Below, piece by piece: positions 1 through 64,000 of a DNA stretch of 64,000 bases. The DNA is taken from contig NZ_JBFJPY010000005.1 of the NCBI RefSeq assembly GCF_041616895.1, positions 1,401 through 65,400 on the forward strand. Reading direction: 5' to 3'. The notes under the pieces were generated by a model. That model did no database searches and was not told the origin of the DNA. It worked only from the letters and a program-made list of their open reading frames with translations. The translations under genes and the position numbers were made by a program. The stretch is from Arsukibacterium sp. (GTDB taxonomy: Bacteria; Pseudomonadota; Gammaproteobacteria; Enterobacterales; Alteromonadaceae). The first letter of the stretch is position 1. Each line of letters opens with the position of its first letter.

Positions 1-817
1 CCAGGCCGAAGGTGGTTAAATCACTTTTAATCATGCTGACCAGATGCTGCCCCACCACATAAGCGCCGCCGACATAAGTGTCAGCACGTGCTGCGACCTG
101 CTGATTAATTTTTTGTATTTTTTCAATTTCTTGCTGGCGCTGCCCTGTCAGCTGCTGGCGGATCGGATCAGCAGCTTGTTGCAACCGGTCGATTTCGGCT
201 TCTTCGCCTTTCGACAGCGGGCGCTCAAGGGTTAGCGCCTGAATCTCAAGAATTTTTTGATCTAGCTCCTGCAGCTCAGCATTGGCTTTAAAAACTATCT
301 GAATGCCTGCCGCAGTTTGGGCTTTATTAAACAGTAAATCGGTAAAAATGGGATGTTCGGTAAGCAGTTGGCGCATGTCTTGCGGTGAATATTGCTGTTT
401 TTGCCAGGTCAGGCTCTCAACATCAGCTCCCGAAGTAAACGCACTGGCATCGTTTAGCAGCGGTACCGTCAGCATAGAGGTGACTGAACTCACCCGTTCA
501 AGGGTGGCGTATTGTGCACTTAAGGCCGTTATATCAGCAAAGGTTTGCGCTGAGAAAAGCTCACCATCGCGCGGCTTATAAGCTACCAGAATAAATTCAT
601 CCGGTGAAAAACGCTGATTTGCCAGCTGACTTTTAATATACAGTTCATTATTTTTTACCAGCAAGGTTTCAGCCGAAGCATCAATTCTAAACTGGTTTAA
701 AAAAACCAAAGCCACAGCACCAAGTACCAGAAACATGCCAATAATAAACCAGCGACTACGGACGATACTTCTCCCTAACCACCAGGTTATGTCAGTGTGC
801 TTATTTTGGTTTGACAT
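1..817 (-). CDS. MMPL/RND-family transporter, N-terminal part (runs off the window start)
   Basis: Not in the ORF track because there is no stop inside the window. Manual minus-strand translation from ATG at 817 is open to base 1: MSNQNKHTDITWWLGRSIVRSRWFIIGMFLVLGAVALVFLNQFRIDASAETLLVKNN...GGAYVVGQHLVSMIKSDLTTFGL. TM1 followed by 'RIDAS' and a periplasmic domain ending 'MIKSDL' is typical of MMPL/RND proteins. Confidence 0.8.
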   Translation of the reverse strand, partial: MSNQNKHTDITWWLGRSIVRSRWFIIGMFLVLGAVALVFLNQFRIDASAETLLVKNNELYIKSQLANQRFSPDEFILVAYKPRDGELFSAQTFADITALSAQYATLERVSSVTSMLTVPLLNDASAFTSGADVESLTWQKQQYSPQDMRQLLTEHPIFTDLLFNKAQTAAGIQIVFKANAELQELDQKILEIQALTLERPLSKGEEAEIDRLQQAADPIRQQLTGQRQQEIEKIQKINQQVAARADTYVGGAYVVGQHLVSMIKSDLTTFGL

Positions 818-1706
818 AGGCTTCATCCCGTTTCAGACCCTGTAAATGCTGATTTCGAAAGTACAAATAAGGGTCTTCAGCTTGCTGGTATAGGGTTTGG
901 TATAAGGCGGCACGGCCAGAGAAGCTGTTTATGATGTTGAGCCCCTGCAAGTAGTAAAGCTCCGGCGTATCGACCACATAGTTAAGAGGTTGAATTAACG
1001 CCTCCCCGACTACAGAAGTAGCGCCACGCAAATCGCTCTGGCCCAGAATGGGTAAAACCAGATATGGCCCGCTGCCAATCTGATAATGGCTTAAGGTATC
1101 AGCAATACTTTGTTTTGCTTCAGGTATCTCAAACCAGGCAGTGGCCGGATCGAACAAGCCAAGAATGCCGATGGTGGAGTTAATTACAAAGCGGCCTAAA
1201 TTACTACCGGCCTCTTTAAAGTCACCGCTTAAGGTATTATTAAGCAGGTTCAGCGGCTCGCGAATATTAGCAAACGCATTACTAACTTTATCGCGCACCA
1301 TCGCCGGTACTACCGCCTCATAACCCTTGGCCAGAGGGATCAGGGCATAGGTATAAGAGACATGATTAAAACTAAACACGGCCCGGTTCCAGCCTTCCAG
1401 CGGATCGTAATACACCGGAGCAGGTTCAGCATCACCGGTGACAGTGTCGTCTGCTACCGGCTCCATATCAACCACCGTCGGCTCAAGCTCAAGTGTACCC
1501 TGCGAGGTGGTAATGCGGGTCACCTGGCCGGCACTCAATTGCTCTGCGGCTGTTGGTGCCTTATTTTCAGCGGAGATTTTGGCAGGCTCAGCCTGGGAGG
1601 CAGGAGTATTGTCATTGGCTACTACATTACCAGCAGATTCTGGTTTACCGGCACACCCGGTCAGCATAGCTACCATTAAACAGATAAGGGTATAACGATA
1701 TGTCAT
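801..1706 (-). CDS. mlaA: MlaA/VacJ family lipoprotein
   Basis: Lipobox LTGC after MTYRYTLICLMVAM (start at 1706 preferred over ORF-track 1784). VacJ motifs DPLEGWNR, GRFVINSTIGILGLFDPA, GPYLVLPILG, DPYLYFRN. Confidence 0.88.
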   Translation of the reverse strand: MTYRYTLICLMVAMLTGCAGKPESAGNVVANDNTPASQAEPAKISAENKAPTAAEQLSAGQVTRITTSQGTLELEPTVVDMEPVADDTVTGDAEPAPVYYDPLEGWNRAVFSFNHVSYTYALIPLAKGYEAVVPAMVRDKVSNAFANIREPLNLLNNTLSGDFKEAGSNLGRFVINSTIGILGLFDPATAWFEIPEAKQSIADTLSHYQIGSGPYLVLPILGQSDLRGATSVVGEALIQPLNYVVDTPELYYLQGLNIINSFSGRAALYQTLYQQAEDPYLYFRNQHLQGLKRDEAYVKPK

Positions 1707-1782
1707 CCTGTTAACTCCGTATAACAAAACCCAAAAGCGCCAACTGCGCCCAAGATTAAAACAGCAGCATACCACGATAAAC

Positions 1783-1806
1783 AAAAAAGGCGCCTAAGCG
1801 CCTTTT
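1783..1806 (-). terminator. Intrinsic terminator downstream of guaA
   Basis: AAAAAAGGCGC-CTAA-GCGCCTTTT hairpin with a U-tract on either strand. Confidence 0.75.
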
Positions 1807-1836
1807 AAAAATTAATTAACATTAAAGTTAACTAAA

Positions 1837-3414
1837 TCACTCCCACTCTATCGTCGCAGGTGGCTTGCCTGAGATGTCATACACTACCCGGGAGATGCCA
1901 TTAATTTCATTAATGATCCGGTTCGACACCTTACCCAACATGTCATACGGCAAATGTGCCCAGTGTGCAGTCATAAAGTCGATGGTTTCCACCGCACGTA
2001 AAGAGACAACCCAGTCGTATTTGCGGGCATCACCCATTACCCCCACTGATTTTACCGGCAGGAATACCGCAAACGCCTGGCTGACTTTATTGTATAAATC
2101 GGCCTTGTGCAGCTCTTCAATAAAGATAGCATCGGCCCGGCGCAGTAAATCGCAGTACTCTTTCTTAATTTCGCCCAGTACCCGCACACCTAAGCCTGGC
2201 CCGGGGAACGGATGGCGGTACAGCATATCGTATGGCAGGCCTAGTTCCAGACCGACTTTGCGTACTTCGTCTTTAAATAACTCACGCAGCGGTTCCACTA
2301 AACCCAGCTTCATATGCGCCGGTAAACCACCAACGTTATGGTGCGATTTAATCACATGGGCTTTACCGGTGGCAGAACCAGCTGATTCAATCACGTCAGG
2401 GTAAATGGTGCCCTGCGCCAGCCACTTGGCATTTTCCAGCTTTTGCGACTCTTCGTCGAACACTTCAACAAACACCCGGCCGATAATTTTACGCTTGGCT
2501 TCAGGTTCATTTTCACCGGCTAAGGCATCAAGGAAACGCTGCTCGGCATCAATTTTAATGATGTTCAGGCCAAAATGGTCACCAAACATATCCATTACCT
2601 GCTTGCCTTCGTTTAAACGCAGTAAGCCGTTATCAACAAACACACAGGTTAAATTGCTACCAATTGCCCGGTGCAACAACATGGCAGTAACCGAGCTGTC
2701 TACGCCACCGGATAAACCCAGAATAACCCGATCCGTTCCAATTTGTTGCTTTAAACGGGCGACTGCATCTTCGATAATGGTCGCTGGCGTCCATAGTTTG
2801 TCACAGCCGCAAATATTGACCACGAAGTGCTCCAGCATCCGCAGGCCCTGACGGGTGTGGGTAACTTCCGGGTGAAACTGTACGCCGTAAAACTGGCGGG
2901 CCTCATCGACCATCCCGGCATGCGGGCAAGTGGTGGTCTGAGCGCAGGTCACAAAGCCTTCTGGTATGCTGATCACTTTGTCGCCGTGGCTCATCCAAAC
3001 ATCCAGCAAGGCATTGCCATTGCCGCCAATATGATCTTCAATCTTGGCAAAAAAGTCGTTCGCCGCAATCACTTCAACCTGAGCATAACCAAACTCACGT
3101 AAATCAGAACCCTGCACCTTGCCGCCCAGCTGCTCAGCCATGGTTTGCATACCGTAACAAATGCCCAGTACCGGCACGCCGGCATTAAACACATACTCTG
3201 GCGCCCTTGGTGAGCCAGCTTCAGTAACGCTTTCCGGGCCGCCCGATAAAATAATACCGGTAGGGTTAAACTCACGAATTTGCTCGTCGCTAACATCCCA
3301 GGCCCACAACTCACAATACACGCCAATTTCGCGCACACGACGGGCAATAAGCTGGGTGTACTGCGACCCAAAATCTAGGATTAAAATACGATGGTGATGA
3401 ATGTTCTTGCTCAT
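1837..3414 (-). CDS. guaA: GMP synthase (glutamine-hydrolysing)
   Basis: [37 protein letters not shown] and C-terminal KPPATIEWE. Confidence 0.98.
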
Positions 3415-3470
3415 AACAACCTTTGAAAAATAAGACGGCGGGCCAGGCCCGCCGTGACAACCGACTGTTG

Positions 3471-5051
<1,581 letters not shown>

Positions 5052-5093
5052 TTAACGTAAACTAGCATCAAAGCAGTTTATCCTGGGTGACTC

Positions 5094-6431
5094 ATGCAAA
5101 ACCCCGATATATATACCGTTTCCCGCTTAAACAGTGAAGTCAGGCTGATTCTGGAGCTGCAGTTTCAGCGGCTGTGGCTGGTGGGCGAAGTGTCTAATTT
5201 TGTCCAGGCAGCATCGGGTCATTGGTATTTTTCACTAAAAGATCAGGCAGCGCAGGTTAAAGTGGCGATGTTTAAGCAGGCTAATCGCAATGCCAGCGTA
5301 AAACCGCAAAACGGCCAGCAGGTATTAATTCGAGCCCGTATTAGCGTATACGAGCCCCGCGGTGAGTATCAGCTACTGGCCGAAATGATAGAGCCGGCTG
5401 GCGATGGCTTACTGAAACAGCAGTACGAACAACTTAAAAACCGGCTGCAGGCCGAGGGCTTATTTGACGAAGCGCGCAAACAGCCACTACCCGCCCATAT
5501 TAACCGGGTGGGCGTGATTACCTCGCCCACCGGTGCGGCCATTCGCGATATTGTCAGTGTACTGCAGCGCCGCTCGCCGGGTATCGAAGTGATTATTTAC
5601 CCCTGCTTAGTGCAGGGCGAACAGGCAGCCAGGCAATTACAGCAAATGTTAAGCACGGCCATCCGGCGCAATGAAGTAGATGTACTTATAATTGGCCGTG
5701 GAGGTGGCTCGCTGGAAGACTTATGGTGTTTTAACGATGAGCAACTGGCGCGCGCCGTCGCTGCTTGCCCTATTCCGATAGTCAGTGCGGTAGGCCACGA
5801 GATAGATTTTGCTCTAACCGACTTTGTTGCCGATGTCCGCGCCCCAACGCCATCAGCTGCAGCAGAGCTGGTATCGCCCGATCAAAGCCATTTACTGGAA
5901 CGGCTGCACCGTTTACAAAGCGCACTGGTACAAGCACAGCGCAGCCAGTTAAACCGGCTAAAACCGGATCTTAAGCAACTGGAACAACGCCTGCTGGCAC
6001 TGCACCCGAAACGGCGCCTGCAACAACAGCAACAGCGGTTAGACGAGCTGCAACTGCGCTTAAACCGGGTTATTGCGCAGCAACTTGCGAATGCTAAACG
6101 CCAGCAGCAGTATTTACAGCAAAGCCTGCAGCACCTATCACCTGCCAAAGCCATTAAGCAGCAGCACGAGCAACTGCAGCAGCTGCAACAACGACTGGCG
6201 CGCGGTATAAGCCAGCAACTTAAGCAGCAGCAACAAACCCTCGGCCGCTTAAGCAACCAGCTAAACACGGTAAGCCCGCTGGCCACCCTCGCCCGTGGCT
6301 ACAGTATTGCCTTTGATGAAAAACAGCAGGTGCTAACCTCCAGCAAACAGTTAAAAGCCGGGGATAAGGTCGCCATTAAACTGGCAGAAGGTGGCTTTGA
6401 TGCCGAGGTGAAAAAGCTTAATGGGGTTTAG
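5094..6431 (+). CDS. xseA: Exodeoxyribonuclease VII large subunit
   Basis: YTVSRLN, GEVSNF, SGHWYFSLKD, RGGGSLEDLW, VGHEIDF, TPSAAAE. Divergent from guaB as in enterobacteria. Confidence 0.97.
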   Translation: MQNPDIYTVSRLNSEVRLILELQFQRLWLVGEVSNFVQAASGHWYFSLKDQAAQVKVAMFKQANRNASVKPQNGQQVLIRARISVYEPRGEYQLLAEMIEPAGDGLLKQQYEQLKNRLQAEGLFDEARKQPLPAHINRVGVITSPTGAAIRDIVSVLQRRSPGIEVIIYPCLVQGEQAARQLQQMLSTAIRRNEVDVLIIGRGGGSLEDLWCFNDEQLARAVAACPIPIVSAVGHEIDFALTDFVADVRAPTPSAAAELVSPDQSHLLERLHRLQSALVQAQRSQLNRLKPDLKQLEQRLLALHPKRRLQQQQQRLDELQLRLNRVIAQQLANAKRQQQYLQQSLQHLSPAKAIKQQHEQLQQLQQRLARGISQQLKQQQQTLGRLSNQLNTVSPLATLARGYSIAFDEKQQVLTSSKQLKAGDKVAIKLAEGGFDAEVKKLNGV

Positions 6432-6473
6432 GTAACTGAGGTTTTCCTAAAATAAAAGGGGCATTTCAACATT

Positions 6474-6508
6474 AAAAAAATGCCAGTTATGGTCTAACTG
6501 GCATTTTT
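6474..6508. terminator. Bidirectional terminator between xseA and the TonB receptor
   Basis: AAAAAAATGCCAGTTA-TGGTC-TAACTGGCATTTTT between convergent genes. Confidence 0.8.
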
Positions 6509-6547
6509 ATCTGATTCATGATTTTCGAATACTTTATATTTTGATAC

Positions 6548-8650
6548 TTAGAAAGACCCGACCAAACTCAGCATGGCATTAATTGGCGCGCCAACGGTTG
6601 CCTGATGCGTGGAGTGCGCATTTGGAAAGTACAGCTCATCTGTCAGATTTTCAATGTGCAGCTGCAGTCGCAAGTCGTCAGAGATATCGTAGTAAGCCGA
6701 CACATCAACCCGGGTATAAGACGGTAATACCGCGGTGTTGCCGCTATTGATAAAACTCTTATCCTGATAAGTGGCACCAACACCGAACCCAAACACGTCA
6801 TTTACCTGGTAACGTGTCCATACCGAGAAGGTATTCTCAGGCAGTTCTGCAGGTGTTCTGCCGGTTGGGCCATTGCGGTCGACAATTTCACCAGTCATGT
6901 TGCTGTAGTTAGCTGATACTGTCCAGTCAGGCATGATCTGGCCACTTACCTGCAACTCGAAACCTGAAATATCAGAATCAATCACATCCAGCGTTGCAGG
7001 GTCACTGTCGGCAACCTGTGGTGAGCTTTGCTCGTTTTCAAACACTGCAGCGGTGAAACTCAGGCCTTGCGCGAAATCCCATTTAACGCCAACCTCACGA
7101 TTGGTGAAAGTATCAGGGTCTAACTCATTGTTACTGCCATTGATATCAGTATACTGCTCGCCGCTTCGTGGCAGGAAAGATTCGCTGTAGCTGGCGTAAA
7201 CTGAGATATTTTCCTGTGGTTTATAAATTAAACCGGCCCGTGGTGAGATTTCTTCATCGGTTCTGGAGCGGGTTTCCAATGACGACGGCAGAGCGTTCAA
7301 CACGTCAATATTAAAACGGTCAAAACGTGCCCCCAGCACCAGGTTCAGCTGTTCAGTTAGTTTGATTTCATCTTGTAAATAAAATGAGAACACGCTTAAA
7401 TCAACCCGGGTGTCGTCATTTAAATCGCTGAAACTGGCGGTAACGCTATCACCATTAGCATTAACACCGCTCAGGTTTTTAAAGTTTAACGGCCGCGCGA
7501 TGCTGAAAACTTCACGGTCTGATAAGGTAGTGTCGAACACCGGGTTAAAGCGGTTCTGATCAGAGTCGGTCTGAATAAACTCAGAGCCAACAATAACGGT
7601 ATGGCTCACCGCGCCGGTATCAAATTCGCCGATAAGGCTCGCAGACAATGTCAGGTTCTCACGCCAGGTGTTATCAACATAACCGTCCAGCTCAACTGTA
7701 TTGGCATTTTGGTTATAGTCGGTGGCATAAAAGTTGGCGTAAATTTTATCATAGTCGCCATATTGAACGCTGAAATTACCTTTGACGTTAGCACTGAAAC
7801 GATGCTCCAGTGCTGCGCGCACTACGTGCGCTTCTAATTCATGGAAGTTATTTTCCGGATCAGCGAATACGATGTCTTGCAGCGCAGCTACCGGGCGGCC
7901 ATCAGCACCCGTCGGGATACCACGGTCGATAAAGCGTTCGTGGTTAACATATTCATACGATAGATCAAGTAGGGTGACATCAGATAACTTAACCCGTGCT
8001 GTTGGATTAAAACCCACCCGGTCGCCATCATAAAAATCACGGTGTCCTTCCAGATGCTCAACCATAGCATTGATACGCACCGCAGAGCTGTCTGTGGTTA
8101 CAAGGTTAGTATCCAGTTCACCGCTAACACCGCCGAAACTATTCAAACCCAGTTTATAACCACTGAAATTATTATCGAGCTGAGCTTTTTTTGACACGCG
8201 GTTTAAGATGCCGCCTGTACCACCACGGCCAAATAGCAAGGCATTCGGGCCACGTAAAATTTCTACTTGTTCAATGTTGTACAACGCGCGGTAATACTGC
8301 ACATCATCGCGGTTACCATCAATATAAAAATCAGCCGTAGAACGCACGCCCCGAAATACTACTGAATCACGGTGTCCTTCGCCCTGCGAGGTATTGACGC
8401 CTGGCGTGTAATCTATAATGTCACCAATACTGTCAAAGCCGCGCTCTGTGATCTGCTCAGCAGTAATAATGGATAAGCTTTGCGGGACGTCAATAATCGG
8501 CGTTGGCGTTTTTACTGAGTTAGATTCATTAACAGACAGGTATTTCCCTTCTACAACGATCCTTTCGACAGCTTCAATGTTTTGAGCTAACGCCGAATTA
8601 CTTAAGATTACAGCAGCCGCAATACTTGTTAGTTGGAATTTCAATTTCAC
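6548..8650 (-). CDS. TonB-dependent receptor (siderophore-receptor-like, Fiu/PiuA type)
   Basis: GTG start at 8650 after GGAGA. Signal peptide, TonB-box-like ERIVVEG, plug motifs TPIIDVPQSLSII and EQVEILRGPNALLFGRGGTGG, C-terminal Phe. The substrate is not determinable from sequence. Confidence 0.88.
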   Translation of the reverse strand: MKLKFQLTSIAAAVILSNSALAQNIEAVERIVVEGKYLSVNESNSVKTPTPIIDVPQSLSIITAEQITERGFDSIGDIIDYTPGVNTSQGEGHRDSVVFRGVRSTADFYIDGNRDDVQYYRALYNIEQVEILRGPNALLFGRGGTGGILNRVSKKAQLDNNFSGYKLGLNSFGGVSGELDTNLVTTDSSAVRINAMVEHLEGHRDFYDGDRVGFNPTARVKLSDVTLLDLSYEYVNHERFIDRGIPTGADGRPVAALQDIVFADPENNFHELEAHVVRAALEHRFSANVKGNFSVQYGDYDKIYANFYATDYNQNANTVELDGYVDNTWRENLTLSASLIGEFDTGAVSHTVIVGSEFIQTDSDQNRFNPVFDTTLSDREVFSIARPLNFKNLSGVNANGDSVTASFSDLNDDTRVDLSVFSFYLQDEIKLTEQLNLVLGARFDRFNIDVLNALPSSLETRSRTDEEISPRAGLIYKPQENISVYASYSESFLPRSGEQYTDINGSNNELDPDTFTNREVGVKWDFAQGLSFTAAVFENEQSSPQVADSDPATLDVIDSDISGFELQVSGQIMPDWTVSANYSNMTGEIVDRNGPTGRTPAELPENTFSVWTRYQVNDVFGFGVGATYQDKSFINSGNTAVLPSYTRVDVSAYYDISDDLRLQLHIENLTDELYFPNAHSTHQATVGAPINAMLSLVGSF

Positions 8651-8769
8651 AGTCTCCGTATTTATATTGATTATTTTTTTGCCTTGTTCCGTGGCTGACA
8701 GTGAAGTAACCATAAATAATGCTGGTTAATGTCTGCCTGAAATTACCAAAGCAATCAAACTGGAGCAAT

Positions 8770-8790
8770 GTTAATACGAATCGTTATTAA
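8770..8790 (-). promoter_or_regulatory. Candidate Fur box upstream of the TonB receptor
   Basis: AATAACGATTCGTATTAAC (minus strand, 8788-8770) matches 12/19 positions of GATAATGATAATCATTATC and is near-palindromic, about 120 bp upstream of the start. Confidence 0.5.
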
Positions 8791-8953
8791 TTGCACGCGC
8801 ATTACGAAAAACTTTTCTGTAAATGGGTAACTAATTGGCAATCTGGTTGTCGGCCAGTGTCGACTTGTAGATTTTATTAACAGCCCGGAGTTGATAACAT
8901 GCTGCCTGTAACCAAGCATGCAGTGACTTTAAACCTTGAAGCAACGGAGTCTT

Positions 8954-9529
8954 ATGTCACATAACACAATTGCCCTGAACAAACAGCGCCAGCCGCTGGA
9001 TCATCTGGAATCGGTCTGGTTGTTTGGTTATGGCTCGTTGATTTACAAAGCTGACTTTGCTTATCTGCAATGCAAGCCAGCCTGTATTTATGGCTGGCAG
9101 CGCCGTTTCTGGCAAGGCTCGCATGATCATCGTGGCACACCAGATGCGCCTGGCCGGGTATTGACGCTGATAGAAGTACCTGGCGAGCGCTGTGCCGGTA
9201 TGGCCTATCAGGTAACGCCTGATACCTTTGAGCATTTAGACCACCGCGAGAAAAACGGGTACTTGCGGGTATTTACCCAGTTGCACTGGCTTAATGAGCC
9301 AGGCCAGTCTGAGGGCCTGGTATATTTAGCCAATGCGGACAATGAAGCCTATCTGGGCCCTGCCAGTGATCAGGCGATAGCCACTCATATAGCGAAAAGT
9401 AAGGGGCCTAGTGGCCCCAACAGTGAATACTTACTTAAACTGGCGCAGGCCCTGCGCGATATGAACGAGCACGATGCGCATGTATTTGCCATTGAGCAAG
9501 CGCTGTTAAAACTTACTCCAGAGTACTAA
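8954..9529 (+). CDS. chaC: ChaC-family gamma-glutamylcyclotransferase
   Basis: VWLFGYGSLI, RRFWQGSHDHRGTPDAPGRVLTL, LDHREKNGY, GPSGPNSEYL. ATG at 8954 after GGAG. Confidence 0.9.
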   Translation: MSHNTIALNKQRQPLDHLESVWLFGYGSLIYKADFAYLQCKPACIYGWQRRFWQGSHDHRGTPDAPGRVLTLIEVPGERCAGMAYQVTPDTFEHLDHREKNGYLRVFTQLHWLNEPGQSEGLVYLANADNEAYLGPASDQAIATHIAKSKGPSGPNSEYLLKLAQALRDMNEHDAHVFAIEQALLKLTPEY

Positions 9530-12500
9530 TCCAGGGCTTGTCGCTTTAATAACACTTTTTGTTTGCGACGCCGAAACAGATTCTTAACATCCTCTAGGAT
9601 CACATAAAAGCAAGGTACCAGGATCAAGGTAATTAAGGTGGCGAACAGCACGGCAAAACTGAGTGATATTGCCATCGGAATAACAAACTGTGCTTGCAGG
9701 CTTGTTTCGAACATTATTGGCACTAAGCCGAAGAAGGTGGTTAGCGATGTAAGTAATATGGCCCTGAAGCGCATACTGCCGGCAGAGATGATACTTTCTT
9801 TTAATGTTAAGCCTCTGTCACGGGCCTGGTTGACGTAATCGGTAAACACCAGACTGTCGTTTATTACTACCCCGGCTGCGGCAATCATGCCAAAGAAAGA
9901 GAACAGTGACAGATCAAAGCCAAGGAAGAAGTGCGCCCATAATGCCCCGGTCATGCCAAACGGGATCACCGACATAATGATCACCGGCTGACTATAGCTT
10001 TTCAGCGGAATAGCCAACAGGATGTAAACTAACAATAAGCCAGCAATCATATACAGCAGCATCTGGTTGCGTTGTTTTTGCTGCTCTTCTATCTGGCCAC
10101 CCAGTTCCGATTTCACTCCGGGGAAGCGCTCCAGTAAATCCGGCATAATATCGGTTCTTACCAGCTTCACCACCTCAGACGTTGTTACCTGCTGCTGATC
10201 AACACTGGCTTCAATCCGGACATTTCTAAAACCAGCCTCACGATTAATCCGCGAAATTCCCGGTATTTCAGCAATCTCAGCAACGTCACCGAGCATCACA
10301 AACTCACCGGTTGGCAATTTAAGGCGGGTATGTTGCAACGATGCGACCTGCTGCCGCTGTTCCTTCGGATAGCGCACCATCACGCGCACTTCATCGCCGT
10401 CGCGGATCATTCGCTGCGCTTCGATACCATAAAAACTGTAGCCAACCTGCTGTGCCAGCCAGGTGGGTGTTAAGCCTAACTGATGGGCCAGCGGCTTCAA
10501 TTCCAAATTCAGCTCTTTACTGCCTGAATCGATGCTGGAGCCTAAATCATAAACACCCGGTATATTGCTTAATTCACTGATTAATGCATGGCCTGCGGCA
10601 TTCAGTTGATCAATATCGGTACCAAACAAACGATAACCCAATTCACGCTGTTCGCCGCCACTGAATAAATCGTCTCTGACCTGAATGGTTCGCACTCCGG
10701 CAAGTTCTGGTAAACTCTCCCGCCAGCGACGTCCCATCTCAAAAGCTTTAATCGGCCGCTCTTCTTCATCAACCAGGGTGACTAACACCGTGCCGCTGGT
10801 CTGGTTGTTCAGCCAGGCCATCACATGTTTAATCATCGGTTTGCCGGTTTGCTCAACCACTGCGGCTTCTTGTTGATAAACCAGCTGTTCAAGCTGCTGT
10901 AAAATAGCCAGGCTTTGCTGCTCTGAGGCATTTTGATGCATTTCAAAGCGAATTTCCGGATAGTCATGCGGTACCGGCGGGGTCATCACCGTTCGGATAT
11001 GATTGGCAGAGATTAAACCAAAACCACTGAGTAGAATGCCAAAAAACACGCCGAGGGTCACATAGCGGTGGGCCATACAAGCCTGAAGAAACGGTTGATA
11101 ACGACGTTCTATAAACCCCTGAAAACGCTTGTTAAAGCGCATACGCCAGCCATTTTCGGGCACCGGCGTTAATTTAGTATGGGCTAAATGCGCTGGTAAT
11201 ATCAGTTTTGATTCAACCAGACTGAAGAACAAACAACACACTACTACAATAGAAATAACTTTAAATTCATTGGCTTCTATACTATTGCCCAGCATAAAAG
11301 GGGCGAATACCGCCATCGTAGTTAACACGCCAAAGGTCGCTGGGGTAGCCACCCGCTGCGCGCCACGGATAATATTATCAACACTATGGCCTTGCAACTC
11401 AGTTTCATGATAGGCACTTTCGCCTATGACGATAGCGTCATCGACCACGATGCCCAGCACCATAATAAACGCGAACAGACTGATGATATTGATGGTGACG
11501 CCAGCGAAAGGCATCAGCCAGATAGCGCCCAGAAAAGCAATCGGTAAACCGAGCATTACCCAGAACGCGACTTTAAAGCGTAAAAACAGCATCAGCATCA
11601 AAAACACCAGTACCGCCCCCTGCAGCAGATTGCTCCACATCATATTCAGGCGGCCGTTCAGGTAGTACGTCATATCTACCAGGCTGTGCAGCTGATAATC
11701 CCCCTGCAATTGCGTATTCTTGAACTCAACATACTGTTTCACGCTGGCAGCAACATCTGGCAATGACTGCGTTGCAGAGGCTTTCACTGCCATAAATGCT
11801 GCCGGTTTACCGTCGTAACGCATATAGTTAATACGCTCTTCAAAGCCATCATAGATAGTAGCAATATCACCCAGCTGGATCTGTTCCCCCTGCGGCCCGG
11901 TTATAATTGGCAGCACCGCAAACTCATCTGCCCGGTAAGCGCGTTGCTCAGAGCGGATAGTGATCATGCCGGCGTCAGAGCGGATCATGCCGGCCGACAC
12001 ATTGTCAGAATGCTGCGTTATGGCCCTGCTGATATCCTGTAAGCTGATGTTGTAACGCTCAAGCGTTGCCGGCTCAATTTCAATGCCTATCTCCCATGCC
12101 GGCATCGCATCAAAGTCAACGAAACTGATATTCTCAAGCTGCAGCAATTCATTCTTTATCTGCCGCCCCATCGCTTTTAACGCCAGTTGATCCTCGGTAC
12201 CGGTCAGCACCAGATTAACTGCATCCTGGCGCCACTCTACCTGATAAATCGTTAATGGCTCCATCGCGCTGGGGAAGGTACTGATGGCATCCATTTTCAG
12301 CTTTACCTGATCTAAGCGGGATGAAATATCTGTGCCCGGCACCAGCTCAATGCTGACCCGGCCACCACCTCGCCAGGCGTTACTGCGATAACGTTTAATG
12401 CCTTCAATGTCGGTCAGCGCTTCCTCTATTTTAATCAGGATGCCCTCTTCAATTTCCTGCGGCGCAGCACCACGAAAAGTGGCACTGACATGAATATAAT

Positions 12501-12645
12501 TAACTTCTACAGAGGGAAACATTTGCCGTTGCATGGTGGCATAGGTCACCAGCCCCATCACAACAATAAACACCATCAGTAAATTAGCGGCAACACTGTT
12601 GCGGGCAAACCAGGCAATAATGCCTTTATCAGGATTATAAGGCAT
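9526..12645 (-). CDS. RND efflux permease (AcrB/AcrD/AcrF family)
   Basis: 1039 aa, ARNSVAANLLM, GIVVDDAIV in TM4, RFRAILLTSLTT. Confidence 0.93.
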   Translation of the reverse strand: MPYNPDKGIIAWFARNSVAANLLMVFIVVMGLVTYATMQRQMFPSVEVNYIHVSATFRGAAPQEIEEGILIKIEEALTDIEGIKRYRSNAWRGGGRVSIELVPGTDISSRLDQVKLKMDAISTFPSAMEPLTIYQVEWRQDAVNLVLTGTEDQLALKAMGRQIKNELLQLENISFVDFDAMPAWEIGIEIEPATLERYNISLQDISRAITQHSDNVSAGMIRSDAGMITIRSEQRAYRADEFAVLPIITGPQGEQIQLGDIATIYDGFEERINYMRYDGKPAAFMAVKASATQSLPDVAASVKQYVEFKNTQLQGDYQLHSLVDMTYYLNGRLNMMWSNLLQGAVLVFLMLMLFLRFKVAFWVMLGLPIAFLGAIWLMPFAGVTINIISLFAFIMVLGIVVDDAIVIGESAYHETELQGHSVDNIIRGAQRVATPATFGVLTTMAVFAPFMLGNSIEANEFKVISIVVVCCLFFSLVESKLILPAHLAHTKLTPVPENGWRMRFNKRFQGFIERRYQPFLQACMAHRYVTLGVFFGILLSGFGLISANHIRTVMTPPVPHDYPEIRFEMHQNASEQQSLAILQQLEQLVYQQEAAVVEQTGKPMIKHVMAWLNNQTSGTVLVTLVDEEERPIKAFEMGRRWRESLPELAGVRTIQVRDDLFSGGEQRELGYRLFGTDIDQLNAAGHALISELSNIPGVYDLGSSIDSGSKELNLELKPLAHQLGLTPTWLAQQVGYSFYGIEAQRMIRDGDEVRVMVRYPKEQRQQVASLQHTRLKLPTGEFVMLGDVAEIAEIPGISRINREAGFRNVRIEASVDQQQVTTSEVVKLVRTDIMPDLLERFPGVKSELGGQIEEQQKQRNQMLLYMIAGLLLVYILLAIPLKSYSQPVIIMSVIPFGMTGALWAHFFLGFDLSLFSFFGMIAAAGVVINDSLVFTDYVNQARDRGLTLKESIISAGSMRFRAILLTSLTTFFGLVPIMFETSLQAQFVIPMAISLSFAVLFATLITLILVPCFYVILEDVKNLFRRRKQKVLLKRQALD

Positions 12646-12648
12646 GAT

Positions 12649-13791
12649 TTACTCCGCTTTTACCAGCTCGCTGTCGCTTGGTGCAGTGCGCACCGCCATC
12701 CCCGGTTGCGGGAAATTGGGTACCGTTAAGATAAGCTGCTGGCCATCGGTTAAACCCGCTTTGACATAAGCAAATTTACCCGATTGCCGAACCACCTCCA
12801 CCTCTTGCTGAGCCATCGTCATATCCGGTTGTAAAAGCCAGACTTTGCCATCGGACAACGCGTCTTGCGGAATCGTGTAGAGCTTATCTTCAACCCGACC
12901 GGCCAGACGCACCTCCACATACTGACCAAATCGGATAACCGGTTGCTGGCTGCGCACGGCATAGGGGTCGTCAAGTTGCACCACCAGATGGCTCATTCGG
13001 GTCTGGCTGTCCACCAATCCCAAATCACGCACTACCTTCGCTTCGCGGCTCACCTGTTCAGTTCTTAACTGCGCCGGAATACCTGCGCGCTCTGTCGGTA
13101 AATAAGCCAGATCAAAACTGGCAACAGGAACATAAAGCTCTGCCTGCTCAACACTGTACAGTTCGCCCAACGCGGTGCCCGTGCTGACCACCTGCCCCAA
13201 ACCAATGTTACGATTGACGACCAGAGCATCATAAGGCGCGGTAATCCGGGTTCTTTCTAAATCACGCTTTGCTTTCTGCAGCGATGCCTTAGCAGATTTT
13301 AACGCGGCTTCTGCGCTGAGTAACTGAGGTTGGCGTAATGCTAACGCGGTAATTTGATCTCGGGATAAATGGCGCAATTCCTGCTCAGCCACCCGGGCTT
13401 GCGCCTGCTCCTGAGAAAGTGCAGATTCGGCACTGGCAACAGCAGCCTCAGCACTGAGTAAGGCCACCTGATAGTCTGCCTCATCCAGCTGCACCAGCAC
13501 TGTGCCTTTAGTTATAACGCCGCCGGCAATAAAGTTCGGGTTTAAAGCGATAACCCGGCCCGACACCTCAGGGGTTAAGGTGGTTTTTTCTTTGGGTTTT
13601 ACTTCGGCCCAGAGTTGCAGCTCAAAACGATGGGGCTGTGCCTGCAATGGTTGAGTAACGACCAATGGCGCCAGCGATCCTGACTTCTCTTTTTGTAACG
13701 GTGGTTTGGCGGTAGCTTGTATTACAATAAACACCACAATTGCCAAGCCAAATACGCCTGCCGCAAACAATCCCTTCTGCCACGTTTTCAT
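12649..13791 (-). CDS. RND periplasmic adaptor (membrane fusion protein)
   Basis: Start MKTWQK at 13791. N-terminal anchor, PEVSGRV lipoyl motif, alpha-hairpin, TRITAPYDALV. Lies 3 bp upstream of the permease. Confidence 0.9.
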   Translation of the reverse strand: MKTWQKGLFAAGVFGLAIVVFIVIQATAKPPLQKEKSGSLAPLVVTQPLQAQPHRFELQLWAEVKPKEKTTLTPEVSGRVIALNPNFIAGGVITKGTVLVQLDEADYQVALLSAEAAVASAESALSQEQAQARVAEQELRHLSRDQITALALRQPQLLSAEAALKSAKASLQKAKRDLERTRITAPYDALVVNRNIGLGQVVSTGTALGELYSVEQAELYVPVASFDLAYLPTERAGIPAQLRTEQVSREAKVVRDLGLVDSQTRMSHLVVQLDDPYAVRSQQPVIRFGQYVEVRLAGRVEDKLYTIPQDALSDGKVWLLQPDMTMAQQEVEVVRQSGKFAYVKAGLTDGQQLILTVPNFPQPGMAVRTAPSDSELVKAE

Positions 13792-13888
13792 TAATCCGCT
13801 CCATCGCTGCTGGTCATTATCTACCATAGCAAAGTGGAGGTAAAAAGACAGCGGGAAACTGTTAGCAAATATAAACTGGTGCAGCAGC

Positions 13889-13922
13889 AAAAAAGGATTG
13901 CCTAGTATTAGCTAGGCAATCC
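13889..13922 (-). terminator. Intrinsic terminator downstream of the decarboxylase
   Basis: GGATTGCCTAG-TATTAG-CTAGGCAATCC hairpin preceded by A6 on the plus strand (U-tract on minus). Confidence 0.8.
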
Positions 13923-13950
13923 CGTACGCAGTCTCAATTTCAGATAGAGA

Positions 13951-16206
13951 CTACTCCTTTACCACATCAATAAAGTACTGACTTTCCCCTGCCACGGTTT
14001 CTCGTACCAGACCATGTACATCGGTTTCAAACCCCGGGAACTGGCCGTTAAAGGCGCGGGTAAACTTCAGGTAGTTGATAATAGTGCCGTTAAAACGCTC
14101 GCCCGGCACCATTAGCGGAATACCCGGAGGGTAAGGTGTGACTAACATGGCGGTTACCCGGCCGGCGATATCATCAATAGACACCCGCTCAATTTCTCGG
14201 TGGGCCATTTTGGCCCAGGCATCGGCCGGGGTCATGGCGGTTTCAATGGTCGACAGATACATTTCAGTGGTCACTTTTGCCACGTCAAACTGGCGGTAGA
14301 TATTGTGAATTTGCTGACATAAATCGCGCAGACCCACTTTTTCATAGCGAGGGTTCTTGGCCACAAATTCCGGCATAATGCGCCACATCGGCAAGTTCTG
14401 ATCGTAGTCGTCTTTAAACTGCTGCAGCTCAGTAACCATCGAGTTCCAGCGACCCTTGGTAATACCAATAGTAAACATAATAAAGAACGAATACAGACCG
14501 GTTTTCTCAATAATAATACCGTGCTCTGCCAGATATTTGCTGACGATAGTGGCTGGTATGCCCTGCTCGTCAAACTGACCCAGCATATTCAGGCCAGGGG
14601 TAATAATGGTTGCTTTAATCGGGTCTAGAATATTAAAGCCCGACTCTATTGGCCCAAAGCCATGCCAGCTGTCAGTGGCGTGTAGCACCCAGTTATCGCG
14701 CTCGCCTATGCCCTCTTCCGGCAAATGCTCGGGGCCCCATACTTTAAACCACCAGTCATCATCACCAAATTCGGCATCTACTTTGCGCATCGCACGGCGA
14801 AAATCCATAGCTTCAAATAAACTTTCTTCTACCAGCGAGGTGCCGCCCGGCGCTTCCATCATGGCAGCGGCCACATCGCAGCTGGCGATAATGGCATACT
14901 GCGGGCTGGTTGAGCTGTGCATTAAGTAGGATTCGTTAAAGCGATGGGTATCCAGATTGCGGTTAGTGGCGTTTTGCACCAGAATTTGTGAGGCTTGCGA
15001 TAAGCCAGCCAGCAACTTATGGGTGGACTGGGTCGCGAATACCAGGGTTTCATCTGAGCGTGGCCGGTCTTTACCTATCGCATGCATATTTTTATAAAAA
15101 TCGTGGAAGCTGGCGTGCGGTAACCAGGCTTCGTCAAAATGCAGGGTGTCGATGGTCGAGCCCAGTTCCTGTTTAATTTCTTCTACGTTATATAAAATAC
15201 CGTCATAAGTACTTTGAGTAATGGTTAAAATACGCGGCTTTTTATTCTTAGCATTTCGGGCAAATGGGTTGGCTTCTATTTTTTTAGCAATGGCCTCAGG
15301 TGAAAACTCACTTTTAGGAATGGGGCCAATAATGCCGTAATGGTTTCGGGTTGGCATTAAAAATACCGGAATAGCGCCGGTCATAATAATCGAATGTAAA
15401 ATGGATTTATGGCAATTGCGATCTACCACCACGATATCGCCCGGCGCCACCACTGAGTGCCAGACCATTTTATTCGAGGTAGAAGTACCGTTGGTGACAA
15501 AAAACAGATGGTCGGCATTAAAAATACGGGCAGCGTTCTGCTCGCTTTGCGCTACCGGGCCGGTATGGTCCAGCAACTGACCTAATTCATCAACCGAATT
15601 ACAGACATCGGCCCGCAGCATGTTTTCGCCAAAAAACTGGTGAAACATCTGGCCAACCGGGCTTTTTAAGAAGGCCACACCGCCCGAGTGCCCCGGGCAA
15701 TGCCAGGAATACGAGCCGTCTGAGGCATAATCCATCAACGCGTTGAAAAACGGCGGCGCTAACGCATCTAAGTATTTTTGCGCTTCGCGGATAATATGCC
15801 GGGCAACAAATTCCGGCGTATCTTCAAACATATGAATAAAGCCGTGCAGCTCGCGCAATACGTCATTAGGAATATGGCGGCTGGTGCGGGTTTCACCGTA
15901 TAAGAATATCGGAATATCGGCGTTACGTTTACGTACCTCTTTGACAAAAGCCCGCAGCTCAGTCAGCGCGGTAATCACGTCAGCATCACTGCCGCTACCA
16001 AACTCTTCATCATCTATCGATAAAATAAAGCACGACGCACGACTAGCCTGCTGGGCAAAAGCGGTTAAATCGACGTAGCTGGTATAACCGACCACCTCAA
16101 AACCATGGCTGCCGATAGCCTGGGCAAGATCACGAATACCCGAGCCGGAAATATTTTCTGAACGGAAATCTTCATCAATCACGATAACCGGGAAACGAAA
16201 CTTCAT
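13951..16206 (-). CDS. Fold-type I PLP-dependent lysine/arginine/ornithine decarboxylase (long form with wing domain)
   Basis: 751 aa. SWHCPGHSGG, FVTNGTSTSNK, DRNCHKS, HFDEAW, PLP lysine QSTHK, C-terminal PYPPGIP. The substrate cannot be assigned from sequence alone. Confidence 0.92.
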   Translation of the reverse strand: MKFRFPVIVIDEDFRSENISGSGIRDLAQAIGSHGFEVVGYTSYVDLTAFAQQASRASCFILSIDDEEFGSGSDADVITALTELRAFVKEVRKRNADIPIFLYGETRTSRHIPNDVLRELHGFIHMFEDTPEFVARHIIREAQKYLDALAPPFFNALMDYASDGSYSWHCPGHSGGVAFLKSPVGQMFHQFFGENMLRADVCNSVDELGQLLDHTGPVAQSEQNAARIFNADHLFFVTNGTSTSNKMVWHSVVAPGDIVVVDRNCHKSILHSIIMTGAIPVFLMPTRNHYGIIGPIPKSEFSPEAIAKKIEANPFARNAKNKKPRILTITQSTYDGILYNVEEIKQELGSTIDTLHFDEAWLPHASFHDFYKNMHAIGKDRPRSDETLVFATQSTHKLLAGLSQASQILVQNATNRNLDTHRFNESYLMHSSTSPQYAIIASCDVAAAMMEAPGGTSLVEESLFEAMDFRRAMRKVDAEFGDDDWWFKVWGPEHLPEEGIGERDNWVLHATDSWHGFGPIESGFNILDPIKATIITPGLNMLGQFDEQGIPATIVSKYLAEHGIIIEKTGLYSFFIMFTIGITKGRWNSMVTELQQFKDDYDQNLPMWRIMPEFVAKNPRYEKVGLRDLCQQIHNIYRQFDVAKVTTEMYLSTIETAMTPADAWAKMAHREIERVSIDDIAGRVTAMLVTPYPPGIPLMVPGERFNGTIINYLKFTRAFNGQFPGFETDVHGLVRETVAGESQYFIDVVKE

Positions 16207-16222
16207 CAGTTAATCCTTGCTA

Positions 16223-17707
16223 TTAATCTTTTTTGGCGACTTTCTGCCGCGCCTTCATTAAACGCTCGCGCTTGTATTTTTGCAGCGCCGTCTCAGTATT
16301 TTTCTTGGTCGGGGTAAAGGGGTTCTCTCCTTCCCGGAACTCAACCCGCACCGGCGTGCCCATCATTTGCAGCGCTTTACGATAGTAATTCATTAAATAG
16401 CGCTTATAAGAGTCCGGCAGGTCTTTGACCTGGTTACCGTGAATGACAATTATCGGTGGGTTGTAACCACCTGCATGAGCATATTTCAGTTTAACCCGCC
16501 GCCCATGCACCATCGGGGGCTGGTGATCTTCCTGGGCCATTTTCATAATGCGGGTTAACAGCGAGGTGCTGACCCGTTTGGTCGCAGAATCAAACGCTTC
16601 TTCCACCGACTCGAATAAATTGCCCACACCAGAGCCATGCAGCGCTGAGATAAAATGCAAACGGGCAAAGTCGATAAAACCTAAGCGGCGATCCAACTCG
16701 CGTTTTACTTCATCTTTAATGCTGTCGTTCAAACCATCCCACTTGTTAACGGCAATAACCAGAGATCGGCCAGCATTGAGCGCAAAACCTAGAATACTTA
16801 AATCCTGATCAGAGATACCTTGCTGAGCATCCAGTACCAGCAATACCACATTGGCTTCTTCAATCGCTTGCAGCGTTTTAATTACTGAGAACTTTTCCAC
16901 CATGTCGTCAATTTTGCCACGCCGACGTACACCCGCTGTGTCTATTAACGTATAGTTGCGCTCGTTCCGCTGCATCGGAATAAATACCGAGTCGCGCGTT
17001 GTGCCAGGCATATCAAACACCACCACCCGCTCTTCACCTAAAATACGGTTGGTCAGGGTTGATTTTCCTACGTTGGGACGGCCAACTATGGCCAACTTAA
17101 TATGCTCGCTGCGTAGCCGGGCCGCTTCAGCGTCGGCCTGTTCTTCGGTCAACGTTTCCAGCGCCGGGCCAGTGTCGTTCTCTGCCTTCCCCTCAGCGTC
17201 TGATTTTATGCTGTCAGCAAGAAAGGGTAATAATGCATGATTTAATAATGACGAAACCCCCCGGCCGTGCGCCGCTGCGATCGGGTACACTTCGCCTATG
17301 CCCAGGCTGTAAAAGTCGGCCACCGCAGTATCTGCATCTAAGCCATCGGTTTTATTGGCCACCAGAAATACCGGTTTTTCCAGACGTCGAATATGATCGG
17401 CAATTGCACCGTCACCTACGGTAGCGCCAGCACGGGCGTCAACCATAAACAACACCACATCTGCTTCGTCAATGGCTTTTAACGATTGCTCCGCCATTTC
17501 CACTTCAATGCCTTGCTCGTGGCCATCGATACCACCGGTATCCACCACAATAAACTCCAGTCCCTCGAAATTGACTGAACCATATTTACGATCCCGGGTT
17601 AACCCCGGAAAATCTGCAACCAGAGCGTCACGGGTGCGGGTTAAACGATTAAACAACGTGGATTTGCCAACATTGGCGCGCCCCACCAGGGCCACTACAG
17701 GTAACAT
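16223..17707 (-). CDS. der: Ribosome biogenesis GTPase Der
   Basis: Two G domains ([16 protein letters not shown]), DTGG/DTAG, C-terminal KH-like domain. Confidence 0.98.
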
Positions 17708-17779
17708 TCAGTCAACCTCAGAAATAAGAAAACAGGCCCATTCAGGCCTGTTCCTTCAGTTATATGCCTAGAGTGCCCG

Positions 17780-18955
17780 TTAAGGCACTTGTAATAAGAC
17801 TAGCTCACCATTGCGGCTTGTCACTAATATATAGTTTTCGTTTGCCACCGGCTCGTTGTAAAAGCCTGAGCCATCCATGCTTTGCCGGGCAACAAAATCA
17901 CCGGTTTCACGGTTTAACCAATGCAGGTTACCTTTATTGTCACCTACCACCAGATAATCTTTATACACGGTTGGTCCGGTTAAAAAATGCCGTTGTAAGC
18001 CCTGCTGGCCCCATATTTCACTGCCATTTCGTCGATCGACAGCATAAATACCGCCAGTGGAATCTACCAGGTATAAGGTAGTGCCTGCGACAGTCATATT
18101 GCGAAAGCTGGCATAATCGCGCTTCCATAGCTGACGACCACTACGCAGCTCCATTGCCACCAACTCACCGTTAAAAGCAATGGTGTACAAGGTACCAGCT
18201 ATCACAATAGGTTTAGCATCAACATCAACCAGTCGTGATAAGTCAGTACTGCCTTGCGGCGTAGCAATGGCTTCTTCCCATGCCTGATAACCGCGCTCAG
18301 CTATTAACACGCCAACCCGGCCGGTGCCACTACCGTATAATACGCCACCAGCCTCAATAACAGGCTCACTCAGGCCACGGATGGTTAGCGCGGGCTGCTC
18401 ATCTTCAAATATCCAGCGCTGCTCGCCCGTTGCCGGGTCAAGCGCGATCAGATTCCCCGCAGTGGTGGCAACAACGACCAACCCCTCACCTGCAGCCGGG
18501 CTGACCAGCACTTCACCTTTTACCGGCACCCGCCACAACAGCTGACCGTCTTGGGCATTTAACGCAAATACTTCACCGTCTTCGGTACCGAGGTACAATT
18601 TATTGTCATTAAAAGTAACGCCACCGGCTATCCGGGCGGTATCACTGCTAAAGCGTGAAAACAATGAACTTTTACCTTCATTGCGTAAATCGAAGCTCCA
18701 TAAGGTACGACCATTGCTCAGGTTTTTCGCTACCACGATGCCATCACGACTGGCTGCATAGACGGTGTCATTGACAATAGCTGGCTTTAGCCCCGATTCG
18801 TAATGGCCAATGCCTTTACCCACTTTACTTTGCCAGACTTTTTGCGGCTTAATTGTGTTTTGCACTTCTGGCAGCACCAGCTTCTCTTTACTGGAACAGG
18901 CACCTAATGCCAGGGCTACCACAGCAACCACTGTTATTTTTCCGAATAATTTCAC
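17780..18955 (-). CDS. bamB: Outer membrane protein assembly lipoprotein BamB
   Basis: Lipobox LGAC, PQQ-like beta-propeller repeats, RLVDVDAKP. Conserved yfgM-bamB-der order. Confidence 0.95.
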   Translation of the reverse strand: MKLFGKITVVAVVALALGACSSKEKLVLPEVQNTIKPQKVWQSKVGKGIGHYESGLKPAIVNDTVYAASRDGIVVAKNLSNGRTLWSFDLRNEGKSSLFSRFSSDTARIAGGVTFNDNKLYLGTEDGEVFALNAQDGQLLWRVPVKGEVLVSPAAGEGLVVVATTAGNLIALDPATGEQRWIFEDEQPALTIRGLSEPVIEAGGVLYGSGTGRVGVLIAERGYQAWEEAIATPQGSTDLSRLVDVDAKPIVIAGTLYTIAFNGELVAMELRSGRQLWKRDYASFRNMTVAGTTLYLVDSTGGIYAVDRRNGSEIWGQQGLQRHFLTGPTVYKDYLVVGDNKGNLHWLNRETGDFVARQSMDGSGFYNEPVANENYILVTSRNGELVLLQVP

Positions 18956-18967
18956 GCCTACCCCTTG

Positions 18968-19597
18968 TTAACTGGCTGTAATATGGGCCAATTCATCCAG
19001 CTTTACCTGCAATAATGGCCGGCTTTGCTCACTACTGGCCAGCGCCTGCTGATACGCTGCTTTAGCCTTTGCTAATTCGCCGGTTAACTGCAGTACATCG
19101 CCTTTTAATTCTGCCTGCTGAGCCTCAAAGCTTGCCGGGACTGGCAGTGCTAACGTGGTCAAGGCGTCAGCATAGTTACCCTGCTCGCGCTGCACCCGGG
19201 CCAGTCGCAGTTGGGCAATTGCCTGCACCGGTGTATCTTTAGCGTTACTGATCACCCAGCTTAAGTGTTCTGCCGCCGTAGCCAGCTGCTGGTTATCTAT
19301 CGCTTCGCGTGCCGCCAGCAATGCCGCAAATACTGCATAGCTGGTATCACCCTGCGCATCAATAAACCCTTTAGCGCTGGCCAGCCAATCACTGCCTTCG
19401 CTTTGCTGTTGTTCCAGTAGCTGACTGTACTGAGCCGATACCTGCTCGGCCTGCTCACGCTGTTCAGCCTGAAAATAGCGCCAGCCATAAAGCCCGGCTA
19501 AGCCAATTACCACGCCGCCCAGAATAGCTTTACCATAATCGTTCCAAAAGCGTTTAATGGCTTCAACCTGTTGTTCTTCGCTACTGTAAATTTCCAA
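18968..19597 (-). CDS. yfgM: Ancillary SecYEG translocon subunit YfgM (TPR)
   Basis: MEIYSSEEQQVEAIKRFW, a single TM and TPR-like helices. Position between hisS and bamB. Confidence 0.92.
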   Translation of the reverse strand: MEIYSSEEQQVEAIKRFWNDYGKAILGGVVIGLAGLYGWRYFQAEQREQAEQVSAQYSQLLEQQQSEGSDWLASAKGFIDAQGDTSYAVFAALLAAREAIDNQQLATAAEHLSWVISNAKDTPVQAIAQLRLARVQREQGNYADALTTLALPVPASFEAQQAELKGDVLQLTGELAKAKAAYQQALASSEQSRPLLQVKLDELAHITAS

Positions 19598-19694
19598 TTT
19601 TACTACTCCGTAATATCCTGTCTAATCTGCTTAGCCACTTGCAGGTCTGAGAATTATTAACCTGCAAGCGATTGTTCAATCTGTGTATTTTAAT

Positions 19695-20969
19695 TTAAAC
19701 CGCTGCTGCCAGTAACTGTGGCAACGCTGTCAACGCTACCGTTTGTTGCGGTTTTTCCTGGCGCAGCCATTTTAAGGTTACTTCGCCGCGGGCCAGCTCA
19801 TCCTCACCTAAAATCAGCGCCAGTTCGGCACCTGACTTATCGGCACGTTTCATTTGCTTTTTCAGGTTGCCGCCGCCGCAGTGCAAGATAACACGTTTTA
19901 GCGCCAGCTCGCTACGCAGCTGTTGGGCAATACCAATGGCCGCAAGTTCCGCAGCTTCACCCATTGGCATAATATAAATATCTGCGGTTGCCTCTGGCAG
20001 GCTAACCAGTTGCAACGTTTGCAACAATAGCACCAGCCGCTCCATGCCAAGCGCAAAGCCCACTGCCGGTGTTGCTTTGCCACCCAGTTGTTCTACCAGG
20101 CCATCATAACGCCCGCCAGCACATACCGTACCTTGCGCGCCAAGTTCAGTGGTGACCCACTCAAATACCGTTTTATTGTAATAGTCGAGCCCCCGCACCA
20201 GGGTTGGATTGATGGTATAAGCAATACCAGCAGCATCGAGCCGGCGTTTTAACTGGCTGAAGTGCTCTGCAGAATCGGCGTCTAAATAATCGGCTAGCTG
20301 CGGGGCCCCAGCTATCACTGCGGCGAGTCCCGGGTTCTTGGTATCAAGCACCCGTAACGGATTGCTGTGCATGCGGCGCAGGCTATCTTCATCAAGTTGC
20401 GACTTGTGCTGCTCCAGATAGGCTACCAACGCTTCTCGGTAAGTTGCTCTGGCTTCATTTGACCCTAACGAATTCAGCTGCAAACTGACATAAGGTGTCA
20501 GCCCCAGTTGCTGCCATAAGTTAGCGGTTAGCATAATAACTTCAGCATCTATATCGCTGCTGGCAATACCAAAGGCTTCCAGGCCAAACTGATGAAACTG
20601 CCGATAACGGCCTTTTTGTGGACGTTCATGCCGGAACATCGGCCCCATATACCACAAGCGCTGTTCCTGATTGTACAATAAACCATGCTCGTTACCGGCC
20701 CTGACACAGCAGGCAGTACCTTCCGGCCGCAGGGTCAGGCTGTCACCATTGCGATCTGCAAAGGTGTACATCTCTTTTTCAACAATATCAGTGACTTCAC
20801 CAATAGATCGTTTAAACAGCTCGGTCATTTCAACGATAGGAAACCGGATCTCACTGTAGCCAAAGCGGGCTACTGTGCTGCGTAATACCTGCTCCAGATG
20901 CTGCCATAATGGCGTATCCTGTGGCAGGCAATCGTTCATGCCGCGTATTGCCTGAATATTTTTTGCCAA
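19695..20969 (-). CDS. hisS: Histidyl-tRNA synthetase
   Basis: [46 protein letters not shown]. Confidence 0.98.
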
Positions 20970-20997
20970 AATTAAATTCTCACTGCCATGCTTAAAA

Positions 20998-21033
20998 CCG
21001 GGCGATTATAAGAGGTGTTAACGAAAACACCAA
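20998..21033 (-). promoter_or_regulatory. Putative internal sigma-70 promoter for hisS
   Basis: Minus strand TTGGTG(21033-21028)-17 nt-TATAAT(21010-21005), followed by GC-rich CGCCCGG. Confidence 0.45.
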
Positions 21034-21045
21034 ACCGCAAGCGGG

Positions 21046-22158
21046 TTAATCCAGTTGTTTTATGCCAATTAACTGCTCACGTGCGACCAGATACTGCCGC
21101 ACCTGCTGCTCCAGTTGCTCAGCGATGTTGGTATTATCCAGTCGCAGTTTCTGGCGCTGACCATTTAAATAGAAGCCACTCTTGCGGTTAGCCCCGGCTA
21201 CTCCTAAATCTGAAATTAAAGCTTCGCCCGGACCATTTACCACACAGCCAATCACCGACACCGTTAAAGGCTCGACAATATCTTCCAGCCGTTGCTCCAG
21301 CTCGTTCATGGTTTTAATTACGTCGAATTCCTGACGCGAGCAGCTCGGGCAGGCAATAAAGTTAATACCGCGCTGGCGAATACGCAGTGATTTTAATATA
21401 TCGAAGGCGACCTTTACTTCTTCTACCGGATCGGCAGCCAGTGAGATCCGAAGTGTATCGCCAATACCCTCTGCAAGCAGCATCCCTAAGCCAATTGCCG
21501 ATTTAACTGCACCGGCCCGGGCACCGCCTGCCTCGGTAATACCTAAATGCAGAGGTTGCTTAATTTGTTTGGCCAGTAAACGGTAAGCGCCTACCGCGAG
21601 GAACACATCGGAGGCTTTTACGCTGACTTTAAATTGATCAAAATTAAGCCGGTCCAGAATATCAACATGACGCATTGCCGATTCCAGCAGGGCTTCCGGG
21701 GTAGGCTCCCTGTACTTTTCCTGAATATCGGCCTCTAACGAACCGCCATTGACGCCGATCCGAATTGGAATGTTATGATCACGGGCACTGTCCACTACCG
21801 CCCGGATCCGATCCTCCTTGCCGATGTTACCCGGGTTTATCCGCAGGCAATCTGCCCCGTACTCCGCCACTTTTAAGGCGATGCGATAGTCAAAATGAAT
21901 ATCGGCGACCAGCGGAATAGGTGACTGCTGCTTAATCAGCTTAAAGGCTTCTGCCGCTTCCATCGTCGGTACCGAGACACGCACCAAATCGGCGCCAGCA
22001 GCTGCAATGGCTCGAATTTGCGCCAGAGTGGCCTCGACATCTGTGGTTCGGGTGTTGGTCATCGATTGCACGGCAATAGGGGCATCGCCGCCAATTGCAA
22101 CGGTACCTACATGAATTTGAGTGCTCAGGCGTCGGGTAATAGGATTGTCAGCAAACAT
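21046..22158 (-). CDS. ispG: (E)-4-hydroxy-3-methylbut-2-enyl-diphosphate synthase
   Basis: [39 protein letters not shown]. Confidence 0.98.
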
Positions 22159-22160
22159 GA

Positions 22161-23054
22161 TTAATCGGATTCCGCCAGGGTAAATTTTGCCACCCTGCCC
22201 GCAGGCAGCGATGACATATCAAAAGGTTTATTGTTTAGGGTGATCTTGACCACGCTAGGGTTACCCAGTGTTACTACAAAAGGCGCTTTGCCGGTCACGG
22301 TCATGGTATAGCCGGCCTCTTTAGTGCCGTAAGCGATACGGTTCCCCTCAGCATCCAGCACATCAATCCAGCAATTATCACTAAACGCCATGGTAATAAC
22401 ATCTGTCTCCAGCGCTAACGAACTTGGACTATTGCGCTCAGAAGTGCGGTCAACCACACTGTAGTCAGCCAACTCTGGATCAGTAACTGCCGCATTAATT
22501 TCTGGTTCAACGCCTGTTGTATCGCCAGTCGTTGGCGCTGCTGGCGTGCTTTGCTCCGCTGCGCTATCGCCAGTGCTGGCGTCAGCGTCAGTCGACGTTG
22601 CTGCTCTGTCAAGCTGCTCTGCGACAAACTGGGCAGTGGAATTTTCAGCTGCCGGCTCTGCAGTTTGCCACCACCACAACACCAGCATTAGCACTAAAAT
22701 AAAGCCCATGGCGTAGGTAATCCACATAAAGCGGTTTTCGGTGGCCTGAATTTCAGCACGATTTGAAAAAGTACGCATTGGTTTGGCCGGTTCAGCAGTG
22801 CCACCGTTTTGCTGCTCAAATGCAGACAATACCTGCTCTTCAGGTAACTTCACCAGCCGGGCGTAAGCGCGCAGATAGCCACGAACAAAGGTAACCAACA
22901 TGCTACTGTCGAGTTCATCCGCTTCGATCTGCTGCACCAGGTTAACCCGCAAATTCAGTTGCAATGCTACATCAGCAACACTGAGTTGCCGTTGCTCCCG
23001 GGCCTGACGTAATAACTGACCTGCGCTGAGTTCTGTCGCTTCTGTTGTCGTCAT
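22161..23054 (-). CDS. rodZ: Cytoskeleton protein RodZ
   Basis: N-terminal HTH ([10 protein letters not shown]...[10 protein letters not shown]), one TM, C-terminal DUF4115-like domain ([14 protein letters not shown]). Confidence 0.93.
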
Positions 23055-25078
23055 GGTTCAATACTGGCCGGATCGGTAACCAGCACCTGTTGGCCTACCT
23101 GTAACTTACTTTGTTCTGTCAGGTTATTCCATGCCATAAAGCGTTCCAGCCGGATATTATAGCGATATGAAATCCCGAACATGGTTTCTCCCGCAGCAAC
23201 CTGATGGTAAGGCTCAGTAACCTCCAGCGGCTCACTAAACTCTGCCAGCCTCGCTACTGTTTGCATTTGCAACTGCGCGTCATCGACTTTAGTCAGCCAA
23301 ATTCGCTGACCGGTTTTGATGACAGATTCCGGGGTTAATTGGTTCCACTCCATCAGCTTTGCCAGCCGGATATTATGGGCTACCGAAATGGCATACAGTG
23401 ACTCACCTTCCTGTACCAGATGAAATTCAGGTGCGCTGTCATCAGACCGTGGCATAGCGGCAACTTGTGGCTGTTCGCTGGACGCGGTTTCAGTTTCCGG
23501 CAAGGTTTCTGCTGCGATAACTTCGCCAGTACTTTCATTTTCGCTTGCCGCCTGACCAGGCTGCGCTGCACTGGCGGCTTCCTGCTCAACCAGAACCGTC
23601 TCTGCTGGCAGGCTTACCGGAGGGGTAGCGGCCAAAATCATCTGGCTTGGGTCCTGTTGGCCTGATGTGGCTTTTGGTTGCTGTCCGGCTGAGGACTGTT
23701 GCGCGGCCAATTGCCGGGCTGTCTCAGCAGCTTGTTGCTCTGCAAGCTGTTGGTCTGCTATTTTTTTATCTGCTAGTTCACTGGCAGCACGTTGCTCGGC
23801 AGCCAGCTGCTCGGCGGCCAGTTGCTCGGCGGCCAGTTGCTCAGCCGCATTTTGAGCCGCCAGCGCTTCTGCAGCCGCTTGTTGTGCTGCTAATTGCCGG
23901 GATTTTTCGGCAGCTTGCGCTACGGCAGCTTGTTGTTCAGCCAAAACTTTCGCTGCAGTATCGTCTTGCTCCGGTAACTGGCTGGTTGCCAGAACGCCAG
24001 CAATGGCCTGGCTGCTCACGGAACGCTCTGCCGTGGTTGGCTGCTCTTTCTGCACGCTGGATGATGTGGTACCGGATTGGCTTTGCGGGCTATTGCCGCT
24101 GTCCTGCTCAGTTCTCAGATCTTGTTCAGGTTCATCTGCACTCGATTCAGTCGTTTTACGTCTGACAACTCGTAACCTGGGGTTGGCGACGGGCTCAGTG
24201 GGTGTGGCTGCAACAGCGTTATTATCAGGCAACACAATATTTGCCATTAAACTCAGTTTATATTGCTCACGCAGCTGCTCAAACTCACTATCGAGTAAAC
24301 GTTGCTGTAATAACAAACGGGCTTCTGGTGTATCAATGTATAAGGTAAGTAAGAGTTGTTCAGCATGCTTCATGGTGCTGACATCGCCCTGCTTTTCAGC
24401 CACCAGATAATTCAGCAGCGTGCTGCGCGCTGAAACCCGGCCTAAGCGCTGAATTCGCTGTAGCGATGTTTTTGCACCCACATTGTCGCCCATTGCATAA
24501 TTGATAGCGGCCAGATTGATCAGTGAACTGATCCGGGTGCCATTGTGAGATACTGAGGACTCAAGAAAGGTTTTCGCTTTACTGTAGCCTTGCTGATCGA
24601 GCTGGCAAAGCGCCAGATTTTCATAGCTCTCAGCCACCCTGATATAGCCGGGCCGTGAAATAGCCCGTAGCAGCAACGCTTCTGCTTCCTGGTATTTCCC
24701 AATTTGGCACAGAAATGCACCGTAGTTGTTGTAGGCATCCGCATTATTACTGTCTTTGTCGAGCGCTTTTTTATAGGCGTCTTCAGCCTGAACATGCTCG
24801 CCAACACTTTGGTAGTAAAAAGCCAACGCGTTATAAACTTCAGGTAAATCGGGGGCGAAGGCTTTCGCCCGTTCTAAGTTGTATTTGGCCTGGGTAGTAT
24901 CACCACGCCGTAAATAATTTAAGCCCAGAGAAATTCGGGTGCGGGCAGCTTCACTATTATCAAGACTTCGCTCACCAACCTGGCGGTCAGAGCCGACATA
25001 ACTGCTTTCTGACACACACGCCGTCAGGGTTAACGACACACACAGTGCGAGCCCTACCGAAAATTTCTGCATTACCAC
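23051..25078 (-). CDS. pilW: Type IV pilus pilotin PilW/PilF (TPR lipoprotein) extended by a low-complexity linker and two C-terminal LysM domains
   Basis: Lipobox LTAC and TPRs (AARTRISLGLNYL, AYNNYGAFLC, YENLALC). Position between rlmN and rodZ. LysM-like HLVQEGESLYAISVAHNI and HQVAAGETMFGISYRYNI. Start is GTG 25078 or ATG 25072. Confidence 0.85.
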   Translation of the reverse strand: MVMQKFSVGLALCVSLTLTACVSESSYVGSDRQVGERSLDNSEAARTRISLGLNYLRRGDTTQAKYNLERAKAFAPDLPEVYNALAFYYQSVGEHVQAEDAYKKALDKDSNNADAYNNYGAFLCQIGKYQEAEALLLRAISRPGYIRVAESYENLALCQLDQQGYSKAKTFLESSVSHNGTRISSLINLAAINYAMGDNVGAKTSLQRIQRLGRVSARSTLLNYLVAEKQGDVSTMKHAEQLLLTLYIDTPEARLLLQQRLLDSEFEQLREQYKLSLMANIVLPDNNAVAATPTEPVANPRLRVVRRKTTESSADEPEQDLRTEQDSGNSPQSQSGTTSSSVQKEQPTTAERSVSSQAIAGVLATSQLPEQDDTAAKVLAEQQAAVAQAAEKSRQLAAQQAAAEALAAQNAAEQLAAEQLAAEQLAAEQRAASELADKKIADQQLAEQQAAETARQLAAQQSSAGQQPKATSGQQDPSQMILAATPPVSLPAETVLVEQEAASAAQPGQAASENESTGEVIAAETLPETETASSEQPQVAAMPRSDDSAPEFHLVQEGESLYAISVAHNIRLAKLMEWNQLTPESVIKTGQRIWLTKVDDAQLQMQTVARLAEFSEPLEVTEPYHQVAAGETMFGISYRYNIRLERFMAWNNLTEQSKLQVGQQVLVTDPASIEP
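23791..23845 (-). repeat. 15-bp coding tandem repeat (AEQLA units) inside pilW
   Basis: gttgctcggcagcca / gctgctcggcggcca / gttgctcggcggcca / gttgctcagc on the plus strand. Confidence 0.9.
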
Positions 25079-25093
25079 TGGTCATCCCTTGGG

Positions 25094-26221
25094 TTACAGC
25101 AGCGTTTTAACCAGGATTGGCTGGCCTTTCTGCTGCTTCTTAATCAGTCTTTTGGTTCGATCAATCACATCGCCTACTAACTGGCCACAGGCTGCATCGA
25201 TATCATCGCCCCGGGTTTTCCGTACCATAACAGTAAAACCGTGTTGTTGTAACACCTTGTTAAAACGGTCAATCCGGGAGTTACTCGATCTTTTATAAGG
25301 TGAGCCCGGATACGGATTAAACGGGATCAGATTAATCTTTGCTGGCGTATCTTGCAATGCCTGCGCTAGCTCATGCGCCTGTTCCATACTATCGTTAACG
25401 CCATCGAGCATAACATACTCTACTGTGACCTTATCATTGGCCTTAGAGTTCTCGACATATCGGCGCGAAGCCGCTAAAAATTGCTCCATCGGGTATTTTT
25501 TATTCACTGGGACCAGTTCATCCCGCAGGGCATTATTGGGCGCATGCAATGAAATAGCCAGAGCCACATCTATTCGCTCACGCAATAAGTCCAGCGCCGG
25601 CACCACACCAGAGGTACTTAAGGTAACCCGGCGTTTGGACAATCCAAAACCGTAATCCTCCAGCATCAGTTCCATCGCCGGAACTACGTTGTTCAGGTTT
25701 AACAGTGGCTCGCCCATGCCCATCATCACTACGTTAGTGACAGGCTTTTCACCGGTATCACCGTAGCTGCCAATAATTTGTGCGACCCGCCACACCTGGC
25801 CGATAATTTCACTAACGCTAAGATTTCGGTTAAACCCCTGCTGCGCTGTCGAGCAAAACGTACAATCGAGAGCACAACCCACTTGTGAAGATACACAAAG
25901 CGTGCGCCGGTCTTTCTCCGGGATCCAGACAGTTTCCACCTCCTGGCCGCCGGCTAAGCCCATCACAAATTTTATGGTACCGTCGGTACTGTCTTGCCGG
26001 GTAACAACTACAGGGGCCGCTATCACCGCCAGGGTTTTTAACTTATCGCGCAATGTTTTATTGATATTGGTCATTTTGTCGAAGTCATCAACGCAGTAGT
26101 GGTAGATCCATTTCATTACCTGATCGGCACGAAATGGTTTCTCACCTAATGACACAAAAAATTCCTGCATTTGTGGACGGGTAAAATCTAACAAATTTAC
26201 CTGATTTACCGGCTTGTTCAT
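25094..26221 (-). CDS. rlmN: Dual-specificity 23S rRNA/tRNA methyltransferase RlmN (radical SAM)
   Basis: [30 protein letters not shown]. Start MNKPVNQ at 26221 preferred. Confidence 0.97.
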
Positions 26222-26310
26222 ACCCTGATAACTCCTGCTGACACCTATCAATAACTCACTATTACCGCTTTATATATCCAAAGAATTTCGAAAGACGATG
26301 GATAAAGGCA

Positions 26311-26334
26311 GAAAAGGGGCTGACGCCCCCTTTC
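26311..26334 (-). terminator. Intrinsic terminator downstream of ndk
   Basis: AAAAGGGGC-TGAC-GCCCCCTTT. Confidence 0.6.
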
Positions 26335-26367
26335 CATTTAGCTTATACAGCTAACACCTACCCAATA

Positions 26368-26799
26368 TTAACGGGTACGGCTGCAAAGCTCAGCTTCAGT
26401 GAAGAAAAACGCAATTTCACGAGCCGCAGATGCTGCTGCATCAGAACCGTGTACCGCGTTTTCGTCAATGCTGTCTGCATAATCAGCGCGTAACGTACCG
26501 GCTAATGCATCTTTAGGGTTAGTGGCACCCATAATTTCACGGTTCTTACGCACAGCGTCTTCGCCCTCTAATACCTGAACCATTACCGGGCCAGACGTCA
26601 TGAAGCTTACCAGCGCTTTAAAAAATGGACGCTCTTTGTGCTCGCCGTAGAAACCTTCTGCTTGTTCCTGGCTTAAGTGTAGCATTTTAGAAGCAACAAT
26701 CTTAAGGCCGGCAGATTCAAAACGGTGATAGATAGCACCGATCAGGTTTTTTGCTACAGCATCGGGTTTAACGATTGAAAAAGTACGTTCTAAGGCCAT
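26368..26799 (-). CDS. ndk: Nucleoside diphosphate kinase
   Basis: [15 protein letters not shown] (start 26799), catalytic NAVHGSD. Confidence 0.98.
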
Positions 26800-26890
26800 G
26801 TCAGGCTCCTGCAATTAAAGGGTTAAAATTTTAAGGCGGCAAATTATACGCTAATTACCAAAAAAAACATACCGTGCCAATCATCTCACC

Positions 26891-27229
26891 CTAGTGGCCT
26901 TCACTAACCATATTGACGGTGTACTTAGGGATCTCCACCACCAGATCTTCATCGGCAATCCTGGCCTGACAACCCAGGCGCGATTCGGGCTCCAGGCCCC
27001 AGGCTTTATCCAGCATATCGTCTTCCAGCTCATCGCTTTCGTTCAGCGAAAAGAAGCCTTCACGGACAATGACATGGCAGGTAGTGCAGGCACAGGATTT
27101 TTCACAGGCATGTTCAATAGCTATGCCATTTTTTAATGCTACATCCAGCACAGTGTCGCCCACGCTGGCATCCAGCGCGGCACCTTGCGGGCATAATTCA
27201 GCATGGGGTAAAAATACTATCTTTGGCAT
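26891..27229 (-). CDS. fdx: ISC system [2Fe-2S] ferredoxin
   Basis: HACEKSCACTTCH, SRLGCQA. Confidence 0.97.
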   Translation of the reverse strand: MPKIVFLPHAELCPQGAALDASVGDTVLDVALKNGIAIEHACEKSCACTTCHVIVREGFFSLNESDELEDDMLDKAWGLEPESRLGCQARIADEDLVVEIPKYTVNMVSEGH

Positions 27230-27231
27230 GG

Positions 27232-29088
27232 TTAAACCTCGTCGACTTTATGGCCCTGCAAGGCTTGCCGGATTGATTGATCCATACGCCGGGCAGCAAA
27301 GTCATCTGTTAAAGTGTTGGTATGTTCAATAGCGGCTTTAATTGCTGCCGTATCGTCTTGCTGCCGCACTTGGGCTAAGGTTGCCAGCGCCGCGTTAATC
27401 TCGGCTAATTCATCTGAATTGAGCAATGCACCATCGTGCTGCACTGCAGCAGTAACGGCTTCCAGCACCCGATCAGCTTCTACCTGTTGTTCACGCAGCA
27501 ACCGCCGTTGCATATCCTGCCGGGCATGCTGCATTGAACCGCTGATCATACCGGCTACCTGCTCATCCGTTAAACCATAGGAAGGCTTAACCTGAATACC
27601 CGCCGCAACGCCGGTCGATTTCTCTTCGGCGCTGACGCTAAGCAAGCCATCAGCATCAACCTGAAAGGTAACCCGGATATGGGCACCGCCGGCTGGCATC
27701 GGCGGAATACCACGTAATTCAAAGCGTGCCAGTGAGCGACAGTCTTCGACTAACTCGCGTTCACCTTGCAACACGTGAATAGCCATTGCGGTCTGGCCGT
27801 CTTTAAAGGTGGTAAATTCCTGAGCTCGACTTACCGGGATCACGGTATTTCGTGGTATTACTTTTTCAGTCAGGCCGCCCATGGTTTCCAGACCCAGCGA
27901 CAAGGGAATAACATCCAGTAGCAAGGTCTCGTGTTCGGCTTTATTGCCCACCAGTACATTGGCCTGAATAGCGGCGCCCAGCGCCACGACTTTATCCGGG
28001 TCAATCGAGGTTAGTGGCTCTGAGGCAAAAAACTGACCTACTTCGCTGCGCACCAATGGTACGCGGGTTGAGCCGCCCACCATCACCACATTAGCTACTT
28101 CGTCAGGGGTTAAACCGGCATCGCGTAGTACCTGACGGCAACTGCGGATGGTTTTTTTCACCAACGGGCCAGCAAGCTGCTCAAATTCATCGCGGCTAAG
28201 GCTGCCTGATACCTGCTGGTTATCTGCACTAAAAGCGTAATCGGCTTTAGCGCTGTCGGTTAGCTGTTCTTTTAAATTGCGAGCCACGGTTAAATACTGG
28301 CGTCTGGCAGTATGGCTTAATGTTTGCTGGCCGCTTTGTTGCTGCATCCAGCCGACGATCATCTGGTCAAAGTCATCGCCACCCAGTGCGGAATCACCGC
28401 CGGTGGCCAGTACTTCAAACACACCGCGTTTGAGGCGTAAAATAGAAATATCGAAGGTGCCACCGCCTAAATCGTAAACGGCAATAACCCCTTCCTGGCC
28501 AGAGTCGAGGCCATACGCCAGCGCCGCAGCAGTTGGCTCATTTAGTAGTCTCAATACATTTAGGCCGGCAAGCTTAGCGGCATCTTTTGTTGCCTGGCGC
28601 TGAGCATCGTCAAAATAGGCCGGCACGGTAATGACTACGCCATTAAGTTCACCGCCCAGCACCTGGCTGGCGGTGTCGGCCAGGGTTGCCAGAATTTCCG
28701 CAGAAACTTCCACCGGGTTTTTCACGCCATCACGTGTGTCTACTGCAGCCAGACCGTCTTGATCGACTAACTGATAGGGTAATAACTCTGCCAGAAGTTG
28801 GGTTTCGGTATAGCCTTTGCCCATCAGGCGTTTAATGGAGAATATGGTATTGCTGGCATCCTCTGCTGCAGACATAACAGCCTGCTGGCCAACCTCGGTT
28901 TTAGCCGGACCATAGCGCACCACCGACGGGATCATATCACTGCCATCGGCATTGCTTAGGGTACTGGCCTGGCCGCTGCGAACCGCTGCAACTAAAGAAT
29001 TGGTAGTACCTAAATCGATACCCGCTGCCAGTTTATGATGGTGGGGCGCGGCACTCTGGCCGGGCTCTGCAATCTGTAATAACGCCAT
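27232..29088 (-). CDS. hscA: Fe-S assembly chaperone HscA
   Basis: [20 protein letters not shown], Hsp70 motifs. Located in the isc cluster. Confidence 0.97.
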
Positions 29089-29096
29089 AGCTTAAT

Positions 29097-29621
29097 TTAG
29101 TCTTGTATTTGCTGTTCTATTAACTCCAGCTCGTGCTGCAGTTTAAAGAAAAATTTGAGTTTACGCACCAGTTCCGCTGCCTGCTGGTTTTGCTCAGCTG
29201 TATTGGCGTCCAATGTTGCCGCCAGCTGCTTTAACAACACTTTGCGCTGCTGCTGCAATTGCTGTTCTACCGCCATAATGGCGCTGTCAGGATCGGCACT
29301 ACTACTGATTTCTTCCAGTTGCTCGCGCAGTTCCATTTGCTGCATTAAAAACACCGGATCGGTAAAGCTGCGCTGCTCGTGGCTTATTTTTAAACCACGC
29401 AGCGCCAATAAATGTTCCGCCCGCAGCAGCGGTTGTTTCAGGCTATGGTAGGCATCATTGATGTTAGCGGTTTGCTGCACCGACATTAGCCGGTCGCGAT
29501 GAGACGCTGCCGCATGTTTGTCGGGATGAAACTTGCGCTGCAAAGCCAGATAACGTGAGCCTAATTCAGTTAAGTCCAGCTCAAAGGTCGCTGGTAAATC
29601 AAACAACTGAAAATAATTCAT
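29097..29621 (-). CDS. hscB: Co-chaperone HscB
   Basis: MNYFQLFDLP, J-domain HPD, FLMQQMELRE. Confidence 0.96.
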   Translation of the reverse strand: MNYFQLFDLPATFELDLTELGSRYLALQRKFHPDKHAAASHRDRLMSVQQTANINDAYHSLKQPLLRAEHLLALRGLKISHEQRSFTDPVFLMQQMELREQLEEISSSADPDSAIMAVEQQLQQQRKVLLKQLAATLDANTAEQNQQAAELVRKLKFFFKLQHELELIEQQIQD

Positions 29622-29651
29622 GCAATATTGGCCTTACAGCAGTCGGAGTAA

Positions 29652-29975
29652 TTAAACGGTAAAGCTTTCGCCGCAGCCACATTCGCCGTTAACATTCGGA
29701 TTATTGAACTGAAAACCCTCGTTCAGGCCTTCTTTAACAAAATCCAGCTGGGTGCCATCGATGTACACCAAGCTTTTGCCGTCAACAATCAGTTTCAGAC
29801 CGTGCTCTTCAAATACCTGATCATCATCATGCAGCTCATCGACAAACTCCAGCACATAAGCAAGGCCAGAGCAACCGGTGGTTTTTACACCAACCCGCAA
29901 GCCCAACCCTTTGCCACGATTTTGCAGAAAGTTTTGCACTCTTTCAGCTGCCGCTGTGGTCATCGATATTGCCAT
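29652..29975 (-). CDS. iscA: Fe-S assembly protein IscA
   Basis: [17 protein letters not shown]. Confidence 0.97.
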
Positions 29976-29981
29976 GCCGTG

Positions 29982-30365
29982 TTAACCCCCACGCTTTTGC
30001 TTATAATCGGCAATCGCCGCCTTAATCGCGTCTTCTGCCAGAATAGAGCAATGAATTTTTACCGGAGGCAACGCCAGTTCGTGGGCGATGTCGGTATTTT
30101 TAATCTGCTGAGCTTCATCAAGGCTTTTGCCTTTAACCCACTCTGTTACCAGTGAACTGGACGCGATAGCGCTGCCGCAGCCATAGGTTTTAAATTTAGC
30201 ATCTTCAATAATGCCCTGCGCATTCACTTTAATTTGCAGTTTCATTACGTCACCACAAGCCGGCGCACCAACCATACCCGTCGCGATGCTAGGGTCGTCT
30301 TTGGCGAAAGAACCCACGTTACGTGGATTTTCATAGTGATCGATTACTTTATTGCTGTAAGCCAT
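29982..30365 (-). CDS. iscU: Fe-S scaffold IscU
   Basis: GAPACGD, GCGSAIASSS, LPPVKIHCS. Confidence 0.98.
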   Translation of the reverse strand: MAYSNKVIDHYENPRNVGSFAKDDPSIATGMVGAPACGDVMKLQIKVNAQGIIEDAKFKTYGCGSAIASSSLVTEWVKGKSLDEAQQIKNTDIAHELALPPVKIHCSILAEDAIKAAIADYKQKRGG

Positions 30366-30395
30366 GATCTGTTACCTCGTTGGGCCGGATGGCGC

Positions 30396-31610
30396 TTAGT
30401 GCGCTACCCATGCCACAGTGTTTAAATCAATACCGTCTTTGAACATGTCCCATAACGGTGACATTTCACGTAGTTTATCAATCGCTTGATGGACAATTTT
30501 GATAGTATGGTCAATTTGCGCTTCAGTGGTAAACCGCCCAATACTAAACCTGATAGAGCTGTGAGCCAGCTCGTCATTTAAGCCCAGCGCGCGCAATACA
30601 TAAGAAGGCTCTAAACTGGCAGAGGTACAAGCTGAGCCAGACGACACCGCAATGTCTTTCAACGCCATTATCAGCGATTCACCTTCAACAAAATTAAAGC
30701 TGATATTGGTAATGCCCGGCACTCGTGGGGCGCTGTCACCATTTAAGTACACTTGCTCGATATCTTTGATGCCATCCCACAACCGATCTCGCAGCGCAGT
30801 AATACGTTCACGTTCAGCCGCCATTTCTTCTTTGGCTAACCGGAACGCTTCGCCCATAGCCGCGATTTGATGCGGCGCCAAAGTACCCGAACGCATGCCA
30901 CGTTCATGGCCACCACCATGAGTTTGCGCTTCTAAACGAATACGCGGTTTACGCCGCACATATAGAGCACCAATACCTTTAGGACCGTAGGTTTTATGGC
31001 CAGAAAACGACATCAAATCGACCTTCAGACTTTGCAGGTCGATATCCACTTTTCCGGTAGCTTGAGCAGCATCAACATGGAATACAATGCCTTTGCTGCG
31101 ACACAACTCACCGATGGCAGCAATATCCTGAATAACGCCAATTTCGTTATTTACAAACATAATGCTCACAACGGAGGTTTCCGGACGCATGGCTGCCTCT
31201 AACTTGGCAAGATCAACCAGGCCATTGCTTTCAACTTCAAGATACGTCACTTCAAAACCTTCACGCTCGAGCTGGCGCATGGTGTCCAGCACCGCTTTGT
31301 GTTCGGTTTTGGCAGTAATTAAATGCTTACCTTTTTTCTTGTAAAACTGAGCTGCGCCTTTAATGGCCAGGTTATTCGATTCGGTGGCGCCAGAGGTAAA
31401 CACAATTTCACGCGGATCAGCGTTAACCAGCTCTGCGATCTGGCTACGGGCTATTTCCACAGACTCTTCTGCTTGCCAGCCAAACCGGTGCGAACGTGAG
31501 GCCGGGTTACCAAACTCGCCATCCATCGTCAGGTATTGCATCATTTTTTCGGCCACACGCGGATCAACCGGGGTGGTCGCCGCATAGTCCAGATAAATAG
31601 GTAGCTTCAT
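30396..31610 (-). CDS. iscS: Cysteine desulfurase IscS
   Basis: [14 protein letters not shown] (start 31610), [18 protein letters not shown]. Confidence 0.98.
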
Positions 31611-31629
31611 TGTTGGCTCCGTATTGCGC

Positions 31630-32112
31630 TTACAGCTGGCAACTGACTTTAATGTCAGTTGCAGGATTTTTAACATTGCGACTATTCTGCCGCTGTGCAA
31701 TCGTTTGCACATCTTGCTGGCTAACCAAAGCTGCCAGGCTGATATTGGTCAGAAAGTCTTCTATTCGATGGCTTAAATCATGCCACAAGGTGTGAGTCAG
31801 ACACTTAACACCGCTCTGGCAATCAGATTTACCCTGACAGCGCGTGGCGTCTACTGACTCATCTACTGCCGCAATGACAGCGGAAATAGAAATAGCCTCA
31901 GCTGCCAGACCCAGCTGGTAACCACCACCCGGACCACGCACACTGCTGACTAAACCCTGTTTACGCAAGCGAGCGAATAACTGTTCAAGATAAGATAACG
32001 AAATACCCTGTCGCTCAGAAATATCGGCCAGCGGCACCGGACCTTGCCCAGCGTGCAATGCCACATCAAGCATGGCAGTAACAGCATAGCGACCTTTCGA
32101 GGTTAATCTCAT
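31630..32112 (-). CDS. iscR: Fe-S cluster regulator IscR
   Basis: [11 protein letters not shown] (start 32112), SYLEQLF, GPGGGY, Cys ligands [16 protein letters not shown]. Confidence 0.97.
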
Positions 32113-32146
32113 ATCAAGCTCCCTGACTACATAGGCGCTATTGTAC

Positions 32147-32196
32147 AATCCTGACTGTTTTAGTCAAGTATATATCCTAGTAACCTGGTCAGGTAT
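32147..32196 (-). promoter_or_regulatory. Two adjacent type-1 IscR binding sites
   Basis: Minus strand ATACCTGACCAGGTTACTAGGATAT (32196-32172) and ATACTTGACTAAAACAGTCAGGATT (32171-32147), compared with the type-1 consensus ATASYYGACTRwwwYAGTCRRSTAT. Confidence 0.85.
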
Positions 32197-32213
32197 TACG
32201 TAACACGATATGA

Positions 32214-33023
32214 CTAAATACCGGGATCAAACGCTTCAACTTCTTTGCGACGCTGCTCTGCAGCATGCTGTTCAGCCCGCTTAAAATCTTCTTCCGGCAA
32301 ATCCAGTTCGGGCATTTCAGCGCAAACATTGCCCCCCAGGCTATTAACGCTGCTGCACAGCTCGGCCACTTTGTTATCCAGCAGATGAATATGATCCAGC
32401 AGGGTACCAATTGCACTGGCAACCGGATCAGGATTTTCAGCAGAAACGGCATAGGCATCAAAACCAAACTTCTTTGCCAGGTGCTGACGCTGTTCACTTA
32501 CTTTTGCTGCAACCTTGGCAACGACCCTTCCCGGAATACCCACCACGGTGGCCCCGGCCGGTACATCGCGCACGACCACCGCATTTGAGCCAATACGGGC
32601 GTTTTCGCCAACCAGTAAGGGCCCTAGCACTTTAGCACCGGCACCAATAACTACGCCATTGGCCAAGGTAGGATGGCGCTTGCCCGGATTCCAGCTGGTA
32701 CCGCCCAGTGTCACGCCATGGTATAGCGTACAGTCATCACCAATTTCAGCCGTTTCACCTATCACTACGCCCATACCGTGATCAATAAAAAAACGCCGGC
32801 CAATTTTCGCTCCCGGGTGAATTTCTACCCCGGTCAGCCAGCGGGCAATCGTACTTAAAAAGCGGGCGAGCCATTTGATGTTTGCCCGCCACAGTTTATG
32901 GTTAAGCCGGTGCCACCAGATGGCATGCAACCCCGGGTAGTTAGTCAGTACCTCAAAGGTACTGCGTGCCGCCGGATCCCGGTCAAACACACTTTTTATA
33001 TCTTCTCTGATACCCGCGAACAT
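32214..33023 (-). CDS. cysE: Serine O-acetyltransferase
   Basis: MFAGIREDI (start 33023), [15 protein letters not shown] hexapeptide repeats, KRHPTL. Confidence 0.95.
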
Positions 33024-33027
33024 CGCC

Positions 33028-33804
33028 TTACTCCTTCTGAGTATTGCTATCAACCTTTTCCAGACGCTGCATTGAGGTTAAAATGCCCCGCAGAATGTTG
33101 TATTCAGCCTCTTCTGGCCGGGCCCGGTTAAACAACCGTTTTAATTTGGTCATCACTACACCCGGGTGCTGCTTAATAATGAATCCGGTGTGCTGCAACG
33201 CCGTTTCCAGATGCTGATAAAAATTTTCCATTTGCGCTGAGCTCGGATAAGCCGCGAGTTCAGTCTCGGCAGAGACCGGCTCGTGCTCCAGGTAGGCCAT
33301 TCTCAGCTCATAGCAAACAATTTGCACTGCCATCGCCAGATTCAGTGAGCTGTACTGTGGGTTAGCCGCAATACAGACATGATAATGACAAAGCTGTAGC
33401 TCTTCATTACTCAGGCCACTAGATTCGCGGCCAAATACTACTGCCACCGGTTTGTTACTCTGGGCAATGGCGAGCTTGGCACATTGCCGTGGATCCAGCA
33501 TTGGCCAGCTTAATGTGCGGGAGCGGGCACTACTACCAACCACTAATGCACAGTCAGCTACGGCTTCAGCCAGCGTCTCAAAGGTCGTGGCCGCGGCCAG
33601 GATCTCACTGGCGCCGGCGGCCAACGCATAAGCCTGGCCATCAGGGGCGGTTTTAGGTGCCACCAGACATAGCTGCGACAGGCCCATGGTTTTCATCGCC
33701 CGGGCAACCGAGCCTATATTGCCAGTATGAGTCGTTCCTACCAGCACCACTTTTATATTGTCTAAGGCAGACACCACATTACTGTTCACAGAGACACTGT
33801 CCAT
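33028..33804 (-). CDS. trmJ: tRNA (cytidine/uridine-2'-O)-methyltransferase TrmJ
   Basis: SPOUT motifs [33 protein letters not shown]. Confidence 0.95.
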
Positions 33805-33986
33805 AACAGAAAACCCGATAACGCTTCATCGAAAAGGCTGGCATTCTAGCATAGGCCTTGCCATTTGTTGATTGAAATTTAGCAGTCTGGCCATCTAAAT
33901 GCGCCAACTGCCCCTTATCGATAAACACTGCAATTGCGCGACTGCTTTGCTAAACTACGGCAACTTTTAACAAAGAGAGCCTGAAG

Positions 33987-34811
33987 ATGAAAACACTTAG
34001 CAAAGTTATAACGTTATCAGCAATACTCTTGGCCCTGCCGGTACTGGCAGATAGCAACACCGATGCATTGCAACAAGCGGCAGACCATCATGTTCGTAGC
34101 GATCAAAACAAAAATCGCGACCAATACCGTAACCCGGTGCAAACGCTGGCATTTTTTGAAGTGACCCCAAAAAGCACGGTGGTGGAAATATCCCCTGGTG
34201 GTGGCTGGTACACTGAAATTCTGGCCCCGTTACTGGCTGCCCATGGCAAATATTACGCCGCGCATTTTCCGGCCGATAGCAGCTCAGATTATTACAAAAG
34301 AAACCTGGCAGCGTTTAAAGAGAAGCTGGCAACTGACCCCATCTACAGCCGGGTAGAGCTAACAGCCTTTGCCCCAGGCAATAGCAGTGACATCGCACCA
34401 GCCGGCAGTGCTGATGTGGTGCTGACCTTTCGTAACCTGCACAACTGGTATGGTCAGGGTGGTGACGAGGGGATGGTAGCCATTTTTAAAGATTTTTATA
34501 AAGCGTTAAAGCCAGGTGGTGTGCTCGGCGTTGTTGAGCATCGTTTACCCGCGGATAAAGCTAACGGTGAATGGACCAGAAGTGGTTATTTCCCGCAGCA
34601 GTTGGCCATCACCCTGGCCGAGCAAGCAGGTTTTGTACTGGAAGATAGCAGCGAGATAAATGCGAATCCCAAAGACAAAGCTGATCATCCAAAAGGCGTA
34701 TGGACACTGCCACCAGTAATGCGGCTTGGCGAAGAAGATAAAGCGAAATATCAGGCGATTGGTGAGAGCGATCGAATGACCTTAAAATTTCGTAAACCTG
34801 TAACACAATAG
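33987..34811 (+). CDS. Class I SAM-dependent methyltransferase-like protein with a Sec signal peptide
   Basis: MKTLSKVITLSAILLALPVLA signal, RDQYRNP, SAM-motif-like VVEISPGGGWYTEIL, DVVLTFRNLHNW, LKPGGVLGVVEHR. Confidence 0.8.
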   Translation: MKTLSKVITLSAILLALPVLADSNTDALQQAADHHVRSDQNKNRDQYRNPVQTLAFFEVTPKSTVVEISPGGGWYTEILAPLLAAHGKYYAAHFPADSSSDYYKRNLAAFKEKLATDPIYSRVELTAFAPGNSSDIAPAGSADVVLTFRNLHNWYGQGGDEGMVAIFKDFYKALKPGGVLGVVEHRLPADKANGEWTRSGYFPQQLAITLAEQAGFVLEDSSEINANPKDKADHPKGVWTLPPVMRLGEEDKAKYQAIGESDRMTLKFRKPVTQ

Positions 34812-34826
34812 AAAACGGAAATCCCG

Positions 34827-36116
34827 ATGAAAGTATTGGTAATCGGCGGCGGCGGCCGCGAACATGCTCTGGCCTGGAAGGCAGCGCAATCTCCTCTGGT
34901 TAGCCAGGTATTCGTGGCCCCTGGCAACGCCGGCACAGCGCGGGAAGCTAATCTGCACAATGTTGATATTGCTGCCGATGATGTACCGGCATTACTGGCA
35001 TTTGCGACTGAGCAACATATTGAACTCACTATAGTCGGCCCGGAAGCGCCATTGGCAAAAGGGGTAGTTGATGTGTTTCGCGAAAAGGGTATGGCTATTT
35101 TTGGCCCTACGCAGGCAGCGGCACAACTGGAAAGCTCAAAAGCATTTGCCAAAGACTTTCTGGCACGACACCACATCCCCACCGCCGCTTATCAAAACTT
35201 CACCGACATTGCCCCAGCCAAGGCTTTTGTTAAGCAACTGGCCACGCCCATCGTTATTAAAGCCGACGGCCTCGCTGCCGGCAAAGGGGTAATTATTGCT
35301 CAGACAGAAGCCGAAGCATTTGCGGCGATTGACGATATGCTGTCCGGTAACAAGTTTGGCGATGCTGGCAGCCGGGTGGTAATTGAAGAGTTTTTACATG
35401 GCGAAGAAGCCTCTTTTATTGTAATGGTCGATGGCGAACATGCATTGGCCTTTGCCTCGTCGCAGGATCATAAAGCGCGAGATAACGGTGACAAAGGCCC
35501 TAATACCGGCGGTATGGGGGCGTATTCACCTGCACCAGTGGTTACCCCTGCCGTGCATGACTGGGTGATGCAGCAAGTTATTTATCCAACGGTTCGCGGT
35601 ATGGCCGCAGAGGGTAATGTGTTTACCGGCTTTTTGTATGCCGGGCTGATGATCGCACCGGATGGTTCTGCCAAGGTACTGGAGTTTAACTGTCGCTTCG
35701 GCGATCCGGAAACGCAGCCTATTATGCTGCGACTGGAATCTGATCTGGTTGCGCTGTGCCAGGCAGCGGTTACCGGCAAGCTGGACCAGGTGGCAATCAA
35801 ATTCACGGAGCAGGCGGCTGTGGGCGTGGTGCTGGCAGCAGGTGGCTACCCTGATAACTACGACAAAGGCATTGAAATCAAAGGTTTGGATGGCATTGAT
35901 ACCAGCAGCGCCAAAGTGTTCCACGCCGGTACGACGCTTATCGATAATAAAGTGCTGACTAACGGTGGCCGGGTATTGTGTGCTACTGCCCTGGGTACCA
36001 ATGTCAGTAACGCACAGCGGGCAGCATATCAACTGGCCAAGCATATCAGCTGGGACGGTATGTTTTACCGCAGTGATATTGGTTACCGTGCGGTTGCCCG
36101 CGAACAGCAAAAATAA
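34827..36116 (+). CDS. purD: Phosphoribosylamine-glycine ligase
   Basis: MKVLVIGGGGREHALAWK, KADGLAAGKGV, GPNTGGMGAYSP, RFGDPE. Confidence 0.98.
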   Translation: MKVLVIGGGGREHALAWKAAQSPLVSQVFVAPGNAGTAREANLHNVDIAADDVPALLAFATEQHIELTIVGPEAPLAKGVVDVFREKGMAIFGPTQAAAQLESSKAFAKDFLARHHIPTAAYQNFTDIAPAKAFVKQLATPIVIKADGLAAGKGVIIAQTEAEAFAAIDDMLSGNKFGDAGSRVVIEEFLHGEEASFIVMVDGEHALAFASSQDHKARDNGDKGPNTGGMGAYSPAPVVTPAVHDWVMQQVIYPTVRGMAAEGNVFTGFLYAGLMIAPDGSAKVLEFNCRFGDPETQPIMLRLESDLVALCQAAVTGKLDQVAIKFTEQAAVGVVLAAGGYPDNYDKGIEIKGLDGIDTSSAKVFHAGTTLIDNKVLTNGGRVLCATALGTNVSNAQRAAYQLAKHISWDGMFYRSDIGYRAVAREQQK

Positions 36117-36125
36117 GGCTAAAAC

Positions 36126-37916
36126 ATGCGCGTCGTGTTGTTAATTCCGCTTCTGGCGGTGCTGCTCAGCCTTAGCGCTTGCAGCAAACCAGAACCGTTG
36201 AGCTGCGAGGGCGCGTATCAGCCCATCGCAGTTATACAGGGTAAGACAGAACACAGTCCGTTGCTGGGTCAGCAGGTCGTGACGCGCGGCGTGGTAGTTG
36301 GCGGCGTTTACCCTGACTCACCGCTGCCGGGGCTGATGCTGCAAAGCCTTACTGCTGACGATGATCCGCTTACCTCTGAAGGCCTGTTTATTCAGTTGGC
36401 TGAGCCCGGTAAATATCAGCAGGGCGATGTGCTGCTGTTACAGGGAACCGTAGCTGAGATAAACGATTTAACCTCGCTGACTGATCTTAGCCATATTTCG
36501 CGCTGCGCCAGTAAGCAGCAACTGAGCAGTACCGTTGTCAGCTTACCGCTGAGCGATAAGCTGAACATGGAGGCACTGGAGGGCATGTGGTTGCGGTTTC
36601 CACAGGATTTGGTTGTGACCGATAGCTACCAACTAGGGCGCTATGGCGAGCTGATGCTGGCCGATCAGCGCTTAATCGTGCCAACAGAAATTAAATTGCC
36701 TGGTACCGAGGCAATCCAATATGACCAACAACAACAGCGACGCATGCTGGTGCTGGACGATGGCAGCTGGCAGGAAAACCCAGAGCCGACGCCGTATCCG
36801 CCGAGCGGCTTAACCGCCGACAACACCATACGTTTAGGTGATACCGTGCGCGGCGTCAGTGGGTTTCTGTTTCAGGATGAGCGGGGTTACCGCCTTATTC
36901 CTTTGACGAGCCCGCAATTTATCAGCACTAACCCACGTCCTGCTGCACCTTTGCCAAAACACCACGCTGACTTACGGGTAGCAGTATTCAACGTGCTGAA
37001 TTTTTTTACCGGGCATGGTCAGGCAGAACCCTTCCCGACCCGACGCGGTGCCCGCACCCCGGCAGATTTAGCCCGTCAGCAAGCTAAGCTGATTAGCGCC
37101 CTGGCGGCTATGGATGCCGACATTATTGGTCTGCTGGAGCTGGAAAATAATGGTTACGGTGGTGGTAGTGCTATTGCTACGCTGGTGGCGGCATTAAATA
37201 ACGTTGTTGCTGAACCTTACGCCATTGTTGAAACGACTGAGACACCCGGCACTGATGCCATCAAAGTTGCTCTGATCTACCGGCCTTCAGCAATCAGCGA
37301 AGCGGGCGCCGCGGCTACCCAAACTGCAGCACCCTTTAACCGGCTGAACCGGGCGCCGGTTGCTCAAACCTTCCAGCACCTTGCCAGTGGTAAAAAGCTG
37401 ACCGTTGCAGTGAATCATTTTAAATCTAAAGGCAGTTGCCCGCGCGATGATAGCCCGCAGTACGAGCTACAGGCAGATCAGAACGATGGCCAGGCTTGCT
37501 GGAACGCAGCCCGGGTTGAGGCAAGTAAAGCCCTGACCCAATGGCTGGCTGGCAACCCAACCGGCACCTCCAGCGCGCATCAGTTAATTATGGGGGATTT
37601 AAATGCCTACCGGATGGAAGATCCGGTGCGGGCCCTGGAACAAGCCGGGTGGCAGTATTTACATGATCCAAAACACTCCGGGTTTTCTTACGCCTTTCGC
37701 GGTCGCAGTGGCTCCCTTGACCACGCGCTGGCCAGTGAAGAACTGGCTGCCTATTTGCACACAGTTGAACACTGGTCAATCAATGCCGCTGAACCTGTGT
37801 TGCTCGACTACAGCAGTCGCTATAAATCGGCAGAAGCACAACAGCGGCTTTACGGTGCAACGCCTTACCGATCTTCAGATCACGACCCGGTTATTTTAAC
37901 GTTCCGGTTTCAATAA
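36126..37916 (+). CDS. ExeM/NucH-family extracellular endonuclease, predicted lipoprotein
   Basis: Lipobox LSAC, OB-fold (IQG...SPLLGQQV), LEGMWL, EEP domain motifs FNVLNFF, NHFKSKG, MGDLNAY, SLDHAL, SSDHDPV. Confidence 0.9.
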   Translation: MRVVLLIPLLAVLLSLSACSKPEPLSCEGAYQPIAVIQGKTEHSPLLGQQVVTRGVVVGGVYPDSPLPGLMLQSLTADDDPLTSEGLFIQLAEPGKYQQGDVLLLQGTVAEINDLTSLTDLSHISRCASKQQLSSTVVSLPLSDKLNMEALEGMWLRFPQDLVVTDSYQLGRYGELMLADQRLIVPTEIKLPGTEAIQYDQQQQRRMLVLDDGSWQENPEPTPYPPSGLTADNTIRLGDTVRGVSGFLFQDERGYRLIPLTSPQFISTNPRPAAPLPKHHADLRVAVFNVLNFFTGHGQAEPFPTRRGARTPADLARQQAKLISALAAMDADIIGLLELENNGYGGGSAIATLVAALNNVVAEPYAIVETTETPGTDAIKVALIYRPSAISEAGAAATQTAAPFNRLNRAPVAQTFQHLASGKKLTVAVNHFKSKGSCPRDDSPQYELQADQNDGQACWNAARVEASKALTQWLAGNPTGTSSAHQLIMGDLNAYRMEDPVRALEQAGWQYLHDPKHSGFSYAFRGRSGSLDHALASEELAAYLHTVEHWSINAAEPVLLDYSSRYKSAEAQQRLYGATPYRSSDHDPVILTFRFQ

Positions 37917-37987
37917 AACAGATAACGGTTGCAGCCGGTAGCGGTGTTGCTTTATGGTAACTCCAGAATTTTTTACCGGCGCAGCCT

Positions 37988-38884
37988 ATGTCACATAAAA
38001 ACCCGATCATTGCGATCACCGGCTCCTCTGGCGCCGGAACTACCACCACGACAATCGCTTTTCAGCATATTTTCCGCACCTTGGGCATAGATGCCGCGTT
38101 TGTCGAAGGCGATTGTTTTCATCGCTTTAGCCGGCCAGAAATGGATCTGGCAGTGCGTAAAGCCAAAGAGCAAGGACGTTACATCAGTTATTTTGGAGCT
38201 GAAGCAAACGATTTTGGCGCGTTAGAAACGTTTTTTGCCAGTTACGCTGAAACCGGTACCGGCCGCATTCGACATTACCTGCATACCTTCGATGAAGCCG
38301 TACCTTATAACCAGTTACCCGGCACCTTTACCCCATGGCAGGACTTGCGTGCTAACACCGACTTACTGTTTTATGAGGGCCTGCATGGTGGTGCAGTAAC
38401 CGAGCAGCATAATGTTGCGCAACATGTCGATTTACTGATAGGTATGGTACCGATAGTCAACCTGGAATGGATCCAGAAGATCATCCGTGACACCTCAGAG
38501 CGTGGCCATAGCCGGGAGGCGGTTCAGGCCAGTATCGTGCGCAGTATGGATGATTACATTAACCATATTACGCCGCAGTTTTCCCGGACTCATATTAATT
38601 TTCAGCGGGTGCCGACTGTAGATACCTCAAACCCTTTTAGTGCTAAAGATATTCCGTCACTCGACGAAAGTTTTGTTGTGATCCGTTTTCGCGGTATTAA
38701 ACACGTTGATTTTCCGTACTATCTGCGAATGATCCACGGATCTTTTATGTCACGGGTCAATACTCTGGTGGTGCCAGGAGGTAAGATGGGATTAGCGATG
38801 GAGCTGATTTTAACCCCATTGATTGAAGCGATAATTCAAAAGCGACGCCAGGCCAGAGGCCAGGCAGACTGGTTAGGTAAATAA
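37988..38884 (+). CDS. prkB: Phosphoribulokinase-family protein
   Basis: IIAITGSSGAGTTT, EGDCFHR, YEGLHG, INFQRVPTVDTSNPF. Confidence 0.93.
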   Translation: MSHKNPIIAITGSSGAGTTTTTIAFQHIFRTLGIDAAFVEGDCFHRFSRPEMDLAVRKAKEQGRYISYFGAEANDFGALETFFASYAETGTGRIRHYLHTFDEAVPYNQLPGTFTPWQDLRANTDLLFYEGLHGGAVTEQHNVAQHVDLLIGMVPIVNLEWIQKIIRDTSERGHSREAVQASIVRSMDDYINHITPQFSRTHINFQRVPTVDTSNPFSAKDIPSLDESFVVIRFRGIKHVDFPYYLRMIHGSFMSRVNTLVVPGGKMGLAMELILTPLIEAIIQKRRQARGQADWLGK

Positions 38885-38937
38885 CCCCTTTACCTGGCAG
38901 CGCAGGTTAGGCTGCCATGGCCTGGCTGTGCTTTGCG

Positions 38938-39744
38938 TTATTTCATTTCAGGCAAGTTACGGCCGTAGAAAATTTCCCTGATTTCTTTAAATACTTTCTT
39001 ACTGATCAGTTTCTGCTCATCAGCAGTCATACTGTCGGTGCCCATGCCAAACAGATAATTGTTTAAGTCAGCCTCTTTTAACATCATCTTGGTATGGAAC
39101 AGGTTTTCCTGATAAACGTTAACGTCAATCATCTGAAACGCCTGCTTGGTATCCACTTCCATAAAATTCTGGATAGAGCTGATAGGATGATCGATATAAT
39201 GCTTGGTACCACTGATATCGCGGGTAAAACCACGCACCCGGTAATCAATGGTTACCACGTCTGACTCAAAACTATGGATCAGAAAATTAAGTGCTTTTAA
39301 CGGTGAAATAATGCCACAGGTAGAGACTTCAATATCCGCTCTGAAGGTACAGATACCGTCATGCGGATGGACTTCAGGGTAGGTATGAACGCAAATATGA
39401 CTTTTATCCAGATGCGCCACCACGGTTTCCGGCAGCGGACCGGGATTCTCTGAATTGTCAGGATCAACCAGAACCGGCTCTTCGCTGACCAGTATCGTGA
39501 CACTGGCTCCCTGTGGATCATAATCCTGCCGGGCAATATTAAGCACATTGGCACCAATGATATCAACCACTTCAGTTAATATATCTGTCAGTCGGTCAGC
39601 ATTATATTGCTCGTCAATATATTCAATATATTCCTGACGGTGCTGCTCGGTCTTGGCATAACAAATATCATATAAGCTAAAACTTAAGCTTTTAGTCAGG
39701 TTGTTAAACCCGTGCAGTTTCAATTTTTCGAAAGGCTTTACCAA
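38938..39744 (-). CDS. speD: S-adenosylmethionine decarboxylase proenzyme (E. coli-type long form)
   Basis: [14 protein letters not shown], self-cleavage site HLDK|[21 protein letters not shown] start after GGAG. Confidence 0.95.
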
Positions 39745-39791
39745 TTTCTGCGCTCTCCACTACAGCTTTCGCTGTATTGTTTATCAGGCAA

Positions 39792-40220
39792 TTACTCAGA
39801 CCCGACAGTCTGACTTGCATTGTTAACACTATAGGAATGGCTTACAGCAACACTGCTGGCCAGCATAATCGACACTGAGCAGTATTTATCTGCAGATAAA
39901 TCTACCGCCCGTGCGACATGTTTCTCGCTAAGATCATGGCCGGAGACCACAAAATGCAGATGGATTTTGGTGAATACACGTGGCGCTTCTTCAGCGCGTT
40001 CTGCGCTTAGCTCCACCTCACAACCGAGCACGTGCTGGCGGGCTTTCTTTAAAATGCTAACCACATCAACAGACGAACAGGCACCTGCGGCCATTAACAC
40101 CATTTCCATCGGGCTGGGCGCGCTACTGTCAGCACTATTTGCATCAAATACCACCTCATGGCCACTGGCTGAGCGACCAATAAAACTCAGGTTATCAACC
40201 CAACTGACTTTTGCTTGCAT
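39792..40220 (-). CDS. yhfA: OsmC-family protein (YhfA-like)
   Basis: MQAKVSWV (start 40220), PSPMEMVL, GACSSVDV, KYCSVS. Confidence 0.88.
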   Translation of the reverse strand: MQAKVSWVDNLSFIGRSASGHEVVFDANSADSSAPSPMEMVLMAAGACSSVDVVSILKKARQHVLGCEVELSAERAEEAPRVFTKIHLHFVVSGHDLSEKHVARAVDLSADKYCSVSIMLASSVAVSHSYSVNNASQTVGSE

Positions 40221-40304
40221 ATCCGGTTCCGGCATGAAATTTCAGGCTGGATATTCTACGGAAATATAAGGCGGGTAGCCAGCATTAATCCTGATGCTAA
40301 GCTG

Positions 40305-40655
40305 CTAATCCATGAGCCTGGCGATGGCACTATCAAACAGGTTTTTGATTAACAATGCGATTTCGTTTATCAGTTCAGCCTGCTCGCGAGTAGCTTTTTT
40401 TTCCAGAACGCTGCTCAGCACTTCCTGAAAGTCATACATAATGCCGTCAACTTCACGAATGATCATACTGCGATGGTTTATTTCCAGTTCGGTATGCTGT
40501 GTGCATAAGGTGATAATTTGTTCGGCAATTCGTTCTTCCAGCACAACGCCAATGGTTTTACCATTGGCCAGCACGGTTCCTTCTTCGGTAAACAACGCCA
40601 GGTGCTCAGTTAAAAACTGAATGAGATGCTCGTAGCCAGGTTGATCAGTCACCAT
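40305..40655 (-). CDS. Conserved hypothetical protein (DUF3802-like)
   Basis: 116-aa clean ORF starting MVTDQPGYEHLIQFLTEHLALF. The family assignment is from recollection only. Confidence 0.65.
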   Translation of the reverse strand: MVTDQPGYEHLIQFLTEHLALFTEEGTVLANGKTIGVVLEERIAEQIITLCTQHTELEINHRSMIIREVDGIMYDFQEVLSSVLEKKATREQAELINEIALLIKNLFDSAIARLMD

Positions 40656-40732
40656 ACGAATGGGTTACCTGAATTGCTTGAAGTTAAAAACATTACAATA
40701 GCGTAATTTAAGCAAAATGTCGGCAAGAAAAC

Positions 40733-40757
40733 AAATCGGGGCCGCAGCCCCGATTTT
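40733..40757. terminator. Hairpin terminator downstream of astD
   Basis: AAATCGGGGC-CGCA-GCCCCGATTTT. Confidence 0.7.
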
Positions 40758-40762
40758 ATTAG

Positions 40763-42232
40763 TTAAAAGCTCAAGCCCGGTGACAATTGTTCAGGCATTG
40801 ACACCTGGTCTAATTCTACTGAGGCAACCGGGTAAGCACAGTAGTCTGCCGCATAATATGCACTGGCGCGATGATTACCGCTACCACCAATTCCACCAAA
40901 AGGCGCTGCAGAACTGGCGCCGGTAATGGGTCGGTTCCAGTTGACAATACCTGCTCTGATCCGCCGATAAAAGTGCTGATAAAGCTCCTGACTGTCACTG
41001 AGCAACCCTGCTGACAAACCGAAACTGGTGTTATTGGCGGCATCAATAGCCGTATCGAAGTCACTAAATCGGAACACTTTTAATAAGGGGCCGAAATGCT
41101 CCTCGTCGGGAAAGTTTTTGACATTGCTGCATTCAATGATACCAGGCGACACTAACCCCGTATCGCTGTGCAAATGTTGCAGCTCAACCAGAACTTCACC
41201 ACCTAACTCGATCAGGTGTTGCTGGGCAGCACGCATTCCTTTGGCCGCGGCGACCGAAATCATGGCGCCAATAAATGGCTGAGGGTCTGCATCATACAGG
41301 CCCGTTTTAATATTGCGGGTCACTTCAATCAAGCGGGTTAGAATAGCATCACCCTGTGCGTTCGCCGGTAAAAACAGTTTGCGGGCACAAGTACAGCGCT
41401 GGCCTGCTGAAATAAAGGCTGACTGCACAATATCATGTACCACAGCATCGATATCGCTGACATCCTGAACGATAAGCGGGTTGTTACCGCCCATTTCCAG
41501 CGCCAGAATTTTTTCCGGCCGCCCGGCAAATTGCTGGTGTAAATAATGGCCAGTACGTGAGCTCCCGGTAAAAAATAAGCCATCAATACCTTCATGGCTG
41601 GCAATCGCCTTACCAGTATCCACCTCACCTTGTAACAAATTAAGCACTCCGGCTGGTAAACCAGCTTTTTCCCACAATTTTACGGCGTGCTCGGCTACCA
41701 TTGGCGTTAATTCTGATGGCTTAAATACCACGGTATTACCTGCTAACAACGCGGGGACAATGTGGCCATTCGGCAAGTGGCCCGGAAAGTTATAAGGGCC
41801 AAATACCGCTACTACCCCATGAGGTTTATGCCGGACAAAGGCCCGGCCTTGCGGCATGGGGTTCTCTTTGGTGCCGGTTCGCTCTTCGTGTGCACGTACT
41901 GATATATCCACTTTACCAATCATTGCTGCCACTTCAGTACGGCTTTCCCACAACGCTTTTCCGGTGTCTCTGGCGATGCACAATGCCAGTTCTTCTTTAT
42001 TGGCAGCCAGTTGTTCAGCATATCTTTTTACCACTTCAACCCGGCTGTCAAAACTGAGGTCGCCCCAGCTGTATTGAGCGGCGCGGGCAGCACTAATGGC
42101 GGCGTCAACTTGCTCCGCCGTGGCGGCTTCCCCCTGCCAGACCTGCTGGTTTTTGGCCGGGTCAAGCGATGAAAACGACTTGCCCTCACCTGCCAGCCAT
42201 TGGCCATTAATAAATTGTGCTGCGTGGCTCAT
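40763..42232 (-). CDS. astD: Succinylglutamate-semialdehyde dehydrogenase
   Basis: [49 protein letters not shown]. Confidence 0.96.
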
Positions 42233-42245
42233 GTTATACCCCTGC

Positions 42246-43265
42246 TTATATTCTGGTTAATCTGATGTGCTCACCGGCTTTAACGCCTAAAGCGTCGGCG
42301 CAGTCCTGTGGCAATACAACCTGATCGCTATGTTCCGTTACTGTAAGCGGCAGCCAGGTTGCACGAAAGTGTTCTAAATTAGTATTACAGATTAAATAAG
42401 GCTGACCATCCGGCCCCGGCGTACCGATCTGCACCTGTAGCTTACGACTATACCGAATTGAACGAATATGCTCTACTCTTGCTTCCACTGTCGGGCCTGC
42501 ATCAAAAATATCGACGTAGCCACGGTTTGAAAAACCTTCGGATTGCAACAACGACAAGGCTGGCCGTGTTTTATCATGCACTTTGCCTATTACCTGCTGC
42601 GCCTCTTTACTTAACAGGCTGACATATATCGGATATTTTGGCATAAGCTCGGCAATAAACACTTTCTGGCCAATGCCGGTCAGGTAATCTGCTGTAGGAA
42701 AGTCAACCGAGAAAAAATGCTCCTGCAACCAGCGCCAGAACGGCGAATGACCATTCTGATCAGAGACACCACGCATTTCAGCAATGACCCGATCGGCAAA
42801 GCGCTCGGCAAATTCAGCCATAAATAAAAAACGGGCTTTAGATAACAACCGGCCATTATTTTTTTCACGGCGGTTTTCCCGCAAAAATAAAGTGCAAAGT
42901 TCACTGACGCCGGTGTAGTCGTTACACAGTGTCAGAATATCAACTGTTTTGTAAACACCTAGTGATCGTGAGCTGTGCACCACCTTACCCAGATGATAAT
43001 GATAGAACGCATCATCCAGGCCTACCGCGGCTTCCAGTGCGCTGGTACCACAAACATCACCCGTATTGGTGTCTTCCAATACAAATAAGTAGCCCTCGTC
43101 ACCAGGGCTGCTTACTTTTTTTTGTAACGACTGCTCCGAACGGCTGATTTTACGCATTAGCAGCTCATCATTGACCGGCAGCGAGGTAAAACCATGCCCC
43201 GACTCAACCGCCATCTGATAGAGCGCCGGGTAATCATCCGCTCGGATTGGGCGAATCACCATCAT
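42246..43265 (-). CDS. astA: Arginine N-succinyltransferase
   Basis: [30 protein letters not shown]. Confidence 0.96.
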
Positions 43266-43387
43266 CGTCGCTTACTCCATTTTTGCTTTATATCCTGGCA
43301 GGACACGCTGTTGTGTCCTGCTGTGCTTCATTCAGTTGCGGTCTTTATGCCGCTTACTTAATTGTATTATGGCACTTTTAATCGTGG

Positions 43388-44680
<1,293 letters not shown>

Positions 44681-44745
44681 TTATTGCAGGTTTTAGGGCG
44701 GTTGTCTTGTCGGTAAAAATGGCTAAAGCCAGAAAAATCAAGGGG

Positions 44746-44784
44746 TACAGATAGATTTGCAACTGAACTGAATAACTAAGCAAA
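44746..44784. promoter_or_regulatory. Candidate tandem ArgR (ARG) boxes upstream of astC
   Basis: Two 18-mers 3 bp apart: TACAGATAGATTTGCAAC (44746-44763) and ACTGAATAACTAAGCAAA (44767-44784), compared with wwTGMATwwwwATKCAww. The second is a good match and the first is weak. Confidence 0.45.
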
Positions 44785-44894
44785 GCGCGTTGGGCTTACC
44801 AGAACAAGTGAGGACCCACGGCCAAGCAGAAGCTGGCCGGATGATGCTTAGCCAGCAGTATTTCCGGTTTGCATGAATATGGTCAAAAAAAATG

Positions 44895-46010
44895 TTATAA
44901 ATCGATGTTTAATCGTTTCAAATCGGTTTTTGCCAGGGTGGTAAGTTGCTCTTCGGTCAGCTTGACGGCTGAAAACCAGGCTGCCGCATCTTGCTCAGTG
45001 GCTTTGCCAGCCGCTTTTAACTGCTGCCACTGCACATATACCTGCGCCTGCTGCACCAGACGGCCGAGTGGACTAATACCATTAAACCCAACGCCCTCAG
45101 CAAGCTGATCCAAGGTATGACATAGCGGTAAATGTTGCAGCGACCAGCGGGAAATGATGTCAGCACTAAGGATATCAGCAAACTCCAGTAAGCTATTGCT
45201 CAAGAAACTGGCATCAGGTTCTAGGCCATCGAGCGCATCGGTTAACTCGTTATTGCGCTCGTCTCTGGCCTTTAGCAGCTCTTCCTGCTTGGTTTGCTGA
45301 TACGTTCGCAAATAATTACGGGTTACCACTATATGGCCCAGTGGATGAAACAAACCAATACAAAAGGCCGCATAGGGCAGCTCGGCGCTGTCTTCAGCCA
45401 GCCTGCGGGCAGCAATAGCGCATGCCAGAGTATAATCCCACAACCTGGTTTTAAATCCAACGAAAGGATCAGTTGCGTGTGGTAAACAACGACGCATACC
45501 ATATACCGGAATAATCAGTTGCAGGCTTTCTACCCCGAGAAAACGCAGTGCCGTTCTGACGTCTTTGATCAGTGAACCTGAAGCAGTTCGATTACGATAT
45601 TGCGGTTGATTAACCAGTTTAAGCAGATCCTCCTTCAACCAGTCAACCTGGCTGATTAACGGGTCGAGCTGGTTGATGGTAACTGCTTTGTGGGCCAGTA
45701 TATCAAGTACCTGATGATAACTTTCACCTAAGTCAAAAATCGATGCGCTCACCAGCGATATGTTGCCCAGCCGCTGAAAAAGTTGATCTGCAACCTGGTC
45801 ATGCATATGAGCCTGGGCAAATTCGATAAACTGTTGCCTGGCTTGCTGCCCGGCCAAACGTTGTTGCATCGCTTCTGCATCGACCGCTAACAATTTTCTG
45901 CTGGTTGGCAAACCCGTTTTGACTTGATATTGCAGTCGGGCAGCTTCTGGATTAACCCCGATAAAGTCGTCCCAGAATTGCTGATTCAATGGCTCAGTCT
46001 GTTTGCTCAT
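44895..46010 (-). CDS. HDOD domain-containing protein
   Basis: LLKLVNQP...VRTALRFLG and GLFHPLGHIV (HD-like motif LFH). No catalytic partner domain is visible. Confidence 0.8.
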   Translation of the reverse strand: MSKQTEPLNQQFWDDFIGVNPEAARLQYQVKTGLPTSRKLLAVDAEAMQQRLAGQQARQQFIEFAQAHMHDQVADQLFQRLGNISLVSASIFDLGESYHQVLDILAHKAVTINQLDPLISQVDWLKEDLLKLVNQPQYRNRTASGSLIKDVRTALRFLGVESLQLIIPVYGMRRCLPHATDPFVGFKTRLWDYTLACAIAARRLAEDSAELPYAAFCIGLFHPLGHIVVTRNYLRTYQQTKQEELLKARDERNNELTDALDGLEPDASFLSNSLLEFADILSADIISRWSLQHLPLCHTLDQLAEGVGFNGISPLGRLVQQAQVYVQWQQLKAAGKATEQDAAAWFSAVKLTEEQLTTLAKTDLKRLNIDL

Positions 46011-46021
46011 TTAATATAAAC

Positions 46022-46621
46022 CTAACTATCGCCGGCAGCAGCAACAGGCTGCTGGAGAAAATTATTCAGCATCGCTTTACCGGCATCGCTTAAAATAGCT
46101 TCAGGATGAAACTGCACCCCATGTATCGCCATGTGTTTATGCATTAAAGCCATTATCTCGGCTGGCTGATCTGGTGCATTAGTCCAGGCCGTGGTCACCA
46201 GCTCCGCTGGCAAGCTGCTCGCGGCAACCAGCAAAGAATGATAGCGGGTTACCGCTAACGGGCTAGGCAAACCGGCAAATACCGACTGCCCCTGATGATA
46301 GATATCAGAGTTTTTACCGTGCATCACTTTTGTTGCCCGGCACACCTTACCACCAAACACCTGAGCAATCGCCTGATGACCAAGACACACGCCCAATAAT
46401 GGTACCTTGCCGGCAAAATATTCAATAGCCGCCAGACTCACCCCAGCGTCGTCTGGCGTACCCGGACCTGGTGATATTACCACATAAGCCGGGTTCAGTG
46501 ACGCCAACTGGGTCACACTGATCTCGTCATTACGTTTTACCAACACCGTTTGGCCAAGCTCTGCAAAATATTGCACCAGATTCCAGGTGAACGAGTCGTA
46601 ATTGTCGATCATTAACAACAT
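46022..46621 (-). CDS. pabA: Aminodeoxychorismate/anthranilate synthase component II
   Basis: [32 protein letters not shown]. Confidence 0.93.
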
Positions 46622-46672
46622 GCCTGACTCCGCTAATCCAGCAGCATTAAGATATCAGAGTGAACTGCGTTA

Positions 46673-47677
46673 TCAGGGAGCAACGAAACCTACCGCATCA
46701 TTTACTTTAGCAAGCGTCGCAGCAGCTCTGCTGCGTGCGTTCTCTGCACCAGCGCGCATCACTTTTTGCAGGGTTGGTAAATCTGCACGAAGCTCTGCAA
46801 AGCTTTTTTGCACCGGCTCCAGTAAATTAATCACTGCATCAGCAACGTCACCTTTCAGATGGCCATACATTTTACCTTCGTATTCCGCTTCCAGCGCAGC
46901 GACGGCTTTGCCGGTCACGCCACTTAGAATACTTAACAGGTTGGCTACACCCGGTTTCGTCTCAATATCAAACCGTACCCGTGGCGGATCTTCTGAGTCG
47001 GTCATGGCTTTTTTAAATTTCTTGCTGATCATTTTAGGATCTTCGAGCAAGCCAACAAAATTCCAAGGGTTTTCATCAGACTTTGACATCTTTTTGCTTG
47101 GATCCTGCAAACTCATTACCCGGGCAGCTACCGGCGGAATATAGGGCTCAGGTACGGTAAATATTGGGCCATGGCTGGCGTTAAAGCGCGTCGCGACATC
47201 GCGGGCCAGTTCTAAATGTTGCTTCTGATCATGACCTACCGGAATTTGATTAGCCTGATACAACAGAATGTCGGCGGCCATTAATACCGGATAGGTAAAT
47301 AAGCCGGCGTTTACATTGTTATTGTGACGCTCTGACTTATCTTTAAACTGAGTCATCCGGCCAAGCTCGCCAAACTGAGTATAACAGTTTAACACCCAGG
47401 CTAGCTGGCTATGCTCTGGCACATGGGATTGCATAAATACAGCTGAGCGTGCTGGGTCGATACCGCAGGCCAGATAGAGCGCCAGACTATCCAGCGACGC
47501 ATTACGCAACGCTACCGGATCCTGGCGCACCGTGATGGCATGCAGATCGACGATGCAATACAGACAGTCATAATCATCCTGCATTTGATCCCATTGCCGC
47601 AGTGCGCCCAAATAGTTACCAATGGTAAGTTGTCCTGAAGGTTGAGCGCCACTTAATACTATTGGTTTACTACTCAT
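46673..47677 (-). CDS. trpS: Tryptophanyl-tRNA synthetase
   Basis: [25 protein letters not shown]. Confidence 0.98.
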
Positions 47678-47759
47678 AATGGGTTCACTGTCCTTAACCG
47701 GTTAAAACATAAAAAAAAGAGCAACATTATAGCCGCAACGTACCACTGCCCGCAGTATA

Positions 47760-48437
47760 TTATTTGCTGCGCACTGCAGCCAGGGTCTGGCGCATGGTGT
47801 TTATCGTCTGCTGGTAATCCGCACTGTTAAAAATAGCCGAACCGGCGACAAACATATCAGCTCCTGCTTGAGCGATATCTCCAATATTATCCAATGTAAC
47901 ACCACCATCCACTTCTAAGCGGATAGGTAATCCACTGGTATCAATCATTTTGCGAACCTGAGCCAGCTTATCGAGGGTGCCGGGGATAAATTTTTGGCCA
48001 CCAAACCCCGGATTAACAGACATCAGCAAAATGACATCCAGTTTATCAATTACATAGTCCAGATAGCTCAGTGGTGTCGCCGGGTTAAATACTAAACCAG
48101 CCTGACAACCATGACTTTTAATCAGCTGCAAGGTGCGATCAATATGGCGGGAGGCTTCCGGATGAAACGTTATAATACTGGCGCCGGCTTCAGCAAACTG
48201 TGGGATCAGGCTATCCACCGGTTCTACCATCAAGTGCACATCGATGGGCGCGGTGATGCCATAATTTCGTAACGACTTACAAACCATTGGCCCTATTGTC
48301 AGGTTTGGCACGTAATGATTGTCCATCACATCAAAGTGCACCACATCGGCCCCTGCGGCTAGCACGTTGTAAACCTCATTGCCAAGCCTGGCGAAATCAG
48401 CAGATAAAATGGAGGGAGCAATTAAATAAGGCAACAT
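47760..48437 (-). CDS. rpe: Ribulose-phosphate 3-epimerase
   Basis: [37 protein letters not shown]. Confidence 0.98.
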
Positions 48438-48505
48438 TAGGCAACTCCATAAATGTTAAAGGGAGACTTTACTGAATTAGCCGGCAAAAAGCACGTGCTG
48501 TGCGT

Positions 48506-48621
48506 TGCACAAAAAGCAGGCAGTTGCGCACCAGCAAAGCGCATTAGTTCGTTAAATAGAAAAGCAAAACAAATTAAAGCATTGTATTTAATAGCTTATT
48601 TCATTTGGCATGCTTATTGGA
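48506..48621 (+). promoter_or_regulatory. Candidate NtrC-like enhancer pair plus a non-canonical sigma-54 promoter
   Basis: TGCAC-AAAAAGC-AGGCA (48506-48522) and cGCAC-CAGCAAA-GCGCA (48527-48543), 21 bp apart. TGGCATGCTTATTGGA at 48606-48621 has GG at -24 but TTGG instead of TTGC at -12. Confidence 0.4.
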
Positions 48622-48658
48622 ATGTATTAATCAGGGAATAAACATAAGGGCAACACCA

Positions 48659-49339
48659 ATGAAAATGACAACGACACTTTCCAGCTTAGTTACCGCCAGC
48701 TTATTATTAGGCCTGGCCAGCACCAGTACGCAAAGCCACGCCGTTGAACTGAGTGGTGACATCACGTTTACCTCTGATTACGCCTTTCGCGGTATTTCAC
48801 AAACCGACGAAGCGCCTGCAATCCAGGGTGGCTTAACCCTAAGTGATGAAACTGGTTTTTATGTCTCTGTATGGGGCTCCAGCGTTGACTTTGGTGGTCA
48901 GGGAACACTTGAGTTTGATGTGATGCTTGGCTGGAGCGGTGCGCTTAATGACGACTGGACGGCAGATGTAGGCGTAATGCGTTATGGCTACCCTAATACA
49001 GAATTTGCCGGCTCCAATTTTTATGAGCTTTATGGCTCACTTTCTTATCAGGATTTCACCTTTGGACTTGCGTTCAGCGACGATTACTATGCCAATGCCG
49101 GAACCTATTTTTATCTGTATGGCGGTTACAGTTATGCACTTACCGACAACCTGGCCCTGGACCTTCATGTGGGACACAATGAGTACGATGACAGTGCTGC
49201 AAGTTATCTGGACTGGAGTATTGGTTTAAGTACTGAGGTATTAGGCGCGGGATTAAGCCTCGCCTACGTCGATACGGACATTGATGACTGTAACCTGTGT
49301 GATAGTCGGGTCATTTTCACCGTTTCGAAAGGTTTCTGA
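48659..49339 (+). CDS. TorF-family putative porin (TIGR02001-like)
   Basis: Start MKMTTTL at 48659. Signal peptide, TSDYAFRGISQT..PAIQGG, YVSVWGSSVDF, C-terminal Phe. Confidence 0.85.
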   Translation: MKMTTTLSSLVTASLLLGLASTSTQSHAVELSGDITFTSDYAFRGISQTDEAPAIQGGLTLSDETGFYVSVWGSSVDFGGQGTLEFDVMLGWSGALNDDWTADVGVMRYGYPNTEFAGSNFYELYGSLSYQDFTFGLAFSDDYYANAGTYFYLYGGYSYALTDNLALDLHVGHNEYDDSAASYLDWSIGLSTEVLGAGLSLAYVDTDIDDCNLCDSRVIFTVSKGF

Positions 49340-49350
49340 GTGTAGCAAAT

Positions 49351-49380
49351 AAAAAGTTGCTCAGGGCCCCCTGAGCAACT
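49351..49380 (-). terminator. Hairpin with a U-tract only on the minus strand
   Basis: AAAAAGTTGCTCAGG-GCCC-CCTGAGCAACT. The A-tract precedes the stem on the plus strand and no T-tract follows it. Confidence 0.65.
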
Positions 49381-49484
49381 GATCTAGTCAAATACTCCCG
49401 CGTATATTAAATAACCAACTTGTATCCCCTAGGCAGATCCATTACACTCTGCCGTTAGTGATTAAAGCGTTAACTGGATTTAAC

Positions 49485-49739
49485 ATGAAAATTACCATTA
49501 GCAGTAAGGCATTAGCGATTGGAGCGGCGGTAATCATTGCCATTGCCACCATAAGCTATGCGAAAATAAGCCCTTTGTGCCAGGACGGCACCGGTGCAAC
49601 AACAACTGAATTATGTCATAACGTACAACAGAATTGGTTAAGCTGGATTAAAGGCGACAGTCGTTCCACCCAATTCCATTTTGTAGATTTCCTTGAATTA
49701 CTAAACCGTTTAACACCTTCCAATAGTAAATCGAACTAA
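49485..49739 (+). CDS. Small hypothetical exported/membrane protein
   Basis: MKITISSKALAIGAAVIIAIATISYA hydrophobic N-terminus, two Cys, C-terminal RSTQFHFVDFLELL. Its stop overlaps the next start (TAATG). Confidence 0.65.
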   Translation: MKITISSKALAIGAAVIIAIATISYAKISPLCQDGTGATTTELCHNVQQNWLSWIKGDSRSTQFHFVDFLELLNRLTPSNSKSN

Positions 49740-49933
49740 TGCCCCACAGCAAGGCCCGTACCTGGCAAGTAATCAAAGCAGTGCTGGGGGCGTTTGCCGG
49801 TGTCCAGTCAGAGCAACAACGCCAGATGGATTTTCAAACAAACAGTATTGTGCCTTACGTCATAGCGGGCATTATCGCCGCCCTGCTATTTGTTGCAGCT
49901 TTGCTGCTGACAGTATCCCTGGTACTGGGCTAG
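49739..49933 (+). CDS. DUF2970-like small membrane protein
   Basis: VIKAVLGAFAGVQSEQQRQMDF followed by a hydrophobic C-terminal helix. Confidence 0.8.
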   Translation: MPHSKARTWQVIKAVLGAFAGVQSEQQRQMDFQTNSIVPYVIAGIIAALLFVAALLLTVSLVLG

Positions 49934-50747
49934 CACCGTATAACGCAAATAATTCTGCAACCTTGCCCCTGCCAGCGCCATTCTGACTAATTGACCGACC
50001 GACCTTTAAACTGTGCAGCGTTGCTTGCTGATAAATTTTCCGGGTCCAGGTGGTATCATGGTTGCTGATCAGTACACTGTGACCTTTTTGCTGTGCCTGC
50101 TCTGCCAGATTGGCCAATTGTGCCTGATCATCAAGATTGAAGCCCTGGCGGGCGTAGCTGGTAAAACTTGCTGTCTTACTTAGAGGGACATAAGGCGGGT
50201 CACAATACACCACAGCGCCAGGCGACAGAGTGGCAAATACCTGTTGATAGCTACTGCAACTAAAACGGGCCTTTTGTGCTTTTTCGGCAAAATAATACAA
50301 CTCAGCCTCTGGAAAATAAGGCTTTTTATAACTGCCAAACGGCACATTAAACTTTCCTGACAAGTTATAACGGCATAATCCATTGTAACCATGGCGGTTC
50401 AGGTATAAAAACAAAATTGCCCGTTGATACGGATCAACGCTTTCATTAAATTGTTGCCGCATGCCAAGATAGCTACTGCGAAGATTTGCGCTGGCACAAA
50501 ACAGGCTGCGGGCATCAGCGACAAAGGCGTCTGCTTTATGCTGCACAATTTGATATAACTGGATCAAGTCTGCGTTAATATCATTAAGCAAATAACGTGG
50601 ATAATCGGTATTAAGGAACACAGAGCCGGCACCGGCAAATGGCTCGACTAACTCTGGCCCGTCGGGCAAATGTTTAATCAGTTCAGGTACCAAGCTGTAT
50701 TTACCACCGGCCCACTTAAGAAATGCCCGGTTACGCTTTACATTCAC
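49872..50747 (-). CDS. dam: DNA adenine methylase
   Basis: GTG start at 50747 after AGGA. RAFLKWAGGK, EPFAGAGSV, YLNRHGYNGLCRYN, catalytic YCDPPY, ISNH. Downstream of damX. Confidence 0.96.
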   Translation of the reverse strand: MNVKRNRAFLKWAGGKYSLVPELIKHLPDGPELVEPFAGAGSVFLNTDYPRYLLNDINADLIQLYQIVQHKADAFVADARSLFCASANLRSSYLGMRQQFNESVDPYQRAILFLYLNRHGYNGLCRYNLSGKFNVPFGSYKKPYFPEAELYYFAEKAQKARFSCSSYQQVFATLSPGAVVYCDPPYVPLSKTASFTSYARQGFNLDDQAQLANLAEQAQQKGHSVLISNHDTTWTRKIYQQATLHSLKVGRSISQNGAGRGKVAELFALYGASPVPGILSAAKLQQIAGRR

Positions 50748-50751
50748 TATG

Positions 50752-52215
50752 CTATTCCTGCAGTTCTGACTCAGCACGCAATCGAGCCAACGCCTTAATT
50801 TCTTGCTGTACCTGTCCAACTGGCTTAATAAACGGACCTGCAGTGCGCAACGGTTCTGCCAGTAACGCTCTTGCCTGACGAGCGCTACTCACATCTGAAT
50901 AATGCCCCTCCGCCAACAATATCCACTGCAATTGGCCCTGCCAGCTGCGCTGATACACCGCTATAGCGATATCAGGGTATGTACGCATAAAGCGTGCTAA
51001 TGCTACTTCAGACGATAACACAGCCAGCTGCAATACTCTGGACTCTGCCGGCAATTCAAGCAATTGCGGTTCCTGATAGCGAAAATCGCTTGTCAGCGCC
51101 GCAGCAACACCGTTGTGCTCTACCGGGTTTGTCGCAGGAGAACCGGTAATCGGTTCACTGATTACCGCTGCTTGCGCTTCGGTATCGACAGGCTCTGTAG
51201 TCGGCATTTCGCTTTTTGCAGACTGCGCGGGTATAGCAATTAACTCAGGCTGTGTATGTGCATTCTCCTGCCCCGATGTAAGCAGAGGACTTTCAAAAAC
51301 GTCAGAGCGCTTGTTAAGTTCAGGACTGGTTGCTGCAGTTACAATGTTGCTGTTTGTTAGCTCAGGGTTGTTTGTCGAGTCCTCAATGATATTTTCTGTC
51401 TGCTCAGCGCTACTGGTAAGTTCGGGGCTTTTTATCTGCTCAGGGCTGTTTATCTGCTCTGGGCTAATTACTGCAGAGCCGTCTTGCTGTATTTCCGGCT
51501 TGGAATTGGTTTCTGCTGTAGCTTGCTCTTGGCTTGCTGGTTGTAGCCAGCTAATTATCCCAGTCAGCAGCAACAACACTATCACCGCAGGTAACAACCA
51601 CAACACGACAGAAAGAGGCTTGCGTTCTTCAGGTTTAATCACCGCAGAGTGCAACAGGTGCATGTTTCCGGCACTGGTTGCGAATCGTTCAGCAATAGCA
51701 AGCGGATCAAGTGGTTGGTCTTTAAGTACCTGACTTGCATCTTGCAGCGTAGGAATATTAATACCTAAATTCAGTGCCATCCTGATCGAGGGCTCGGATA
51801 TCAGAAAAAAACCGAGGCAATCAAGCTGCAGTAATTTTTGTTGCGTTTGTTCAGAAAGCTGATCAAAATTGTCAACAATTAATAATAAAGGTAGGACACC
51901 TGTTACTGGCTCAGCCATCAAGTCAGACAAAGAGAGCGTTGTACTATGATTACCAAACCAATGTTGCTGCAATAAGGCATCTATCTCAGTAGACGCCAAG
52001 GGGCCGGTTAGCAGCGCGACATTAGCCTGATCTGAGAAAAGCTCAGCCAGCGCTAAACTAATTGTCGATTTTCCGCTGCCTTTTGCTCCGACTAAACCAA
52101 TGTTCTGAAAATCGTTAAACGCCAGTTGAAATAATAATCGGTTTAGTAGTTCATGTTGTGATGGCAACAAATGATCCAACTCAGCAAGTTTTTGCTGTAG
52201 TAGCGAGGTATCCAT
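50752..52215 (-). CDS. damX: DamX-like SPOR protein with an N-terminal P-loop domain
   Basis: Position between aroB and dam. Walker A-like GAKGSGKS, Walker B-like LLIVDN, one TM, low-complexity linker, SPOR-like C-terminus (LQLAVLSS...GHYSDVSSARQA). Confidence 0.72.
   Translation of the reverse strand: MDTSLLQQKLAELDHLLPSQHELLNRLLFQLAFNDFQNIGLVGAKGSGKSTISLALAELFSDQANVALLTGPLASTEIDALLQQHWFGNHSTTLSLSDLMAEPVTGVLPLLLIVDNFDQLSEQTQQKLLQLDCLGFFLISEPSIRMALNLGINIPTLQDASQVLKDQPLDPLAIAERFATSAGNMHLLHSAVIKPEERKPLSVVLWLLPAVIVLLLLTGIISWLQPASQEQATAETNSKPEIQQDGSAVISPEQINSPEQIKSPELTSSAEQTENIIEDSTNNPELTNSNIVTAATSPELNKRSDVFESPLLTSGQENAHTQPELIAIPAQSAKSEMPTTEPVDTEAQAAVISEPITGSPATNPVEHNGVAAALTSDFRYQEPQLLELPAESRVLQLAVLSSEVALARFMRTYPDIAIAVYQRSWQGQLQWILLAEGHYSDVSSARQARALLAEPLRTAGPFIKPVGQVQQEIKALARLRAESELQE
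51425..51465 (-). repeat. 18-bp coding tandem repeat (SPEQIN/SPEQIK) in the damX linker
   Basis: gggctttttatctgctca / gggctgtttatctgctct / gggct. Confidence 0.8.
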
Positions 52216-53270
52216 TAGCCAAAAACCTGCAATAATTCAGCTTCGGTCACATCAGCGACCAGTCGGGCCTGTCCCAACGCAGGTAACAGCACAAACCGCA
52301 TCTGGCCGTCTTTCACTTTTTTGTCTGTTTTCATATAAGGTAAAAAATCGGCGATTTGCATCGAGTCAGGCATCACTACCGGTAAGCGGAAACATTGCAA
52401 TGCTCTGCCAACAAGGGCCACATCACTCTGACTCAACCAGCCGCGATGTGCCGACAATGTTGCTGCCATCATCATACCCACGGCAACCGCTTCGCCATGC
52501 AACCAGTTACCATAGCCCATAAAAGCTTCAATAGCATGGCCAAAGGTATGTCCAAGATTTAACAACGCCCGTTCACCTTGCTCGGTCTCATCCCGGCTCA
52601 CAATATCAGCCTTCATCTGACAACAATGTTTAATCATCCGGGCCAATATCTCTGGCTGCTGCTGCAGGATTTGCTCACTATGTTGTAACAGCCAGTCTAG
52701 AAAGGTGTTGTCACCCAGTAACGCATACTTAACTACTTCTGCCATACCTGCAGCGAACTCGCGCTGCGGCAGCGTCGCCAAAGTTTCAGTACTGATAATG
52801 ACTTGCTCGGGCTGTTTAAAAGCACCAATCATGTTTTTGCCAAGAGGATGATTTACGGCTGTTTTCCCGCCAACTGAAGAGTCTACCTGAGACAATAAAC
52901 TGGTGGGTATTTGCAAAAAACGGACACCCCGTTGATAACTTGCGGCAACAAATCCGGTAAGATCACCAATTACACCACCACCCAGTGCAACCAGTAACAC
53001 GTCTCTGGAGACACCTTGTTGCAGCAAAAAAGATAAAATCTTTTCAAAAGAAGCCAGACTTTTAAATGCTTCACCATCTTCAATCAGGATGTGCTGAGGG
53101 GAACGACTAAACAGGGCCTTAACTTTTGCTAAATATAGCGGCGCCACGGTAGGGTTAGAGACGATGACAACTTGCCGGGTATCGGCCAGCGAAGCGATAA
53201 GAGAACTAAAGCCGGTATTGATATCTATCGGGTAGCTGCGCTGACCAAGTTGGACTTCAACTTTTTGCAT
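52215..53270 (-). CDS. aroB: 3-dehydroquinate synthase
   Basis: GGGVIGDL, PTSLLSQVDSSVGGKT, NLGHTFGHAIE, HGEAV. Confidence 0.98.
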   Translation of the reverse strand: MQKVEVQLGQRSYPIDINTGFSSLIASLADTRQVVIVSNPTVAPLYLAKVKALFSRSPQHILIEDGEAFKSLASFEKILSFLLQQGVSRDVLLVALGGGVIGDLTGFVAASYQRGVRFLQIPTSLLSQVDSSVGGKTAVNHPLGKNMIGAFKQPEQVIISTETLATLPQREFAAGMAEVVKYALLGDNTFLDWLLQHSEQILQQQPEILARMIKHCCQMKADIVSRDETEQGERALLNLGHTFGHAIEAFMGYGNWLHGEAVAVGMMMAATLSAHRGWLSQSDVALVGRALQCFRLPVVMPDSMQIADFLPYMKTDKKVKDGQMRFVLLPALGQARLVADVTEAELLQVFG

Positions 53271-53288
53271 TTGCAGCTCCCTTTTTCG

Positions 53289-53807
53289 TTAAAAACCCAA
53301 CTGTTCAATAATCTGGTTTGCGACTGCCCGGGCGCTTTGTTCGTCTGTGCGTACGGTAAAATCAGCAATCTCTTCATACAAAGGATTTCGATCCGCAGCC
53401 AACCGTTCTAACACTTCGCGAGGGGCTTCTTCAGTTTGCAGCAAAGGCCTGCGTTTATCGCGTTGCGTCCGAGCTACTTGCTTCTCTATCGGGGTTTCCA
53501 GATAAACCACAATACCCCGTGCCGATAGGCGGTTGCGAGTTTCTTTACTCATCACCGAACCACCACCCGTCGCCAAAACGATACCCTGCAATTCGGTTAA
53601 ATCTGAAATGACCGTCTCTTCACGAACTCTGAAACCTTCTTCCCCTTCCAAATCAAATACCCAGGCAATATCAGCACCGGTGCGGCGCTCAATTTCCTGA
53701 TCTGAATCGTAGAAGTCAAGATGAAGCATGTCTGCTAAATGACGTCCGATAGTGCTTTTGCCTGCGCCCATCGGGCCCACAAGGAAGATATTACGTTTTT
53801 CTGCCAT
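53289..53807 (-). CDS. aroK: Shikimate kinase
   Basis: [30 protein letters not shown]. Confidence 0.98.
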
Positions 53808-53889
53808 ATGTCGTAGTGCTAAATCAGCTTACTCAATGAAAAGTTGAATTGAAGGACCAAAAGGCTCCCGCGAAAATTTGAAGCGCTGA

Positions 53890-53919
53890 ATTATGTCAGG
53901 AATGGCCTTTCGTTGGCAA
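53890..53919 (-). promoter_or_regulatory. Putative sigma-70 promoter for aroK-aroB-damX-dam
   Basis: Minus strand TTGCCA(53919-53914)-18 nt-CATAAT(53895-53890), with an extended -10 TG. Confidence 0.45.
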
Positions 53920-53974
53920 GTTAAATCTGACTTGATTCGGGAAGCTGCTATGCAGCTCCCGAATCAAACCACTT

Positions 53975-56056
53975 TTATTGACCTTCAGTCAGGATCTTAG
54001 GGGTGACGAAAATAAGTAACTCGTTTTTCTCATTAACATCACGTTTTGACCGGAATAAAGCACCAACATAAGGGATGTCACCAAACATAGGTACCTTCGA
54101 TACTGTTGATAATATTTGCTGCTGATAGATACCGCCAAGCACGATAGTCTCGCCGTTATCTACCAGAACCTGGGTCTGAATTTGCTGGGTGTCTATCGCT
54201 GTTGCTGGTCCTGTTGGCGTTTGAACCGTTTCACCGCGGGTATTCTGGGTAATAACCAGGTCCAGAATAATTTTATTATCCGGCGTTATTTGCGGCGTTA
54301 CTGTCAGACTCAGTACTGCTTTCTTAAATTCAACGGTGGTTGCACCGCTGGATGCAGCCTGTACATAAGGGATCTCTACACCTTGCTCAATTCGCGCTTC
54401 TTTCTGGTTTGAGGTGGTTATCCGCGGACTGGCGATAATTTCACCTTTGTTTTCCTGCTCCAGTGCTGACAGCTCTAAATCAAGCAAGGTACCATCCGCT
54501 AACCGTGCCACATGGAATGCAATACTACCCGCCGGATTCTGAATAGGCAGATTAACGTTCCAGCGATCATCCAGTGCCGGAAACTGACCAGTAGAAATCG
54601 CGTTTGAGCCATTAGCATTACCCGATACTCCACGGTTGCCACCACTGGTACTCTGCTGGTCACTAAAGCCCCAACGAATTCCTAACTCATCGGTAACACT
54701 GTCGCGTACCGTCACCATTCTTGATTCGATCAACACCTGTCGGACCGGCACATCTAACCGTTCGATCAATTTGCGAACACTTTCAATATTCTTGGCAGTA
54801 TCTTTAATTAAGATGGTGTTGGTACGCTCATCTACAACCACACTGCCACGACTGGACAATAAGGTGGCATCACGGTTGGCCAGTAAACCAGCCAGATCAG
54901 CGGCCTTAGCATAATTAATGGTCAAATAATCAGAATAAAGTGCCTCAAGTTGCTCAACCTGCTGCTTCGCTTCTAACTCGCGCGCTTCCCTGGCTGATAA
55001 TTCTTCGGTAGGTGCTACCATCAGAATATTACCATCCATCCGCTTATCGAGGCCTTTAACCCGCAACACGATATCAAGCGCCTGATCCCATGGCGTACCG
55101 TCTAAACGCAAGGTAATATTACCGGTAACCGAATCACTGGTGACCAGGTTAAAGCCGTTATAATCTGCAATAATTTGTAGCACTGTCCGGATTGGAATAT
55201 CCTGGAAGTTCAGCGATATTGGTCGGCCTTTATATTCACGACCACCGCCCAGGATACTGCGATTGGTGGTATCACGTTCAATATTAAGCGTGAAAATATT
55301 GTCTATTTGCTGATAGGTGTAGGTGAAAGCATCACTGGTTGCAATTTCTAAACGGGCCGACGCGCCCTCTTTGAAAGTTTCTATTCCGGTAACGATAGTA
55401 CCAAAATCCATGACATCCAGCTGATATAACAACTCATCCAAAATGTCAGTATTGTGAAATTCAACAATTAACTTCCCCGCACGTTCACTGACATCTACCG
55501 CTGCAGTATTTTCACGCAGGAACACTAACACCCGGCCTTCGCCTTTTTCGCCGCGGCGAAAATCTATGGCCTGAACCCGGTTGATGTAAGTAGGTGTTAC
55601 GTCAGCTGCCTGTCCCACTTGCTCGGCAGTCGGGTTGTCAGAAATGTGCATGTAGAACACATTGCCACGCACCCGGGTGCGATATATCTTTAAATAATCG
55701 AGATAAATTGTTGATTTAAAACCTTCACCGAGGAATTCAGACTTTATTCTTTTAACTCCGGCTTTATCGATCATCACTTGTTCAAGTTTTTCTTCGTAGT
55801 CAGAGTTATCGAAATACAGCTCTATCCGCGCTGGCTCATTAAACACCTGAATACTGGGATCTGTATAAAGGTCTTCATCGAAGATAAACTCGATCTCTGT
55901 TTCGCCGGTGAGCAAGGGGTTATACCTGACATCGTACAACAAAGGGACTGCTGCTGCGGGCAATGCGAACAACAATAACGCTGTCACGGCCAGCTGGGTG
56001 CCGGTGATTCCTCGGGAAATTCTTTTGATTATTTTATCCATGATATACTCGCACAC
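53975..56056 (-). CDS. pilQ: Type IV pilus secretin PilQ
   Basis: ISLNFQDIPIRTVLQ, RQVLIESR, GEIIASPRI, VPMFGDIP, ELLIFVTPKI. Last gene of pilMNOPQ. Start may be 56041. Confidence 0.96.
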   Translation of the reverse strand: MCEYIMDKIIKRISRGITGTQLAVTALLLFALPAAAVPLLYDVRYNPLLTGETEIEFIFDEDLYTDPSIQVFNEPARIELYFDNSDYEEKLEQVMIDKAGVKRIKSEFLGEGFKSTIYLDYLKIYRTRVRGNVFYMHISDNPTAEQVGQAADVTPTYINRVQAIDFRRGEKGEGRVLVFLRENTAAVDVSERAGKLIVEFHNTDILDELLYQLDVMDFGTIVTGIETFKEGASARLEIATSDAFTYTYQQIDNIFTLNIERDTTNRSILGGGREYKGRPISLNFQDIPIRTVLQIIADYNGFNLVTSDSVTGNITLRLDGTPWDQALDIVLRVKGLDKRMDGNILMVAPTEELSAREARELEAKQQVEQLEALYSDYLTINYAKAADLAGLLANRDATLLSSRGSVVVDERTNTILIKDTAKNIESVRKLIERLDVPVRQVLIESRMVTVRDSVTDELGIRWGFSDQQSTSGGNRGVSGNANGSNAISTGQFPALDDRWNVNLPIQNPAGSIAFHVARLADGTLLDLELSALEQENKGEIIASPRITTSNQKEARIEQGVEIPYVQAASSGATTVEFKKAVLSLTVTPQITPDNKIILDLVITQNTRGETVQTPTGPATAIDTQQIQTQVLVDNGETIVLGGIYQQQILSTVSKVPMFGDIPYVGALFRSKRDVNEKNELLIFVTPKILTEGQ

Positions 56057-56059
56057 CTA

Positions 56060-56596
56060 TCAATTACTCGCCATTGCTGTAGTTTCAACCATCTGAATCA
56101 TGGTCGTCCGTTCTTTCCAGCAACCTGCCCCGTCTGGGATTAACTCTAACAATTCAACATGAGTTGGCTCTACACTAATTACCCGCCCATGAAATAAACC
56201 AACATAATTATTTAACGTTATCCGGTGTAAGGTTTTATCTGACGCTTCGATCAACGCCCAGATATTACCGGTATCACCCAAGGTTCCACGCATCTTGAGG
56301 TTATCAAGAGCATACTTCTCCAGCGGTTCTTTACGCCGTCTGGGATCCGGATGCAGACAATCCTGAACTTGCAAGAATCGATCCTGAACGGCTTCAGGCC
56401 GTGGCTCTGAAAACGGACTACGACTATTTTGAGATAAATAAGCTATATGCTCAAACTCTTTAACCTCTGGTAACGGCTCTACTCGTGGCTGAGTGCTGGC
56501 TTTAACAGTGTCCATATGAGCCTGAACTTCACTTAAGTCATCAAAGCAACCAGAGAGTAAGGTTGCAACAGAAACTGCTAAGATGAGCTTTCTCAT
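56060..56596 (-). CDS. pilP: Type IV pilus lipoprotein PilP
   Basis: Lipobox LSGC, RSPF, KEPLEKYALDNLKMRGTL. Confidence 0.95.
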   Translation of the reverse strand: MRKLILAVSVATLLSGCFDDLSEVQAHMDTVKASTQPRVEPLPEVKEFEHIAYLSQNSRSPFSEPRPEAVQDRFLQVQDCLHPDPRRRKEPLEKYALDNLKMRGTLGDTGNIWALIEASDKTLHRITLNNYVGLFHGRVISVEPTHVELLELIPDGAGCWKERTTMIQMVETTAMASN

Positions 56597-57192
56597 TGTG
56601 CAGTCTCCTTATAGCGGTAAGTTTTCGCGGTAACATTAAAACGTAAACGTTCGTCTTTCTCTGTTTGGATGGAGAAATCGTGCAGACTGACTATCCGTGG
56701 TAATTTGGCAACCTCACTGACAAAGTTACCAAATTGATGGTAATCACCCACCACGTCAATTTTAATCGGCAATTCAGTATAAAATTCTTTTTCAATTTCC
56801 GGCTCCCAGTTTATCCTTAGAAAAGTTAAACCGCTTGTGGTACCAACATAAGTTATGTCGTCCAGTAGGCCAGGGGTTTCGTGAGTGGTTGGCAGCTGCT
56901 TAAGTAAAAAAGAAAACGTATTTTCCATTTCTATCATTTGCTGTTTGTACAAATCGAGATTAACTGCTGAGGCATACCGCGTGCGGTAAACCTGACGCAA
57001 CTCCGTTTCTTTTCGCTCAGCACTGTTTAATTCATCAATTTTGCTGTCAATTAATAAGAAGTAACTCAGAGTGCCAACTAAAGCCGCCAAAATAATGGCG
57101 AAAATAACTTTTGCTGCAACGGGCCAGGAGCCCATATTCTCAATATCAAGATCATTGATATCAATTTCAGATAAATTGAAATTCAGGCTCAT
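56593..57192 (-). CDS. pilO: Type IV pilus protein PilO
   Basis: GSWPVAAK, LLKQLP, FYTELPI, GDYHQFGNFVSEVAKLPRIVSL. Confidence 0.95.
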   Translation of the reverse strand: MSLNFNLSEIDINDLDIENMGSWPVAAKVIFAIILAALVGTLSYFLLIDSKIDELNSAERKETELRQVYRTRYASAVNLDLYKQQMIEMENTFSFLLKQLPTTHETPGLLDDITYVGTTSGLTFLRINWEPEIEKEFYTELPIKIDVVGDYHQFGNFVSEVAKLPRIVSLHDFSIQTEKDERLRFNVTAKTYRYKETAQ

Positions 57193-57785
57193 CGTGCACC
57201 ACCTCTCGCACTGGGTGTAACCGGCTCACTATCCTGCACCGCTTCATAGCCTTTTACGGTAAGATGCATTTTAAAGTTACTCAGTAACCGTGATTCATCT
57301 TTACCCGCTTCAATAAACTCTAGCAGCGGACTATCCAGTAAGTCAGACTGTTCAGCATCACGTAACATCGTAGACAGCCGGTTATTTGACTCACTGCGAC
57401 CAATTAATAATAAATTAGAGCCTTTTTTCTCTAACTGCGTCAAATAAATACCTGATGGCACTACCCGGGCAATTTCAGACATAATTTCTGTACCAAGATT
57501 TCGGCTGCCCTGTAGCTGTTCAATCAGGCTCATTCGCTGCTGTAAACTACGTTTTGTTTCATTCAAGGTGCGAATTTCAGCAATTTTCTGATCAAGCACC
57601 TTGATTTCATTTTCCAGATAGCGATTTCGCTGATACTGGCCATCGATCATACTGCTATAAACCATGTTAATCAGAAAAAACACCAGAAAACTCATTACTG
57701 CAGTCATCGCCAGTACGGTTACATATTGTTTTTGCTTTTCTTTGCGCGCAGCTTCACGCCAGGGCAGTAAATTTATATATGCCAT
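57189..57785 (-). CDS. pilN: Type IV pilus protein PilN
   Basis: MAYINLLPWRE, RMSLIEQLQ. Confidence 0.95.
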   Translation of the reverse strand: MAYINLLPWREAARKEKQKQYVTVLAMTAVMSFLVFFLINMVYSSMIDGQYQRNRYLENEIKVLDQKIAEIRTLNETKRSLQQRMSLIEQLQGSRNLGTEIMSEIARVVPSGIYLTQLEKKGSNLLLIGRSESNNRLSTMLRDAEQSDLLDSPLLEFIEAGKDESRLLSNFKMHLTVKGYEAVQDSEPVTPSARGGAR

Positions 57786-58852
57786 GATGAAAAACTCCGT
57801 AAGGCAAGGCCACTGGCAACCATTAATTGCGGGGCGCTTTTATTTAATTGTTCACGATCAACTGACGTGGCAACATCGATTGTTTTAAATGGATTGGCCA
57901 CCACAGTGTGGATGCCAAGCTCATCAATCAGTAGCCGGTCAATGCCTTCAATTAACGCGGTACCTCCAGAGACAATAAGGTAATCCACAGCATCGCGGCC
58001 ACTGCTGGTCAGATACATCTGGATGCCACGCCGTATTTGCTGCAGTAACATGGTCTGAAACGGTGCCAGCACTTCGAAGGTATAGTTTGGTGGTAAATCA
58101 CCACTTACTTTCGCCAGTTCAGCTTCGTCATAGCTTTTGTTGTAATAAGACAAAATACTGCGGGTATATTGCTCACCACCAAAGGACTGGTCGCGGGTAT
58201 ACAGTGTCTTACCTTTCTCAACAATACTTAATAAGGTCATAGTGGCACCAATATCAACCAGTGCCACGACTTTACCAGCTGCATCATCTGGTAATTGTTT
58301 CAAACATAATTCAGCAGCCCGGCTTAAGGCATAACTTTCAACATCTACTAACTTGGCACTGAAACCACCGTTGTCTAATGCCGCCACCCTTGCTTCAACA
58401 CTTTCAGTACGAGCGGCGCTTAGCAACACATTAACTTTAGAAGGGTCGGATTCATTCACATCCAGCTTTTCGAAATCAAGGCTAACTTCATTTAATGGGT
58501 AAGGAATTAAGGTATCCGCTTCAACTTCAATCTGGCTTTCCAGTTCAGCATCGGTTAATGACACATCCATGAAGATCACTTTGCTGATCACAGTAGATCC
58601 AGATACCGCAGCGGCAGCGAATTTGATCGACCTGGGGATCTTCTTACGGATCTTGCCGATCACATTGCCAACGGCTTCGATATCCTGGATCTCTCGATCT
58701 GACATCGCGCCTTTGATCATCGGCTCGACAGCAAAGGCTTCAACCTTATACTGGTTACCGTGCTGACTTAACAGCACAGCCTTGACAGAGTGAGCACCGA
58801 TATCAATGCCAACCATCATAGGTGTTTGTTTACTGAACAGGCTTTTTATCAT
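57773..58852 (-). CDS. pilM: Type IV pilus protein PilM
   Basis: Actin-like GIDIGAHSVK, VDIGAT, LMVASGLALRSF. Confidence 0.95.
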   Translation of the reverse strand: MIKSLFSKQTPMMVGIDIGAHSVKAVLLSQHGNQYKVEAFAVEPMIKGAMSDREIQDIEAVGNVIGKIRKKIPRSIKFAAAAVSGSTVISKVIFMDVSLTDAELESQIEVEADTLIPYPLNEVSLDFEKLDVNESDPSKVNVLLSAARTESVEARVAALDNGGFSAKLVDVESYALSRAAELCLKQLPDDAAGKVVALVDIGATMTLLSIVEKGKTLYTRDQSFGGEQYTRSILSYYNKSYDEAELAKVSGDLPPNYTFEVLAPFQTMLLQQIRRGIQMYLTSSGRDAVDYLIVSGGTALIEGIDRLLIDELGIHTVVANPFKTIDVATSVDREQLNKSAPQLMVASGLALRSFSSWHI

Positions 58853-59005
58853 AGCTTCCTGCGGCCATTTTATAGTTATGTTTATTATTGTCGTATTCTT
58901 AGCTCAGACGCTATTTTTTAGCAAGAAAAAGCGTTTCATCGACACTCAATAAATATATACTAGCAGCGTTGTAAAGGAATTGGGAGTAAAAATTGGGGTT
59001 ATTCA

Positions 59006-61663
59006 GTGTCTTGGGTTAAAAAACTTTTAATAGTCTGCCTGGTTGGTTTTTTCGCCGGGATCCTGACGATCGTTGCGATGTACTTTTATGTCCGAAATGA
59101 TCTGCCTGACGTGGCAACATTGAAGGAAGTAAAGCTGCAAACCCCGATGCAGGTTTATACTGCCGACGGCCAGCTTATTTCACAATTTGGTGAGAAACGG
59201 CGGATCCCGTTAAAACTGGATGAAATGCCACCTTTGCTGATTCAGGCCTTCTTAGCTATTGAAGATACAAGGTTTTATGAACATCCTGGTATAGATGTTA
59301 TTGGTATAATGCGTGCCCTGACCGTGGTCGCATCCTCTGGCGACTTTAGTCAGGGTGCCAGTACGATTACTCAACAGTTGGCGCGTAATTTCTTCCTGAG
59401 CCGGGAGAAAAAGATCATCCGCAAAATTAAAGAAGTGTTCCTCGCGTTCCGAATTGAGAACCTTCTGGAAAAAGATGAGATTCTTGAGCTGTATCTGAAT
59501 AAAATTGAATTAGGTCATCGTTCCTTTGGTGTTGGTGCCGCTGCGCAGGTGTATTTTGGTAAAACCGTGACCGAATTAACCCTGGATGAAATTGCCATTA
59601 TAGCTGGCTTACCCAAAGCGCCCTCAATACTCAATCCTATCCGTTCTCCCGCTAACGCAAAAAAACGGCGGGATACGGTACTCACCCGGATGCGCGCTAT
59701 CGATGTTATTAGTGAACAAGAATACCGCACTGCGTTAGCAGCGCCGATTACCAGCAAGTTGCATGGCGCTCAGATCACTGCTTCAGCACCTTATATTGCC
59801 GAAATGGTTCGTCAGCAGATGATCGAGCGCTTTGGTGAAGAAGCGGCTTATTCTGAAGGCTACCGGGTATACACTACTATTCAAAGCAAGGAACAGCAGG
59901 CGGCAAAGCAAGCCTTACAACAAAACTTATATCAATATGATGAGCGCCATGGTTACCGCGGGCCAGTAGCAACTTTATGGCAAGCAGAGCTAGCAGCAAA
60001 CAACTCCTCCGAAACTACAGAAAGCACCGATATACTATTGTTCAACGAAACTAACCGCCCCGAACATAACGACATCTTGGCCTATTTGAGTGAGCAGCAA
60101 GGTATTGAGGATTTATTTCCTGCTGTGGTACTTACGGTAAAAGACAAAAGCGCTGAAGTGTTGCTGGCCAGTGATCAGATAATAACGCTGGAATGGGATG
60201 GCTTAAAGTGGGCCAGAGCCTTTATTACTGATGAGCGTCAGGGTGTGGCACCAAAAAGTGCTGCCGCCATATTGGCGCCGGGTATGCATGTTATGGTGCG
60301 GCAACAGGATACACTATGGCGTTTGAGCCAGATCCCGGCAGCAAGCAGCGCTTTAGTTGCAGTGAATCCTGAAAATGGCGCCATACAGGCGTTAGTCGGC
60401 GGCTACAGTTTCAGTCAGAGCCAGTTTAACCGGGCAACTCAGGCAAAACGCCAGGTGGGTTCAAATATTAAGCCTTTTATCTACTCTGCGGCATTGGAGC
60501 ACGGCTATACCCTGGCTTCGATAATGAATGATGCGCCGATCCATCAATGGGATGATAATGCGGGTATTGCCTGGCGACCGCGCAATTCGCCCCCGGTATA
60601 TGATGGACCAATCCGGATCAGGGAAGCCTTGGCGAAATCCAAAAACGTCGTGTCAGTCCGTTTGCTTCGCGGTGTCGGTATCGACCAGAGTATTCGTCAT
60701 TTACAACGCTTTGGTTTTGCCGCTAATGATTTACCTCGCAACGAAACTTTGTCATTAGGTTCTGCGTCATTAACGCCGCTCGAAGTGGTTACCGGGTACG
60801 CTGCGTTTGCTAATGGCGGGTTTCTGGTAACCCCCTTTGTCGTTGATCGGGTGCTGAATGAGCAGAATGAAGTGATTTATCAACATTACCCAAAAGTTGC
60901 CTGTCGGGATTGTCTGACACAGACTCAGTCTGCAAACCAATTGACACAGGATACCGTCGAGACGGCTGCGCCAGAATTGACTGCTGACAGTGAACAACAG
61001 TTACAGGAGTTGTTTAACGCCATGCAACAGGATGAATCAGCCGAGCCAGATGCGGAAGCAGAGCCGGTTGAACCGCAAGTAGCGGAACAGGTAATCAGTA
61101 GTCAGAATGCTTACTTGATTGCCGATGCCCTGACCAGCAGCGTCTGGGGTGGCGGCGACTGGCGTCAAGGTACTGGCTGGAATGGCACGGCCTGGCGCAT
61201 TCAACAATTGCAACGGCGTGACATTTCTGCAAAAACCGGGACTACCAATGATTCTAAAGATACCTGGTTTTCCGGATTTACCACCGCCACGGCAGTAACT
61301 ACCTGGGTAGGCTTTGATGATGCCAACCGTAGTCTCGGCCGGGCGCAGTGGCATGCCAATATGGGCCAGGATCAGAGTGCTGGGACCGAGTCTGGAGCCA
61401 GAACTGCATTGCCTGCCTGGCTGGATTATATGGCAATAGTGCTGCCTGGCTATTCGGAAGAACCCTTGCAGCCTCCAACTGGCCTGGCATCGGTGCGGAT
61501 TGATTTAGCCAGTGGCTTACTCAGCCGCAGTACCGACCATACCAGCACTTTTGAATTTTTTAAAATTGGTACTGAGCCAACCCAGTATAGTCAGAATAGC
61601 GTGCAGCAAATTCATTTCGATAATGATAAGAAAGCTGAACCGGACGAATCTGAACTGTTTTGA
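59006..61663 (+). CDS. mrcA: Penicillin-binding protein 1A
   Basis: Transglycosylase EDTRFYEH and QGASTITQQ. Transpeptidase SNIK, SKN, KTGT. Divergent from pilM as is usual. Confidence 0.97.
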   Translation: MSWVKKLLIVCLVGFFAGILTIVAMYFYVRNDLPDVATLKEVKLQTPMQVYTADGQLISQFGEKRRIPLKLDEMPPLLIQAFLAIEDTRFYEHPGIDVIGIMRALTVVASSGDFSQGASTITQQLARNFFLSREKKIIRKIKEVFLAFRIENLLEKDEILELYLNKIELGHRSFGVGAAAQVYFGKTVTELTLDEIAIIAGLPKAPSILNPIRSPANAKKRRDTVLTRMRAIDVISEQEYRTALAAPITSKLHGAQITASAPYIAEMVRQQMIERFGEEAAYSEGYRVYTTIQSKEQQAAKQALQQNLYQYDERHGYRGPVATLWQAELAANNSSETTESTDILLFNETNRPEHNDILAYLSEQQGIEDLFPAVVLTVKDKSAEVLLASDQIITLEWDGLKWARAFITDERQGVAPKSAAAILAPGMHVMVRQQDTLWRLSQIPAASSALVAVNPENGAIQALVGGYSFSQSQFNRATQAKRQVGSNIKPFIYSAALEHGYTLASIMNDAPIHQWDDNAGIAWRPRNSPPVYDGPIRIREALAKSKNVVSVRLLRGVGIDQSIRHLQRFGFAANDLPRNETLSLGSASLTPLEVVTGYAAFANGGFLVTPFVVDRVLNEQNEVIYQHYPKVACRDCLTQTQSANQLTQDTVETAAPELTADSEQQLQELFNAMQQDESAEPDAEAEPVEPQVAEQVISSQNAYLIADALTSSVWGGGDWRQGTGWNGTAWRIQQLQRRDISAKTGTTNDSKDTWFSGFTTATAVTTWVGFDDANRSLGRAQWHANMGQDQSAGTESGARTALPAWLDYMAIVLPGYSEEPLQPPTGLASVRIDLASGLLSRSTDHTSTFEFFKIGTEPTQYSQNSVQQIHFDNDKKAEPDESELF

Positions 61664-61677
61664 TGTAGACCAGACAC

Positions 61678-61747
61678 AGCATTAACTGACATTACAGTTA
61701 ATGCTATGTCTCCACCAAAAAGGCCAGCAAGTTTGCTGGCCTTTTTT
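61678..61747. terminator. Two tandem hairpins between convergent mrcA and argH; the second is a bidirectional terminator
   Basis: AGCATTAACTG-ACATTA-CAGTTAATGCT (61678-61705) and AAAAAGGCCAGCAA-GT-TTGCTGGCCTTTTTT (61717-61747). Confidence 0.8.
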
Positions 61748-61776
61748 AGTTTTCCATCGTCAGCTTTTCATCGCAG

Positions 61777-63168
61777 CTAACGATTGTTAGTCGTTTTTTC
61801 AAACCAGAGTTTCGCATTGGCTAACGCCTGCATAACCTGCTCTGATGCCGTTCCGCCTAATGCACACCGTCGCGCCATGCCGGCTTCCAGGGTTAAAGCG
61901 GGATACACATCATCACTGATTAAGGTGCTTACCTGCTGCAACTGGGCAAGGCTCAAAGCTTCCAGCGGCAGTTGTTGTTTTGAGGCCACTAATACCAGCT
62001 CACCGGCACATTCATGGGCATCCCGAAAAGGCATACCTTTGCTTACCAGATAATCCGCAAGATCGGTGGCATTGCTGTAACCCAGCTCAGCGGCTTTACG
62101 GCATTGTTGCCGGTTCACCGTTAAGTGTGGCAGCACGGTCGCCAATACCAATAGTGACTGCTGCCAACTGTGCATCAGATCAAAAAAGCCCTGCTTATCT
62201 TCCTGCATATCTTTGTTATAAGCCAACGGTAAACCTTTGAGCACATGCAAAATGGCCACCAGATGACCCAGCACCCGGCCAGTTTTGCCTCGCAATAGCT
62301 CAAATACGTCGGGGTTTTTCTTTTGTGGCATCAGTGATGAACCTGAACTGATCGCATCACCCAATTTAAAGAAGCCAGCTTCACCAGAGCAGAAGAAAAT
62401 CACATCCTCTGACAACCGGGATAAATGAGTCATACATAAGCTGGCCGTTGCAGAGAGTTCGACCAGGTAATCGCGGTCCGATACTGCATCTAAGCTATTT
62501 AAGGCCGCGTTACCAAAGCCCAGCTCAGATGCCAGAACCTGGCGATCGATATTTATCCCGGTACCTGCCAACGCACCGCAACCAAGCGGACAACTGTCCA
62601 TTCTAACCAGCGCATCGTCAAGCCGGCCCAGGTCACGCTTAAACATTTCGACATAAGCCAATGCCCAGTGGGCAACTAACACCGGTTGGGCTCGCTGCAA
62701 ATGGGTAAAGCCCGGCATCACGGCGTGCTCAGCTTTATCAGCAAACTCAAGCAATGCCGCCAGTGCCGCCAACAACGATTTACGCACTGTCCCCGCTTGC
62801 AAACGGGTCCATAAGCGTAAATCAGTTGCGACTAAATCGTTGCGACTGCGGCCGGTATGTAACTTTTTCGCCACGCTCCCCAGCTTGGCGGTAAGCTGGC
62901 TTTCCACCCAGCTATGAATATCTTCTTCTGTTGTCTGCAATGGCAAACGCGGATCAGCTTCGATTGCTATCGCCAGATCGGCCAAGCCCTGCTCAAGTTG
63001 GCTGGCCTCGTCAGCGCTAATAATGCCAGCGTGTTGCAGGCCTTTGGTCCAGGCTCTGGATGCGGCAATATCCTGTTGGGCCAATAAATAATCAAAACTG
63101 AGTGAGTCATTAAAATCACGAAACTCGCTCAGGGTAGCCTCCGTAAAGCGTCCTCCCCACATAGCCAT
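61777..63168 (-). CDS. argH: Argininosuccinate lyase
   Basis: MWGGRF, HTGRSRNDLV, THLQRAQP, GSSLMPQKKNPD. Confidence 0.97.
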   Translation of the reverse strand: MAMWGGRFTEATLSEFRDFNDSLSFDYLLAQQDIAASRAWTKGLQHAGIISADEASQLEQGLADLAIAIEADPRLPLQTTEEDIHSWVESQLTAKLGSVAKKLHTGRSRNDLVATDLRLWTRLQAGTVRKSLLAALAALLEFADKAEHAVMPGFTHLQRAQPVLVAHWALAYVEMFKRDLGRLDDALVRMDSCPLGCGALAGTGINIDRQVLASELGFGNAALNSLDAVSDRDYLVELSATASLCMTHLSRLSEDVIFFCSGEAGFFKLGDAISSGSSLMPQKKNPDVFELLRGKTGRVLGHLVAILHVLKGLPLAYNKDMQEDKQGFFDLMHSWQQSLLVLATVLPHLTVNRQQCRKAAELGYSNATDLADYLVSKGMPFRDAHECAGELVLVASKQQLPLEALSLAQLQQVSTLISDDVYPALTLEAGMARRCALGGTASEQVMQALANAKLWFEKTTNNR

Positions 63169-63173
63169 AATGC

Positions 63174-64000
63174 TTAATCCTTTTGTTGATGCATTGCCCG
63201 GATCCGGCTGGCCAAACTGTATAACCGGATAAATCCAGCAGCATCTTTCTGATCATAGACTTCATCGCCTTCAAAGGTAGCAAAAGCCTCTGAATACAGG
63301 GTATTAACCGAGCGACGTTTGGCAACAGTAACATTACCTTTATACAACTTAATGACGATATCCCCTGTTAACTGCTCTGCCAGCGATGTGGCCGCAGCCA
63401 GTAACGCGTCTTTTAATGGGGTAAACCAACGGCCATCGTAGACCAGTTGAGCAAACTCCAGACCGATCTCTTCACGGTACTTCAGTGAGCTTCGATCATA
63501 AACCAGCGCTTCCAACCCTTTTAAGCCAGCCAGTAAGATTGTTCCGCCTGGTGTTTCATAACAACCACGGGATTTCATCCCCACCAGCCGGTTTTCGACG
63601 ATATCAATCCTGCCAACGCCATGTTCAGAGCCCAGCTCGTTCAAAAATTGAATAGCGGCCACCCCATCAAGTTGCTGTCCATTTACCCGGGTTAACACAC
63701 CACGTTCAAATGCCAGCTCAACATAAGCAGGGTGATCTGGCGCCTGTTCGGGTGATTTCGTCCACATCCATACTTGTTTGGACGGCTCGCACCACGGGTC
63801 TTCCAGCTCGCCGCCTTCATGCGATATATGCCACAGATTGGCATCACGACTATAAATCTTGGTAGCAGAAGCGGTAGTCGGTACCTTTTTTTCAGCCAGA
63901 TAATCCAGCAGCGATTGCCTGGAGTTAAACTGCCATTCCCGCCATGGTGCGATAACTTTTAACTGCGGTGCCAGCGCCGCAAAACAGCTTTCAAAGCGCA
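63174..64000 (-). CDS. argG: Argininosuccinate synthase, C-terminal part (5' end outside the window)
   Basis: The frame extends upstream of the ORF-track start to the window edge: [22 protein letters not shown]...[19 protein letters not shown]...[18 protein letters not shown]. Confidence 0.95.

Follow-up and report, generated by a model that had tools for sequence, protein, structure and literature searches.

PilW (PilF) is an outer-membrane TPR lipoprotein that chaperones PilQ monomers into the outer membrane and helps them to multimerise. The known routes from the secretin to the cell wall are AMIN domains on PilQ, TsaP and FimV, with the pilotin being seen as a small, transient escort, and the positioning and wall fixation of the secretin of type IV pili are still under study. 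Wall binding by AMIN domains, TsaP and FimV matters to secretin assembly and placement (PMC10653833, PMC5285504, PMC9239104). The Myxococcus pilotin Tgl binds PilQ transiently and departs once assembly is complete (PMC10653833).

The window analysed here, by which we mean the whole stretch of 64,000 nucleotides from a contig of Arsukibacterium sp., carries a pilW gene whose product continues beyond the TPR domain into a long spacer and two LysM domains (Table 1). This fusion is an undescribed but common variant of PilW. Hundreds of copies can be found in public databases under the bare name "PilW", and a full-text search of the literature found no description of a PilF/PilW–LysM fusion; the architecture is therefore on record for this lineage as database annotation only, under a plain label that conceals the extra module.

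Table 1. Features of pilW, its neighbours and the pilMNOPQ genes, with positions counted from the first letter of the window
Feature	Coordinates	Strand	Basis or remarks
pilW (pilF) gene	23051..25078	minus	675 aa from GTG 25078 or 673 aa from ATG 25072
Lipoprotein signal peptide, lipobox L-T-A-C (Cys21)	25016..25078	minus	sequence read directly
PilW/PilF TPR domain, residues 38-280	24239..24967	minus	TIGR02521, AF2, Foldseek, phmmer
Disordered spacer 1, residues 281-373	23960..24238	minus	pLDDT 32-50
Single long Ala/Gln/Glu-rich helix, residues 374-461	23696..23959	minus	AF2 pLDDT 79-90
15-bp tandem repeat within the helix, AAEQL x4	23783..23842	minus	TRF
Disordered spacer 2, residues 462-548, Ser/Thr/Glu/Pro/Ala-rich	23435..23695	minus	pLDDT 29-40
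LysM domain 1, residues 549-597	23288..23434	minus	PF01476, 44.7 bits; pLDDT 80-89
LysM domain 2, residues 621-668	23075..23218	minus	PF01476, 45.3 bits; pLDDT 86-92
rodZ, downstream neighbour	22161..23054	minus	Pfam RodZ_C and HTH_25, NCBIfam RodZ
rlmN, upstream neighbour	25094..26251	minus	NCBIfam RlmN, 693 bits
pilQ, secretin and presumed client of the pilotin	53975..56056	minus	TIGR02515, 526 bits; Pfam Secretin, Secretin_N, STN
pilP, pilO, pilN, pilM, upstream of pilQ	56060..58852	minus	ORF sizes and order; PilM TIGR01175, 352 bits

A single-copy PilW with two C-terminal LysM domains

The ORF listing and translation gave one stop-free frame of 675 amino acids followed by TGA. Gene callers start the protein (MQKF...) at the ATG, two codons inside the GTG frame. 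The lipobox, read off the translation, is MQKFSVGLALCVSLTLTA/C, and its cysteine is invariant in two alignments, of 21 family and 60 clade sequences. In an AlphaFold2 (AF2) model built with a 60-sequence alignment, a helix is predicted at residues 7–19. The Val at position +2 predicts sorting to the outer membrane.

The TPR region consists of six TPRs up to residue 247 and two extra helices that extend to residue 280, with the helices of residues 38–247 modelled at pLDDT 93–97. Against the NCBIfam PilW equivalog TIGR02521, the protein scored 193.4 bits over residues 11–243 (cut-off 154, E=4e-57), and several further TPR families of Pfam also matched. In a six-frame scan of the genome, the same model reached 197.2 bits at this gene, its sole match above the cut-off; the remaining matches were generic TPR proteins far below it, and no second, canonical short PilW was found in the genome. 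PilF (2ho1/2fi7) and PilW (2vq2) occupied ranks 1–4 when the AF2 model was searched with Foldseek (target TM 0.76–0.79), and phmmer against PilF gave E=7.5e-24. The TPR domain also contains an invariant cysteine pair, Cys124 in TPR3 and Cys158 in TPR4, aligned with Tyr and Val in P. aeruginosa PilF; in N. meningitidis PilW, TPR3 and TPR4 are linked by a disulfide (PMC10653833).

The gene lies in the canonical order hisS-ispG-rodZ-pilW-rlmN-ndk, in which NCBIfam assigns all five neighbours. P. aeruginosa pilF occupies the same rlmN-pilF-rodZ-ispG neighbourhood. The rodZ start and the pilW stop codon overlap in an ATGA, suggesting translational coupling. A complete pilMNOPQ cluster is found in the window at 53975–58852, 29 kb from pilW, and its PilQ contains at least one AMIN domain (residues 163–250, 40.6 bits, Pfam). 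Its score, fold, synteny and occurrence as a single copy identify the gene product as the organism's only PilW/PilF orthologue.

For the C-terminal region, Pfam LysM matched in two stretches, with 80.7 bits combined against a cut-off of 20.9 and both domains above the gathering score; the single-domain scores in Table 1 come from the six-frame genome scan. AF2 modelled two beta-alpha-alpha-beta LysM folds at residues 552–594 and 624–666 (pLDDT 80–92). The original prediction had described a lipoprotein signal, a PilW TPR domain, a spacer with a helical AAEQL core and two LysM domains within a single uninterrupted 675-aa frame, and had placed pilMNOPQ in the same window; frame listing, profiles and the AF2 model agree with it on each of these points.

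The spacer itself, at ~270 aa, is slightly shorter than the ~280 aa first claimed. It is of low complexity, with two disordered stretches around an 88-residue helix that would measure ~13 nm when straight. AF2 disorder in spacer 1 covers residues 288–373, and in the alignment residues 296–309 form a basic motif, PVANP-RLRVVRRK, that is conserved in the clade. Residues 311–548 are 23% Ala, 16% Gln, 11% Glu and 11% Ser. The linker had been called "TolA-like", a label that suits its Ala/Glu/Gln-rich helical composition but carries no homology, because none of the TolA families in Pfam and NCBIfam was matched by the protein at E<=1. In another assembly, the AAEQL repeat has two units only, giving a 10-aa gap that corresponds to a 30-nt deletion at 23802 in a Logan contig.

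A low-complexity spacer, a slippage-prone 15-bp repeat and a two-unit difference between assemblies are features that might be expected of an artefact, in which a gene pair had been misassembled or fused by a frameshift, or of a neutral appendage. Fusion of a gene pair by either route is excluded: the independent Logan contig spans the gene whole and in frame, as one gene rather than two, with the two AAEQL units as its sole difference, and more than 100 orthologues from isolates and complete genomes have the same layout. With the LysM domains also conserved as strongly as the TPR domain, the chance of an artefact or a neutral appendage is negligible. The gene is intact.

Distribution of the fusion and conservation of its parts

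A survey of relatives for this architecture found an extended PilW (frame of at least 309 aa) in 103 of the 111 PilW genes of the window's GTDB family, Alteromonadaceae (about 93%). All 19 extended genes sampled, from various genera, ended in LysM, with one or two domains. LysM fusions are on record by name for Arsukibacterium, Rheinheimera, Alishewanella, Alkalimonas, Pseudoalteromonas (37/39) and Algicola, genera that belong to this family along with others. The fusion is thus not special to one genome but the standard form of PilW across the family; with the layout near-universal there, it is a frequent variant rather than an isolated curiosity. A plain PilW of ~265 aa is present in eight family genomes, one whole genus among them, so some backgrounds can do without the LysM module.

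Outside the family, a class-wide scan was carried out on the best 150 of 237 matching genomes, with frames counted stop-to-stop, and no LysM fusion was seen among the 40 long frames (300–685 aa) examined. Thirty-five of these were ordinary PilW proteins of 250–270 aa, from GC-rich genomes in which the frame reads on upstream without a stop. Of the remaining five, two had low-complexity tails and three had SPOR. These three PilW–SPOR proteins, from uncultured Gammaproteobacteria of two other gammaproteobacterial families, are paralogues with a C-terminal SPOR domain, encoded as second copies next to a canonical PilW. SPOR is another wall-binding module, and its fusion to PilW paralogues arose independently, by convergence.

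Conservation was compared among 60 Rheinheimera and Arsukibacterium sequences. Mean identity within this clade was 77% for the TPR domain, 75% for LysM1 and 79% for LysM2, against 27% for the spacer, the length of which ranged from 117 to 309 aa. Judged from these alignments, purifying selection acts on the LysM domains but not on the spacer. Across the whole family, spacer length runs from ~10 to ~500 aa, and in the shortest forms LysM follows straight after the TPR domain in a protein of 310 aa in total. A long spacer is therefore not essential to the design, and the same range of lengths argues against a role in setting a fixed distance. A tree of LysM domains (28 domains, 50 columns) was poorly resolved as to one origin of the two-domain form.

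A putative wall tether among other anchors

The protein is probably a wall-tethered pilotin, a PilW/PilF that has gained a LysM module on a labile spacer, and this is the most likely of the readings considered. The lipid-anchored TPR domain would be suspended from the outer membrane's inner leaflet with PilQ bound, and the spacer would give the LysM pair, which is presumably periplasmic with peptidoglycan as its predicted ligand, the reach to the sacculus and a grip on glycan strands. This would tie the pilotin to the wall and, by way of the pilotin, the nascent or assembled secretin. Such an arrangement would give the pilus machine a further connection between outer membrane and wall and restrict the lateral diffusion of the pilotin; it may favour secretin assembly at fixed sites and secretin stability, and retraction forces would be better resisted. 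Any effect of the LysM module on PilQ is one that we infer.

The earlier proposal that the pilotin itself tethers to peptidoglycan stands as the best-supported mechanism, in view of LysM identities (75–79%) close to that of the TPR domain beside a divergent spacer, retention of the extension in ~93% of family PilW genes, and the SPOR parallels. It does not stand as a substitute for other anchors. The original prediction had implied a contrast with systems in which wall binding is supplied by TsaP, FimV or AMIN domains, and the genome has all three: a TsaP orthologue located between def and dprA (C94:8834-9967), two FimV_core proteins on contigs C29 and C28 (TIGR03505), and the AMIN domain of PilQ. 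Compensation for absent wall anchors was rejected on these grounds; the LysM pair would be an added anchor rather than a replacement, and one without obvious necessity. The PilW protein itself is not TsaP, since architecture and locus both differ, and the NCBIfam FimV model gave no match to it.

Because Tgl is transient, a pilotin permanently tethered to the wall would not necessarily anchor the completed secretin. The LysM module might instead act as a spatial landmark, mainly fixing the site of the pilotin (poles, future division sites) and hence of secretin insertion, with little anchoring of the finished machine. The Myxococcus system, in which the pilotin is transient and PilQ needs wall-binding AMIN domains to be placed at the poles, is consistent with this (PMC10653833). 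The near-absent spacer of some genera is likewise compatible with a positioning role. In other families, the fusions that arose independently carry SPOR, which targets septal denuded glycan. On the other hand, the ligand of LysM is generic GlcNAc-containing glycan, we know of no septum or pole specificity for this domain, and positioning would already be covered by PilQ's own AMIN domain and FimV. We consider a mainly positional role unlikely. Somewhat more doubtful is the idea that a ring of PilW stays round each PilQ, stapled by LysM, as a lineage-specific collar that would license insertion sites and bear retraction load, making the pilotin a fixed part and not a transient chaperone.

Envelope tethers in general were also considered. 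Lpp (PF04728) is absent from the genome and from 32 of the 41 family genomes sampled, and PilW is a conserved lipoprotein of a housekeeping locus, co-transcribed with rodZ; both would fit a PilW that serves as one more outer membrane–peptidoglycan staple like Pal, OmpA and Lpp, selected for envelope integrity and not for pili. However, every one of the nine family genomes that encode Lpp carries an extended PilW, and Lpp is equally missing from the sampled genera in which PilW is plain. Lpp presence in the family thus does not track the extension, and compensation for Lpp absence was rejected. A pilotin would also be expected to be far scarcer than true staples, and the convergent SPOR fusions are specific to PilW paralogues. 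Selection as a general staple is accordingly improbable.

The nearest non-PilW relatives of the LysM sequences are MltD-type LysM domains, at ~30% identity. LysM domains recognise chitin oligomers in addition to peptidoglycan, and the fusion is limited to a marine, often chitin-degrading family, so that a periplasmic LysM pair binding chitin oligosaccharides imported by these marine heterotrophs could couple pilus assembly to chitin availability. These are nonetheless ordinary LysM sequences, and the SPOR fusions elsewhere suggest the wall as the target, leaving a non-wall ligand very improbable. A bolder form, in which chitin oligosaccharides in the periplasm compete with the wall for LysM and thereby modulate the assembly of pili, is given the same slight weight.

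Comparison with known systems

In a family of common marine bacteria that includes the tractable Pseudoalteromonas, the pilotin itself is predicted to be wall-bound. The lineage offers a natural experiment on pilotin mobility, on the persistence of the pilotin with the finished secretin and on how much outer membrane-to-wall coupling is needed.

TsaP, which stabilises the PilQ secretin, also bears LysM and joins the secretin region of type IV pili to peptidoglycan from within the periplasm, as proposed for this PilW, but is a separate, soluble protein with an N-terminal LysM and a C-terminal domain of its own, without TPRs or a lipid anchor. The polar organisers FimV/HubP, which promote secretin assembly, share three elements with Arsukibacterium PilW: a TPR-like domain, a wall-binding domain that resembles LysM, and a long stretch of low complexity. 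Their order and topology are reversed: they are inner-membrane proteins with a periplasmic N-terminal LysM, a cytoplasmic low-complexity region that is acidic, and a C-terminal TPR. The AMIN domain of PilQ is also a wall-binding module in cis on a component of the secretin pathway, although of another fold and on the secretin itself.

Among outer-membrane lipoproteins that reach the sacculus by a dedicated binding module, the LysM-bearing NlpD and MltD and the tethers Pal, Lpp and OmpA are comparable, but these are hydrolases, their activators or bulk staples, and none is a secretin chaperone. The PilW–SPOR paralogues, too, are pilotin-type TPR lipoproteins with a C-terminal peptidoglycan-binding domain, but they are second copies. 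The best matches in sequence and fold are among the type IVa pilus pilotins, PilF of P. aeruginosa (2HO1/2FI7), PilW of N. meningitidis (2VQ2) and Tgl of M. xanthus, with the same lipoprotein signal, six-TPR superhelix, locus and single copy beside pilMNOPQ. Whereas these pilotins, at ~250 aa, stop after the TPR domain, Arsukibacterium PilW continues for ~390 residues more, through the spacer and two LysM domains.

A single lipoprotein frame combining pilotin and LysM domains

ORF listing and translation gave the pilW (pilF) gene as one stop-free frame, and the lipoprotein signal, TPRs and LysM pair of the original prediction were likewise borne out. Residues 11–243 match the NCBIfam PilW equivalog TIGR02521 (193 bits, cut-off 154). 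Pfam identified two LysM domains (80.7 bits in total, cut-off 20.9) together with several TPR families. The signal peptide closes with the lipobox L-T-A-C, of which Cys21 is unvarying in all homologues aligned. Gene callers on other assemblies chose an ATG two codons later (MQKF...), and the TGA overlaps the rodZ ATG (ATGA). The spacer between the TPR domain and the LysM pair had been called TolA-like; no TolA family in Pfam or NCBIfam matched the protein, so the term holds for spacer composition only and not for homology.

An assembly artefact was ruled out as the source of the long frame by a marine-metagenome Logan contig, which covers the whole gene in frame and differs from it solely by a 30-nt deletion, and by protein P0002, which is identical apart from lacking two AAEQL units. 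The independent contig upholds one gene rather than two, and artefact is a less likely account of the architecture. Because the deletion falls in a 15-bp tandem repeat encoding four AAEQL units within the spacer helix, the copy difference reflects either slippage polymorphism in the spacer or collapse of the repeat during assembly.

The gene is the sole TIGR02521 match above cut-off in the 3.57-Mb genome (99.99% complete) and lies in the order hisS-ispG-rodZ-pilW-rlmN-ndk, which is also the pilF neighbourhood of P. aeruginosa. The pilMNOPQ genes were found in the same window, as had been claimed. A 487-amino acid ORF immediately downstream of aroK-aroB, at the site of damX in enterobacteria, gave only weak P-loop/AAA matches and no SPOR domain in Pfam.

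Coordinates of pilW, its sequence elements and other genes discussed (window positions unless a genome or locus is named)
Feature	Position	Strand	Detail
pilW ORF	23051..25078	-	675 aa from GTG
Alternative ATG start	25072		
C124 (TPR3) and C158 (TPR4)	24605-24709		
Basic motif	24152-24202		residues 293-309
15-bp tandem repeat	23783-23842		AAEQL x4
30-nt deletion in Logan contig	23802		
pilM, pilN, pilO, pilP, pilQ	53975-58852		PilQ 526 bits on TIGR02515; PilM 352 bits
487-aa ORF	50752-52215	-	
FimV_core gene (window genome)	G000:C29:11500-11724		frame 911 aa
FimV_core gene (window genome)	G000:C28:6373-6567		frame 574 aa
PilW-SPOR paralogue, locus L039	931-2040	+	SPOR 28.4 bits, cut-off 21
PilW-SPOR paralogue, locus L043	1236-2348	-	SPOR 27.6 bits, cut-off 21
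PilW-SPOR paralogue, locus L150	G290:C203		377-aa ORF; SPOR 23.6 bits, cut-off 21

Predicted structure and sequence conservation

An AlphaFold2 model of PilW was built with a 60-sequence alignment. The TPR superhelix (residues 38–247, pLDDT 93–97) is followed by two further helices to residue 280, a disordered stretch (288–373), a single unbroken helix of 88 amino acids (374–461, pLDDT 79–90; ~13 nm if straight), a second disordered stretch (462–548) and two beta-alpha-alpha-beta LysM folds (552–594 and 624–666, pLDDT 80–92). The top Foldseek matches in the PDB were P. aeruginosa PilF (2ho1, 2fi7) and N. meningitidis PilW (2vq2), with target TM ~0.79, and a PDB sequence search concurred (PilF, E = 7.5e-24). 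C124 and C158 are unvarying in all 21 family sequences aligned and have the same arrangement as the functionally important (essential) disulfide reported to bridge TPR3 and TPR4 in N. meningitidis PilW (PMC10653833); in P. aeruginosa PilF the aligned residues are Tyr and Val.

Among 60 Rheinheimera-clade sequences, mean identity to the window protein was 77% for the TPR part, 75% for LysM1 and 79% for LysM2, the latter two fixed at 49 and 48 amino acids, against 27% for a spacer of 117–309 amino acids. All PilW-borne LysM domains share the signature H-x-V-x-x-G-E-x-L-[YF]-x-I-S-x-x-Y-N...W-N-x-L. High identity, fixed length and tight signature, set against the divergent spacer, indicate from sequence comparison that purifying selection acts on the LysM module but not on the spacer. 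Just past the TPR domain, inside the otherwise disordered spacer, lies a basic motif, P-x-x-P-V-A-N-P-[KR]-L-[KR]-V-V-[KR]-R-K, almost unvarying in the clade. As PVANP-[KR]L[KR]VV[KR]RK (residues 296–309), the motif is clade-specific and is shared by Rheinheimera, Pseudoalteromonas and related genera; elsewhere in the family, several genera have it in the form P-x-[IL]-[KR]-[IV]-V-[KR]-[KR]. It may serve as a peptide ligand of a TPR groove or of PilQ.

Distribution of LysM and SPOR fusions

In a 5.8-billion-protein set, the 120 top-scoring homologues belong to Rheinheimera, Arsukibacterium and Alishewanella; every one is 520–740 amino acids long, carries Pfam LysM and goes under the bare label 'PilW' or 'PilF'. 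Frames span 520–697 amino acids in 22 of 24 congeners, and 250–283 in thirteen other families of the order. The survey of relatives proposed earlier, covering 121 genomes from 59 genera of the GTDB family (Alteromonadaceae in GTDB's broad sense), found PilW above cut-off in 111, with frames of 309–831 amino acids in 103 and 261–293 in only 8. When 20 of these genes from different genera were checked, C-terminal LysM was present in all 19 extended genes (310–824 amino acids; one domain in 12, two in 7) and absent from the single 260-amino acid gene; with the window protein included, Pfam LysM was found in 20 of 21. In the shortest (310 amino acids) LysM follows the TPR domain immediately. Named genomes with the full-length architecture include Arsukibacterium (the nearest match, 87% identity), Rheinheimera, Alishewanella, Alkalimonas, Algicola and 37 of 39 Pseudoalteromonas.

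Plain PilW without LysM occurs in one genus with small genomes, in each of its three sampled members (G067, G116, G157), and in G074, G078, G097, G098 and G140. These are probably secondary losses, and such strains would serve as natural controls. In four other family genera PilW is missing from at least one sampled genome, and in two of these four it is missing from all of them.

Across 300 Gammaproteobacteria (~240 families), PilW was above cut-off in 215 and long stop-to-stop frames were common. We inspected 40, namely all listed frames of at least 300 amino acids outside the family bar one with an inspected congener. None carried LysM: 35 were normal PilW of 250–270 amino acids with the frame open upstream, two had low-complexity tails, and three, of ~370 amino acids, ended in SPOR above the Pfam cut-off (L039 and L043 from one family, L150 from another). 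A canonical short PilW is also present in each of these three genomes, so the SPOR forms are paralogues. About a dozen PilW–SPOR clusters from uncultured Gammaproteobacteria, all labelled plain PilW or PilF, were found in the 5.8-billion-protein set. A pilotin has thus been joined to a wall-binding module more than once.

Proposed role and comparison with known pilotins

Replacement of other anchors by PilW-LysM was ruled out, since the genome also encodes an exported protein of 369 amino acids with LysM at its N terminus (at the TsaP locus, flanked by def and dprA/smg), two FimV_core proteins, presumably polar organisers of the FimV/HubP type, and a PilQ with an AMIN domain (40.6 bits). Braun's lipoprotein Lpp (PF04728) was found neither here nor in 32 of the 41 family genomes sampled, and its presence or absence does not follow that of the PilW extension.

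As to whether the architecture was already described for the lineage, it is visible in public annotation, with Pfam matches precomputed on hundreds of entries named just 'PilW'; the literature found by full-text search discusses TsaP, FimV and AMIN as wall anchors and does not describe the fusion. Wall-binding modules are often fused to parts of envelope machines, so PilW-LysM is unsurprising in principle. The architecture is genuine and conserved, makes mechanistic sense and can be tested in tractable marine strains.

The best reading is that of a pilotin tethered to the wall. At the outer membrane its lipid anchor and TPR domain would work on PilQ, as in PilF, PilW and Tgl; the LysM module would grip the sacculus and the spacer would provide slack without set length. 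Such a tether would keep the pilotin from moving and give the machine an additional connection between outer membrane and wall, and this link would promote the assembly or stability of the secretin at fixed sites. A general envelope-staple role is less likely, as is a chitin-oligosaccharide ligand for LysM. The chief rival to anchoring of the finished pore is that the module may instead position secretin assembly, in favour of which the Myxococcus pilotin departs once its secretin is built (PMC10653833).
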